From Octopus sinensis (lineage: Eukaryota), in NCBI RefSeq assembly GCF_006345805.1, contig NC_043008.1:59520001-59584000 (forward strand): 64,000 nt of DNA. Direction: 5' to 3'. The notes under the pieces were generated by a model. That model ran no database searches. It saw nothing but the letters and a program-made list of their open reading frames with translations, and was not told where the DNA came from. The position numbers and the translations under genes were made by a program. Every line of letters starts with the position of its first letter. Within the stretch, counting starts at the first letter, position 1. Of the stretch, positions 1 through 64,000 are shown piece after piece.

Positions 1-728
1 AACATGTGTCGGAAGTAAAAGAATTTGAATAACACCTGCGTTTAACTCCATATATATATATATATATATATAAATTGGATGGATGGGTGCATGCATGGAT
101 ACGAAGGTGGCGAGCGAGCTGGCAGAATCGCTCAAATGCTGCTGTCGACTTTGCTTTGATCCTTTCAGGTTTGATAAAATAAGTACCAGTAGAAATTCTG
201 GGGAAGGAGGATCGATGTAATCGACTTAGCCCTTTTTGACATTGTACCAAAATTTGAAAACAGTATACATATGTACGTGTATGTACATATGTGTGTGTGT
301 GTGTGTATGCAGCAGTAGGTATATGTTTTGTATACATATATATGTGTATCTGTGTGTGTGAATATTCATGTACGCATGAGCGTGTACGTACGTGTGCATG
401 TACATAGGTAGATCTGTGTGTGCATATGCGTGTATGAATATAATCGTGTATCTGAATTCGTGTGAATACGTGTGAATATATTCTGGGCTACCGTCGACCA
501 GAGTTGACTACATATATCTATTCCAGTGTGTGCAAATCTAAGCAATTTATATTTTGTGGAAAACTAGCAGTCGTTCATGCATTCAAGTCTTCAATCCGTG
601 TTGTCCAAAGTAAAGGGTATTCTTAAATGCTAGTATAACTTTTGCCAATATCATCACAGGTGCTGCCATCAGATCAAGCAGAATATCTCATCCGATGCTG
701 GGCTGGTATTTTTTTATTGTTATTCAAT

Positions 729-899
729 GGCGTAGGAGTGGCTGTGTAGTAAGTAGCTTGTTTACCAACCACATGGTTCCGGGTTCAGTCCCACTGCGTG
801 GCACCTTGGGCAAGTGTCTTCTACTATAGCCTCGGGCCGGCCAAAGCCTTGTGATTGGATGTGGTAGGCGGAAACTGAAAGAAGCCCATCGTATATATG

Positions 900-967
<68 letters not shown>

Positions 968-1209
968 TGTGGTGTGTGTGTGTGTGTGTATGTTTGTGTG
1001 TCTGTGTTTGTCCCGCCCCCCAACATCGCTTGACAACCGATGCTGGTGTGTTTACGTCCACGTAACTTAGCAGTTCTACAAAAGAGACCGATAGAATAAG
1101 TTTTAGGCTTACAAAGAATAAGTCCAGGGATCGATTTGCTCGACTAAAGGCGGTGCTCCAGCATGGCCACAGTCAAATGACTGAAACATGTAAAAGAGTA
1201 AAAAGAGTA
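729..1209 (+). mobile_element. SINE family A (tRNA head, CORE-like CCTTGGGCAAGTG block, internal (TA)n(TG)n, AAAAGAGT tail)
   Basis: Representative copy. Others at about 5581-5990(+), 14271-14688(-), 20037-20440(-), 30480-30895(-), 32225-32655(-), 36583-36968(-), 38296-38712(-), 38845-39260(-), 53532-53909(+) and 54346-54757(-), with diverged copies near 46360-47150, 48290-48680 and 53920-54320. Confidence 0.9.
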
Positions 1210-1450
1210 TTTAATCAGACCCCGAAACTATGAAGAGCTAAGTGTACCTTAGCGGGATTAAACTCAGTGTGCAGAGTGTCGGAAATATTTCCACCAAGTA
1301 TTGTACTCTACTCTCAGATGCGATCGTGACTTATTGAGTGGCACACCTGATGATGACTTGTTTCTCATGCGGTCCGCTTCTCGAAAACGGTTGCCCATGA
1401 CTGTTCTAAAGATTCGATTGCGTGTGTGGGAGTACGTGTATATGTATGTG

Positions 1451-2029
1451 TTGAAAGATACAGAAATAATTTTTTTAATTCTCAAACGCGTGATGATGCT
1501 AATAAAATTAGCGTGAACAGGATAAATTATCCATACGTTGCAGAAAAATACGTTACCGGCCAACCATGAGACTCGAACTTACATCCCTGTGATTACGCGC
1601 CAAGTGCTTTACCATTAAGCTAAACTGCCCATTAATGAATTCGTCTGCAATTTTAGAATTTATAAATTTAGCTTCATAAGACGCTAGCGTTAAATTCAAC
1701 TTACAATGGAAGTCAACAAAGTTTGTTTTAGAAGCTTTCAGATGTATTGAAAGATACAGAAATAAGTTTTTTATTCTCAAACGCGTGATATGGATAATTT
1801 ATCCTGTTCACGCTATTTTATTAGCCTTATCACGCGTTTGAGAATAAAAAAAACTATTTCTGTATCTTTCAATACATCTCAACGCTTCTAAAACAAACTT
1901 TGTTTGTTTACTTTCATCGTAAGTTGAATTTAACGTTAGCGTCTTATGAAGCTAAATTTATAAGTTCTAAAATTGCAAAATAATTCATTACTGGGCAGTT
2001 TAGCTTAATGGTAAAGCACTTGACGCGTA
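1451..2029. mobile_element. Foldback element with tRNA-like arm ends; related copy at 62229-62445
   Basis: Inverted arms 1594-1790 and 1828-2029, an extra core copy at 1451-1552, and the same core hairpin at 62306-62433. Confidence 0.75.
1558..1630 (-). pseudogene. tRNA-like (Thr-CGT-like) degenerate sequence
   Basis: GGGCAGTTTAGCTTAATGGTAAAGCAC...GCGTAAT...GTTCGAGTCTC...GGCC has A-box and B-box matches, but the anticodon stem does not pair. A related 3' fragment lies at 13254-13286. Confidence 0.55.
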
Positions 2030-2053
2030 TGGATAACTTAATGTAGTGTTTAG

Positions 2054-2090
<37 letters not shown>

Positions 2091-2096
2091 AATATA

Positions 2097-2139
<43 letters not shown>

Positions 2140-2353
2140 TTATACGTAAATATAGAGAGTGACCTCTATGTGGTTGACTCTAGTACTAAAAATAGATCCG
2201 CTACGGTTTCAGCCACGAAGAATTGTTTCCGATGAAAGTTAGCACAACTATTAGCGTATTCCTGGTTTTTATGCACTAAGCCACTTGGTGTTAAATTGAT
2301 GGTACTATTAAATTAGTATCCAAAATTTTCTCACCCTTATTAGTTGATTATAT

Positions 2354-2426
<73 letters not shown>

Positions 2427-2829
2427 CTATATAAATATGCATTTTTATGTAAGTACTCAAAGATGTATGTGTATTTGTGCGTATTACGGGGTTGTGTGTT
2501 CATGCCTATATATGACGGCGCAGCAAAATACATAACCACCAACAGCGAATACATGTAACATAAACTTTGAGAAATACCACACACACATATACATGGTCAT
2601 ACGCCAGCTATCTGATAAAATCAATTTGCCACTCCCACTTCATATAAATCTGTTATATAATATATATCAATGAACAGAAAAGTCAACTAAAAAAATTATA
2701 CTGTATCGTTGTCAACAAAGAGATATTACAATACTCATTAAAATACAACACACGAAATAGAAATATATTAAATGACAGCAATAGATTTCTTTTATTAGAT
2801 TTCATTTTTAAAAATTTGAAAGTAACTAT

Positions 2830-2921
2830 GGAAGCTCAGCAAATCAAATATATATATGTATGTATATATATATGTGTGTGTGTATAAATATATATATGTA
2901 TGTATGTATGTATATATATAT

Positions 2922-2968
<47 letters not shown>

Positions 2969-3577
2969 GTGTATATATATATATGTATATATATGTATGT
3001 ATATATATGTATATATATGTATGTATATATATATGTGTGTATATATATGTATATATATGTATGTATATATATATGTATATATATATATGTATATATATGT
3101 ATGTATATATATATATGCATATATATATGCATATATATAATATATATATGTATATATATATATGTATGTATGTATATGTATATATATATATGCATATATA
3201 TATGCACATATATATATATGCATATATACATATGCATATATACATATGCATATATATTTATGTGTATATGTGTGTATATATATATGGATGCATATATATA
3301 TATATGTGTGTGTATTTATATATATGTATATATATATGTATTTATATGTATATATATATGTATTATATATGTACATATATATATATATATGTGTATATAT
3401 ATGTACATATATATATATGTGTATATATATATGTATTATATATATATGTGTGTGTGTGTATAAATATATATATGTATATATATATATGTGTGTGTGTATA
3501 TAAATATATATATGTATTATATATATATATAATATATATATATATATGTGTGTGTGTGTGGTGTGTGTGTGTATATA

Positions 3578-3641
<64 letters not shown>

Positions 3642-3653
3642 ATATATATATAC
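2830..3653. repeat. Compound (TA)n/(TATG)n/(TG)n microsatellite
   Basis: Direct inspection; source of the YI/CI ORF artefacts. Confidence 0.97.
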
Positions 3654-3654
3654 A

Positions 3655-4222
3655 CTAGCTGAATAACCCGTCGTTGCCAGACAATTTTTACAATAGAACG
3701 TCTTGTAAAAATTTTTGTTTATTCCATGTCTGACCATGCCTTCCCTGACAAATAGGCTTTTTGATCAGGACAGATCTGTGCAATTTATTGCAAAACAAAA
3801 TCGTTAAGGATTTTTTCCCATTTTAATTTATTTACATGTCTGTTCGACCATTTCTCATGGCTTTATTCATTAAAACTTCAGAAGTTCTTACAACTTTTGT
3901 CGTCGTAATGTTTTGCTTTCGTTTGTTTAATAAAAATCCTTCCTCCTAATGATTTTGCTTTCATTTTGTGATAGATAGCTATCATGCAGAAAATGCCAGC
4001 TTCCAAATCCCGTTTTCTGATTAGGTAAAGTTGATTAAACTTTAAACCGCAGTAACATTTTCTGCATTTTTTCTGGAACAAACAAATTTTTAAAAATCGG
4101 ATTTAACGTAGAAAATTATTTCAATATACCAAATTTGAAAATTTTAACGTAATTTTAAAATCTTAAAATATGACAGCAACAGGGAATACCCTACAAAAGT
4201 AGAGAGACAGACAGTTATAGGA
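3655..4222 (-). mobile_element. Non-autonomous Helitron-type element
   Basis: Minus-strand end is a degenerate GC hairpin (GGCAACGACGGG) followed by CTAG|T. About 480 bp is homologous to the inverted copy at 63225-63735. 5' boundary approximate. Confidence 0.6.
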
Positions 4223-4301
4223 CGTCACACACACACACACACACACACACATTTACAAACGTACACACTGGTAATCGCGAGTTTAAAATTGCGTATAGTA
4301 G

Positions 4302-4334
<33 letters not shown>

Positions 4335-4344
4335 TGTATGTATA

Positions 4345-4675
4345 AAACGTAGTCATAAAACGAGACAGATGAGTGACAACCTGGCCACTGGTGGTGGTGT
4401 AACACACCATACTAATCATATCTGTCGGGCATGTGGAAGAGAGTGTAATTCGGCAGGACTTAAACGACATGCAAAGGTACATGAAGCCCAGTTACTACTA
4501 CAGCCAGCTATTGCCGGTAAAGGTTTTAGCTGCCAATTCTGTACAAGACATTGTAGATCTTTAGCAGGGCTAAAAAGTCACATTCGATCACAGCACCAGT
4601 GACAGTTAAGCTTCGTGCAATGGCCATACTCGATAACGAGGGGGCAGCCATAATAATGTATGTATGTATGTAAAT
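4345..4675 (+). mobile_element. 3' fragment of an RTE-type LINE with two C2H2-like fingers and an (ATGT)n tail
   Basis: Translates CRACGRECNSAGLKRHAKVH and CQFCTRHCRSLAGLKSHIRSQH, then ATGGCCATACTCGATAACGAGGGGGCAGCCAT and ATGT repeats. The same terminus occurs at 42066-42110. Confidence 0.7.
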
Positions 4676-4751
4676 GTTTGAGTAGGAGTCAGAGAGAAGC
4701 TATGAAACCTTATATTTGCACAAGTAGGTTAGAAGTTTGCAGTGCTAAGGA

Positions 4752-5171
4752 TGTAAGAAAAACGAATAAGGACTAGCCGGTGGTACGAAGGCGGGTGTGT
4801 GAACTGTCAAGATCTGTCTGCTGTCTGTTCCGTAGATTTGTCTGCTGACAGTTGTGCACTTCTGTTTGCTGATGGTCGTAGAGATCTTTTCGCTGACAGT
4901 TGTGGCGTTGAGTTCTTCTGCTGACTGACTGCGAAAAGACGCGCTCTGCTGTTCTGATGACCGCTGCTTTTATAAGTACACAACCAGCTCTGATTGGCTG
5001 CCGTTGCCAAAGCACAACTGTGCTAATCCGCGATAACAAAATATATGCGTTCACTTTGCTCACCACTTGTCAACAATCCCAAATAAATCACTGTGATTTA
5101 TTAACAAACCTACCTTCTGACATCTATTTCTACATACTCTTATTTCCATGTTATATTGGGACATTGTTACA
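4752..5171 (-). mobile_element. Possible solo LTR
   Basis: Minus-strand termini TGTAACA...CTTACA, CCAAT box (4993-4997), TATAAAAG (4967-4974), internal repeats of about 24 nt. No matching TSD. Confidence 0.4.
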
Positions 5172-8100
5172 GTCGAACACGCGACAACCAACTTTGCACC
5201 TATTACACTGGTGAACCGTTTCACTATGAATTATTACATTGGTGACTTCCCGAACGTTGAATTTTTTTTTTCTTCGGAAATATTCCCCACCCTTGCAAAA
5301 CATTTCTGTAGGCCCGGGGGCCAAGCCTCGGATGAATTTTAAAGTTAAAACCTATATCATCTGGGCAATGTTGATGGAATATTTTCCACATCATACAGAT
5401 GATGTAACGCTCACGGCGGCGTTGGAGGGGGTAAGGCCTGAGCTTTTTGAGTCGATCCCAATAGTAGAGGCTTGTCATGTCATCTATTATTTTGTGATTG
5501 ATCTTTAGGTGGCTTCAATTTTCCTAATATTCTGTATCATGTGTGAGAATCACAGCTGACAACTGTAGTCAAGGTGAAGGCGAGGAAAAGTAGTGGCTGT
5601 GTGGTAAGTAGCTTGCTAACCAACCACATGGTTCTGGGTTCAGTCCCACTGTGTGGCACCTTGGACAAGTGTCTTCCACTATAGCCTCAGGCCGACCAAT
5701 GCCTTGTGAGTGGATTTGGTAGACGGAAACTGAAAGAAGCCTGCCGTATATATGTATATATATATATATGTATGTGTGTGTGTTTGTGTGTCTGTGTTTG
5801 TCCCCCTAGCATTGCTTGACAACCGTTGCTGGTGTGTTTACGTCCCCGTAACTTAGCGGTTCGGCAAAAGAGACCGATATAATAAGTACTGGGCTTACAA
5901 AGAATAATTCCCGGGGTCGATTTGCTCGACTAAAGGCGGTGCTCCAGCATGGCCGCAGTCAAATAACTGAAACACATAAAAGAGTAAAAGACCGGAAAGC
6001 CCTGAGGATTCAGGAGCATCCCCTGCTAGCCATGTAAACTTTGCTGCTTACGTGAGCACTCCAGCTTATTTCGTTTTTCAACAGTAACATCCAGGTCTCT
6101 AGCAGTGCTGGATGCCACGAGGGTTTCGCCCGAGGGAAGAGTGTATGGTTGTTGGAATGCAGTCTCTTTACCGAAGTGGATTAGTTTGAATCTTTTTTCG
6201 TTTAGCTGCATATGTTTCTCCGCACATTGGATAACAGCTAACAGATCAGATTGAAGATTTGCCTGGTCTTCAACCCTGTCAATAACCTTCAGTAAATTAG
6301 AGCCATCCTCGAAAATATGCATGCTACTGTTTTTGATGACGTCAGTGATGTTAATATAATTCATGAAAAGGTGCGGACCCAATGCAGTGCATTGTGGAAC
6401 TCTACTTATAACCCTGGCTGAGGTCGATCAGACACTATCAATCACCACATGTTGAGTTCTGTTCATGAGAAAACATTTAATCCAAGTTAACAGTTTTCCT
6501 TAGACTCCAATGTTGGATAGTTTCTTTAACAGGATGCAGTGATCAACCCTGTCAAGGGCTTTCCTGAAGTCAAGGTGTATGATATCTGCAATGGAGTCCT
6601 CTTCCATGGCCTTTCACATGTCATTGAAATGATGTAGGAACTGTGTTAAACAGTCCCTTCCATTGCGGAAGCCATGTTGGTTGGGAATAATCAAGCTGTT
6701 AGATCCCTAAAAGAGAGTTACTCGAGATCTCACCACTCTCTCAAATAATTTAATGATATGAGAGGTAAGCGAGACCGGCCGGTAGTTCACGGTGAGTGAC
6801 TTTTTACCTTTCTTGAAAACTGGGGTAATCGCCTGGGAAAGGAAATTTTCAGGGATATAGCCCGCATCCATTGATTTTCGCCAGAAAGTAGCTAAGGGAA
6901 GAGCTAACTGGAGTCGGTACTCCTTCAGGACTCTAGCGAGGAGCCTATCGGCGCCTGCAGCTGCGTTGACCTTTATTTCCCTAATAGCTGCTATGGTGTC
7001 CAAGGCGTCAAATGGTGTCAGAAATGGTGTGCTGTGGGTTTATTTTTCATATATGTTGACCAGGTTCACAATACTGGGATTGCAGAAGACAGAGCAGTAT
7101 TGTTTCTGCAGAATCCCAACCATATCTTCTGCAGTACTATGGAGAGTGTTTTCTTCACAATCAGAGGTCCGAGAGATGCGATTCTCTTCGGCAATCAGAA
7201 GTCCGACAGATGTTTTTTGGCAAATGAGAAGAAAACTTTGGGATTGAATTTGATATTCTCGATGGCCCATTTCTCCTGTTATTCTTTCATTCATAATGAT
7301 AGACTTCAAGCAGTTTTGGATTCCAGTAGAGCTACGTCTGACAGATGGGAGTGATGCAGCTGGCAATATTTTAGCCGGTTGATTTTTTTTTATCTATTCT
7401 TTTTATTTTTCTTATGAGTGACTTTTATATTTTTACGCAGCCTGCATTTTGTTTTGTCCATGGACCGCAGTGGAGTGTGGCGTGAACATATGTTTGCGAC
7501 AATATCCACAAATAACTGCCACAATGCGGCAATGCTACTTGGGGAGAGAGAGAATCAGTGAAAGACCAATCAAAGAGCGAAAGATCGTGGGTGATTACCT
7601 TCCAGTTAGCATTGTAGAGATCCGAGAGATCAAAAGGGTTCGCTTCTGTGTGGTAGTCGGGTTTTTCTCTAAGCTGCCGAAACCTCAGGCTACAAAGAAC
7701 CATATTGTGGTCTGATAGAAGAGTTTTCTCCACTGCTATATAATGGATAGTGTTTGTATGGTTACTTAACACTAAGTCCATAGTGTTTTTATTGAGTCTC
7801 GTTGACACGAGCACGAGTAGAGACACAAAGAATTCGTCCATGAATTCGAACAGTGATTCTACTGCTGCTTTCTCTGGGGTTGAAATGCACACACTTGTTT
7901 TCACTGTATGTGTAGTCCAGTCAATTCAAAGGGAGGTTAAAATTACCCATCATTAAAACGCTACCGGTTCTGCACTGGTTGATAAAAAAACTTGACTTTC
8001 TTGGGGTATTAGTCGAAGCACAGTAGTGATGCTTGTAGTGGCATGTAGAGCCCAATTATCACTAAGTCTTTTGTTTTATTATGTACGGATGGTGGTAAAT

Positions 8101-8520
8101 TTTTTTACTTTCCCTTTAGCATCCAGGTAGGAGTTATCAAGGTGAGTCTCAGTGAGGACAAAGAAGGGAATGTGGTGTGGGTGGTCGGTAACCCAATCTT
8201 CAATGAATTTAATTTTACACCGCTTTACCTTATAGAAAGGATTAATGCTTTGAGCATTCAGTAGAAATGTTGACACAGAAGTAGTGGCTTGATTGCACTT
8301 ACGAAGGGGCGTTGAAAAAGCTTTATGGCTTAACGGTAGCGAAGAGGATAGTTTCTTCTCTAGGGTAGTGACAGAGGTTGGTGCTGGGTGGTAGCCAAGA
8401 CACTTTTCCCGATCTCTTGTGTTCCATATGGATAAAAAAGAAGAATTTATCTGGTTAAGAAGTATTTGGTGACTGGAGTTGTGGTTACACTGACAGTTTG
8501 CTCGGTTGTTTGTGCTAACT
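5172..8520 (-). mobile_element. Decayed CR1-clade (CR1/L2-like) LINE ORF2: APE endonuclease plus reverse transcriptase
   Basis: Fragments FLLNAQSI...LTETHL and DLVLSN...LSDHNMV (endonuclease); PVFKKGKK...NYRPVSLTSHIIKLFERVV, QHGFR and HLDFRKALDRVDH (RT); YWDRLKKL..LQRRRERY (C-terminus). Multiple stops and frameshifts; interrupted by a SINE at 5581-5990. Confidence 0.9.
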
Positions 8521-8524
8521 TTGT

Positions 8525-8935
8525 TTCTTATTTCTTTATTGCCCACAACGGGCTAAACATAGAGAGGACAAACAAGGACAGACAAACGGATTAAGCCGAT
8601 TGCATCGACCCCAGTGCGTAACTGGTACTTAATTTATCGACCCCGAAAGGATGAAAGGCAAAGTCCACCTCGGCGGAATTTGAGCTCAGAACGTAACGAC
8701 AGACAAAATGCCTATTTCTTTACTGCCCACAAGGGGCTAAACATAGAGGGGACAGACAAAGGGATTAAGTCGATTACATCGACCCCAGTGCGTAACTTGT
8801 ACTTAATTTATCGACCCCGAAAGGATGAAAGGCAAAGGCGACCTCGGCGGAATTTGAACTCAGAACATAATGGCAGACGAAATACGGCTACGCATTTCGC
8901 CCGGCGTGCTAACGATTCTACCAGCTCGCCGCCTT
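8525..8935 (-). mobile_element. Family B SINE dimer inserted in the CR1-clade LINE; a second dimer lies at about 9671-10000 (+)
   Basis: Two tandem core modules interrupt the LINE sequence. Confidence 0.85.
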
Positions 8936-8939
8936 TGTG

Positions 8940-10140
8940 TTATTTTTCTTTATACCGAGAGTTCTGTTTATCTTATTTTTTTTTTTTTTACACTTGGGAA
9001 AGTCCGGGACTTTACGCTTTGTTTATGTATATGTTCATTCTGGCCAATTTTGGTATTTGGGTTGTGGGAAAAGTAGATGCCAGTACTAGAATTTGTTGTT
9101 GACTGGGTGCATTGATTTTGAACGTACGCCGAGTTCCAAGAAAATGCGTGAACATAAAGTCTTGCTGAAGACATAGTCTTCTATGTTGGGGGTTGCGACA
9201 GATTTTGGGGGTTACGAATAGATTTCAATTGATGGTGCTATTGCAGTAGGGGTGATATGGTTGAAAATGTTTCTATTTATAGAGTGTCTGGTCCCAGGCA
9301 AATGTGTGAAGCTGCAGTTAAGACTTCTGCATATCTCACGTAAAGAGTGGCAACATATGTTGGGGGTTCGGGTTGGACGTGTTCCCTGAGACAGTGGTTT
9401 GTAAATAGTTTTGGATTTAGTTAAGTTTGTCAGAGTTGACATTGGGGCAGTGGTGGTGGAGGGAGATGTGGTAGTTGGTCACTCACAGAGGTAGTAGTGA
9501 TAATGGTGCTATTTGAGTTTGGTAGTGTTGAGGTTGGGGCAAATGTGGTGGGAGAAGGAGGAGGGAGTGGTTGGTCACTGATCGTAATGGTAGCAGTACT
9601 AGACGAAGTATTAGTAGTCGATAGTAGTAGTGATGATGTTGCTGGTGTTGGTGATGAATGCCTGGAGGTGGAGGTCGACTTTGCCTTTCATCCTTTCGGG
9701 GTCGATTAAGTAAGTACCAGTTACGCACTGGGGTCGATGCAATCGGCTTAATCCGTTTGTCTGTCCTTGTTTGTCCCCTCTATGGTTAGCCCCTTGTGGG
9801 CAGTAAAGAAATAGGCATTTTGTCTGCCGCTACGTTCTGAGCTCAAATTCCGCCGAGGTCGACTTTGCCTTTCATCCTTTCGGGGTCGATTAAGTAAGTA
9901 CCAGTTACGCACTGGGGTCGATATAATCGACTTAATCCGTTTGTCTGTCCTTGTTTGTCCCCTCTGTGTATAGCTCCTTGTGGGTAGTAAAGAAATAGGT
10001 ATGTAGGCAGAGGAGTTCCTGTAGCTGTAGTCCTGACGGTGACTGCTGCTGCTGCTGCGATGGGAATTTTAATTGTTGTTGTTGTTGTTGCTGTTATTGC
10101 GGCTTTTGTTGTTGCTGCTTGTCATGGGCTGCGGTAGGTG
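8940..10140 (-). mobile_element. Probable ORF1 remnant of the same CR1-clade LINE
   Basis: Cys/His motif PNICCHSLREICRSLNCSFTHLPGT in ORF 9212-9442, upstream of and co-oriented with ORF2. Split by SINE insertions. Confidence 0.5.
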
Positions 10141-10547
10141 GAAAGATTTTAATTAGTTTATTTACGTGATTGATTATATTGTAAGATATGAAACCGAAAT
10201 TTGCTTCAGCTTATAACGATCATAAAAGAGACGAACAACTTTTTTGGCAATCAGATCAAGACCTGAAGCATGAATATTTTCCGTTTAAGAGAGAATGTAC
10301 CAGACGTTGATGAGAAAGTCGGTTTCGCTATCAAAACAAAATTAAAATTACAAAACATGTATAACTATATAATTTTGCATTTTGAATATCTTGCACAGAA
10401 AATCATCATGCATATTGATGTAGAAACTACTAGCCTATACACCTGTTGCGTGTATATATATATATATATGTGGTGTGTGTGTGTGTGTGTGGTGTGTGTG
10501 TGTGTATGTGTGTGTGTGTATATACATATATATACATATACATATAT

Positions 10548-10619
<72 letters not shown>

Positions 10620-10679
10620 GGTGTGTGTGTGTGTACATAAATATATATATATGTATATATATATAGTTAATTCAAACAA

Positions 10680-11600
10680 GAAAGCACAAAAAACACAACA
10701 ACGCGAGGACGTGTAACAAATATATTAATTTTGGGACGCTCAGGAAAGACGGAAAGAAGGAGGGTTTAACGTTTCGAGCGGAGCTCTTCGTCGGAAACAT
10801 AGGAGAAGGAGAGATCCAGAGAAGGGAAGACAGAGGGAAAAGAATCGCCAACGGTACACATGAGGTCACATACTTGGAAAAGGATGTGTGGCGTTCGATC
10901 ATATAATAATATAAATAATATATAAATATATGCATATATTCATACATATATGTACATACCTACATATATATGTATATATACATGCTTATATGGGTACAGG
11001 TCATCAAAAAACGTTGAATACGATGAGAAACGAAAACATAAAACAAAAACATAGAAACTAACTTTTTTTCAAATAACGAAAAAACAGAGAAACGAGACAT
11101 ACAACATAAAGAATATTCTCCTTCTTCAGTTGTCCCTATTTCATCTACTCCGCCTTTTCCGAAGGCAAGGCCAAGATGCGACTTTGTTGAAACAGTCCTT
11201 CCCGCAAAACAAATTAAATAAAATTTGGGATTTTTTGCGGAGGGTGAAAGTGGTAACAAGAGCAGGACAGTGAGAACAAAACAGTAAAAACAATAAAAAA
11301 GTAAAAACAGTAAAAGACAGAACAAAGAGAACAAAACAGTAAAAACAAACGATGAGGGTTGTTAAGCCAAGAGGATGGAAAAATTATTCTGAACGTTTAA
11401 GGAGATGAGCTTATGAAGAGACAGGAAGGTAGTAGTCGGAAAGATGGCTTCCCTCTGACCACGTGTCAGCGATGAGAGAGTCGGTGAGGAGGAGTGAGAG
11501 AGAGGGAACGGTGAAGGGGAGAGGAGAAGAATAGGGAAAAGTGGGAGAGAAAACCAGAATGGATGAAGAACAAGAGAGCCCACCCTTTCCTATTCTTCTC
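10680..11600 (-). mobile_element. Probable Penelope-like element remnants (terminal-repeat region)
   Basis: Carries the hammerhead motif typical of Penelope-like terminal repeats. Shares GAGC..GCTCGAAACGT and downstream TTCCTGAGCG with the 62670-62870 copy. No RT or GIY-YIG domain recognised; boundaries approximate. Confidence 0.45.
10764..10798 (-). ncRNA. Minimal type I hammerhead ribozyme motif, variant core (CCGACGA)
   Basis: Minus strand reads GUUU CCGACGA A GAGC-UCC-GCUC GAAA C GUU AAAC. Stem I GUUU/AAAC, 4-bp stem II, palindromic AACGUU stem III. Confidence 0.6.
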
Positions 11601-11899
11601 CTCTCTCTTCAGGATTCATTTCATATTAAACATCCCATCAGATCTAAAACAGAACGTCGATACATTTAACAGAGTACTCTCCTGAATACTTGACCTAACT
11701 TTAGTCTTGTTTTTCACGTATTTTGCTACCGTGGACGTTGCAAACCTTAATGTTCTGCAATATGGCTGTGTTACATTCACACTTCAAATCTTTATAACAA
11801 CATAATCTCTTTACTACTCCCCTTTTAGCTTTATTGCCTTCACTTCGACTTGATAGCATCATTCCGTTCGTCCTATGTATATTCACAAAAGCACATTTA

Positions 11900-12211
11900 G
11901 GCGATCCTACGGTTTAACTCGACAACACGATAACAAAACCTCCCTTGTTTCCGTGACAACTCGACAATTCACTTCGGATATCTTCGTGACCTCCGTGACA
12001 GCTTCTGTGACAGCGGCTAAAATGGGAGGAGGAGGAGAAGAAAACTAATGGAAGAGCAAGCACGCTCATACAACCCATTAGCTTTCTCCTCCTCCTCCCA
12101 TTTTAGTAGCTGTCACGGAGGTCATGAAGATATCCGAAGTGAATTGTCGAGTTGTCACGGAAACAAGCGAGGTTTTGTTATCGTTTTGTCGAGTTAAACC
12201 GAAGGATCGCC
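11900..12211. mobile_element. Foldback MITE with 8-bp TSD and GG...CC termini (Merlin-like; hAT not excluded)
   Basis: Arms of about 140-150 bp beginning GGCGATCC and ending GGATCGCC. TSD CACATTTA at 11892-11899 and 12212-12219. Confidence 0.8.
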
Positions 12212-13449
12212 CACATTTATGCAAACTGTCTTGATTGGTGCTGCAAAATAAGTTTAAATATTTCTTGCAATGGAATTTTAACACTTTGTGAAGTATTTTT
12301 AGATCAGTGATGATAGTAGCTGTCATCGTGTAATTCTAGCAGCTAGGCGCACTGGTATTGACTGCTACGATCACACCGACCTGCTTAAAGCCTGAGCTAC
12401 TTACTACTAGTGGCTAACAGAGACAGTTCTATATATAGACAATGCTTATATCACGGAAAAGGGCGTGAAATACAAATTGTTAAAGACATCCGGGCTTAAC
12501 GGAGATGGGAGTGGTCAGTTCTTTGTCGACGTCATCAATAATTGAGCGAACCACTTTCATATTGATACAGTGATTTCTGCCAGAGATGGGATTGGTCAGT
12601 TGTCAGCTGATATCGTCAATCTCTAACAAAGTCTTGGTCGTTTGAACATAGCAATCGATTCCTGGGTGTTTGGAACTCTGCCAAATATTTCTCCTACAAA
12701 TTTTGCGCTATGTATTATATAATTATGATTGCATTATTCTTCCAACCAGATCAAATTAGATATATTTTTGCTTATGTATAGGAAATAAAAGGGAATATTA
12801 AATATAACCAATTATTATTGTTGCACCTAATAAGTATTACAGAAGAACAGAATAATTATTACAAAAAAAAAACAGAATTTAAACGTATATTATAACGTTA
12901 AAACTGCCACTACGAAAAACAGCAGTCTTATTTTATTATACAATATCACTTAGTTGGAAGTTTACATAAATGTTTTTTATTATTGTGAATATACGTGTTT
13001 TTGTGTTTAACAAAGGCGATTATATAATGTAAATAATATCTCATGTTAGTGTGTTATAAAGAAATCTGTACATAATCTATACTAGCAGATGAAAGACCAT
13101 CAGTAGAGAGGAAAAAACAAACAATTGATCTTATTAATTTTCAGCACGTGCGCGCGCGCTTACATGAAGTCACTATGCTCGTCTGGAAAAAAACTTGCGT
13201 AGAAATCTCAAGTAGGCATTTTAGCCTCATCATCATCATCATCATATCTAAATCGTAATTACAGGGGATGTGGGTTCGAGTTCCATCATTCCGCGCGCGT
13301 GTGTGTGTGTGTGTGTGTGTATGTGTGTGTGTGTGTGTGTGTATGTGTGTGTGTTGGTGTGTGTGTGTGTGTGTGGTGTGTGTGTGTTGTGTGTGTGTGT
13401 GAAATAATTTCTGAAATAAAAAAAAATACATTTTGTTTTCTCCTTGCAG

Positions 13450-13680
13450 TGGGACCTGGTTTGTGAGAAGTCGGCATTGGGACCATTTACTCAAACGATG
13501 CAAACCATTGGAATGACTCTTGGAGCGATGCTAGTGCCAACCTTTGCAGACAGATATGGACGTAAACCTGTGATAATAATTTGCCAGTTGTTACTAGGAG
13601 CAGCGTCTTTTGGTGTGAGGTTTTCACCGAATTTTCAAATATTCACAGGTTTAAAAGTTTTTGTGGGATTTTTTCAACAG
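13450..13680 (+). CDS. SLC22: SLC22-family transporter, first exon visible in the window (end of the large extracellular loop, TM2-TM4)
   Basis: Acceptor ttgcag|TGG and donor CAG|gtaaaa. Translates WDLVCEK...TFADRYGRKPV, containing the SLC22 WDLVC motif and MFS motif A. 231 nt, phase 0 at both ends. Symbol is family-level only. Confidence 0.95.
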
Positions 13681-15074
13681 GTAAAAATATTTAAATTCAA
13701 TTATCCAATATATTGTCGTTGCCCTATTATCACTAATGCCATTAAATTCCTTGTTATAAACCGTCATTTTCTTCACAGCCATCTGTCTTAATAAGATTGT
13801 AACATTTTTCCTTTTTTTTTTTTTTTTTGTCTTTGGTCAGTAAGTGTTATTTCCTATTTGCTTCTATCTGGAAATCAAAGGAAATGACTACTATTCCCTT
13901 CATACTTTGCCTTTGTCACCTGGACATCAATGTTTTGAAACTGACCTATTTTTCGTGACATTTCAGACAGATTCGGAAACATCGTTATAACAAATGTTAA
14001 CCTCTTGAGCATGTCCCTTAGTGGCTGACAATATATGTATCCCTGAGGATGAGCAGGAGTAGTGGGAGAATCATCATATCCATGAGTTGAGAGGAATTCT
14101 TTGGGATTTGAATAAACGTTACAAAAGCAAAGTTTGAAAGAATTAGTAGCTATATTTCATACTTTCTATGAATAAGCAAATAGGAAATAACAATTGCTAC
14201 CCAAGAACAAAAATCGTGTCACACACGCATTTAGCTAAAGACAATGTAAGTCATAGTAAACAGAATGATTACTCTTACTCTTTTACTCTTTTACTTGTTT
14301 CAGTCATTTGACTGCGGCCATGCTGGAGCACCGCCTTTAATCGAGCAATTCGACCCCGGGACTTATTCTTTGTAAGCCCAGTACTTATTCTATCGGTCTC
14401 TTTTGCCGAACCGCTAAGTGACGGGGACATAAACACATCAGCATCGGTTGTCAAGCAATGCTAGGGGGACAAGCACAAACATACACGCACACATATATAA
14501 ACATATATATATACATATATACGACAGGCTTCTTTCAGTTTCCGTCTACCAAATCCACTCACAAGGCTTTGGTCGGCCCCGAGGCTATAGTAGAAGACAC
14601 TTGCCCAAGGTTCCACGCAGTGGGACTGAACCCGGAACCATGTGGTTGGTAAACAAGCTACTTACCACACAGCCACTCCTGCGCCTATAATTACCAACAT
14701 TTTATGCAGGAAATGAAACACTTTAAGCCAACAATGCTTTTTCTACCACTGAAAAACTTCTCAGTCAATAGAAACAGACATGAAAAGGTTAACTGTGCTG
14801 ACGTCTCAATGTTTTGAAATTATCTCCTTATTTTCTTTGATAGTCGCTAGGTTTCAGTTTCGTTTCTTCAACAAAAAAGCAAATTTCAAGTCATTAAATT
14901 CAATTACCCAATAAATCATCTTCGTCCCTATTGTCACTAATTCTGCATATATCCCCCAGTAAATCACCCTTTAACCTATTGACCCATATAGTCTTATAAC
15001 ATTGAACCAATTATAATTTCGTTTGCCGCTTTGGTTCTCATACAGTCTGTGACAGATATATATTATTAGTTTAA

Positions 15075-15296
15075 CCCTTTCGTTACCGTATTTATTTTTG
15101 AGATGCTCTGAGTTTCTTTCAATTATTTTAAATATAACGAAGAATTTAGTAAAATGACTTAGTTATCATTAAGCTAGTGTTAGGAACATAACTCGTGACT
15201 AATATTTGGAGGAAAATTTTAATTCAAAACTTATGAAAACAAAACATTTGTACTACAGAGCCAGAGCCGGTTTCAGCCGGATTGGTAACGAAAGGG
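15075..15296. mobile_element. piggyBac-like MITE
   Basis: 13-bp TIRs CCCTTTCGTTACC / GGTAACGAAAGGG. Left flank TTAA; right flank degenerate (TTTG). Confidence 0.65.
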
Positions 15297-17089
15297 TTTG
15301 GCCGACTGGCATGAATTTAGATTTTACTGCGCATTCATGAATTGGCTTCTATTTATCATTTATCCATATTGAAAATGTATTAATTTTAGTTCTGTACGAA
15401 CTAAACAAAAGAAGTACTGAAGATATTTAAACCTTAATGATGGATTTTTAAGAGAACGTCTTATCTGTTTCATTTTAGTCCCGATAAGCGAAATAATTTG
15501 AGTCAGATTTGTTTATCCAGAGGCCACATTCGAACTATATCTCCAACATTAGGTATAGCACAACTAGATCATTTTAACTGGCATGGGTTTTGGAATTCCA
15601 GAAAGCAAGTGCCAAATCCACTGACCTTTCTTAGTTGACTATGACCCTATAAGTCTAAGTAATGTCCAGTTTAGAATGCACGAGTTTGATCATAACGAGA
15701 ATCACCAGCATAGTGTCTCCATAATACCAGAAATTCATACATTATTCAGTTGAAGTAATAATATATGAGCTAAGTATACAGAAACAGTGGCAAAGAACAT
15801 GTGTAGATGGACCAAATATACAATTACATCACCATGAAGCGACCATGTACAATCTGTTTCCGGTGATTTTTCATGAGAACACAACCATTTGTACGACTCC
15901 TCAAAACTTACATCTTTACTAATACCTATTTCTTTACTACCCACAAGGGGCTGAACACAGAGAGGACAAACAAGGACAGACACACGGATTAATTCGATTA
16001 TATCGATCCCAGTACGTAACTGGTACTTAATTTATCGACCCCGAAAGGATGAAAGGCAAAGTCGACCTCGGCGGAATTTGAACTCAGAACGTAACGGCAG
16101 ACGAAATACGGCTACGCATTTCGCTCGGCGTGCTAACGTTTCTGCCAGCTCGCCGCCTTATCTTTGTTAATACCAGGGCTAAAAATATTATATTAGGGAG
16201 GCTCCGGCACTTTAAGTCCTGAGCTCAAATCTCGCCGAGGTCAGTTTTGTCTTTCATCTCTGTGGGGCCGGTTGAATGAAGTATCTGAGACCGATGGTCA
16301 CATCTAACCCTCTCCCCTCAAATTTACTGTAATTAAATTGTACGTTTCCACAGGAGACACAAATGTATTTTAATGAGTTTCGAGATACGTTAAGTCTGCT
16401 GACACCAACGTAACGAGGTAACCTCTACGTGGTCTCTCAACCAGCAAAATATTGCAGCTAAAATCTCCGTCGAACAAACTTAGGCGCTACCGTATTGAAA
16501 ATGAATTGACGCATTTGATAATGTAGCGCTAGTCAAGCAGCCCCTGAAAAAGAATGAGACGTAACCCTATTGATCTGCTCATTCAGTGTTTGCCTTGGAA
16601 TAATCAACAAGAATAGCATATAACATAAGCTAGCTGATACCGAACCTGACACGTTTGAAATATCAATAATTCTACTGTACATACATCAGTATTATCCCGT
16701 TACTCAATACATTTACTAATTGCAAATATAATTATTGATCTGACGCAGCCCTCCACTCCTCACTTCACTTCTTTCAAACCTTAAGTGTATACAACAAATA
16801 ATCCCCCAATTCTCTCCAAAGATCTGCAAAATACTGGTGAATGAAATTGGTGTCTGTTGTTTTACATACCTCTCTGTTTGACTCAAACTGGTTAGTAATA
16901 AACACTTCTTTTAATTAGGAATTACTTACTATACTGTCTCTTATTCTCTGTGATTGCATTCCTATCATAATTAACAGATAGTCTTCTAATTGAAACTTTT
17001 AAAGTAAGCAAAATAACGAGTCGGGGTAATGCCTGACTCCACAGTCTTATCTGTGACGATTTTTTGCACATCAACACTAGTATTCTACT

Positions 17090-17825
17090 GATTCTTATTT
17101 CATCGACCTCGATACATTGAAAGGCAAAGTAGACCTCGGCAGAATTTGACTTCAAAACTTAAAAACGGGTGAAATACCGCTAAGCATTTTGTCCAGCGTG
17201 CTAACGATTCTTTTCTACTCTAGGCACAAGACCCGGAATTTGGGGGGTGGGGGCTAGTCGATTAGATCGACCCCGATACGCAACTGGTACTTAATTTATC
17301 GACCCCGAAAGGATGAAAGGCGAGGTCGACCTCGGCGGAATTTGAACTCAGAACGTTAAGGCAGACGAAATATCGCTAAGCATTTCGCCCGGCGTGCTAA
17401 CGATTCTTATTTCTTTATTGCCCACAAAGGGCTAAACATAGAGGTGACAAAAAAGGACAGACAAAGAGATTAAGTCGATTACATCGACCCCAGTGTGTAA
17501 CTGGTATTTAATTTATCGACCCCGAAAGGATGAAAGGCAAAGTCGACCTCGGCGGAATTTGAACTCAGAACGTAGCGGCGGCACACGAAATACCTATTTC
17601 TTTACTACCCACAAGGGGCTAAACACAGAGAGGACAAACAAGGACAGACAAAGGGATTAAGTCGGTCATATCGACCTCAGTGCGTAACTGGTACTTATTT
17701 AATCGACCCCGAAAGGTTGAAAGGCAAAGTTGACTTCGACGGAATTTGAACTCAGAACGTAGCGGCAGACGAAATACTGCTGAGCATTTCGCCCGGCATG
17801 CTAACGATTCTGTCAGCTCGCTGCC
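17090..17825 (-). mobile_element. Head-to-tail chain of about four family B SINE units
   Basis: Repeated B-box/core modules joined at GGTATT or AGAAT microhomologies. Confidence 0.85.
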
Positions 17826-19647
17826 TTTCTATACGTGTGATAATACGACACTATCATAACTTCATTCAAAAGGTGAGTTCGATAATTTCTTGAAATGTAA
17901 ATGGAATTAGTAACGTTGTTCTTAATTAAACATAAAGAAGTAATCATTATTAACGTATATGATTTATATATTTGCCTGTAGGCTGCGATATGGTGTGGTG
18001 GAGATGACTCCATCAAAGCGTTGGGTGTTAAAAACCTGAATGTCATGGACTGGCGAGACAACTTACCCCAGATCCCTTTCAAGAGTGATGGACATCGATG
18101 TTTCGCTATTTTTGTGTGGCCTATCAAACATAACGCACTTGAACCGAATCCACGATTTATATGAATATAATGTAAAAACTATGTACCGGTATGCCCCGAC
18201 AATGCATACGTAAGAATAAATTCATATATGAAATAGAAGCAGCGCTAGTGCAATAATCTTTATCAACCACGCATACTTAACATTTATGAGTTGTGTTTTC
18301 CGGTAGTCTGCAACTGGGGTGATGAAGACTCCTCCATCAAAACGCCGAGTGTTAAAATACCTGAAAGTCATGGACAGGCGAGGCAACTCATCCCAGATCC
18401 CATTCAGAGGTGATGGACATCGATGTTTCGCCATATTTGAATGAAGAACTAATTAAAAAAATATGAAATGTTTAAGCTCAAATATTATATTAAGCTCAAA
18501 TACAGCGATGTCTTCCATATAACATATTTGAAATTTTTCTTATACGTATCGGTGTGTGCGTGTGTGTTGACGGCGAAGTGCCAGAATCTTTAGGGCATGG
18601 GATCAGGTACCTCGAGCATTTTTCCGGTTTTGCTGCGCTCTGAGTTCAAATCATACTGAAGTTATCTTTTCTTTTCATCATCTCGGGATCGATAAAATAA
18701 TCTGTCCAAGTCTGTAGTTTTGCGGTATTTGTTGTTGTAATATTTGTTCTGGCATTCTGCATTCTAAGTTTTTTACTGCTACACTTATTCCGTTGCCTAG
18801 CTTATCACCACTACTAGGTCCTTGGATGTCTTCAACAGAGTCCACTCAGTTACAAGCATTCAAGCTATGCCGCTATTTTGAGAGTACCGTTCTTCCTATA
18901 TGCCATCAGCCTTGAAGTCTCTGTAGAAATAAAATTCGCTGGCCTTCTCTCCTTGACTAAAAAAGAAGAAACTGTCAGATTAAATATTTTCCATTAATTA
19001 CTTGATAGGAGTCGGCAAACTATAGAACCGTTAGCGAATAGGACAAAATCATTAGTGTCATTTCTTCCGGCTCTTTACATTCCAGGTTAGAATTCCGCCG
19101 GGGTTGTCTTTGTTTGTCATCAGTTCGCGGTCGATAAAATAAGTACCTGTGGAACACTAGGGTCGATGTAAACTACTTACCCTCTACCTTAGAATTGCTG
19201 GCACTATGCTAAATTTATGATTATTTTTCATTGGGTCACGTTTCTTTTTGTGGGGAAGTAGTCAAGGAATGGCCAATTAAACTTAACATTAACCTTTTAT
19301 AAATGATACTAAATACATAAGCTACGTCGCTGATGTCATACGGATTTTATAAACTTTCGAGAAATTATGAGATAATCCTTTTTTTTTTGTTATTTGTTTG
19401 TTTGTTTTTTTCTTGGATCAGTGGATCTCGAAGCACATAAAGCTATACATAATACCATGTAAATTATCAAATTGAAAAACTCTTTTGGACAGAAAAAAAC
19501 ACTAGCAACCATCGAATTTTTCTATTTATAAGCGTTTTCTTTTTCAACCCAATATGTACATTTATAGCTTTGTACGCTTCGAGATCCACCGTCCCAACGA
19601 CTTATTTCGTTTATTTAACTCAACCTTTATATGTATCGGTATTTCAG

Positions 19648-19850
19648 GGTATCGCAGTTCCTGCCCAAAACATTGCCATTGAATTATTTTCAACCGAACA
19701 TCGTGCAGTCATTGCTACGTTATATGGATTTAACTGGGTTACTGGTTGTTTTTTCCTGGTACTACAAGCTTACTTGTTTTCCTCTTATGGATGGAGGGCT
19801 ACTGCTTTATCTATCGCATGTAACAGCGTAGTTGTCATCCTCAACATCTT
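19648..19850 (+). CDS. SLC22: SLC22-family transporter exon (TM4-TM6)
   Basis: tttcag|GGT ... ATC TT|gtaagt. Translates GIAVPAQNIAIELFSTEHRAVIATLYGFNWVTG...YGWR, matching the E-x5-R and WR motifs. Phase is compatible with both neighbours. Confidence 0.93.
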
Positions 19851-20629
19851 GTAAGTTTGATGTACAAATTTTGTTTGGGTTTTTTTTTTGGTTTTTTAAT
19901 ATTTACTGCGTAATTAAGGTGGTGAGCAAGCAGAATCGTTAGTACATCAGGTAGAATGCTTAGCGGCATTAACTAAGTCTTAGTTGCCTTGCGTTTGCGA
20001 ACATCTCTTCCAAAATCAACGGGAAGGAGAATATATTACTCTTACTCTTTACTCTTTTACTCTTTTACTTGTTTCAGTCATTTGACTGCGGCCATGCTGG
20101 AGCACCGCCTTTAGTCGAGCAAATCGACCCCGGGACTTATTCTTTGTAAGCCCAGTACTTATTCTATCGGTCTCTTTTGCCGAACCGCTAAGTGACGGGG
20201 ACGTAAACACACCAGCATCGGTTGTCAAGCAATGCTAGGGGGACAAACACAGACACACAAACACTTATATATATATACATATATACGACAGGCTTCTTTC
20301 AGTTTCCGTCTACCAAATCCACTCACAAGGCATTGGTCGGCCCGGGGCTATAGCAGAAGACACTTGCCGAAGATGCCACGCAGTGGGACTGAACCCGGAA
20401 CCATGTGGTTGGTTAGCAAGCTACTTACCACACAGCCACTATGGACAATAACACTGAAACCTGCAGCTCCTCTATCCTACCTCAATTGTCAATTAACGTC
20501 AATACCAATAATTATTGGTACGCTTGGTTATCTTAGTAAATGTCTAAGCTACAATCTGGAAAAAACTGAAATTTTCAAGCAACGAAAAAGACCAGATTAT
20601 ATGAACTTTACAAAAACAATCTGTAAGTA

Positions 20630-21149
20630 CCGTAAATCCTCGAGTATAGTCCGCCCTTGAGTATAATACGCAGGGGATTTTTAGGGGGCTGTAACTCTGA
20701 AAGACCTAAACCTTGTGTATAATACGCACCCCTTCTCTAACTTGAGTCAAGGAGGTCTGTATAACGTCCCTGGTTTGTAAAAATGTATACGGTAACGTCC
20801 TTTATTATTATTGTATATATAACATAATGCAAACGTGTAGCTTTTTTGTGCATTTTGTTTGCAGAAAATAAAGAAATAACAGTAATAACAGTAATAACGT
20901 TTAATAAATGTTGCTTACTGCAAGTTATGGATGATTTTTATGACTTCATTGCTTTCAGGCTTTGCTTCAGGTATTTTCACGCCCGTCATCACAAAATGCG
21001 TCTGAATAAATATTGCCGGACAGCAAATAGAGACTTGGACATTGCTTAGAAAATAATTTTCATTTTTAACCTCGTATATAGTACGCACTAGGGATTTTGA
21101 CCTTTAAATTTTGTGGGGAAAAATGCGGATTATACTCGAGGATTTACGG
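20630..21149. mobile_element. Tc1/mariner-superfamily (pogo-like) MITE
   Basis: TIRs CCGTAAATCCTCGAGTATA / TATACTCGAGGATTTACGG with TA TSD on both sides; 520 bp. Confidence 0.85.
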
Positions 21150-22069
21150 TAAAACAGTAATGATATGCGAGACTTTCCTAAAGTTCGATATGTAGAAATG
21201 ATCGTTGTGGTTATTCAAATTCCAGTGATAGAACTTTTGTCTCTTTATTAGAAACCAGCTCCCTCCTTCTAGGAAGAACACTAATAAATAAATGCAAAAT
21301 GAAAGGCGTACATACACACATAAACGTATACAAACAAACATACACATACACATACATACGCCGCACAAACAAAGACCGCAAAGAATATTTGTTCCGACTC
21401 CTTACGTTCAAAGTTCAAATCTTGCTGAGGTCAACTTTGCTTTTGATCTCTCCGGGGTCAATAAAATAGAGTGCTGGTCAAGTGATGAGATCGATGGTAT
21501 CAACTAATCATTTTCCCTCAAAGCTACTAGCCTTGCACCAAAATTTTAAAGTCTTCCTCCTCCTCCTCCTTCTTCTTCCCCTTCTTCTTCTCCATCTTCT
21601 TCTTCTTCTTCTTCTTCTTCTTCTTCTTCTTCTTCTTCTTCTTCTTCTTCTTCTTCTTCATCTTCTTCTTTGTATCGTATCTCGTCCTTTGATATTACTC
21701 TCCATGCCTTGGGCCCCCGTGGCCAATAAAAGAAATTATCATCACCATCATCATCATCATCGTCATTATTATTATTATTATTATTATTATTCAGTAGTTT
21801 TATTTTTATAGCGTGCTTTCACTTCACTACCGAGCGCAGCTCTGTGTGCCTTGGGTATGTGTAGTGATTTGTTGTGGTGCTCTGATGGCTACTGTATTGA
21901 AAGTGTTTTGCGTAGGATGTGTGCAGTGCCCAGTAGTGCAATTTTCTGTATGTTATATGTGTTTGTAAGTCCTGGTGTTTTTGTTATGTATTTGTCTGAA
22001 TATTTTTTACCATACCTAATGCGCTATTATTATTATTATTATTATATTTTATTATTATTATTATTATTA

Positions 22070-22161
<92 letters not shown>

Positions 22162-22208
22162 CATTATTATTATTGTTATTGTTGTTATTCATCTATCTCA
22201 TATTTCAG

Positions 22209-22598
22209 TTTCATGGAAGAATCCTTACGTTGGCTTTTCGCGAAAGGTTATTTAGACAGAGCTGAGTCACTAATCAAAAAGGCTGCCAAAACGAATAATC
22301 TAGATTTTGACGCTATCTGGAATACCCACGTCGCAGGAGCTACCGAACTCATACCTGTTCCGGAGAAAGAAGCTCCACCTGAAGAAATTTCCCTGCATTC
22401 CGAAACACCCATTCCTGTTGTTCATCAAGACAATGAAAGCAGTTCGTTTATCAATGGCAACACAACAACAGCTCCTGAATATGATGCAGAATTTCATGTA
22501 GAAAGAAGACTGTCAGTAATGCCTGAAGACACAAGAGTTTGGGTATTATTTACCAATCCCACGTTATGTCTCATCATGTGCATTAATTTGTATTGCTG
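22209..22598 (+). CDS. SLC22: SLC22-family transporter exon (central cytoplasmic loop and start of TM7)
   Basis: tttcag|T TTC ATG GAA GAA TCC ... TGC TG|gtaagt. EESLRWLFAKG corresponds to the PESPRWL motif. 390 nt; split codons TTT and TGG join correctly. Confidence 0.93.
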
Positions 22599-22702
22599 GT
22601 AAGTAATCACTTTGTTCGCCGCACCAAACTTAGTTCTTAAGCAGTTTGAATTTGCGGTTTCTAATTACTACATGGCCGACTAACTGCAATGCAAAGAAGA
22701 TG

Positions 22703-22750
<48 letters not shown>

Positions 22751-22759
22751 TGTGTGTGT

Positions 22760-22790
<31 letters not shown>

Positions 22791-23140
22791 GCTATATGCG
22801 ACATCAGAGTTTGAAGAGATGCTGATATTCCATGTACCATAACAACGAGAGTTGCCTTGTTTGCGGTGACCGGACGCCTACTACTGATGATGTCCAGTAG
22901 AATGAAATCACGGGATATGGGAGTTCCAACGCCCATAATAGATGATTCTCGTCTACTACGATCTATTTTTGTGCTTTATACAACAAACGTTTATATGACA
23001 GACTCTCTCAAGGCTAATAAGGCAATATTCGGAGTTCTAACAAGATATCACATTAAATTGGATATCAAGTTTGCCTTATATACATACATACATACATACA
23101 CACATACATACATACATACATACATACATACATACATACA

Positions 23141-23174
<34 letters not shown>

Positions 23175-23822
23175 GATATATAACTAGGGAAAAGATTTAA
23201 CAAATGTCTTTTTATCGCTAGCTTTGAAAGCCACATGATTGCACACAACGCCAATTTTCATTATTCTGCATTACATTTAACAAAGGCGAAACACAATTAT
23301 TTCCAATATATTTATTCTGCGCTATCAAAGAACTTATTAGGTTTCTTTGACAAAGAAACCAGTCCGAAAAGCTCGACTCCTCTTCCTCGCAATTTACAAA
23401 GTAAACAAAAATTTCACAAAGTAAACTTTTTGTGCATTTCTTTATATTTTCTTAATAATTCTTTCGTTAATAGTTTGGCTGATAAAAGGCGGCAAGCTGA
23501 CAGAATGGCACTTTGGGTAGAATGCTTAGCAGCATTTCGTCTGCCTTTACGTTCTGAATTCAAATTCTGCCGTGGTAGACTTTACCTTTCATCCTCTAGG
23601 GGTCGATAAGATAAGTACTTGTTGAGGACTCGGGTAGGTGTAATCGACTTGGGGTCGATAAGATAAGTACTAGTTGAGGACTAGGGTAGGTGTAATCGGC
23701 TTATCCCCACCCACGAAATTGGTGGCCTTGTATCAAAACTTGAAATCAATATTTTAGGAGAGTAAAGGCGGTGAGCTGGCAGAATCGTTAACACGTTGGG
23801 CAAAATTCTTAGCGGCAAAATT

Positions 23823-23995
23823 CATCAGCAAAAATTACTTTAGGAACGAGAACCCAGGGTTGGGTTCAAAATTCTACCAGGACGCCTGATGAAGGCTGGA
23901 GAGTAACTCAACCGAAACGTTGTGTTAACAACAAACAAGACAAGGACACATATCTGTCCAAGGTGAATAATGTAAATAATGTGCACTTTGTATAT
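23823..23995 (+). mobile_element. Probable Penelope-like terminal-repeat fragment
   Basis: Short non-coding insert between SINE remnants, centred on a hammerhead motif. Boundaries approximate. Confidence 0.5.
23882..23925 (+). ncRNA. Minimal type I hammerhead ribozyme motif, canonical core
   Basis: Reads ACGC CUGAUGA A GGCUGGAGAGUAACUCAACC GAAA C GUU GUGU. Stem I ACGC/GUGU, stem II closed by GG/CC, palindromic AACGUU stem III, predicted cut after 23921. Confidence 0.72.
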
Positions 23996-24039
23996 TATAA
24001 AACATTGCGACTAATCTCTATCTTGATTTGTTCTTTTAG

Positions 24040-24174
24040 GTTCATAGCTTCGCTATCATATTATGGATTGTATCTTACATCAGGATCTTTGGAAGGAAGC
24101 CATTACTTAAACTTCTTCCTTAATTCTTTTTGCGAAATGTTAGCAATGAGCACGTTGTGGAAAGGTTTTGAATG
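24040..24174 (+). CDS. SLC22: SLC22-family transporter exon (TM7-TM8)
   Basis: ttttag|G TTC ATA ... GAA TG|gtacgt. Translates WFIASLSYYGLYLTSGSLEGSHYLNFFLNSFCE, matching the YYGL...YLNF...E pattern. Confidence 0.93.
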
Positions 24175-24678
24175 GTACGTACAAAATTACTGTTTTTGCT
24201 TATTCATTATGTCCTACTGCTGCCTATCTGAAAGGAACTTGTGTAATACAAGCCCATTAATTAATTGATTAATTAATTAATTAATTTGTTGATTAATTAA
24301 TTAACTAATTAATTGATCGAGTAATTAATTAATTAATTTTAAATGACTTGGCCTTTGAAAGAAAAATAATGCCCATAACATTTTCGAAAGGAATAAACGA
24401 AATTCTCCACGGATCCAAAACTTGCCCCGAACACTTACAATAGATTGAACTCCAATAAAGGTGCCTATGGGCCAACTAATGTGTTATACTGAATATTAAG
24501 TTGACCACTCCCTAAAAATAGCAACGCTCTCCCAAACGGGCCTCTACCGTTTCTGTCAACCAAATTTTATTCCCAAAGCTTTGATCAACTCGGAGCTATA
24601 GTAGAAGACACTCAAGGTGTCACTCGTTTTGTATTTATTCAAACTAACCTTTGACATTTTCTTTTCTCTTTACAATAG

Positions 24679-24764
24679 GTTCGGGCGAAAGAAGACTCTA
24701 ATATTTCACTTTACAATCGGATCATTATCATTGATCGCTACTACTGTTTTAAATATCGTCCTAA
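24679..24764 (+). CDS. SLC22: SLC22-family transporter exon (second MFS loop, TM9)
   Basis: aatag|G TTC GGG CGA AAG ... CTA A|gtaagt. Translates WFGRKKTLIFHFTIGSLSLIATTVLNIVL. Not in the ORF track but frame-consistent with flanking exons. Confidence 0.9.
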
Positions 24765-25052
24765 GTAAGTGTTGGCCACTATAAATTAACAGCAGATTAT
24801 TTCTAATCCTGGGAAAGATAAACCAGATCTAAATCTAACGACAAAACACTGACCAGATCGCTCGGCAACATTTTTTATCTTTTGTTTCCAAAAATAACCC
24901 TAAAAAAATTCACCGTATGGGCCGTGGATCATCTGGTACCGGGTTGCAGAGAAAGAGTAATTTTTTTTAATTTTATTACTATTTTACTGACTATGGCAGC
25001 CATCAAGGAATTTTTGTATTAAATATTCATTATGTATGTAATGCATACACAT

Positions 25053-25370
25053 GTGGAGGTGCAATGGCCCAGTGGTTAGGGCAGCGGACTCGCGGTCGGA
25101 GGATTGCGGTTTCGATTCCCAGACAGGGCGTTGTGTGTGTTTATTGAGCGAAAACACCTGAAAGCTCCACGAGGCTCCGGCAGTGGGGGTGAGGGTGGCG
25201 ACCCCTGTTGTACTCTTTCGCCCCAACTTTCTCTTACTCTCTCTCTCTACCTGTTTCTTGAGTAACGCTGCGATGGACTGGCGTCCCGTCCAGCTGGGGG
25301 GAACACATACGTCATAGAAACCAGGAAACCGGGCCCATGAGCCTGGCTAGGCTTGAAAAGGGCGCATAAA
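25053..25370 (+). mobile_element. SINE with a family C head but a different 3' half (V-domain-like CTGCGATGGACTGGCGTCCCGTCCAG)
   Basis: Head matches family C for about 170 nt, then diverges into an unrelated tail. Confidence 0.7.
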
Positions 25371-25984
25371 AAATTTTTTTAAATACATACACATACACAC
25401 ACGTGTGTCTGTGTGTGTCTGTGTGTTCGTGCGTGTGTATGTATTATGCATTATATATGTAATAATTAATCGTATATTATGCACTTTATTGTATTTCGTT
25501 ATGTGTGTGATATCCGGTCCGTGGAAAAATTGTCTTGCATGAAACCAGTCTGTAAGATTTGATGTTTCAGAAAGTAAATTTTTAACCTCAAACAAGTTTT
25601 ATCTACTAAATTGCCTACATAGTATAAAGGCAGACCAGCTGTGACAAACCTACTAAAACAGACTGAACTATCTGTATACCTGTTTGCTAATAAGTGCATT
25701 TAAACGTTGGCGGTTTTATATATAATATACAAATGTGTGTGCGCGCGCACGCGTGAGTGTGTATGAAAATTAATAAAACAAGATGAGAATGAACAGGCTT
25801 TAGTTACAATTGTCAGCCATTGTTTCTGTGCACGAATTCTGCAGACACTAACGGATTTCTACATATATATCCAGTAAAAGGAGTAATCCAGCTATAAGAT
25901 GGCATATGGTAGCCGATAACCGCATATGAGCTTTGAAATACACGCTATGAGGTTATTGTGCATATGATATTACATATGTGTATG

Positions 25985-26075
<91 letters not shown>

Positions 26076-28194
26076 GTCTGTGTGTGTGAGAGAGAGAGGA
26101 GAGAGAGAGCGTTTGTGTACTTTTGTGTGTATATCGTTTTATTAAATTTCTACCACCTGTTTGTCGTTTAAGGAATGACTGATTAAACAGTTTGAAATCA
26201 ATAAAAAATAGCCATTTCTCTATTTCTCTCTCTCTTTCTCTCTCTCTCTCCCCCTCACTTCCTTTCTCTCTCTCTCCCTCCCTCATTCCTCTCTTTCTCT
26301 AAAGATATATATATATATATTATATATATATATATATATGCATGTATATATATATATTTATGCATAGATATATACATGCATAGATATATATACATATATA
26401 CATATATATATATACATACAGACAAACATACACACATACATACATACACACACATACACACACACACATATATACATATATATACATATATATATATATT
26501 CCTCTCTTGATCACTCCTCTACTGATGATGGCTCTTCTAATCTTGTTCTGTCGTTATTAATTCTTTATAATATCTTTTTCTGAAATCATTTTGGATATTT
26601 CATGTCATCTGGCAAAATTTATTGCCTTCTTTGAATCAGTACAAACATAATTGGTGAATATAAATGACGAAGTGTTTTAGATATTGCTTTCATTTTGACG
26701 AAGGAAGATTAAATAAGATATTGAGACAATCATGACTTTCCTTGTTACATTAACTACGTAAAGAAAGCTCATTATGAGGTTGAATTATGTATTAGCCATA
26801 CTAGGCTACAATAGATATCGTTTACCTTTTGACCATCTACACACCTTAATATTTGTTTTTTATCATCGGTTGAATTTGCGATGGTGGAGTAAGTATATGA
26901 GTACATTTGCACGTCGTTGCTACTATACAAGATGTTCTCAGTCCTAATCTACTGCTCTCCCAGCAACTCATGTTGTCTTTCAATCGTTCGTACCACAAGT
27001 TTAGATGGATGTCAAAACAGATATCACAATTTCCGAGAGTGTTATCGATGACAGACTTGCCTTTACTGTCTGAGAAAAAAAAACACAAAACACAATTCTT
27101 CTCATCATTTTAAAGCCAAAACCATCATTTTTATTGATGCATTATGTGGTCAGGCCTCAGGCCTATACCCAGGGCTATAGACCATCATGAAACTGTTAGA
27201 TTATGTGTATATTTAATCGTCAGGCATTCTGTCATAATTTCAGGGAACTGCTACATCATTTGCTAAAACACAAAACTAGGTAAGACGATAATGTAAACAG
27301 ACCGTTTCGGAGTCTACCACGAATATCACCTTCGACTTTCACATGCAATTTATAGGTGTTCATAATGATAGATGGCTTCGTGGATAAGATACCGGAGACA
27401 CGGTCTTGAAACCGAGAGATCAATAATTCGTATCTTGTTGCTACATTTAAGTTGTAACTGTCACTAAGACACAAAGCTCTGGAATGCCTAGTTTACCTAA
27501 CTATAAATGTGTGCCAAATAGCTAATGAATTCGGTTCATTTATTAAAATAAAACCAGAATAAATTCTGAACATTGTCTTCCTTGTAACTAGAAACAGAGC
27601 ACCAATATTTCAGTAGAAACCTTAAAAGGAACAAAAGTAATATTCATATGTTTTTCTTTTGAAATTAGCAGCGTAACTAAAATAAAATGACTTCTATCGA
27701 CAATTTAGACCATGTTTCAGCCTCATACAACATTTCTTCTACATACTGACTTATTATTTGAGAGTGGAACATGCTGTGTTATTGAGTATATGTTCAATAT
27801 CTTATATCTCTCAAATATTGCTGTGCTATGTCCATGGTACTGTTAATAATGTAGTTTCATCTAGATGGAAGTTAGTTTCGGTACAGTTTATTATTAAAAC
27901 GACGTGGTTGGTGTATCATTAATGATTGTCCCATTCAGTACTTCTCAAAATAACCGATATCATATCCCTTGAGAATGATGGGGAATTTTAAACGGATATA
28001 GAGAATGAAGGGTATGTGGTAGGGAGAAGTGATAAATGCATCTGTGCACTTTTTGGTTTTGTTTTGTTTTTTAATGTTTTTCCTCTATTGAAAAAAAATA
28101 TGTTTTTAAATTTGAAATGTAATGTTCTGATAAACTGTTTGTTGGCTACAATCACAGCAATGATAGCCACAATAATAACAAACAGCCACAACTA

Positions 28195-28379
28195 CCGTAT
28201 TTTTTAGACCAAAATTTACAGCCAAAGAAAGACAGATTGACTTATACACCAAGATGACTTTGGAAGACCAAAACTTCCATGTGAAATGCAGCAAGATTTG
28301 GAAAGATAATGATGACATTTGAATGTTTGCGCTAACATGTTTACGCTATAAAATACGACTTATATGCCGGAAAATACGT
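28195..28379. mobile_element. Degraded pogo-like MITE; related truncated copy at 29231-29372
   Basis: TA|CCGTATT start and GACTTATATGCCGGAAAATACG end. Shares the internal GAAGACCAAAA...ATGCAGCA.GATTTGG block with 29231-29372. Confidence 0.5.
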
Positions 28380-28584
28380 TATAACTAAGTCAACAATAAT
28401 AGGCTTTGAAGTAAGAATAATACGGTTATTCTGTTATAAGTAGGAGTCACCTGCATCAAAGAAGTACCCAAACTAAATTACACTGGTCTGTTATTACGTA
28501 TATGTAATCTAAAAATGATGGGGCACTGATTTGTTGCAAAAGGAGATTGAAAATGTTAAAATAAAAGAGGTGATATTTTAAAAT

Positions 28585-28851
28585 ATGTGAGGTATATTTG
28601 CCATCTCAATATGGCTAACCACTAAGGGTGGGTGTTACTGTAGCTTGTAGCCCCAGGAGAACATCGTCTCCAGCTGGCTTTAGGCACACTTTCTGTGCCC
28701 TTAAGGTATTTGCAAAAGGAGGTCAAATAACTTAAGGGCACAGAAAGTGTGCCTAAAGCCAGCTGGAGGAGATGTTCTCCTGAGGCTACAAGCTACAGTA
28801 ACACCCACCCTTAGTGGTTAGCCATATTGAGATGGCAAATATACCTCACAT
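28585..28851. repeat. Near-perfect inverted repeat (128-bp arms, 11-nt loop)
   Basis: Arms 28585-28712 and 28724-28851 pair with about 4 mismatches counted by eye. Confidence 0.92.
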
Positions 28852-29059
28852 TGTCATGCAGTTACTGTTTATACCTCGTTCAGAGATTTATTATTATTTT
28901 TAAATAATTTGAGAAGTATTACTGGTTTCATTGGTCTGTGCTTCGTTACTTACACTGAGTTAAACAAAAAAAAACGAAACTAGCAAAATTAGATTTTCTT
29001 TCCTCCAAGTTTGTAAACCTGTACTAATTTATGCTTGTCTCCACTTTTTGCCATTCCAG

Positions 29060-29180
29060 GTAAAAACAGTAGCTTACGTATACTGATTTCAGTTGCCTCG
29101 TTTTTGGGTATGTTTGGCATCTCTGGGGCTTTTGCAGATCTGTGGAGTTACCTGCCAGAATTAATACCTACTGATCACAG
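29060..29180 (+). CDS. SLC22: SLC22-family transporter exon (TM10)
   Basis: ttccag|GT AAA ... CAC AG|gtgagt. Translates ...[27 protein letters not shown], corresponding to the ELYPTxxR motif. Confidence 0.92.
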
Positions 29181-29374
29181 GTGAGTTTTATAAGTTGTGG
29201 AAATTTTGTTTCATTATTTTCTTTTAAATACCGTTTCTTCCGGCATACAAGTCGAATTTTTCATACCAATGTTTGCAACCAAAATATGATGGGTCGACTT
29301 ATACTTAAGAAGACCAAAAACTCCCTGTGGAATGCAGCAGGATTTGGGAAAATATTGAGGATGTTTGAATGTTT

Positions 29375-29463
<89 letters not shown>

Positions 29464-29482
29464 CATACATACACACACACAT

Positions 29483-29531
<49 letters not shown>

Positions 29532-30339
29532 TTCCTCTCTTGATCACTCCTCTACTGATGATGGCTCTTCTAATCTTGTTCTGTCGTTATTAATTCTTTA
29601 TAATATCTTTTTCTGAAATCATTTTGGATATTCGTACTGTTTCTATAAAGCCTCTTTTTCTTGGTGGATGGTAGAATCAGTAGAGCATCGAAATATTTAC
29701 AAGTGGTGTGATGTTTAGTTACATCCATTTACGTTCTGAATAGGTACAATTAAATAAGAGTATTTGGAATTATGAAGAAATTAAAAAATCTGTTCATTCA
29801 CGGGAGACAGGCGTTGCTGTGTGATAAGAAGTTTGCCTCCGAACCACATACTTACGGGTTGTTTCACAGCGTGGCACCTTGAGCAAGTGTCTTCTCTTAT
29901 AGTTCCAGGACGGCCGAAACCTTGTGAGTGGATTTGGTAAACGGAAACTGAAAGGCCGTTGTATGTGTTCATGTGTGCTTCTGTTTAAGTTCGACCTCCC
30001 AGTGTATGTATGTATTTATGCATGTATGTATAACAGGTATATATCTGTGTATGTGTGAGGTACTGTATGAAGATCCACCGTGTTATCATCCCGTACTCTA
30101 TAGAACAATTTTCCTTTCATATCTAACATAAAATAAGTTGCAGAATAAATTCTGGGATCGATATAACCTTGAAGGTGGTGGTCTACATCACAGCCGCAGT
30201 CGAGAATCTGAGGCCTGTAAAAGAATAATAAATATTTAGAATCTCTATGCTAATCACTGTTGTATTTCGTCACTGGAGAACAACATCACCCTTCAGAGGA
30301 TTGCATGTTTGTAGCACACTCGATTCATTGAGATAAAGA

Positions 30340-30381
30340 GACTCTGGGTGTTTCGACCTTATTGTATGTCTCCTCAGCCAA
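30340..30381 (-). ncRNA. Possible degenerate hammerhead motif
   Basis: Minus strand reads UUGG CUGAGGA GAC-AUACAAUAAG-GUC GAAA CACCCAGA GUC. Core boxes and stem II are present, but stems I and III are weak. Confidence 0.35.
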
Positions 30382-31239
30382 AGCTACTCCGGACCAATGA
30401 ATTTAACAAGAGTTTTGGGTCTTGTTTGTAGTATATTCAGCGGCAGACAGTAATATTTGCTAATGTTTACGGACCTCTATTCTTTTCTTTCATTCTTTTA
30501 TTTGCTTCAGTCATTTGACTGCGGCCATGCTGGAGCACCGCCTTTAGTCGAGCAAATCGACCCCAGGACTTATTCTTTGTAAGTCAAGTACTTATTCTAT
30601 CGTAAACTCTTTTGCCGAACCGCTAAGTTACGAGGACGTAAGCACACCAGCATCGGTTGTCAAGCGATGTTCGGGGGACAAACTCAGACACACAAACATT
30701 TACACACACGTACATATATATACATATATACGTCGGGCTTCTTTCAGTTTCCGTCTATCAAATCCACTCACAAGGCTTTGGTCGGCCCGAGGCTATAGTA
30801 AAAGACCCTTCCCCAAGGTGTCACGCAGTGGGACTGAACCCGGAACCATGTGGTTGGTAAGCAAGCTACTTATCACACAGCCACTCCTACGCCTATACTT
30901 ACAAAAAACATTTTCATTTATTTTCATTTATTTTCCCAACGAAGACATTCGATAGAATCGGCTGTAATTAGAAATTTGACTGGGTAGACATTAGATACAC
31001 ACACACACAAACACACATACACAAACACACACGCACACACACACGCACACACACACACACACACACTCACTCACTCACGTTTATTCTTCGTTTGTATAAT
31101 TAAAACCATTTCTATCAGACTTCATTGCTTTTCTTTCTGAAACAATTTTCCTTTTTTTTAAATTAAAAAAAAACTAAATTAAAAGAAATCAAAGACGTTT
31201 TGCCGTAGCAACAACATCAAACACCGACAACAAACAAAT

Positions 31240-34950
<3,711 letters not shown>

Positions 34951-35792
34951 GGAGGAGGAGGAGGAGAGATGTACAAAGAATTAGAAAAGAAAAAAACCAA
35001 GAAAAAGAGAAGACGAGTTCGAATCCCGCCGACGTCTGATTTGCCTTTCATCTAATCGTGGGGTCGATAAAGTAAGTACCTCTCGAGCACTGAAGTCGAT
35101 GCAATCGACTAGTCCCCTCCCACAAAATTTCTGGCCTTGTGAAAGAATTATTATTGAGCAGTATTGGCAAAATAATCAGATATACTCAGGAAATCCCTTC
35201 TCAAATATGAGGCCATATGCCTTTGTTAAGAAATCAGTAAAGATATTTATTGTTATTTTTCATGTAGTATTCCAGCATACAGTCTAATTAATATTGTGGG
35301 CAATAAAGAAATATATATTTCTTTACTACCCACAAGGGGCTAAACATAGAGGGGACAAACAAGGACTGACAAAGGGATTAAGTTGATTAAATCGACCCCA
35401 GTGCGTAACTGGTACTTAATTTATCGACCCCGAAAGGATGAAAAGCAAAGTCGACTTCAGTGGAATTTGAACTCAGAACGTAACGGCAGACGAAAAACGA
35501 CTACGCATTTCGCCCGGCGTGCTAACGCCTCTGCCAGCTCGCCGCCTTAGGGCAATAAAGAAATATATTAAGGCGGCGAGCTAGCAGAATCGTTACCGAA
35601 GCGGAGAAAAGTACGTAAAGGCATTTCTTCTGATTTCCCATTCTGAGTTCAAATGCCGCCTAGATCGATTTCGCCTTCCGTGTCGATAAAATAAATACCA
35701 GTTGAATACTAAGGGTTGATGTAAGAAATTTACACCCTCTCCCAAAATTGCTAGCCAAAATATGGAACCAATATTAATTCTGCTAATTAAAA

Positions 35793-36415
35793 GTGGCGAG
35801 GTGGCAGAGTCGTTAGCACGACAGGCAAGCTGCGAAGCGGTATTTCGGCGAGCTGGCAGAAACGTTAGCACGCCGCGCGAGATGCTTTGCGGTATTTCGT
35901 CTAGCGCTACGTTCTGAGTTCAAATTCCGCCGAGGTCGACTTTCATCTTTTCGAGGTCGATAAATTAAGTACCAGTGACGCACTGGGGTCGATATAATCG
36001 ACTTGATCCCTTTGTCTGTCCTTGTTTGTCCCCTCTGTGTTTAGCCCCTTGTGGGTAGTAAAGAAATAGGTATTTCGTCTAGCGCTACGTTCTGAGTTCA
36101 AATTCCGCCGAGGTCGACTTTGCCTTTCATCCTTTCGAAGTCGATAAATTAAGTACCAGTGACGCACTGGGGTCGATATAATCGACTTGATCTCCTTGTC
36201 TGTCCTTGTTTGTCCCCTCTGTGTTTAGCCCCTTGTGGGTAGTAAAGAAATAGGTATTTCGTCTGTCTATACGTTCTGAATTCAGATTCCTCCGAGATCG
36301 ACTTTGTCTTTCATCCTTTCGGAATCGATAAAATAAGAACACTAAGGTCGATGTAATCGACTTTACTCCCCCCTCCCCAAAATTGTTGGCATTGTGCCAA
36401 AATTTGAAACTAATA
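35793..36415 (+). mobile_element. Head-to-tail chain of three family B SINE units, ending about 30 nt before the TM11 exon
   Basis: A unit of about 183 bp bounded by GGTATTTCGTC occurs twice, followed by a unit with a different tail. Confidence 0.85.
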
Positions 36416-36442
36416 TTAATACTCCTATTTCTGTTCATGTAG

Positions 36443-36515
36443 GAACGCAGCACTTGGTTTGGCGTCATCCGCTGCTCGTGTAGGCAGCGCCTTGTCACCG
36501 TTTTCAGCGTTTTTG
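36443..36515 (+). CDS. SLC22: SLC22-family transporter exon (TM11)
   Basis: tgtag|G AAC ... TTT TTG|gtaagt. Translates RNAALGLASSAARVGSALSPFSAFL, the typical ARVG...SP helix. 73 nt, restoring phase 0. Confidence 0.92.
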
Positions 36516-37257
36516 GTAAGTACTGAAAGAGTTAACTTCTAATCCCATATTTTGATGTTATTAGTAAAGATCTTGATAGCTGGGTTACTCTTTTACTTGT
36601 TTCAGTCATTTGACTGCGGCCATGCTGGAGCACCGCCTTTTAGTCAAGCAAATCGACCCCGGGACTTATTCTTTGTAAGCCCAGTACTTATTCTATCGCT
36701 AAGTGACGGGGACTTAAACACACCAGCACCGGTTGTCCAGCAATGCTAGGGGGACAAACACAGACTCACAAACACACACACATATATATATATATATACA
36801 TATATACGACAGGCTTCTTTCAGTTTCCGTCTACCAAATCCACTCACAAGGCATTGGTCGGCCCGGGGCTATAGCAGAAGACACTTGCCCAAGATGCCAC
36901 GCAGTAGGACTGAACTCGGAACCATGTGGTTGGTTAGCAAGCTACTTACCACACAGCCACTCCTGCGGGTTGTTAATGTTGTTTGTTTAACCCTTCATCT
37001 AAAATAAGCCCCTACTGTAACCAAACGCATTACGAGCATGATCCCACTACTTTTTTCTGTACTAGAAACTGCAGTGTCGTATGTGACCATTCTATTTTAA
37101 GACAGTAGATAGTGATTTGAAGGAGGCTTTGCCCACTATTACTGGCGGAGTTTCCCTTCTTTGCTCAGGCTTTCCCTTGAGGGACGACTGGAAAATCTTA
37201 GAATACCTCTGGTCAAACAAACCGATGTATAATACACAGGGAACTGGCTAAACGACT

Positions 37258-37490
37258 TGGTGTAGGCAGAATCGTTAGCACGCCGGGCGAAATGCTTAGA
37301 GGTATTTCGTCTGCCGTTACGTTCTGAGTTCAAATTCCGCCGAGGTCGACTTAGCCTTTCATCCTTTCGGGGTCGATTAAATAAGTACCAGTTACGCACT
37401 GGGGGTCGATGTAATCGACTTAATCCGTTTGTCTGTCCGTGTTTGTCCCCTCTGTGTTTAGTCCCTTGTGGGTAGTAAAGAAATAGGTAT
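37258..37490 (+). mobile_element. SINE family B monomer (tRNA head plus Meta-domain-like core)
   Basis: B box GAGTTCAAATTCC and core GCCTTTCATCCTTTCGGGGTCGATTAAATAAGTACC resembling the MetaSINE domain. Many further copies, e.g. 108-260, 15920-16160, 31995-32210, 35310-35550, 45925-46160, 52020-52480, 57170-58180 and 63735-63945. Confidence 0.88.
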
Positions 37491-38295
37491 TGTCTTTGGT
37501 TATTTTAAGGAAAGTATCAGGTTTGTAATTCAAATTGATTTGTCGAAAACATGTGGAGAATGTCTCGTTTTTTTCTGTTTTATGTATTAACTGATTTGGT
37601 TTGAATTATTTTTATGTATTTTCTGCAAGACATAAATCACATCTTTTTTCTCCTGTCTATAGCTTTATTGTTTTTCAGTTTTTGTTTTCCCTTACTTTTT
37701 TTTCTTTCTTTCCATGCCTTCTCCCTCCTGGTTGAACAAACGTTTTACAGTATATGTAGTTAAGTTAATAAGGGTATCTTCAAGCAGTATTGTTTGTACA
37801 AGTTAAGCGAATTAATAAAGCCATACAGAATGGGTTTCTGTTAAACAATTTCTTTCACTTATTTTCGAAAATGCCTTGTCTCTACAACCAATATTTCTGT
37901 ATAAATGTCTTATACGAAATTGTCAAAATTGTACAAAATCTACGGGAGTTCATACACTATTCATACTTCGCACTGTCGATCAATCGTATCTTATTATCAA
38001 CATATCTTTTGAGAAGAAAATATTAATAAAAGTATGAAAAAACTTAGAAAATACTATTACATTTCTTCTATATCTGAGACTGAACGAAGTTCTCAGCGGT
38101 TTTTTTGTTCTGTTTCCAGTGTGAAATATAATCGTACACAGTTAAGATTATATTTGCAAATATAACCGACGGAGTGTCAGTGTGCGTGGATGTTTGTGTT
38201 GTCAGGAAATAAATAACTGTTTAAAAATACCTATTTCTTTGGTTTACTCCTTGACTGTCAATTGACGTTTGTACATATATATATATATATATATT

Positions 38296-39405
<1,110 letters not shown>

Positions 39406-39420
39406 TATATATATACATAC

Positions 39421-39451
<31 letters not shown>

Positions 39452-39462
39452 ATATATATATA

Positions 39463-39506
<44 letters not shown>

Positions 39507-40111
39507 TACATATATGCGTTTTTGTCAGATTGCTTGTGCACACAACTGTTTCTGTGACTCTACGTTCATATCTGCATATCCGTATATGCGCGTGTAAGTG
39601 TGTAAGTGTGTGTAAGTGTGAGAGAGAGAGAGAGGGGGGGGAGGCTATATGTCTGTACAAGATAAAAGAGAGGGACGATGGCTGAATGGATAAGGTCTTA
39701 GGCAACCAGCTCGTAGGTCATGAGTTCAAATTCGGTATTGATCTTTCTTTGTGCTTTCTATTCACCCACATGTAAAGACCAATCGCTAGAATTTCCTAGA
39801 GAGAAATCAATAAATTGGCAATCATCCATTATTTGATACGACAAATTACTATAGGTGGATTAAATAATCCTCACCGTCTGTAATGATTCTTCAGTGATTT
39901 AGATCTTCAAAGATCTATGAACACTCAAATGGAAAAATCAGTCGAAGACGCGAAGCGTGTAATTTGTTACAACAGTAAGATATTCAACCGAATATTCTAG
40001 ACACATCTATAATACTTTAGAATAATATTACAACGTCACCTTCAGAAGATCTTCCATTGTACTCACTACAAACAGACATAGCAACATAAAAATATGAGCA
40101 GCGTCATCCAG

Positions 40112-40476
40112 CATGGCTTAGTGGTTAGGGCAGCGGACTCGCGGTCGTAGGATCGCGGTTTCGATTCCCAGACCGGGCGTTGTGAGTGTTTATTGAGCGA
40201 AAACACCTAAAAGCTCCACGAGGCTCCGGCAGAGATGGTGGTGATCCCTGCTGTACTCTTTCACCACAACTTTCTCTCACTCTTACTTCCTGTTTCTGTT
40301 GTACCTGTATTTCAAAGGGCCGGCCTTGTCACTCTCTGTGTCACGCTGAATATCCCCGAGAACTACGTTAAGGGTACACGTGTCTGTGGAGTGCTCACCC
40401 ACTTACACGTTAATTTCACGAGCAGGCTGTTCCGTTGATCGGATCAACCGGAACCCTCGTCGTCGTAACCGACGGA
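40112..40476 (+). mobile_element. SINE family C, followed by another tRNA-headed SINE remnant to about 40700
   Basis: Same body as the other family C copies; ORF-track peptides are the same or nearly so. Confidence 0.88.
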
Positions 40477-42065
40477 GTTTTTCTAAAGTGGTTAGGGTGC
40501 TACACACACGATTGCGAGATCGTGGGTTCGATTCCCAGACCGGTGTTCTTGAGCAAAGCACTTCGTTTCACGTTGCTCTGCGATCATTTCGACGTCTGAC
40601 ATGTGGCACCCAGTTACACCTATACAGGTAATAATGTTGATTTGGTGGAGGGAGGAAGCTTATGTCTACACAAGCATTTGATCACTATGAACAAACCATT
40701 TGTGTTGTTGTCCCATTAGAAACTGTTGAACCTTCGTCGAGAGAGTCCATTATACATACATACACACATACATACATACATACATACATATATATGTTTA
40801 TTGAGCGAAAACAGCTAACTCTTTTGTCTACGAAATAGCACGTGTAGACAAATATATTCTACGCGAAAACATGTGTCGATGCTATGCTCTGCAACTTGTG
40901 CCCATCTGCTTCACCTCTGGTCGAGAGATGTGCTAAAAAATAACAGCCAAATAGGCCTTAAATCGCACACCACCATTTTTTTTTTTTTTTGCATACTCGT
41001 ATGAATTCCATAGTATAGAATACAAACTCGCAAAAATTTCCTGAAAATTCCAAAAAATAAGCAAGTTATGATGGTTATGTCGTGTGTAAAGCAAAATTTC
41101 AGGAAACTGGGTGAAAATTATCAAACTTTAAAACCGCTATACCTTTTTTAAACGATTTTTCTGGGAAAGTGAAATATATCCTAGGGTTCAGCTTGGAAAA
41201 CTACATTAACACACCAAATTTTAAAATTTTCAATAAACTCTGAAATTTCCACAGCTGCAGCCAAAGAGAAAAGATCCAAATTGCTTATTTGTTCATGGGA
41301 AAAACTACACACAACATATAATTTTAATATTGATTTCGGTAAAAAGAAAATGAGCAAAATATTTCTGTTTCTAAATTTATTTTGATTAGATTTCATAAAA
41401 GGAGACAAAACTAAAATAGAGGGAAATTAATTCTTAGAATTATAAATTATTGATAAGATGTTGAGAAAAACAATCTCTTTTTAATATTCAGTGAGGATAT
41501 CAGTGGAAAATCTAATGAAAGAAACGAGCGTATTGAATAATTTGTGTGAATAAATTTATCCCAACTGCTGTAATTCTGCCTTTAGTGAATATAAAACCGC
41601 GAGTTGTTCTGGTGATAAAAATTCTGTTTGCAGAAAGAAAAATATATAAAATGGAAAATATATTGACAGGGAGATTAATTCTCCGCAGTTGATTATATTT
41701 CCAGGTTTAGCGGACAGTAGGTGAGAAAAAAAATACGAATATATAAAAAAAATTATATCCTACATACATACATACATACATACATACATACATACATACA
41801 CACTCACATACAAGTACACACACATACATATGTACAAATATACATACATACATACACGTAGACACACATGCATATGTGCAAATATACATGCATACATACA
41901 TGCACGCATATAAGCATACATGTATATATACTTACGTACATATATGATATATGCATACATATATTAATACATACATACATACATACATACGTACATACAT
42001 ACATACATACAACATACATACATACATACATACATACATACATACATACATACATACATACATAC

Positions 42066-43130
42066 ATACATGATGGCTGCTTCCTCGTTCTCGAGTATAG
42101 CCATCGTCTGAAGTATTCCTGAATCGTTCTCATATGTGAACAGCACGAGTGTGACCTTTCAGTCCAGCGAGTGGCCTGCACACTTTAGCAATTACATACA
42201 TGAGTACCTCCGACCACATGAACCACATGTTGGTCATCATGCACTTTCATGTGACGTCTCAAACCTCCAGCTGACAGATAAACTTTATCGCATTCAACAA
42301 ATCATCATCTGCTTCTATAGATGGCAGACTGTCAAGTTCGCACATGACTGGCAAGATCTTGACACCCTCGATTGCAGCCTCAGCTACCGTGGTCTCCCGT
42401 GAGTAGAGATCCTGGTAGTACTCTACCCATCTATCCATTTGCTTGCTTTGGTCCTTGATGAGATCTCCAGTAGTTGATTTCAGAGGGGCTGGCTTGGTTA
42501 CGGATGGACCGATGGCCTTCTTCAAACCGGCATACATCCAACGGGTGTCGCCACTGTCAGCAGCTGACTGGATACTCTGACAGATTTCCTGCCATTACCT
42601 ATTTGCACAGCGTCTGGCAGTCAGTTGGGTTTAATTTCTTGTCTTTCTGAGTTCTTCGAGTGACCTTGTAAAAGAATCACTCTTGTATTGCATCAGAGCT
42701 GCGCGCTTTGCTTCGATAACTGGTTCCAGCTCTGAGAGCCCAGCACTGAAACAATCTGGGTTTTGCCTTTCTCTCATGCCGAAAGTATCTATTGATGTGG
42801 TATACAAAGCTTCCCTGATATAATTCCACCTACTTTCAGCAGAGGAGGTTGGGCAGCTACTGAGGGCAACCTTGTTAGAAACAGCAAAACATTTTCGCAG
42901 TGTATGGTCCGAGGTTCTGGCAGTGTTAATGCACTTTTAGCCCGTTATAAGGTACTTCATAATAGCAAGAACACATTTGATATTCGACGAGTGAGTTTCC
43001 TATGTGGATCTTGACAACCTCTTTAATCATGAAGTTGTCGACCATTCACTCAATTTTTTTGATCCGGAGGATGACAGCATTCATACACGGATCATAGAAA
43101 GGGCGATGGGTGTTCGTCAAGAAGAAAAGT
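42066..43130 (-). mobile_element. RTE-clade LINE remnant with internal deletion of the RT domain
   Basis: GLKKAIGP...APLKSTTG...QMDRWVEYYQDLYSRE is the RTE endonuclease-RT linker. It is joined near 42310 directly to a C2H2-like segment (ECDKVYLSAGGLRRHMKVH), the 3' motif and an (ATGT)n tail. Confidence 0.8.
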
Positions 43131-43740
43131 GGGATTAGCGATAATATATTTATATCATATCTTAAAGGAAATGTGTACCGAAACAAACTTAGAAATTATG
43201 AAAAACTATTTGTGCATCTTATTTCGTGCCTTGATGATATATTTTCCCGTAAAAGTAATTGTTTTCATTTTATATAAATATATGAAGGGTTTTCGTGTGA
43301 TATTAAATATATGCACCTTCTTATATATCGTTTATGTCACATACATTGCTTACAGAAAATTATAAGATGTCACTGTTGTCACTTTCAATTTCTATCGTAA
43401 TTTAGATTCATTATTTTTAAGATAATTCACTTTCACAATTTTTACAACCGTAAACTTCATGTTAAACGAAAAATTTAATGTTTCTTTCGTCTGAGAGAGG
43501 AAACAATTTTTTTTTTTTTTTTTTTTTTTTCTTAGTTCTGAAACGTTAGGTTCCTCATTCTTCTTTTCACTGCATTGTGGAAACGTATCAAAACTCATGA
43601 ATTTCACTCAACCTCATGAATTAGGCGCAGTAAAATCATATCAGTTATCAGGTTGCAGATCGTACGGCAAAAATTTTGACGCCAATTAATAAATGCTTAC
43701 GTGAAGTTAACAGTCTTGGTAATATTTTTGCTAGCCAATA

Positions 43741-44250
43741 CCGTAAATCTTCGAGTATAATTCGTATTTTCCCCAAAAATTTAAAGGTCAAAATCCCTAG
43801 TGCGTACTATATACGAGGTTAAAAAGGAAAATTATTTTCTAAGCAATGTTCGAGTCTCTATTTGCTCTCCGGCAATATTTATTCAGACGCATTTTGTGAT
43901 GTCAGGCGCGAAAATATATTAAGCTAAGCCTGAAAGCAATGAACTCATAAAAGAATCATCCATAACTTGCAGTAAGCAACATTTATTAAATGTTATTACT
44001 GTTATTTCTTTATTTTCTGCAAATAAAATGCACAAAAAAGTTACACGTTTGCATTATGCTATATATACAATAATAATAAAGGACGTTACCGTATACAGTT
44101 TTACAAACCAAGGACGTTATATAGACCTCCTTGACTCAAGTTAGAAAAAGGGTGCGTATTATACACAAGGTTTGGGTTTTCAGAGGTACAGCCCCCTAAA
44201 AATCCCCTGCATATTATACTCAAGGGCGGATTATACTCCAGGATTTACGG
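43741..44250. mobile_element. Second copy of the same MITE, inverted relative to 20630-21149
   Basis: Same TIRs and TA TSDs. The internal sequence is the reverse complement of the first copy. Confidence 0.85.
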
Positions 44251-44607
44251 TATGTATCTAACATGTTACAATCGCTTTAGATTCAATAAACGGTCTCAGG
44301 TGAAACCACTAGCCAACTAAGAACACCTCCGATAGTGTATGGCTGTGTTTTCTGAAAAATAGAAATCAATATTTTACACTAAAACTAAACAGGAATTAAA
44401 GCAAAACGAAATGAAACGAACAAAACGAAAACGTGCGTCAATTTTAAGAAATGATTGTAGGAAGTGACCTTTTGTAAAATTTTCCTAAACATCGTGATAT
44501 CTTGAAAAATTAGGAATTTCGGCTACATTCATTTAACGAATAAATGTCAGAGTAGTTATTTCACTAATTGTTTAATTTTTCTTCGTTTTCAGTTCGTTTT
44601 GTTATCG

Positions 44608-44652
<45 letters not shown>

Positions 44653-45330
44653 ATTGTGTGTGAGTGCGAGCGTGCGTGTGTGTGTGTATGCGTGTGTCAT
44701 GCGTGTGTGTGTAAACACGATTAGACTTCGATTTTTTTGTATCCGATGTGTATTTTTAAATCAATATTCACACGCTATCATTTATGGCTCTTTCTGCTTC
44801 GAGTTTCACCGATATAATATATAAAATAACCATTTCGTCCATTAGTCTCCGTGCCGAATCGATGTGTACCCTACCTTCGGCTGATTTCAACAACTGATGT
44901 ACATTGTATGATTAATTAGGTGTCTTTAGTTCAACGACGGCTGATGTGATTAACAGTCACTAAAGTCAATGAAACTATAAGATTCTCGTGCAGTTGATTT
45001 TCAATAGCCTTGGGTTGACCCGTACATTATGAGTGAAATTCTATAGATAGTACCTGTAGAGAAACCTACTTGATGGATTCTACCTGTAACTCAAAGGTAC
45101 AGCCTCGTTCCACACTATGTCACGCTAATTCTACCTAAGAATTACGTTAAGGATAGACGTATCTGTGGAATACTCAGCTACCTACACGATAATTCAGGAT
45201 CAGGTAATTCAGTCGATTCAACAACTGGATACTCATCGGCGAAACCGACGGAGATCCATACACGCGTGCGCGCGCGCGCACACACACACATACATGGACG
45301 CGCGCACACACACACACATACGTACGTACA

Positions 45331-45533
45331 GCCGTTCAAGAATTTGGACCTGGAGATCTCCATTTCCAGCGACTTCGAGGGCCACCTCCCAGTGGTGTCG
45401 GGCGTCAACGAAGAGCCCTCGACTACAACAAGACGACCAAAGTTTTTTTTTCCAAGGTCTGGGGTTTCCCGCCCCTAAGCCCCAGACCATCACCTAATCA
45501 CCCTTACCCGTCTTGTTGCTTAACAACAACAAC
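45331..45533 (+). mobile_element. About 200-bp GC-rich retroposon, copy 2, with (AAC)n tail
   Basis: 12-bp TSD TACGTACGTACA at 45319-45330 and 45534-45545. Confidence 0.8.
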
Positions 45534-46875
45534 TACGTACGTACACATACAAACATGCATGAAGGTTGACTCGTCTTTGTCAGGTGATAGACTTCTCACA
45601 TTCAGGCTGATTGTTCTAATCTACCTTCATCCTTGCATGTGTGCCAAGCATGCATTACCATAGGACATTATTCGATAAAAAAGAAAACGGATCAAGAAAT
45701 GAAATAATAATAAGAAATCTATACGTCATTGTGTTTAAATGACAAAAGCTTGTACAAACATTTTTACCTGTCTCTCGGTTGCCATGGTAGGTTCCAGTTA
45801 TAAGCACGATGATTGGTACTATTTTGACTACAAGTTTTATATCAGAGTATTTTTCTCAGCTGAGTTGGTATCAAACGGCTTAAATTTATACACATTATTG
45901 AGTTAGTATTTGCTTCTCCCTAGAGGCGGTGAGATAGCAGAAACGTTAGCACACCAGGCAGAAATGCTTAGCGGTATTTCGTGTGCCGTTACGGTCTGAG
46001 TTCAAATTCCGCCGAGGTCGACTTTGCCTTTCATCCTTTTGGGGTCGATTAAATAAGTACCAGTTACGCACTGAGGTCGATGTAATCGACTTAATCCCTT
46101 TGTCTGGCCTTGTTTGTTTCCTCGATGTTTAGCACCCCCCGTGAGCAATAAAGAAATAAATATTTTCTTCTCTTCTCTATAAATATTAATCAGATTTTTC
46201 CATCTGCAGGTCTTGGCTTGACTATACATAAAGAGAAAGAAGTGGAATAAACGGAGAAAACGAAAAACAAAGGAGCGAAAAAATATAAGAAAAAGATAGA
46301 TGTGGGGAAAATAAGAGTTAATTTAATATTTCATTTCACTTTTCTTTTTTTTTTTCAGTTTTTATTTGTTTCAGTCAATTAGATTACGCTATGCTGGGGT
46401 AACATCTTGAAGGGTTTAGTCGAAAACATCGCCCCTAATGGGGTTGTTTTTTTTTTATCTATTCTATCGGTCTCTTTTTGTCAAACCGCTTTGTTACGGG
46501 GACGTAAACACACCGATACCGGGTTTTCAAACGATAATGGGGACAAAGATACACACAGACGCACACACACACACACACATACACACAAACATATATGTGT
46601 ATATGTACACACACACACACACATAAATATGTGTGTATGTGTGTGTATATATATATAGATATATATTCTTTTTTCTTTTACTTGTTTCAGTCATTTGACT
46701 GTGGCCATGCTGGAGCACCGCCTTGACGGATGATTTTAGTCAATCCAATCGACACCAGGATTTTCTTTTTAAACCTAGTACTTTATTGCCGAACCGCTAA
46801 TCTACGGGGATGTAAACACACCTAAACCGGTTGTCGAGCGGTGATGGGGGGACAAGCACAGACATAAAGGCACAA

Positions 46876-46917
<42 letters not shown>

Positions 46918-47154
46918 CGGGCTTCTTTCAGTTTCTGTCTACTAAATCCATTCACAAGGCTTTGGCCGGCCCGCTCAAGGCTATAGTAGAAGACCCTTGC
47001 CCAAGGCGATACGCTGTAGAACTGAACCTGGGATCATGTGATTGGGAAGCAGCCATATATATATTCGACTTTCACTCTCTGTCTACCGAATCCAATCACA
47101 AGGCCTTGGTCAGTCCGAAGTTATAGCAGAAAACACTTGCCTAAGGTGTCATGC

Positions 47155-47537
47155 GTGGAGGCGCAATGGCCCAGTGGTTAGGGCAGCGGACTCGCGGTCG
47201 TAGGATCGCGGTTTCGATTCCCAGACCGGGCGTTGTGAGTGTTTATTGAGCGAAAACACCTAAAAGCTCCACGAGGCTCCGGCAGGGATGGTGGTGATCC
47301 CTGCTGTACTCTTTCACCACAACTTTCTCTCACTCTTACTTCCTGTTTCTGTTGTACCTGTATTTCAAAGGGCCGGCCTTGTCACTCTCTGTGTCACGCT
47401 GAATATCCCCGAGAACTACGTTAAGGGTACACGTGTCTGTGGAGTGCTCAGCCACTTACACGTTAATTTCACGAGCAGGCTCTTCCGTTGATCGGATCAA
47501 CCGGAACCCTCGTCGTCGTAACCGACGGAGTGCTTCC
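47155..47537 (+). mobile_element. SINE family C (tRNA-Arg-like head), nested in a family A SINE
   Basis: Head GTGGAGGCGCAATGGCCCAGTGGTTAGGGCAGCGGACTCGCGG and TSD GTGTCATGC. Confidence 0.9.
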
Positions 47538-47694
47538 AATGTGTCATGCAGTGGGATTGAACCCGAAACCATGTTGTTAGGAAGTAAACTTCTTACTACA
47601 TGGCGACGCCTGCGCCTATGTTTTTTTTTTCTTTTTTTTACCTACATTTTAAATTTTATATTTATTCTATTTATTTTTTTTTTATTCATTTTAG

Positions 47695-47892
47695 GTTGAA
47701 ATAATTCCCTGGGGACCTGCCGTCATATTTTCCTCCGGATGTTTCATCGCCAACCTACTTATTCTCTTGTTACCAGAAAGTCGTGGCAGGCAGCTGCCCC
47801 AGACAATCGCCGATGTGGAAGGATGGTTGAAGAAAGACAAAAAGAAGAAAATTAAAAATGTAGACGAAATCAAGGCACTCACTAAGGAATAG
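47695..47892 (+). CDS. SLC22: SLC22-family transporter terminal coding exon (TM12 and C-tail)
   Basis: ttttag|GTT ... GAA TAG. Translates VEIIPWGPAVIFSSG...LLPESRGRQLPQTIADVE, corresponding to the LPETKG-x-LP-x-T motif. The eight exons total 1437 nt = 479 codons including stop. Confidence 0.93.
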   Translation, partial: VEIIPWGPAVIFSSGCFIANLLILLLPESRGRQLPQTIADVEGWLKKDKKKKIKNVDEIKALTKE

Positions 47893-48689
47893 CCAAGCTG
47901 TTTTGTTTTACTCCATTTTTCTTTTTTTTTTTGTCTTGAATTTTTTTTTTTTTTACATTTACCTTGCATCGGATCATACAAAATGGAAAACGCACAAAGG
48001 TTTTCGTCCATATTAAAATGGTTGGTTACATATTCCTAAATATGAAGGGTTTCTTCTTGTTAATGATAAAATCTGTTCGGACACTTGGACAGAAATATTG
48101 TTCCCAACAGCTTTTTGCTTTGTTATTATTATTAAGTTTAGATGATCGACAACATCAGATGTCTTATAATAATATGGGTCGCCTGCCAACAATAACAACT
48201 ACTACGGTTTCAGCAACAACAACTGCAACAAAATGAATATAGCCAAGACACAAAAGATTTAGAAACAAACATACAAATATATGTATATTCTTTTATTCGT
48301 TTACTGGTTTCATTCATTTCACTGCGGTCATGCTGGAGCACCGCCTTGAAGGTTTTTATATTTTAGTCAAAGGAATCGATCCCACGACTTATTCTTTGTA
48401 AGCCTTGTACTTATTCAATAGGTCTCTTTTGTCGAACCCTCCAAGTTATGGGGATGTAAACACACCAACACCGGTTGGAGTACAAACACAAGCACAAAGA
48501 CACCCATTGCCACACATTATATATTCGACGAGGCTTCTTTCAGTTTCCATCTACCGAATCCACTCACAAGACTTTGGTCTGTCGGAGACTATAGTAGAAG
48601 ACACTTGCTCAAGGTGTCACGCAGTGGGACTGAACCTGGAACCATATGGTTGGGAGACAAGCTTCTTACTACACACCCGCGCTTCCGCC

Positions 48690-48781
<92 letters not shown>

Positions 48782-48786
48782 ATAAA

Positions 48787-48853
<67 letters not shown>

Positions 48854-48923
48854 TGAGGGAATATTATTCCAAACTTACAGGGAAAAATTCAATTTAGAAA
48901 TACTAAATCAAATTTCACAAAAT

Positions 48924-48964
<41 letters not shown>

Positions 48965-49852
48965 TAGAAATTTGCGGGGAGAGGGGACCACACGATTAGA
49001 TCGACCTCAGTAAGCAACTGGTACTCAAGTTATCCATCCCGATAGGATAAAAGGCGAAGTCGACTATATATATATATATATATATAGAAAATAGTAAAAA
49101 GTGAAAAAACTACAGAAGGCTTGTTTTAAAAAGTTAAAAAATATATATTTGAGTCATTATGTCAGAAGAATATTATAAATTTTTTTCATACAGTGACATA
49201 GTTTTTAAAGAAATTACCGGTTTCGTGTTTAACTTTTCAAATTTCTCAAAACATTGTTATGATTTCGTTAAGAAGTGTAAAGAAGAGTTCCAGGTAAGGG
49301 GAGGTAATAAGTGATTTCTTCCGGTGTAAGGGAGATAATCGCTTTATATTTCTTGCCTTTTTTTAATGGGGTGAGTTTCTCTGTGTATATATATATGTAT
49401 ATATATATAGTTTTATTTTTTAGTATTATACTTTTTGTATTTTTTCTGTTTCCTCTTCGTCTTTTCTTCGTTTTCTTCTATTTCTTATAATTCATCTTTT
49501 TTTATATATAGCTTTGCTTCTATTTTCTCTCCCTCTTTTTCTTCTTACGGGAATGCTTTTTGCCATCAGAAATGATAGCACAATCCCTGATCAGGTTTCT
49601 CTAAATTGAAGTTTATCGTTAAATACCTTAAATGAAATTTATGGAGACATGAAACAATGCTTTTGTTTTTCCTTTCTATTTTGACACTTTAATTTATACT
49701 TTCTTATCAGCTTGTCGACTCACAAGTTTATCCATAAGCAGCCTGGAGCATTTCACAAGTCTCTGTAGTGTTTTCGTCCGGTTTAACATAAAATTTTATT
49801 GCACAGTGAGTCTTCAAAAATGTCTTCACGTCTCGCCCGCACTTTGCATACA

Positions 49853-50238
49853 TGGAAGCACTCCGTCGGTTACGACGACGAGGCTTCCGGTTGATCCGAA
49901 TCAACGGAACAGCCTGCTCGTGAAATTAACGTGTAAGTGGCTGAGCACTCCACAGACACGTGTTCCCTTAACGTAGTTCTCGGGGATATTCAGCGTGACA
50001 CAGAGAGTGACAAGGCCGGCCCTTTGAAATACAGGTACAACAGAAACAGGAAGTAAGAGTGAGAGAAAGTTGTGGTGAAAGAGTACGGCAGGGATCACCA
50101 CCATCCCCTGCCGGAGCCTCGTGGAGCTTTAGCTGTTTTCGCTCAATAAACACTCACAACGCCCGGTCTGGGAATCGAAACCGCGATCCTATGACCGCGA
50201 GTCCGCTGCCCTAACCACTGGGCCATTGCGCCTCCACT
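49853..50238 (-). mobile_element. SINE family C
   Basis: Near-identical to 47155-47537; 12-bp TSD ACTTTGCATACA. Confidence 0.9.
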
Positions 50239-50651
50239 ACTTTGCATACAAATCACCTGTTACAAGCAGTGTTCATTAGGGTGTGTTCAAAGTGTAGTTA
50301 CAGTAGTCTCCTTCAATCTGGGATAACAAAATTTGGCAGGTCAGCTTATTAGATGCTTAGAATGATACACTAAAATCACAAGTTATGGAGCGAAAATCTG
50401 AGGCACTATATTTTTGTTTTATTTCATTTTTTATATTATTTTTCTAAGAAATCTGTTATTTGTTCATTGAATAAAAATTTCTTTGATGAATTATTTCTCT
50501 CTGGCTCCATCTATAACGCTATGCTTCCTCATATCCCAAGCTGTTACGGTACAAGCGTACAATCAACAGCGAGAAAAACACCCAGGTATGTTCTTACGTT
50601 AGATTTGTTATATGTCGATACATGCATATATATGAGTTTTCATCCGTGTGC

Positions 50652-50695
<44 letters not shown>

Positions 50696-50783
50696 GTGTG
50701 TGTGTGTGTGTATGTATATATACACAGACACATATATATATATGTATACATATACATACATATTTATGTAGATAGTCACACAG

Positions 50784-51045
50784 TTTCTCTCTCTCTCTCT
50801 TCTCTCTCTTTCTCTTTCGCTCTCTCTCTCTCTCTTTCGCTCTCTCTCTCTCTCTCTTTCTCTTTCGCTCTCTCTCTCTCTTTCTCTTTCGCTCTCTCTC
50901 TCTCTCTCTTTCGTTCTCTCTCTCTCTTTCTCTTTCGCTCTCTCTCTCTCTCTTTCGCTCTCTCTCTCTCTCTCTGTATTCTCTTTCGCTCTCTCTCTCT
51001 TTCGCTCTCTCTCTCTCTCTCTCTCTCCCTCTCTCTCTCTCTCTC
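50784..51045. repeat. (CT)n array with periodic TTCG interruptions
   Basis: Direct inspection; source of the RE/ER ORF artefacts. Confidence 0.95.
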
Positions 51046-51508
51046 CATATATACATACATACATATACCAAGACAGATTTAGCCAAGATGCTTTCTCGAG
51101 ACGACTACCGCAGTTTCCAGGCTTTCAACAGTATATCTGCGTTAAGTATGATTATGATTTCCAGAATGCTCTTTTGAACTAATATTGCTTCTATTGCTAA
51201 TAAAGAATACACATACAACGATTTACAATATACCCTTAGCTCGGTTGTTGGAATATAGGGAGCAGCTACAACAGCCATTGCTAGAGGTAGAATTTCAAAG
51301 ACCTTTTCTTAAATTTGAAAGAAGCTTCATCTTAAACAAAATTTAAGGTTGTGAAATATTTTTAATTGTATTTTTATTGAAGATTCAATAATACTTATGT
51401 TGAAGTGAAACTATTCCTTTAGTAAGATGAAGAAATTTTACCTATAAAGGTTACCTTATCTACGCTATGATGGATATATATAGTTTATGGGTCTTTTTCT
51501 ATTCCAGT

Positions 51509-51899
51509 GTGGAGGCGCAATGGCCAAGTGGTTAGGGCAGCGGACTCGCAGTCATAGGATTGCGGTTTCGATTCCCAGACCGGGCGTTGTGAGTGTTTAT
51601 TGAGCGAAAACACCTAAAAGCTCCACGAGGCTCCGGCAGGGAATGGTGGTGATCCCTGCTGTACTCTTTCACCACAACTTTCTCTCACTCTTACTTCCTG
51701 TTTCTATTGTACCTGTATTTCAAAGGGCCGGCCTTGTCACTCTCTGTGTCACGCTGAATATCCCCGAGAACTACGTTAAGGGTACACGTGTCTGTGGAGT
51801 GCTCAGCCACTTACACGTTAATTTCACGAGCAGGCTGTTCCGTTGATTCGGATCAACCGGAACCCTCATCGTCGTAACCGACGGAGTGCTTCCATCCAT
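51509..51899 (+). mobile_element. SINE family C
   Basis: Near-identical copy with TSD CTATTCCAGT and a (CCAT)n tail. Confidence 0.9.
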
Positions 51900-54005
51900 C
51901 TATTCCAGTTTAATCAACCTGATTCAATGCTTTACTATCTTTCATTTCTTATTTATTGGTTATTTATAATCTGTTCTGAACGTATTTTATTTAACTATGC
52001 TGATATTTACTTCAATATTAAAGCGGTGACCAGGCAGAATCGTTAGCATATCCCGTTCGTTCTGACGTTCAGAGTTCAAATCCCAGCCAAGATCGACTTT
52101 ACTTTTCATCTTTTCGGGGTCGATAAAATAAGTACCAGTTGAGCACTGGGGTTGACATAATCGGGAGAATCCCCGGAAATTGCTGGCCTTGTGCCAAAAT
52201 TTGAAACCAATATTTATTCAAATATTCTTTTCTACTCTAGGCACAAGGCCCGAAATTTTGGGGGAGGGGGACCGGTTGATTATATCGACCCCGGTACGCA
52301 ACTGGTACTTAATTTATCTACCTCGAAAGGATAAAAGGCAAAGTCGACCTGCGTGGAATTTGAACTCAGAACGTAAAGACAGACGAAATACCTATATATT
52401 TACTACCCACAAGGGGCTAAACACAGAGGACAAACAAGGGCAGACAAACGGATTAAGTCGATTACATCGACCCCAGTGTGTAACTATGAGGTTGGTAAGC
52501 AAGCTACTTACCACACAGCCAATCCTGCACCTATGTATGTATGTATGTATGTACGAATGTATGCATGTATGTATGTATGTATGTATGTATGTATGTATGT
52601 ATGTGTGTATGTACGAATGTATGCATGTATGTATGTATGTATGTATGTACGAATGTATGCATGTATGTATGTATGTACGAATGTATGTATGTAAGTATGT
52701 TTGCATGTATGTATATATGTGTGTGTGCGCACGTGCGCGTCAGTATTTGTGTGTTTGTATGTGTGTATGATTGTATTTATGGGTGTGCATGTGTAGATAT
52801 GCACACGAACCCGTGAGTATGGAATCGTGCGTGTGTGCGTGTGTGAGCACGAATATGTGTATGTGCATGAGAGAGAGAGAGAGTGTGTGTGTGTGTGTAT
52901 TTGTATGTGAATATGTGTGTACTTGTGGATGTGTGTTTGAGTTAGTGTCTGCATCTGTGTGCGCACGGATGTGTGTTTGTATGTGATTATGTGTTATATG
53001 TGTGCGTATGTGGGTGGATGTGTGCTCGTGTCTGTGTGTGTGTATATATGTGTATATGTATGTGCGCGATCTCAGTGAGTAATAAACAATTCGATCTTCA
53101 AGAAAACTTCAAGGCAGCGAATTTAAAAAACAGAAAAATATGTAAAATTCTTCGTTAATTACAAGATTTTATTGCGTGTGAATATGGAAAGGAATTACAC
53201 TTTTGCTTGGCTGTAAAACCCACAGGAATGGTCTTTTAACCATAAAAGAAAGGTTTCTGAGAGTAAAAACTTCATCTTTAAGGTCCATAGAATTGTTGGA
53301 TACGCAAAGACAATATTAGGTTCGAAATAAAATACTCTGCAAAAACCTTATAGATACTTTCCGGTTCATTGAAATAGATTTTTTAAATTTTATGTTCTGG
53401 AGACAGATTTATTCAGGGCCGAAACATAGATTCAGTTTTCGTAGTCAAAACTCTAAAATTACCCCCCCCCCCCACCGGGTTTCAAATTCACTCCCACGGC
53501 ATGGCACCCTGGCCAAATTTCTTCTTCTATAGGCGCAGGAGTGGCTGTGTGGTAAGTAGCTCGCTTACCAACCACGTGGTTCCGGGTTCAGTCCCACTGC
53601 GTGGCACCTTGGGCAAGTGTCTTCTACTATAGCCTTGTGAGTGGATTTGGTAGACGGAAACTGAAAGAAGCCTGTCGTATATATGTATATATATATATAT
53701 GTATGTGTGTGTGTTTGTGTTTGTCCCCCCAACATCGTTTGACAACCGATGCTGGTGTGTTTACGTCCCCGTCACTTAGCGGTTCGGCAAGAGAGACCGA
53801 TAGAATAAGTACTAGGCTTACAAAGAATAAGTCCTGGGGTCGATTTGCTCGACTAAAGGCGGTGCTCCAGCATGGCCGCAGTCAAATAACTGAAACAAGT
53901 AAAAGAGTATAGCTCCGAGCTGACCAAATCGTTGTGAGTGGATTTGATAGGCGGAAACTGAAAGAAGCCCGTCGTATGTGTTCGCTCGCGCGCATGTGTG
54001 TATGG

Positions 54006-54101
<96 letters not shown>

Positions 54102-54957
54102 TTATGTTTGCGTCTTACCCCAACAACGCCGCTTGACAATTGATGTTGATTGGTTTATTCTTCCCGTAACTTCGCGATTCAACAAAAGTGACCCATAGAA
54201 TAAATTCTACACTTTAAAAAATAAGTTCTAGGAACGATTTGCGTGGCTGAAACTCTTCAAGGTGATGCCTCAGCTCAGCCTGGCCGCAGTCCAAGGACTT
54301 GAAGCAAGTATAAGATGAAAGATAAAGATTTATTTCCTTATTGCCACTCTTTACTCTTTACTCTTTACTCTTTTACTTGTTTCAGTCATTTGACTGCGGC
54401 CATGCTGGAGCAGCGCCTTTAGTCGAGCATATCGACCCCAGGACTTATTCTTTGTAAACCTAGTACTTATTCTATCGGGCTTTCTTGCCGAACCGCTAAG
54501 TGACGGGGACCTAAACACACCAGCATCGGTTATCAAGCGATGTTGGGGGCACAAACTTAGATACACAAACATATACACGCATACATACATATACATACAT
54601 AATACGACGGACTTCTTTCAGTTTCCGCATACCAAATCCACTCACAAGACTTTTGGTCGGCCCGAGGCTATAGTAGAAAACACTTGCCCAAGGTGCCACG
54701 CAGTGGGAATGAACCCGGAACCATGTGGTTGGTAAGCAAGCTACTTACCACATTGCCAGTTAAAAAAACCCATTAAAAAGTATCAGTCAAACACTAGGTC
54801 AATTTGATCCAGAACATATTAAAATCTCATAGAGGTTCATTAAGCCAGATCTTATCCCGGTTTGTTGTGAAGGTGCGTGGCTAAGTGGTTAGGGGTTTTC
54901 AGCTTACGTCGTGAGTTCTTCTTTCAATTTACATCTACCAAATCCACTCACAATGTT

Positions 54958-55700
54958 ACAGGTGTTCGAATTTTCGGAATTTTCGGAATTTTCAGCCAAT
55001 CAGAAAACAGCGCATTCGCTGCCTCTTCCATCATCTGTCACAGCAGCGAGAAGTGGGGTGGGCACCGGCATGTCAAAACATTAAACCAGCTTCAGTAAAC
55101 AGTGAAAAACATTGGCGGGCAAAATAAATATTTAAAAGCTACGAGCAAACTAACAGGAGTTGCTAGAAATAACAGTCAAAACATTGCTTAAAACAGACAT
55201 TTATTAGACAAAAAAACTCAAGAAGGGAAGTTCGCAATACACTCTAGGATTTTATAAAATAAATTATCTTTCTCATATCTCTTTTTCCACATAAATTCAC
55301 AAAGGTAAGAGTCAACCATGGAACGGTGTGTCCCACACTGGTGTTTGTTTCCACACTTCAAAGACGCCCAGGTACTTTCAACTTGTTGATTACACTCAAT
55401 GTGGTGGTTACACTCCTTGTGCGCATGCGCAGCATCTTTGATTACTACGGAAATAGAGTCCTTCGCAATCAGCTTTGGAACACGTGGTGCTTCTTTGCTT
55501 AATATGCTAACAGAACTTCACGGCGATGTGTAAAATTCTCGCTTCTGATTGGTTAAAATACCCAAATTTTGAAAATTTTAAAGGCTAGTAACTTTTTAAT
55601 TATGAATTTATAGGGAAAATGAATTTCATTTTCATGATTAGTTAACAAAACTTCATCCATATACCAAATTTGAAAACAATTGGAACAAAATTGTAGACAG
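54958..55700. mobile_element. Unclassified DNA-transposon-like element with subterminal inverted CCAATCAGAA motifs
   Basis: TTTTCAGCCAATCAGAA near 55000 pairs with TTCTGATTGGTTAAAA near 55545. Termini and TSD not identified. Confidence 0.3.
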
Positions 55701-56646
55701 CGGCGTCAACCACAAAGATCTTCACCCACGATCGCTTAACAACCGGTAATGGTGTGTTTATGTCCTTGTAGGTTAACGGTTCGGCAAAAGAGACAGATAG
55801 AATAAGTACCAGTATTTTTAAAAAATATAACTACTGGAGTCATTTCATCCGACTAAAATTCTTCAAGACGGTGCCCCAGCATGGCCGCAATCTAATGACT
55901 GAAACAAGAAAATATCATTAGTTAATGAATAGCATTTATAATGAATTATTTGCATTAGAGTAATAGTTTTATAAGACCCCCGTACAAGTTGTATCTCGGA
56001 TGAACAAAGAGAGCATTAAAGCTTCCCTAGAGAGCGCATTACTAATGTGGAGATAACCGTGAACTATACCTTACAGCAATGAAATTCAATGAACATCACA
56101 GATTAAAATGGTTTTCACCTAATGACATCAGGATTTGTAGATATAACCGAAATATAACGAAGAAATATGAAAGACTGCAGTTGCCATCGCTAATGCGATT
56201 ATCGTCGCTTTCAAGCTGCATCAGAAGAATCTTCGTACACCAATTGCAAACAATTATAAATGGATTCCTTATAGAAATCCCGATCATGCTTCGTTTTCGG
56301 TTTTAATCAAAATTCAATATTACTGCAATAATGATGAAAACTTCGATATTTCAGTTGAAAAGTGTCTTTTGTCTTGCCTTATTAAATTCTGTTGCTGCTG
56401 GTGTAGTCGCTGCTAATCGATGTTCTTACAGTTGTTCTTGTTCTTGTTCTTGCCACTGCTGCTGTTGATGATGATGATGATGATGATGATGTTGTTGCTT
56501 TAAATCCCAAAATCGATGCACAGCAAGATTAAACAGAGTTCAACGCTAAAGATAAAACCATTTCTACTGGTATACAGTTTCGATCTAGTCAACATATACA
56601 ATTACGTCAGAAATAATACGGAAAATAAACGATTGAACATTTATTA

Positions 56647-56911
56647 GTTGCATATTCTGTTGTGTCTGGCGAGAGTCATTTTCGTTTTCCACTTTTTTCT
56701 TATTTTTATTTTCCTAAAATTTTCGTTTCATCTTGAAACCTTTTCAATAGTCTTCCATTTATTTCTTATTTTTATTTTCCTAAAATAGTCAAGACTATTG
56801 AAAAAGTTGCAAGACGCAACGAAAATTATAGGAAAATAAAAATGTGAAATAAGTGGAAATTTTACCGGTGAGAAAATGACTCTCCCCAGACACAACTGAA
56901 TATGCTTCAAC
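56647..56911. mobile_element. Older foldback MITE-like element
   Basis: GCATATTCTGTTGTGTCTGGCGAGAGTCATTTTC pairs with GAAAATGACTCTCCCCAGACACAACTGAATATGC. Imperfect arms of about 105 bp. Confidence 0.7.
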
Positions 56912-58199
56912 ACGCGAACTCATATAAAGAATCTTGCAAACCAAATCCAAAAACGAAATATTTATTAGCTGTAATAAATAATGTAATACTAAAAGAAAGA
57001 ATCTGACTTCGTAATTTTCTTTTTATAAATCAGTGTTCTCTCCCCTTTGGGGACAAATTCACCACTAGAGGTAAAACGTGTTTAGAAAGTTTAACCATTA
57101 AAATAAAACCATTTCCGTCCATATAAGTTTTAATTTTTTTCTTTTTTTAAATGCTATCAACTCTTGGTATTTTTGAGGCCTCAGTGCTCAACTGGTATTT
57201 ATTTCATCGATCCCGAAAGGATGAAACGCAAAGTTGCCCTCAGCAGAACTTGAACCTAGATTGTAAAACCAGAAGAAATACTGAAAGTATTTGTTTTGGG
57301 TTGCTCAACGACTCGGCGAGCTAAAAGAAAATAACGGTTTCAAATTTTGGCACAAGGCCAACAATTTTGAGGCACGGGGTAAATCGATTTCATCGATCCC
57401 AGTATGTGACTGGTACTTATTTCATCGATTCCGAAAGGATGAAAGACAAAGTCCACTTCAACAGACGTGAACGTAAAGCCGGAAGAAATGCTGTAAAATA
57501 TTTTGTTCGGCGTGCTAATGTCTTTGCCAGCTCGCCGCCTTTAGTTTTAAAACTAATGGTTTCAAGTTTTGGCACAAGGCCAGCAATTCTGGGAGATAGT
57601 GTAAGTCCACTGCATCAACCCCAGTACTTTATTTCATTGACCCCGAAGATAAAAGGCGAAGTCAATCTCGGTGGAATTTGAACTTCGAACGCATAATGTA
57701 GGAAGAAATGCCTTCAAGCATTTTGTTCGACTCGCTTACGATTCTACCATCTCACTGCCTTTCAACCGCTTCAAATGTTGGCGGAAGGTTAGCAGTTTAA
57801 GGAGGAAGGGTTTATTTGATTACATCACACCCAGTACTTGATTGGTTCTTTATTTTGTCGACCCCGATAGGATAACATGCAAAGTTGACCTCGGCGTGAT
57901 TTGGACTCAGAACGAAAGAGAACCGAAATACTCTTAGGTGTCTTATCCTACGCGCTAACAGTTCTGTCATTGCCGCCTTCATAGTTTTAGTAAATAGTTT
58001 TTTCTAGTATAGGCACAAGGCCTGAAATATTCGGGGAGGATGCTTCTTTTATCGACACTGAAAGCATGGAAAGCAAAGTAGACCTCGGTGAAATTTGAAC
58101 ACAAAACGTAAAACCGGAAGAACTGCTGCGAAGTCTTTTTTCCGGAATGCAAAAGATTCTGCCTGCTCGCCACCTTCAGTTTTTACGTTCCGAGTTCAT

Positions 58200-59600
58200 T
58201 GATATCCATATACGTATTTCATCATGTTTGATTTGAGAAACTGATCGACTTCGACTGCAACATTTTCTAGAGTGTTCACAAGATTACCATCATTAACTTG
58301 GTCAAGGCGTGCTGATGTCTTGATTGCTCTTACTTGATTACCTCGATGTGTTACGTGTCCGATGCTATTACGTTGACATCGTCCACATACGCAAATACGG
58401 ATCTTCCACATCAAAGTTCTTGCTGGATACCCTTCGAAGGCTCCAGCTTCTGCGGCTGTGGCTCTAGAGTCAATACGTAGAGAAGAGGAGATAGGAGTAC
58501 CTTTGGTGGGCCAGTCGCATGATACCGAACGATTCCGACAAATGGCTATTTACTCTTACCACGGCGCAAATGTCGCTGTACACTGCAGCGATCAGCCTCT
58601 GAAGACGGGACTAAAACCAACCACCTTCAGAACAACTGCCAGTGATTAGGGTGTTTGGCTTGCGATCGTAAGGTCGTGGGTTCGATTCCCGACGATGCGT
58701 TCTGTCCTTGAACAAGACACTTTATTTCGCGTTGCTCCAGTCCACTCAGCTAGCAAAAATGAGTCGTACCTGTATTTCAAAGAGCCAGTCTTGTCACACT
58801 TGTGTCACACTTGTGTCACACTGAATCTCCTTGAGAACTACGTTAAGGGTACTTGCGCGTTAACTTCATGAGCTGGCTGTTCTGTTAATCGAACCCTCAA
58901 CGTCGTAACCGACGAAGTGCTTATATATTGATGGCTTCCAATCGAAAGCTTTCGACTGATTTGAATTGATCAAAGTCCTACTCATGCTAAGTTCTTTAGC
59001 CAACCTTTCTATGATGTATCAGGTAAGGTGGAGGTTGTCGTGAATAGTTCATTCGGGTATGGTACATGTCGATGCCCCACTCACCCTAGTATCGGCAAGT
59101 AGCAACCTTTTTGCAAATGCCTTGACCAAAATCAGGTTCATAACTCTCGTTTAGCAGAGTCATTGGCTTTTCTCAGCATCAGCAGCACACTTCACTTCTT
59201 TTTGCTGGACTAGGAATTTTCCCGTTCTACTGCCAGTTGCAGTAGACATCTACCACGAAGTCCCCCTACACACTCACACCGAATAGGTCTGGCAGATGTC
59301 GACAAAGCTTATGTGCACATGATGGCTGCAACTCTATTTTGATCGATGCCATTGTTTGATGCCATAGTTTGGTCGCTCTCTTAAACGTGAGCAGCAAAGT
59401 TGTATCTTCTCAGCCCTGCCAGGGACCTACATTTCTTTTACACAGCTGCGACGAAAGATAGGCACCCCTTGCAGCAAGTATTCAGAAAGCTTACTACACA
59501 CGCTGACCGGTGCCTTCACTCCATCACGGAATATTTCATTGAGTGTTTTGCTTTTTCTCGACTGTTGCCAGCCTTTAGTGATCAACGCATAGCAGAGATG
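58200..59600 (-). mobile_element. Decayed Tx1/L1-clade LINE reverse transcriptase fragment, interrupted by a SINE at about 58640-58920
   Basis: Minus-strand motifs in order: KAFAKRL, TIHDNLHL..YIIER, VVRVNSHLSE, LSPLLYVLTLEP, FAYVDDVNVIASD (YxDD). Many stops. Confidence 0.75.
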
Positions 59601-60167
59601 TTAATAAATATGTTAAAAGTCAAGCGATGCCTGTTTCTGATGCAATTTAAAGTGAGGAAAGGCATTGCACTGGGTCTATATCACTCTCTGCACAATGTAT
59701 GCATTTGCCCAAAAAGAAGAATAAGTTTATATCATTAGGCGTAAACGAAGACGTAGGTGTTAAGATGGAGTTTTCATTCCCTTTTAGAGATGTCCAAGCA
59801 AAGATTAAGAATCTCTCACAACCAAGTTTTGGATGACCATTAGCTCTACTGAGTTCATCAGTCCATATATATATACATAAGTACATACAATAGATTATGT
59901 ACCAACAAAACTTAGAAATACACGGTTTCACGTAGAAAGAGCAAAAGAAACTGACACGGATTCTCCAATCCAAGATTTGTAAGACATACCAAAAATTTCT
60001 CCATCTAAGATCTTTATGTGTATAGATGCACACACTTCAGAGTATGCATCGACTGTTCAACCAACACACCGACTCAGTCACATATTTAAAAACACCGGGG
60101 ACTCTCTTAACTGAAAAAATCTTATCGCCTTTTAAGAAGAACTTAAGTAAGCAAAGAGAAACTATAC

Positions 60168-60351
60168 ACACATACATACATACATACATACATACATACA
60201 TACATACATACATACATTCATACATACATACATACATACATACATACATACATAATACATACATACATACATACATACATACATTCATACATACATACAT
60301 ACATTCATACATACATACATACATACATGCATGCATGCATGCATACATGCA

Positions 60352-60382
<31 letters not shown>

Positions 60383-61260
60383 GTACATACATGCATACAT
60401 ACATGCATACATGCATACATACATACATACATGCATACAAACATGCATACATACATGCATACATACATGCATACATACATACATACTTACATAGATACAT
60501 ACAAACATACATACATACATGCATACATATAAACATACATACATACATACATACACACACACATACATACATACATACATACATACATACATACATACAT
60601 GCATACATACATGCATACATACATGCATACATACATACATACATACATACATACATACATGCATGCATGCATACATATACATACATACATACATACAAAC
60701 ATACATGCATGGATACATACATACATACATATATACATACATACATACATACATATATACATACAATTGTACATACATACATACATACATACATACATAC
60801 ATGCATACATACATACATACATACATATATACATGCATACATGCATACATACATGCATACATACATAAATACATACATACATTTATACATACATGCATAC
60901 ATACATGCATACATACATACATGCATACATACATATATACATATATACATACATACATGCATACATACATACATACATACATACATACATACATACATAC
61001 ATACATACATACATACATACATACATACATGCATACATACATACATACATACATACATACATGCATACATACATACATACATACATACATACATACATAC
61101 ATGCATACATACATACATACATGCATACATACATACAAACATACATACATACATACATACATACACATACATACATACATACATACATACATACATACAT
61201 ACATACATACATACAAACATACATACATACATACATACATACATACATACATACATACAA
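60168..61260. repeat. About 1.1-kb (TACA)n/(TGCA) tetranucleotide array
   Basis: Direct inspection. Similar shorter arrays at 41760-42070, 23070-23170 and 52512-52710. Confidence 0.97.
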
Positions 61261-61781
61261 TTGTACGTACGTATGTCAGTAAAAGAAACCGATAAACTAC
61301 GTACAAATAAGTATCAGGCTTAAAAATAATTACTCGGAGCCGATTTGCTCGGCTAAACCGTTCGAGGTGGTGCCCCAGCATGGCCGCAGTTCAACGGCTG
61401 TAGTGAATAAAAGATAAAATGCAAACAGAATCATGAATGTCAGTAAAAGAGGCCGAGATATTCTCCAGATAGAACAGCTACGACAAATTAAACAAACTAT
61501 TTTACCATATAACTGCAATCTCCATTCCACTATAGGGGCGTTTCATATGCACTATATTGCTAAAGCTTGTATAGGAGGTACCTGAAAAATCTGTACATGA
61601 CGTGGAAATCAAAGAGCCGATTTGAGATCAACACCAAGAAAAATAGGACAGAGAAACATCGCACAGGAAAAAGTGGGTGAGCTTATTACTTAACGACGTT
61701 CAGAACTGAAAAACAAGACAAGGGAAGCAACTCCTTCCAGAAGAAAAAGAGTTAAAGTTCTTAATATTCGAGGCGTCATTA

Positions 61782-62190
61782 TCTCTCTATATAAAACTGA
61801 AGTTGTCTGTGTGTGGCAGGTTTGGTAGCCTTCAACTAACACTATCTCCTCCGAGACCCTGCGGCGCAAGTTGACCAAAATTGAGATTATGATAGAAGAA
61901 GGCTTGCTCTTTCTTTCGTAGAAGAAAAAATTCAAATCGAACCATGATAACACCAAAAATTATTTACATCAAAAAGGTGCTTTTTTTTCTATGAAAATCC
62001 CTATTTTTTACGATTTTTTGAATGCTGTGTCGCCATTTTTCGGGAAAATGTTCACTTAAAGAGAATAACAAGCAGAAAAATGTTCACTTAAAGAGAATAA
62101 CAAGCTACATAATGCAAAGTTTTTACCTTTCAAAAATTCCAGTTCTAAAGAGTCGAAACAAACCCGAGCAACGCCGGGCGATACTGCTAG
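61782..62190 (+). mobile_element. Complete non-autonomous Helitron-type element
   Basis: Starts A|TC, ends with hairpin CCCGAGCAACGCCGGG followed by CTAG|T. Inserted at an AT dinucleotide with no TSD. Confidence 0.75.
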
Positions 62191-62585
62191 TTGCATATAT
62201 ATGTATATATTTATATATATATATAATTCAACTTACGTTGGAAGTCAACAAAGTTTGCTTTAGAAGCGTTGAGATGTTTTGAAAGATACACATAAAGACA
62301 TAATTTTATTCTCAAACGCAGGATAATGCTAATAATATCGCATGAACAGGATAAGCTATCCGTATTCTGCAAAATATGGATAGATTATCCTGTTCATGCT
62401 GTATTATTAGCATTATCCTGCGTTTGAGAATAAAATAATTTCCTTATCTATATATGTGTGTGTGTGTGTGTGTGTATAAAACGGAGTAAGCACATAAATG
62501 TGAAACAAGGTGGAAAAAAGGAGTACTCAAATACCAGAGGTAGAGTAATATGCTTTATTTAAAAGCAGTAGAAATATAACAAAAG

Positions 62586-62623
62586 CTGTTACTCAGAGTT
62601 TCACGTTCCCGTTCGTCGGACAG
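62586..62623 (-). ncRNA. Minimal type I hammerhead ribozyme motif, variant core (CCGACGA)
   Basis: Minus strand reads CUGU CCGACGA ACG-GGAA-CGU GAAA CUCUGAG UA ACAG. All three stems pair; stem I extends via AAAA/UUUU with a 1-nt bulge. Confidence 0.65.
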
Positions 62624-62735
62624 TTTTGTTAAAATCTGTATGTATATATATGTGTATATATATATATATTGATTCGCTAGCTCCTGCACGCATTTTTTTC
62701 TCTCCTTGTTTCTCTCCGTGTTTCTTTTCTGTGTA

Positions 62736-62773
62736 TCTTTCTGTTGAAGAGCGTAGGCTCGAAACGTAAAAGA
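62736..62773 (+). ncRNA. Minimal type I hammerhead ribozyme motif with A6U core change
   Basis: Reads UCUUU CUGUUGA A GAGC-GUAG-GCUC GAAA C GUA AAAGA. 5-bp stem I and 4-bp stem II. Confidence 0.6.
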
Positions 62774-62868
62774 CTTGTTTTATTTATATTCCTGAGCGCT
62801 ATACTAATACAATTGTTTGTTTGTATTCAACCTGCCTTCGTCTTTTGTTTATTTTCATAAAGCTTCCC

Positions 62869-62936
<68 letters not shown>

Positions 62937-63224
62937 TAGCTGAATTAATTACCAGGTAATATCCGGGAAAGCGGGGGTGTTATTTCCAGTCCCCCCGTTC
63001 CCGTTACTCTGTTTCATATCCTTATCCCGTTCCCTGTTCATTTCCTCTTTAGATTACAAATAGATTTACAAATACTGGCAAGTAATACAGTTGAATCATA
63101 AAATTGATTGATTGTAATGGTAAGGTAATATCAGAGTTGAATTGATGGATAGTTGAAAGGATGGGAGGATTGACAATATGCGACTATGAAACAATTCAGT
63201 GATGATTGGTTATTATCGATTTTG

Positions 63225-63735
63225 AGGGTCTTCTCTGTTGCTGTTACATTGTGAAATTTTAAAATTACGTCAAAATTTTCAAATTTGGTATATTGAAATA
63301 ATTTTCCACGTTAAATCCGATTTTGTTATTTATTTGTTCCAGAAAAATTGCAATAAAATGTTACTGGGGTTTAAAGTTTAATCAGTTTTACCTAATCAGA
63401 AAATAGGATTTGGAAGCTGGCATTTTCTGCATGATAGCTGTCTATCACAAAATGAAAGCAAAATCATTACGAGGAGGAATTTTTATTAAACAAACGAAAG
63501 CAAAGCATTACGACGACCAAAGTTGTAAGAACTTTTGAGGTTTTAATAATTTTTAATGGGTAAAGTCATGTGAAACGGTCGAACAAACATGTAAATAATT
63601 CAAAAAGGGAAAAGATTGTCAAAGAATTTTTTTTTTTTTTTTTGCGTAAGATTGCACAAATCTGTCCTGATCAAGAGGCCTATCTGTTGGGGAGGGCAGA
63701 GTCTGACATGGATAGACAAAAATTTATATAAGACA
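63225..63735 (+). mobile_element. Helitron-type element, second copy of the 3655-4222 family, 3' end lost at a SINE insertion
   Basis: Collinear reverse-complement similarity to 3700-4200 (e.g. GAAGCTGGCATTTTCTGCATGATAGCT). Confidence 0.65.
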
Positions 63736-64000
63736 TTCTTATTTCTTTACTGCCCACAAGGGACTAAACACAGAGGGGACAAACAAGGACAGACAAACGA
63801 ATTAAGTCGATTATATCGACCCCAGTGCGTAACTGGTACTTATTTTATCGACCCCGGAAGGATGAAAGGCAAAGTCGACCTCGGCGGAATTTGAACTCAG
63901 AACGTAACGGCAGACAAAACACGTTTCTGCCAGCTCGTCGCCTTAATATAAGACGTATAAGATATTCTATCGACTTACCCCTCCCCCGAAATTGCTGGCC

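What the first reader, a model, noticed from the sequence alone, without database searches (positions are those of the whole stretch)
23882..23925. Canonical hammerhead ribozyme motif on the sense strand of an SLC22 intron, about 115 nt upstream of a 3' splice site
Seen: a complete CUGAUGA/GAAA/GUU core, paired stems I and II, an extra A after A9, and a palindromic AACGUU stem III, all in the pre-mRNA orientation just before the exon at 24040. Established: Penelope-like elements carry minimal type I hammerheads that work best as dimers, and an extra A between A9 and G10.1 is tolerated in natural viroid hammerheads. Inference: this copy could cut the nascent intron, possibly only when two transcripts pair through the palindrome, which would affect splicing or output of the transporter gene.
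Basis: partly seen in the sequence, partly recalled or inferred. Interest (0 to 1): 0.78.

Follow-up and report, generated by a model that had tools for sequence, protein, structure and literature searches.

The report
Relic minimal hammerhead ribozyme in intron
The hammerhead ribozyme motif is real and not a chance match, but it is a lone copy of the stem-III-less "minimal" hammerhead that Penelope-like retroelements scatter through invertebrate genomes, so it is most likely transposon debris in the intron and not a regulator of the transporter gene.

Summary
It has every invariant hammerhead core base, a 5-bp helix I, G10.1-C11.1, an extra A after A9 and GAAACGUU with no loop 3. It lies in a 1441-nt sense-strand intron of an SLC22-type gene, 118 nt before the acceptor.

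It is not chance. A descriptor that just admits it expects about 3.5e-5 hits per window and found none in 40 Mb of simulated sequence. The window holds two more motifs of the same build (62736-62773 +, 10763-10799 -). Each has one core mutation and sits in a roughly 200-nt element inside (TA)n. That makes three against 0.02 expected.

It is not a canonical hammerhead. No Rfam hammerhead model matches, even at E<=10. The "odd" features match the published Penelope-like-element min-HHR, which is mostly found as solo copies and cleaves weakly, only as dimers.

Helix III cannot form in one molecule, and no partner lies in the intron or anywhere near. Pairing two transcripts through ACGU has a Kd of about 0.06 M. 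The active fold is about 6 kcal/mol worse than a fold that buries the CUGAUGA box.

Verdict: a retroelement relic, fused to a tRNA-like SINE head, very probably inert for the host gene. It is a new member of a known kind, of low to moderate interest.

The parts
23881..23885 (+). Helix I, 5' strand (GACGC). It also lies at the end of the stretch homologous to the SINE head.
   Evidence: Pairs with 23922-23926. The nhmmer SINE alignment ends at 23886.
23886..23892 (+). Core box CUGAUGA (C3-A9), intact
   Evidence: Sequence; descriptor hit with 0 mismatches.
23893..23893 (+). Unpaired extra A between A9 and G10.1, a hallmark of PLE min-HHRs
   Evidence: Sequence; PMC4209133.
23894..23913 (+). Helix II with loop 2: G10.1-C11.1, G-C, C.A mismatch, U-A, G-C, G.U, and an 8-nt loop
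   Evidence: Pair list and energy evaluation.
23914..23917 (+). Core box GAAA (G12 A13 A14 A15.1)
   Evidence: Sequence.
23917..23920 (+). ACGU (A15.1 C15.2 G16.2 U16.1). This is a palindromic half of helix III with zero loop. It can pair only with a second copy.
   Evidence: Sequence; duplex energies; PMC4209133.
23921..23922 (+). U17 and G1.1: the predicted scissile bond lies between these two bases
   Evidence: Position follows from the core numbering. No cleavage data exist.
23922..23926 (+). Helix I, 3' strand (GUGUU)
23766..23886 (+). tRNA-like SINE head (A/B-box region), homologous to positions 2-99 of the 237-nt SINE that is abundant in the window. The homology stops at the hammerhead core.
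   Evidence: nhmmer E=3.4e-11; alignment A1; self-BLAST.
23928..23961 (+). AC-rich tract followed by the hairpin GGACA-CAUAUC-UGUCC, just 3' of the hammerhead. It may correspond to the AC-rich stem-loop where a PLE reverse transcriptase starts. This is inference only.
   Evidence: Fold; PMC11167929.
22599..24039 (+). Host intron (GT...AG) of the SLC22-type gene. It also contains (GT)n, (CATA)n and a second SINE copy at about 23475-23700.
   Evidence: exons confirmed.
62736..62773 (+). Motif B: a second min-HHR (UCUUU|CUGUUGA|A|GAGC-GUAG-GCUC|GAAA|CG|U|A|AAAGA) with an A6-to-U core mutation. It sits in a roughly 200-nt element at 62670-62870 that is flanked by (TA)n.
10763..10799 (-). Motif C: a third min-HHR (UGUUU|CCGACGA|A|GAGC-UCC-GCUC|GAAA|CG|U|U|AAACC) with a U4-to-C core mutation. 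It sits in a roughly 230-nt element at 10668-10899 that is flanked by (TA)n.

Best explanation
This is a genuine minimal type I hammerhead ribozyme motif of the kind carried by Penelope-like retroelements (PLE min-HHR). It arrived in the intron as part of retroelement debris.

The core is fully intact, but the motif has no helix III of its own. Its ACGU half-site must pair with the same half-site of a second hammerhead, normally the next copy in a tandem or pLTR transcript, to build the active double hammerhead.

Here the copy is solitary. It is joined directly to the tRNA-like head of a SINE and has a slightly damaged helix II. It therefore most likely never folds into the active form in the pre-mRNA and has no effect on splicing of the SLC22-type gene.

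Shown: the presence and statistics of the motif, its fit to the published architecture, sister motifs in the same window, the absence of a partner, and the unfavourable energetics. Inferred: the PLE origin, since no PLE coding sequence is present, and the inactivity in vivo.
For: Motif and numbering.

Not chance: 0 hits in 40 Mb of simulated sequence and about 3.5e-5 expected per window. Three motifs of the class 'extra base plus no loop 3' occur in the window against 0.02 expected.

Sister motifs B and C each carry a different single core mutation, which implies an intact ancestor. They are reciprocal nhmmer hits (E 6e-4 and 2e-3). Each sits in a short element bounded by (TA)n, a target preference reported for some PLE clades (PMC8557442).

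Penelope elements are reported as abundant and recently active in octopus genomes (PMC13282606, PMC8967140). This applies only if the window is from an octopus, which rests on my memory of the SINE and was not tested.

Inertness: no partner motif nearby; intermolecular Kd of about 0.06 M; the active fold is about 6 kcal/mol above the MFE.
Against: No reverse transcriptase or GIY-YIG remnant is present in the window, so the PLE link rests on motif architecture and the literature alone.

No second copy of this particular hammerhead family (its helix II and flanks) is in the window, and none could be retrieved from outside. Family membership and covariation are therefore untested for this copy.

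The 5' strand of helix I falls inside the SINE-homologous stretch. That is unexpected for a simple PLE fragment lying next to a SINE.

The intact core and three retained CpGs could hint at constraint.

Pair counts across A, B and C are biased, because the three were found with a descriptor that demands pairing.
Confidence: 0.72

Rival explanations
1. Composite SINE: the unit at about 23766-23961 is one roughly 200-nt non-autonomous retroelement. It would have a Pol III tRNA-like head and a PLE-type 3' module (min-HHR plus AC-rich hairpin), the cephalopod counterpart of the schistosome Sm-alpha/Sj-alpha hammerhead SINEs, and would be mobilised by a PLE reverse transcriptase. This is a refinement of the origin, not of the function, and it is compatible with the best explanation.
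For: SINE homology runs through the B-box and ends at the end of the tRNA-like part (model position 99), exactly where the hammerhead core begins. The helix I 5' strand is supplied by the head. The head differs from the abundant family by about 23 extra nt, so it may be a separate subfamily. The total size is typical of a SINE. An AC-rich hairpin follows the ribozyme, and a PLE reverse transcriptase starts in an AC-rich stem-loop (PMC11167929). A 2026 preprint argues that animal retrozymes are non-autonomous partners of PLEs.
Against: There is only one copy, so no family is shown. No target-site duplication was found; only a 7-mer recurs, as expected by chance. The extra length in the head looks like local slippage of GCAAAATTC, so it may simply be an old copy of the common SINE. 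Elements B and C carry min-HHRs without any SINE head.
Confidence: 0.3
2. Chance: a hammerhead-like string that arose by accident in diverged SINE or intron sequence.
For: No Rfam hammerhead hit. The bare two-box pattern is not enriched. There is a mismatch in helix II and two G.U pairs in helix I. The descriptor was written after seeing the site, and the scan as a whole covered an unknown number of windows.
Against: About 3.5e-5 hits are expected per window, and even a loose descriptor gives 0.0016. Two further motifs of the same unusual build occur in the same 64 kb, against 0.02 expected.
Confidence: 0.06
3. Functional intronic ribozyme: the motif cleaves the nascent SLC22 pre-mRNA, through transcript-transcript pairing or with a chaperone, and tunes splicing or output.
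For: The core is intact and on the sense strand, 118 nt upstream of the acceptor and upstream of a likely branch site (CUAAU at about 24011). Conserved intronic hammerheads exist in amniotes (own knowledge).
Against: Helix III cannot form in one molecule, and the Kd for trans pairing is about 0.06 M to 3 mM. A competing fold is about 6 kcal/mol better. There is no nearby partner. Published min-HHRs are inactive as monomers (PMC4209133). From my own knowledge, untested here: only fast-cleaving ribozymes placed in introns disturb co-transcriptional splicing, and exon tethering tolerates intron cuts.
Confidence: 0.03

Closest known systems
Minimal hammerheads of Penelope-like elements (min-HHR; Cervera & de la Pena 2014, PMC4209133; Lunse, Weinberg & Breaker 2017)
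   Same: Type I topology, 4-5 bp open helix I, an unpaired base between A9 and G10.1, G10.1-C11.1, no helix III or loop 3 with palindromic 15.2-16.2, occurrence mostly as scattered solo copies, and dependence on a dimer.
   Different: No PLE ORF or pLTR is recognisable around it. Helix II has a mismatch and an 8-nt loop instead of a clean 6-8 bp stem. It is joined directly to a tRNA-like SINE head.
Sm-alpha / Sj-alpha SINE-like hammerhead elements of schistosomes
   Same: A Pol III-type tRNA-like promoter region is followed by a type I hammerhead with a helix III too weak to act as a monomer.
   Different: Those carry canonical hammerheads with loop-loop contacts and a small helix III, and they are high-copy families. 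Here there is a single copy with no helix III at all.
Rfam Hammerhead_1 (RF00163) and other canonical hammerheads
   Same: The same 11 invariant core bases and the same predicted cleavage chemistry.
   Different: It does not reach any Rfam hammerhead model even at E<=10. It has no helix III hairpin and no loop 1/loop 2 tertiary contacts.
Conserved intronic hammerheads of amniotes (HH9, HH10)
   Same: Sense-strand location inside an intron of a protein-coding gene.
   Different: Those fold stably as monomers and are conserved across orthologues. This one cannot fold alone, and its conservation is unknown.
Viroid hammerhead with an extra A after A9 (CChMVd plus strand; De la Pena & Flores 2001, cited in PMC4209133)
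   Same: An extra unpaired base at the same core position is tolerated.
   Different: That is a type III hammerhead in a replicating circular RNA, with full helices.

Membership tests
PLE-type minimal hammerhead (min-HHR) | Invariant core C3 U4 G5 A6 N7 G8 A9 ... G12 A13 A14 A15.1 ... U16.1 H17 | tested here: met
   All bases are present at 23886-23892, 23914-23917 and 23920-23921.
PLE-type minimal hammerhead (min-HHR) | Type I topology with a short (4-5 bp) helix I | tested here: met
   23881-23885 pairs with 23922-23926: 5 pairs, of which 3 are Watson-Crick and 2 are G.U.
PLE-type minimal hammerhead (min-HHR) | Unpaired nucleotide between A9 and G10.1 | tested here: met
   A23893. Motifs B and C have the same feature.
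PLE-type minimal hammerhead (min-HHR) | G10.1-C11.1 closing a long helix II (6-8 bp) | tested here: inconclusive
   G23894-C23913 is present. Of the first 6 positions, 5 pair (one C.A mismatch, one G.U), and the loop is 8 nt.
PLE-type minimal hammerhead (min-HHR) | No helix III or loop 3; positions 15.2-16.2 palindromic so that two copies build helix III | tested here: met
   A15.1 C G U16.1 = ACGU with zero loop.
PLE-type minimal hammerhead (min-HHR) | Lies in a pLTR of a Penelope-like element (RT plus GIY-YIG ORF nearby) | tested here: not met
   No long ORF and no YxDD or GIY..YIG motif in six frames of the window. The literature says most copies are solo, so this weakens the assignment but does not exclude it.
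PLE-type minimal hammerhead (min-HHR) | Belongs to a within-genome consensus family with compensatory changes in the helices | not testable with these tools
   No other copy of this helix II or these flanks is in the window, and no eukaryotic genome collection was reachable. A different family (B and C) is present, with a C-G versus G-C swap at 2.4-1.4, but that comparison is subject to ascertainment bias.
PLE-type minimal hammerhead (min-HHR) | Self-cleavage as a dimer or tandem, not as a monomer | not testable with these tools
   This needs in vitro transcription assays.
Canonical type I hammerhead (Rfam RF00163) | Covariance-model score at or above the gathering threshold; helix III hairpin; loop 1/loop 2 contacts | tested here: not met
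   No hammerhead family is reported at the gathering score or at E<=10 in 23600-24100. There is no helix III hairpin.
Hammerhead-bearing SINE (Sm-alpha-like) | tRNA-like Pol III head immediately upstream of the ribozyme | tested here: met
   nhmmer aligns 23766-23886 to SINE head positions 2-99, E=3.4e-11.
Hammerhead-bearing SINE (Sm-alpha-like) | A repeated family sharing the same head-ribozyme junction, with target-site duplications | tested here: inconclusive
   Single copy in 64 kb and no significant flanking direct repeat. The genome-wide test was not possible.
Conserved intronic regulatory hammerhead (HH9/HH10-like) | Stable monomeric fold and conservation in orthologous introns | tested here: not met
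   The monomer cannot form helix III, and the hammerhead fold is about 6 kcal/mol above the MFE. Conservation is not testable here.

The most novel reading that the evidence does not exclude
The solitary min-HHR is kept intact because it does cleave the nascent SLC22 intron in vivo, for example through protein- or chaperone-assisted pairing of two nascent transcripts at the gene locus. That would make it a transposon-derived ribozyme co-opted to tune a transporter gene. A milder novel reading, with probability about 0.3, is that it marks a so far undescribed cephalopod SINE family with a tRNA-like head and a PLE hammerhead tail.
Probability: 0.03. Interest if true: 0.8.

Novelty: new member of a known kind. 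Interest (0 to 1): 0.3.

Why it matters
The finding shows that a hand-read hammerhead can be a true motif even when Rfam is silent, because the Rfam hammerhead models reported nothing for this stem-III-less variant. It adds a cephalopod-like genome to the animals that carry such motifs, with three copies in only 64 kb. That fits the picture of thousands of ribozyme fossils per genome. Its direct junction with a tRNA-like SINE head is a lead on how PLE modules may be borrowed by non-autonomous elements. It does not, on present evidence, say anything about regulation of the transporter gene.

Tried and rejected
- Rfam at gathering threshold over the window, at E<=10 over 501 nt and at E<=10 over the window. 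No hammerhead was reported. The weak hits are microsatellite artefacts (mir-297 and similar).
- The second CTGATGA...GAAA string in the same intron (22884-22907). It has no G10.1-C11.1 pair and no U16.1, and its similarity to the candidate's flanks is not significant (9 of 300 shuffles score as high). Rejected as a partner.
- Search for other copies of 23810-24039 in the window by blastn-short and nhmmer --max. None found.
- Target-site duplication search. Only the 7-mer TTTTAGG recurs, as expected by chance.
- PLE coding remnants, searched by six-frame regex for YxDD and GIY..YIG. None in the window or in L001.
- Outside sequences:
  - The protein search with the SLC22 exons found nothing at 1e-10.
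  - Exact-ORF look-ups found nothing.
  - The viral contigs pattern scan gave 0 hits.
  - The single metagenome scan gave one contig, L001 at 3558-3590. It has the same 15-mer CCTGATGAAGGCTGG and an AUAU palindrome, but a weak helix I and no flank homology. It is uninformative.
- Literature search for the SINE sequence to fix the species. Nothing found. The Lunse 2017 paper is not held.
- Organism. The SINE consensus matches my memory of the abundant Octopus SINE, but no tool confirmed the species.
- Covariance model R1, built from A, B and C. Nothing else in the window scores above 10.2 bits.

Full report
**What is there.** On the + strand, 23881-23926 reads GACGC|CUGAUGA|A|GGCUGGAGAGUAACUCAACC|GAAA|CG|U|U|GUGUU. 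In standard hammerhead numbering:
- C3-A9 = 23886-23892.
- An extra A lies at 23893.
- G10.1 = 23894 and C11.1 = 23913.
- G12-A15.1 = 23914-23917.
- C15.2, G16.2 and U16.1 = 23918-23920.
- U17 = 23921, so the predicted scissile bond is between 23921 and 23922.

Helix I has five pairs: G.U, A-U, C-G, G.U and C-G. Helix II has G-C, G-C, a C.A mismatch, U-A, G-C, G.U and an 8-nt loop. After A15.1 come only C and G before U16.1. A hairpin helix III is therefore sterically impossible, and ACGU can pair only with another ACGU.

**Gene context.**
- The intron runs from the GT at 22599 to the AG at 24038-24039.
- The joined exons keep the reading frame.
- They match Pfam MFS_1 and Sugar_tr.
- Among solved structures they match only SLC22 members (OCTN2, OCT1-3, URAT1, OAT4).
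- The motif is on the sense strand, 118 nt before the exon.

**Is it chance?** The two boxes alone are not informative: CTGATGA-N(6-36)-GAAA occurs 3 times against 1.49 expected. The full arrangement is informative.
- A descriptor that only just admits the site finds it and nothing else in the window.
- It finds nothing in 40 Mb of order-2 Markov sequence scanned on both strands. A much looser descriptor gives 1 hit per 40 Mb, or 0.0016 per window.
- Multiplying the base and pair frequencies gives about 3.5e-5 per window.

Allowing one mismatch uncovered two more motifs of the same peculiar build:
- B, 62736-62773 (+): UCUUU|CUGUUGA|A|GAGC-GUAG-GCUC|GAAA|CG|U|A|AAAGA.
- C, 10763-10799 (-): UGUUU|CCGACGA|A|GAGC-UCC-GCUC|GAAA|CG|U|U|AAACC.

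Both have the extra A, G10.1-C11.1 and ACGU with no loop 3. Each has one core mutation, at different positions (A6U in B, U4C in C), which implies an intact ancestor. B and C find each other by nhmmer (E 6e-4 and 2e-3). Each lies in a 200-235-nt element bounded on both sides by (TA)n. For the class 'at most 1 mismatch, extra base, no loop 3', 0.02 hits are expected per window and three are seen. So this genome carries real families of such motifs, and the candidate is the one copy in the window with an intact core.

**What kind of hammerhead.** It is not canonical. No Rfam hammerhead model reports it at the gathering score or at E<=10 in a 501-nt search. A likely reason is that those models expect a helix III, though I did not inspect the models.

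- Helix I of 4-5 bp and a long helix II.
- Palindromic 15.2-16.2 with no helix III or loop 3.

The same paper reports thousands of copies per genome, mostly solitary. Monomers show no detectable self-cleavage, and dimers cleave only weakly, largely at non-physiological Mg2+. For a biochemically active PLE, hammerhead mutants did not affect insertion, and no RNA-seq reads ended at the ribozyme site (PMC11167929). Penelope elements are reported as abundant and recently active in octopus genomes. The window looks cephalopod to me, because its abundant 237-nt SINE matches my memory of the Octopus SINE. No tool could confirm the species.

**Surroundings.** The intron is full of repeats: (GT)n, (CATA)n, one SINE copy at about 23475-23700 and a second SINE head at 23766-23886.
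- An HMM built from six window copies aligns the second head to SINE positions 2-99 (E=3.4e-11). The homology ends exactly at C3 of the hammerhead, so the 5' strand of helix I is supplied by the end of the tRNA-like part.
- From 23887 onward there is no similarity to the SINE body or to anything else in the window.
- Downstream lie an AC-rich tract and a GGACA/UGUCC hairpin (23928-23961). These recall the AC-rich stem-loop where a PLE reverse transcriptase initiates, but that is only a resemblance.
- No RT or GIY-YIG remnant is present, and no target-site duplication was found.

Two origins remain open. One is a very short PLE 3' fragment fused to a truncated SINE. The other is a composite SINE with a tRNA-like head and a PLE-type hammerhead tail, analogous to the schistosome Sm-alpha elements. 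A genome-wide search would decide between them, and I had no eukaryotic genome collection to search.

**Does it work here?** Very probably not.
1. No partner motif lies in the intron. B is 39 kb downstream on the same strand with a dead core, and C is on the other strand.
2. Pairing two separate transcripts through ACGU has a predicted dG of -1.7 kcal/mol (Kd about 0.06 M). Through AACGUU it is -3.5 kcal/mol (about 3 mM), and that pairing would also trap A14 and U17.
3. The hammerhead fold of 23876-23931 scores -6.7 to -7.1 kcal/mol against an MFE of -12.7. The MFE structure locks CUGAUGA into a GCCU/AGGC hairpin.
4. The published behaviour of this class is described above.
5. From my own knowledge, untested here: only fast ribozymes placed in introns disturb co-transcriptional splicing.

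**Verdict.** The classification as a PLE-type dimer-dependent hammerhead is supported. The proposed effect on the transporter gene is not supported. The finding is a new member of a known, very numerous class. The SINE junction and the three motifs in 64 kb are the only mildly new points.

Noticed in passing
window 62670-62870 (+), motif at 62736-62773: A roughly 200-nt element bounded by (TA)n on both sides carries a min-HHR with an A6-to-U core mutation: CT-rich upstream arm, GAGC/GCUC helix II, ACGU palindrome.
   Followed up: partly
window 10668-10899 (-), motif at 10763-10799: A roughly 230-nt element, also bounded by (TA)n, is homologous to the one at 62.7 kb (nhmmer E about 1e-3). Its min-HHR has a U4-to-C mutation. 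Helix I position 2.4-1.4 is G-C here and C-G in the other copy.
   Followed up: partly
window 62585-62624 (-): A possible fourth, inverted and degenerate hammerhead: ACUGU|CCGACGA|ACG-GGAA-CGU|GAAA|CUC-U-GAG|U|A|ACAG. It lies just across the (TA)n from element B. It scores only 9.7 bits (E about 5.5) with my model. Inverted adjacent copies are typical of PLE insertions.
   Followed up: no
window, about 30 places (e.g. 45921-46150 +, 37265-37500 +, 8670-8945 -, 15890-16168 -, 17560-17837 -, 35280-35557 -, 23475-23700 +): A very abundant 237-nt tRNA-like SINE (AAGGCGGCGAGCTGGCAGAA...GTAGTAAAGAAATAGG), often in tandem or nested pairs. Its CpG sites are heavily decayed in older copies.
   Followed up: partly
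window 31810-31889 (-): Rfam U4 snRNA match, just above the gathering score (46.3 against 46 bits). It covers only the 5' 80 nt or so of the model and is probably a truncated U4 pseudogene or retrocopy.
   Followed up: no
window 16986-17138 (+): U12 minor-spliceosomal snRNA-like match over the full model length but below gathering (43.2 against 53 bits), in a SINE-rich stretch.
   Followed up: no
window about 12004-12118: A long, near-perfect hairpin that attracts many unrelated plant and animal miRNA models on both strands. It is probably a MITE-like inverted repeat.
   Followed up: no
window 7425-8546 (-): Two adjacent ORFs (155 and 159 aa) whose motifs look like an apurinic-type (EEP) endonuclease of a LINE (...TETHL..., ...SDHNMV...). 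This rests on reading the motifs only. It looks like a 5' LINE fragment, not a PLE.
   Followed up: no
L001 3558-3590 (+) (metagenome contig ERZ1740055 NODE-16902): An AT-rich, eukaryote-like contig with CCUGAUGA-A-GGCUGG...CUAACC-GAAA-UAUU. It has the same helix II 5' strand and an AUAU palindrome, but a poor helix I, no flank homology to the window and no PLE ORF.
   Followed up: partly
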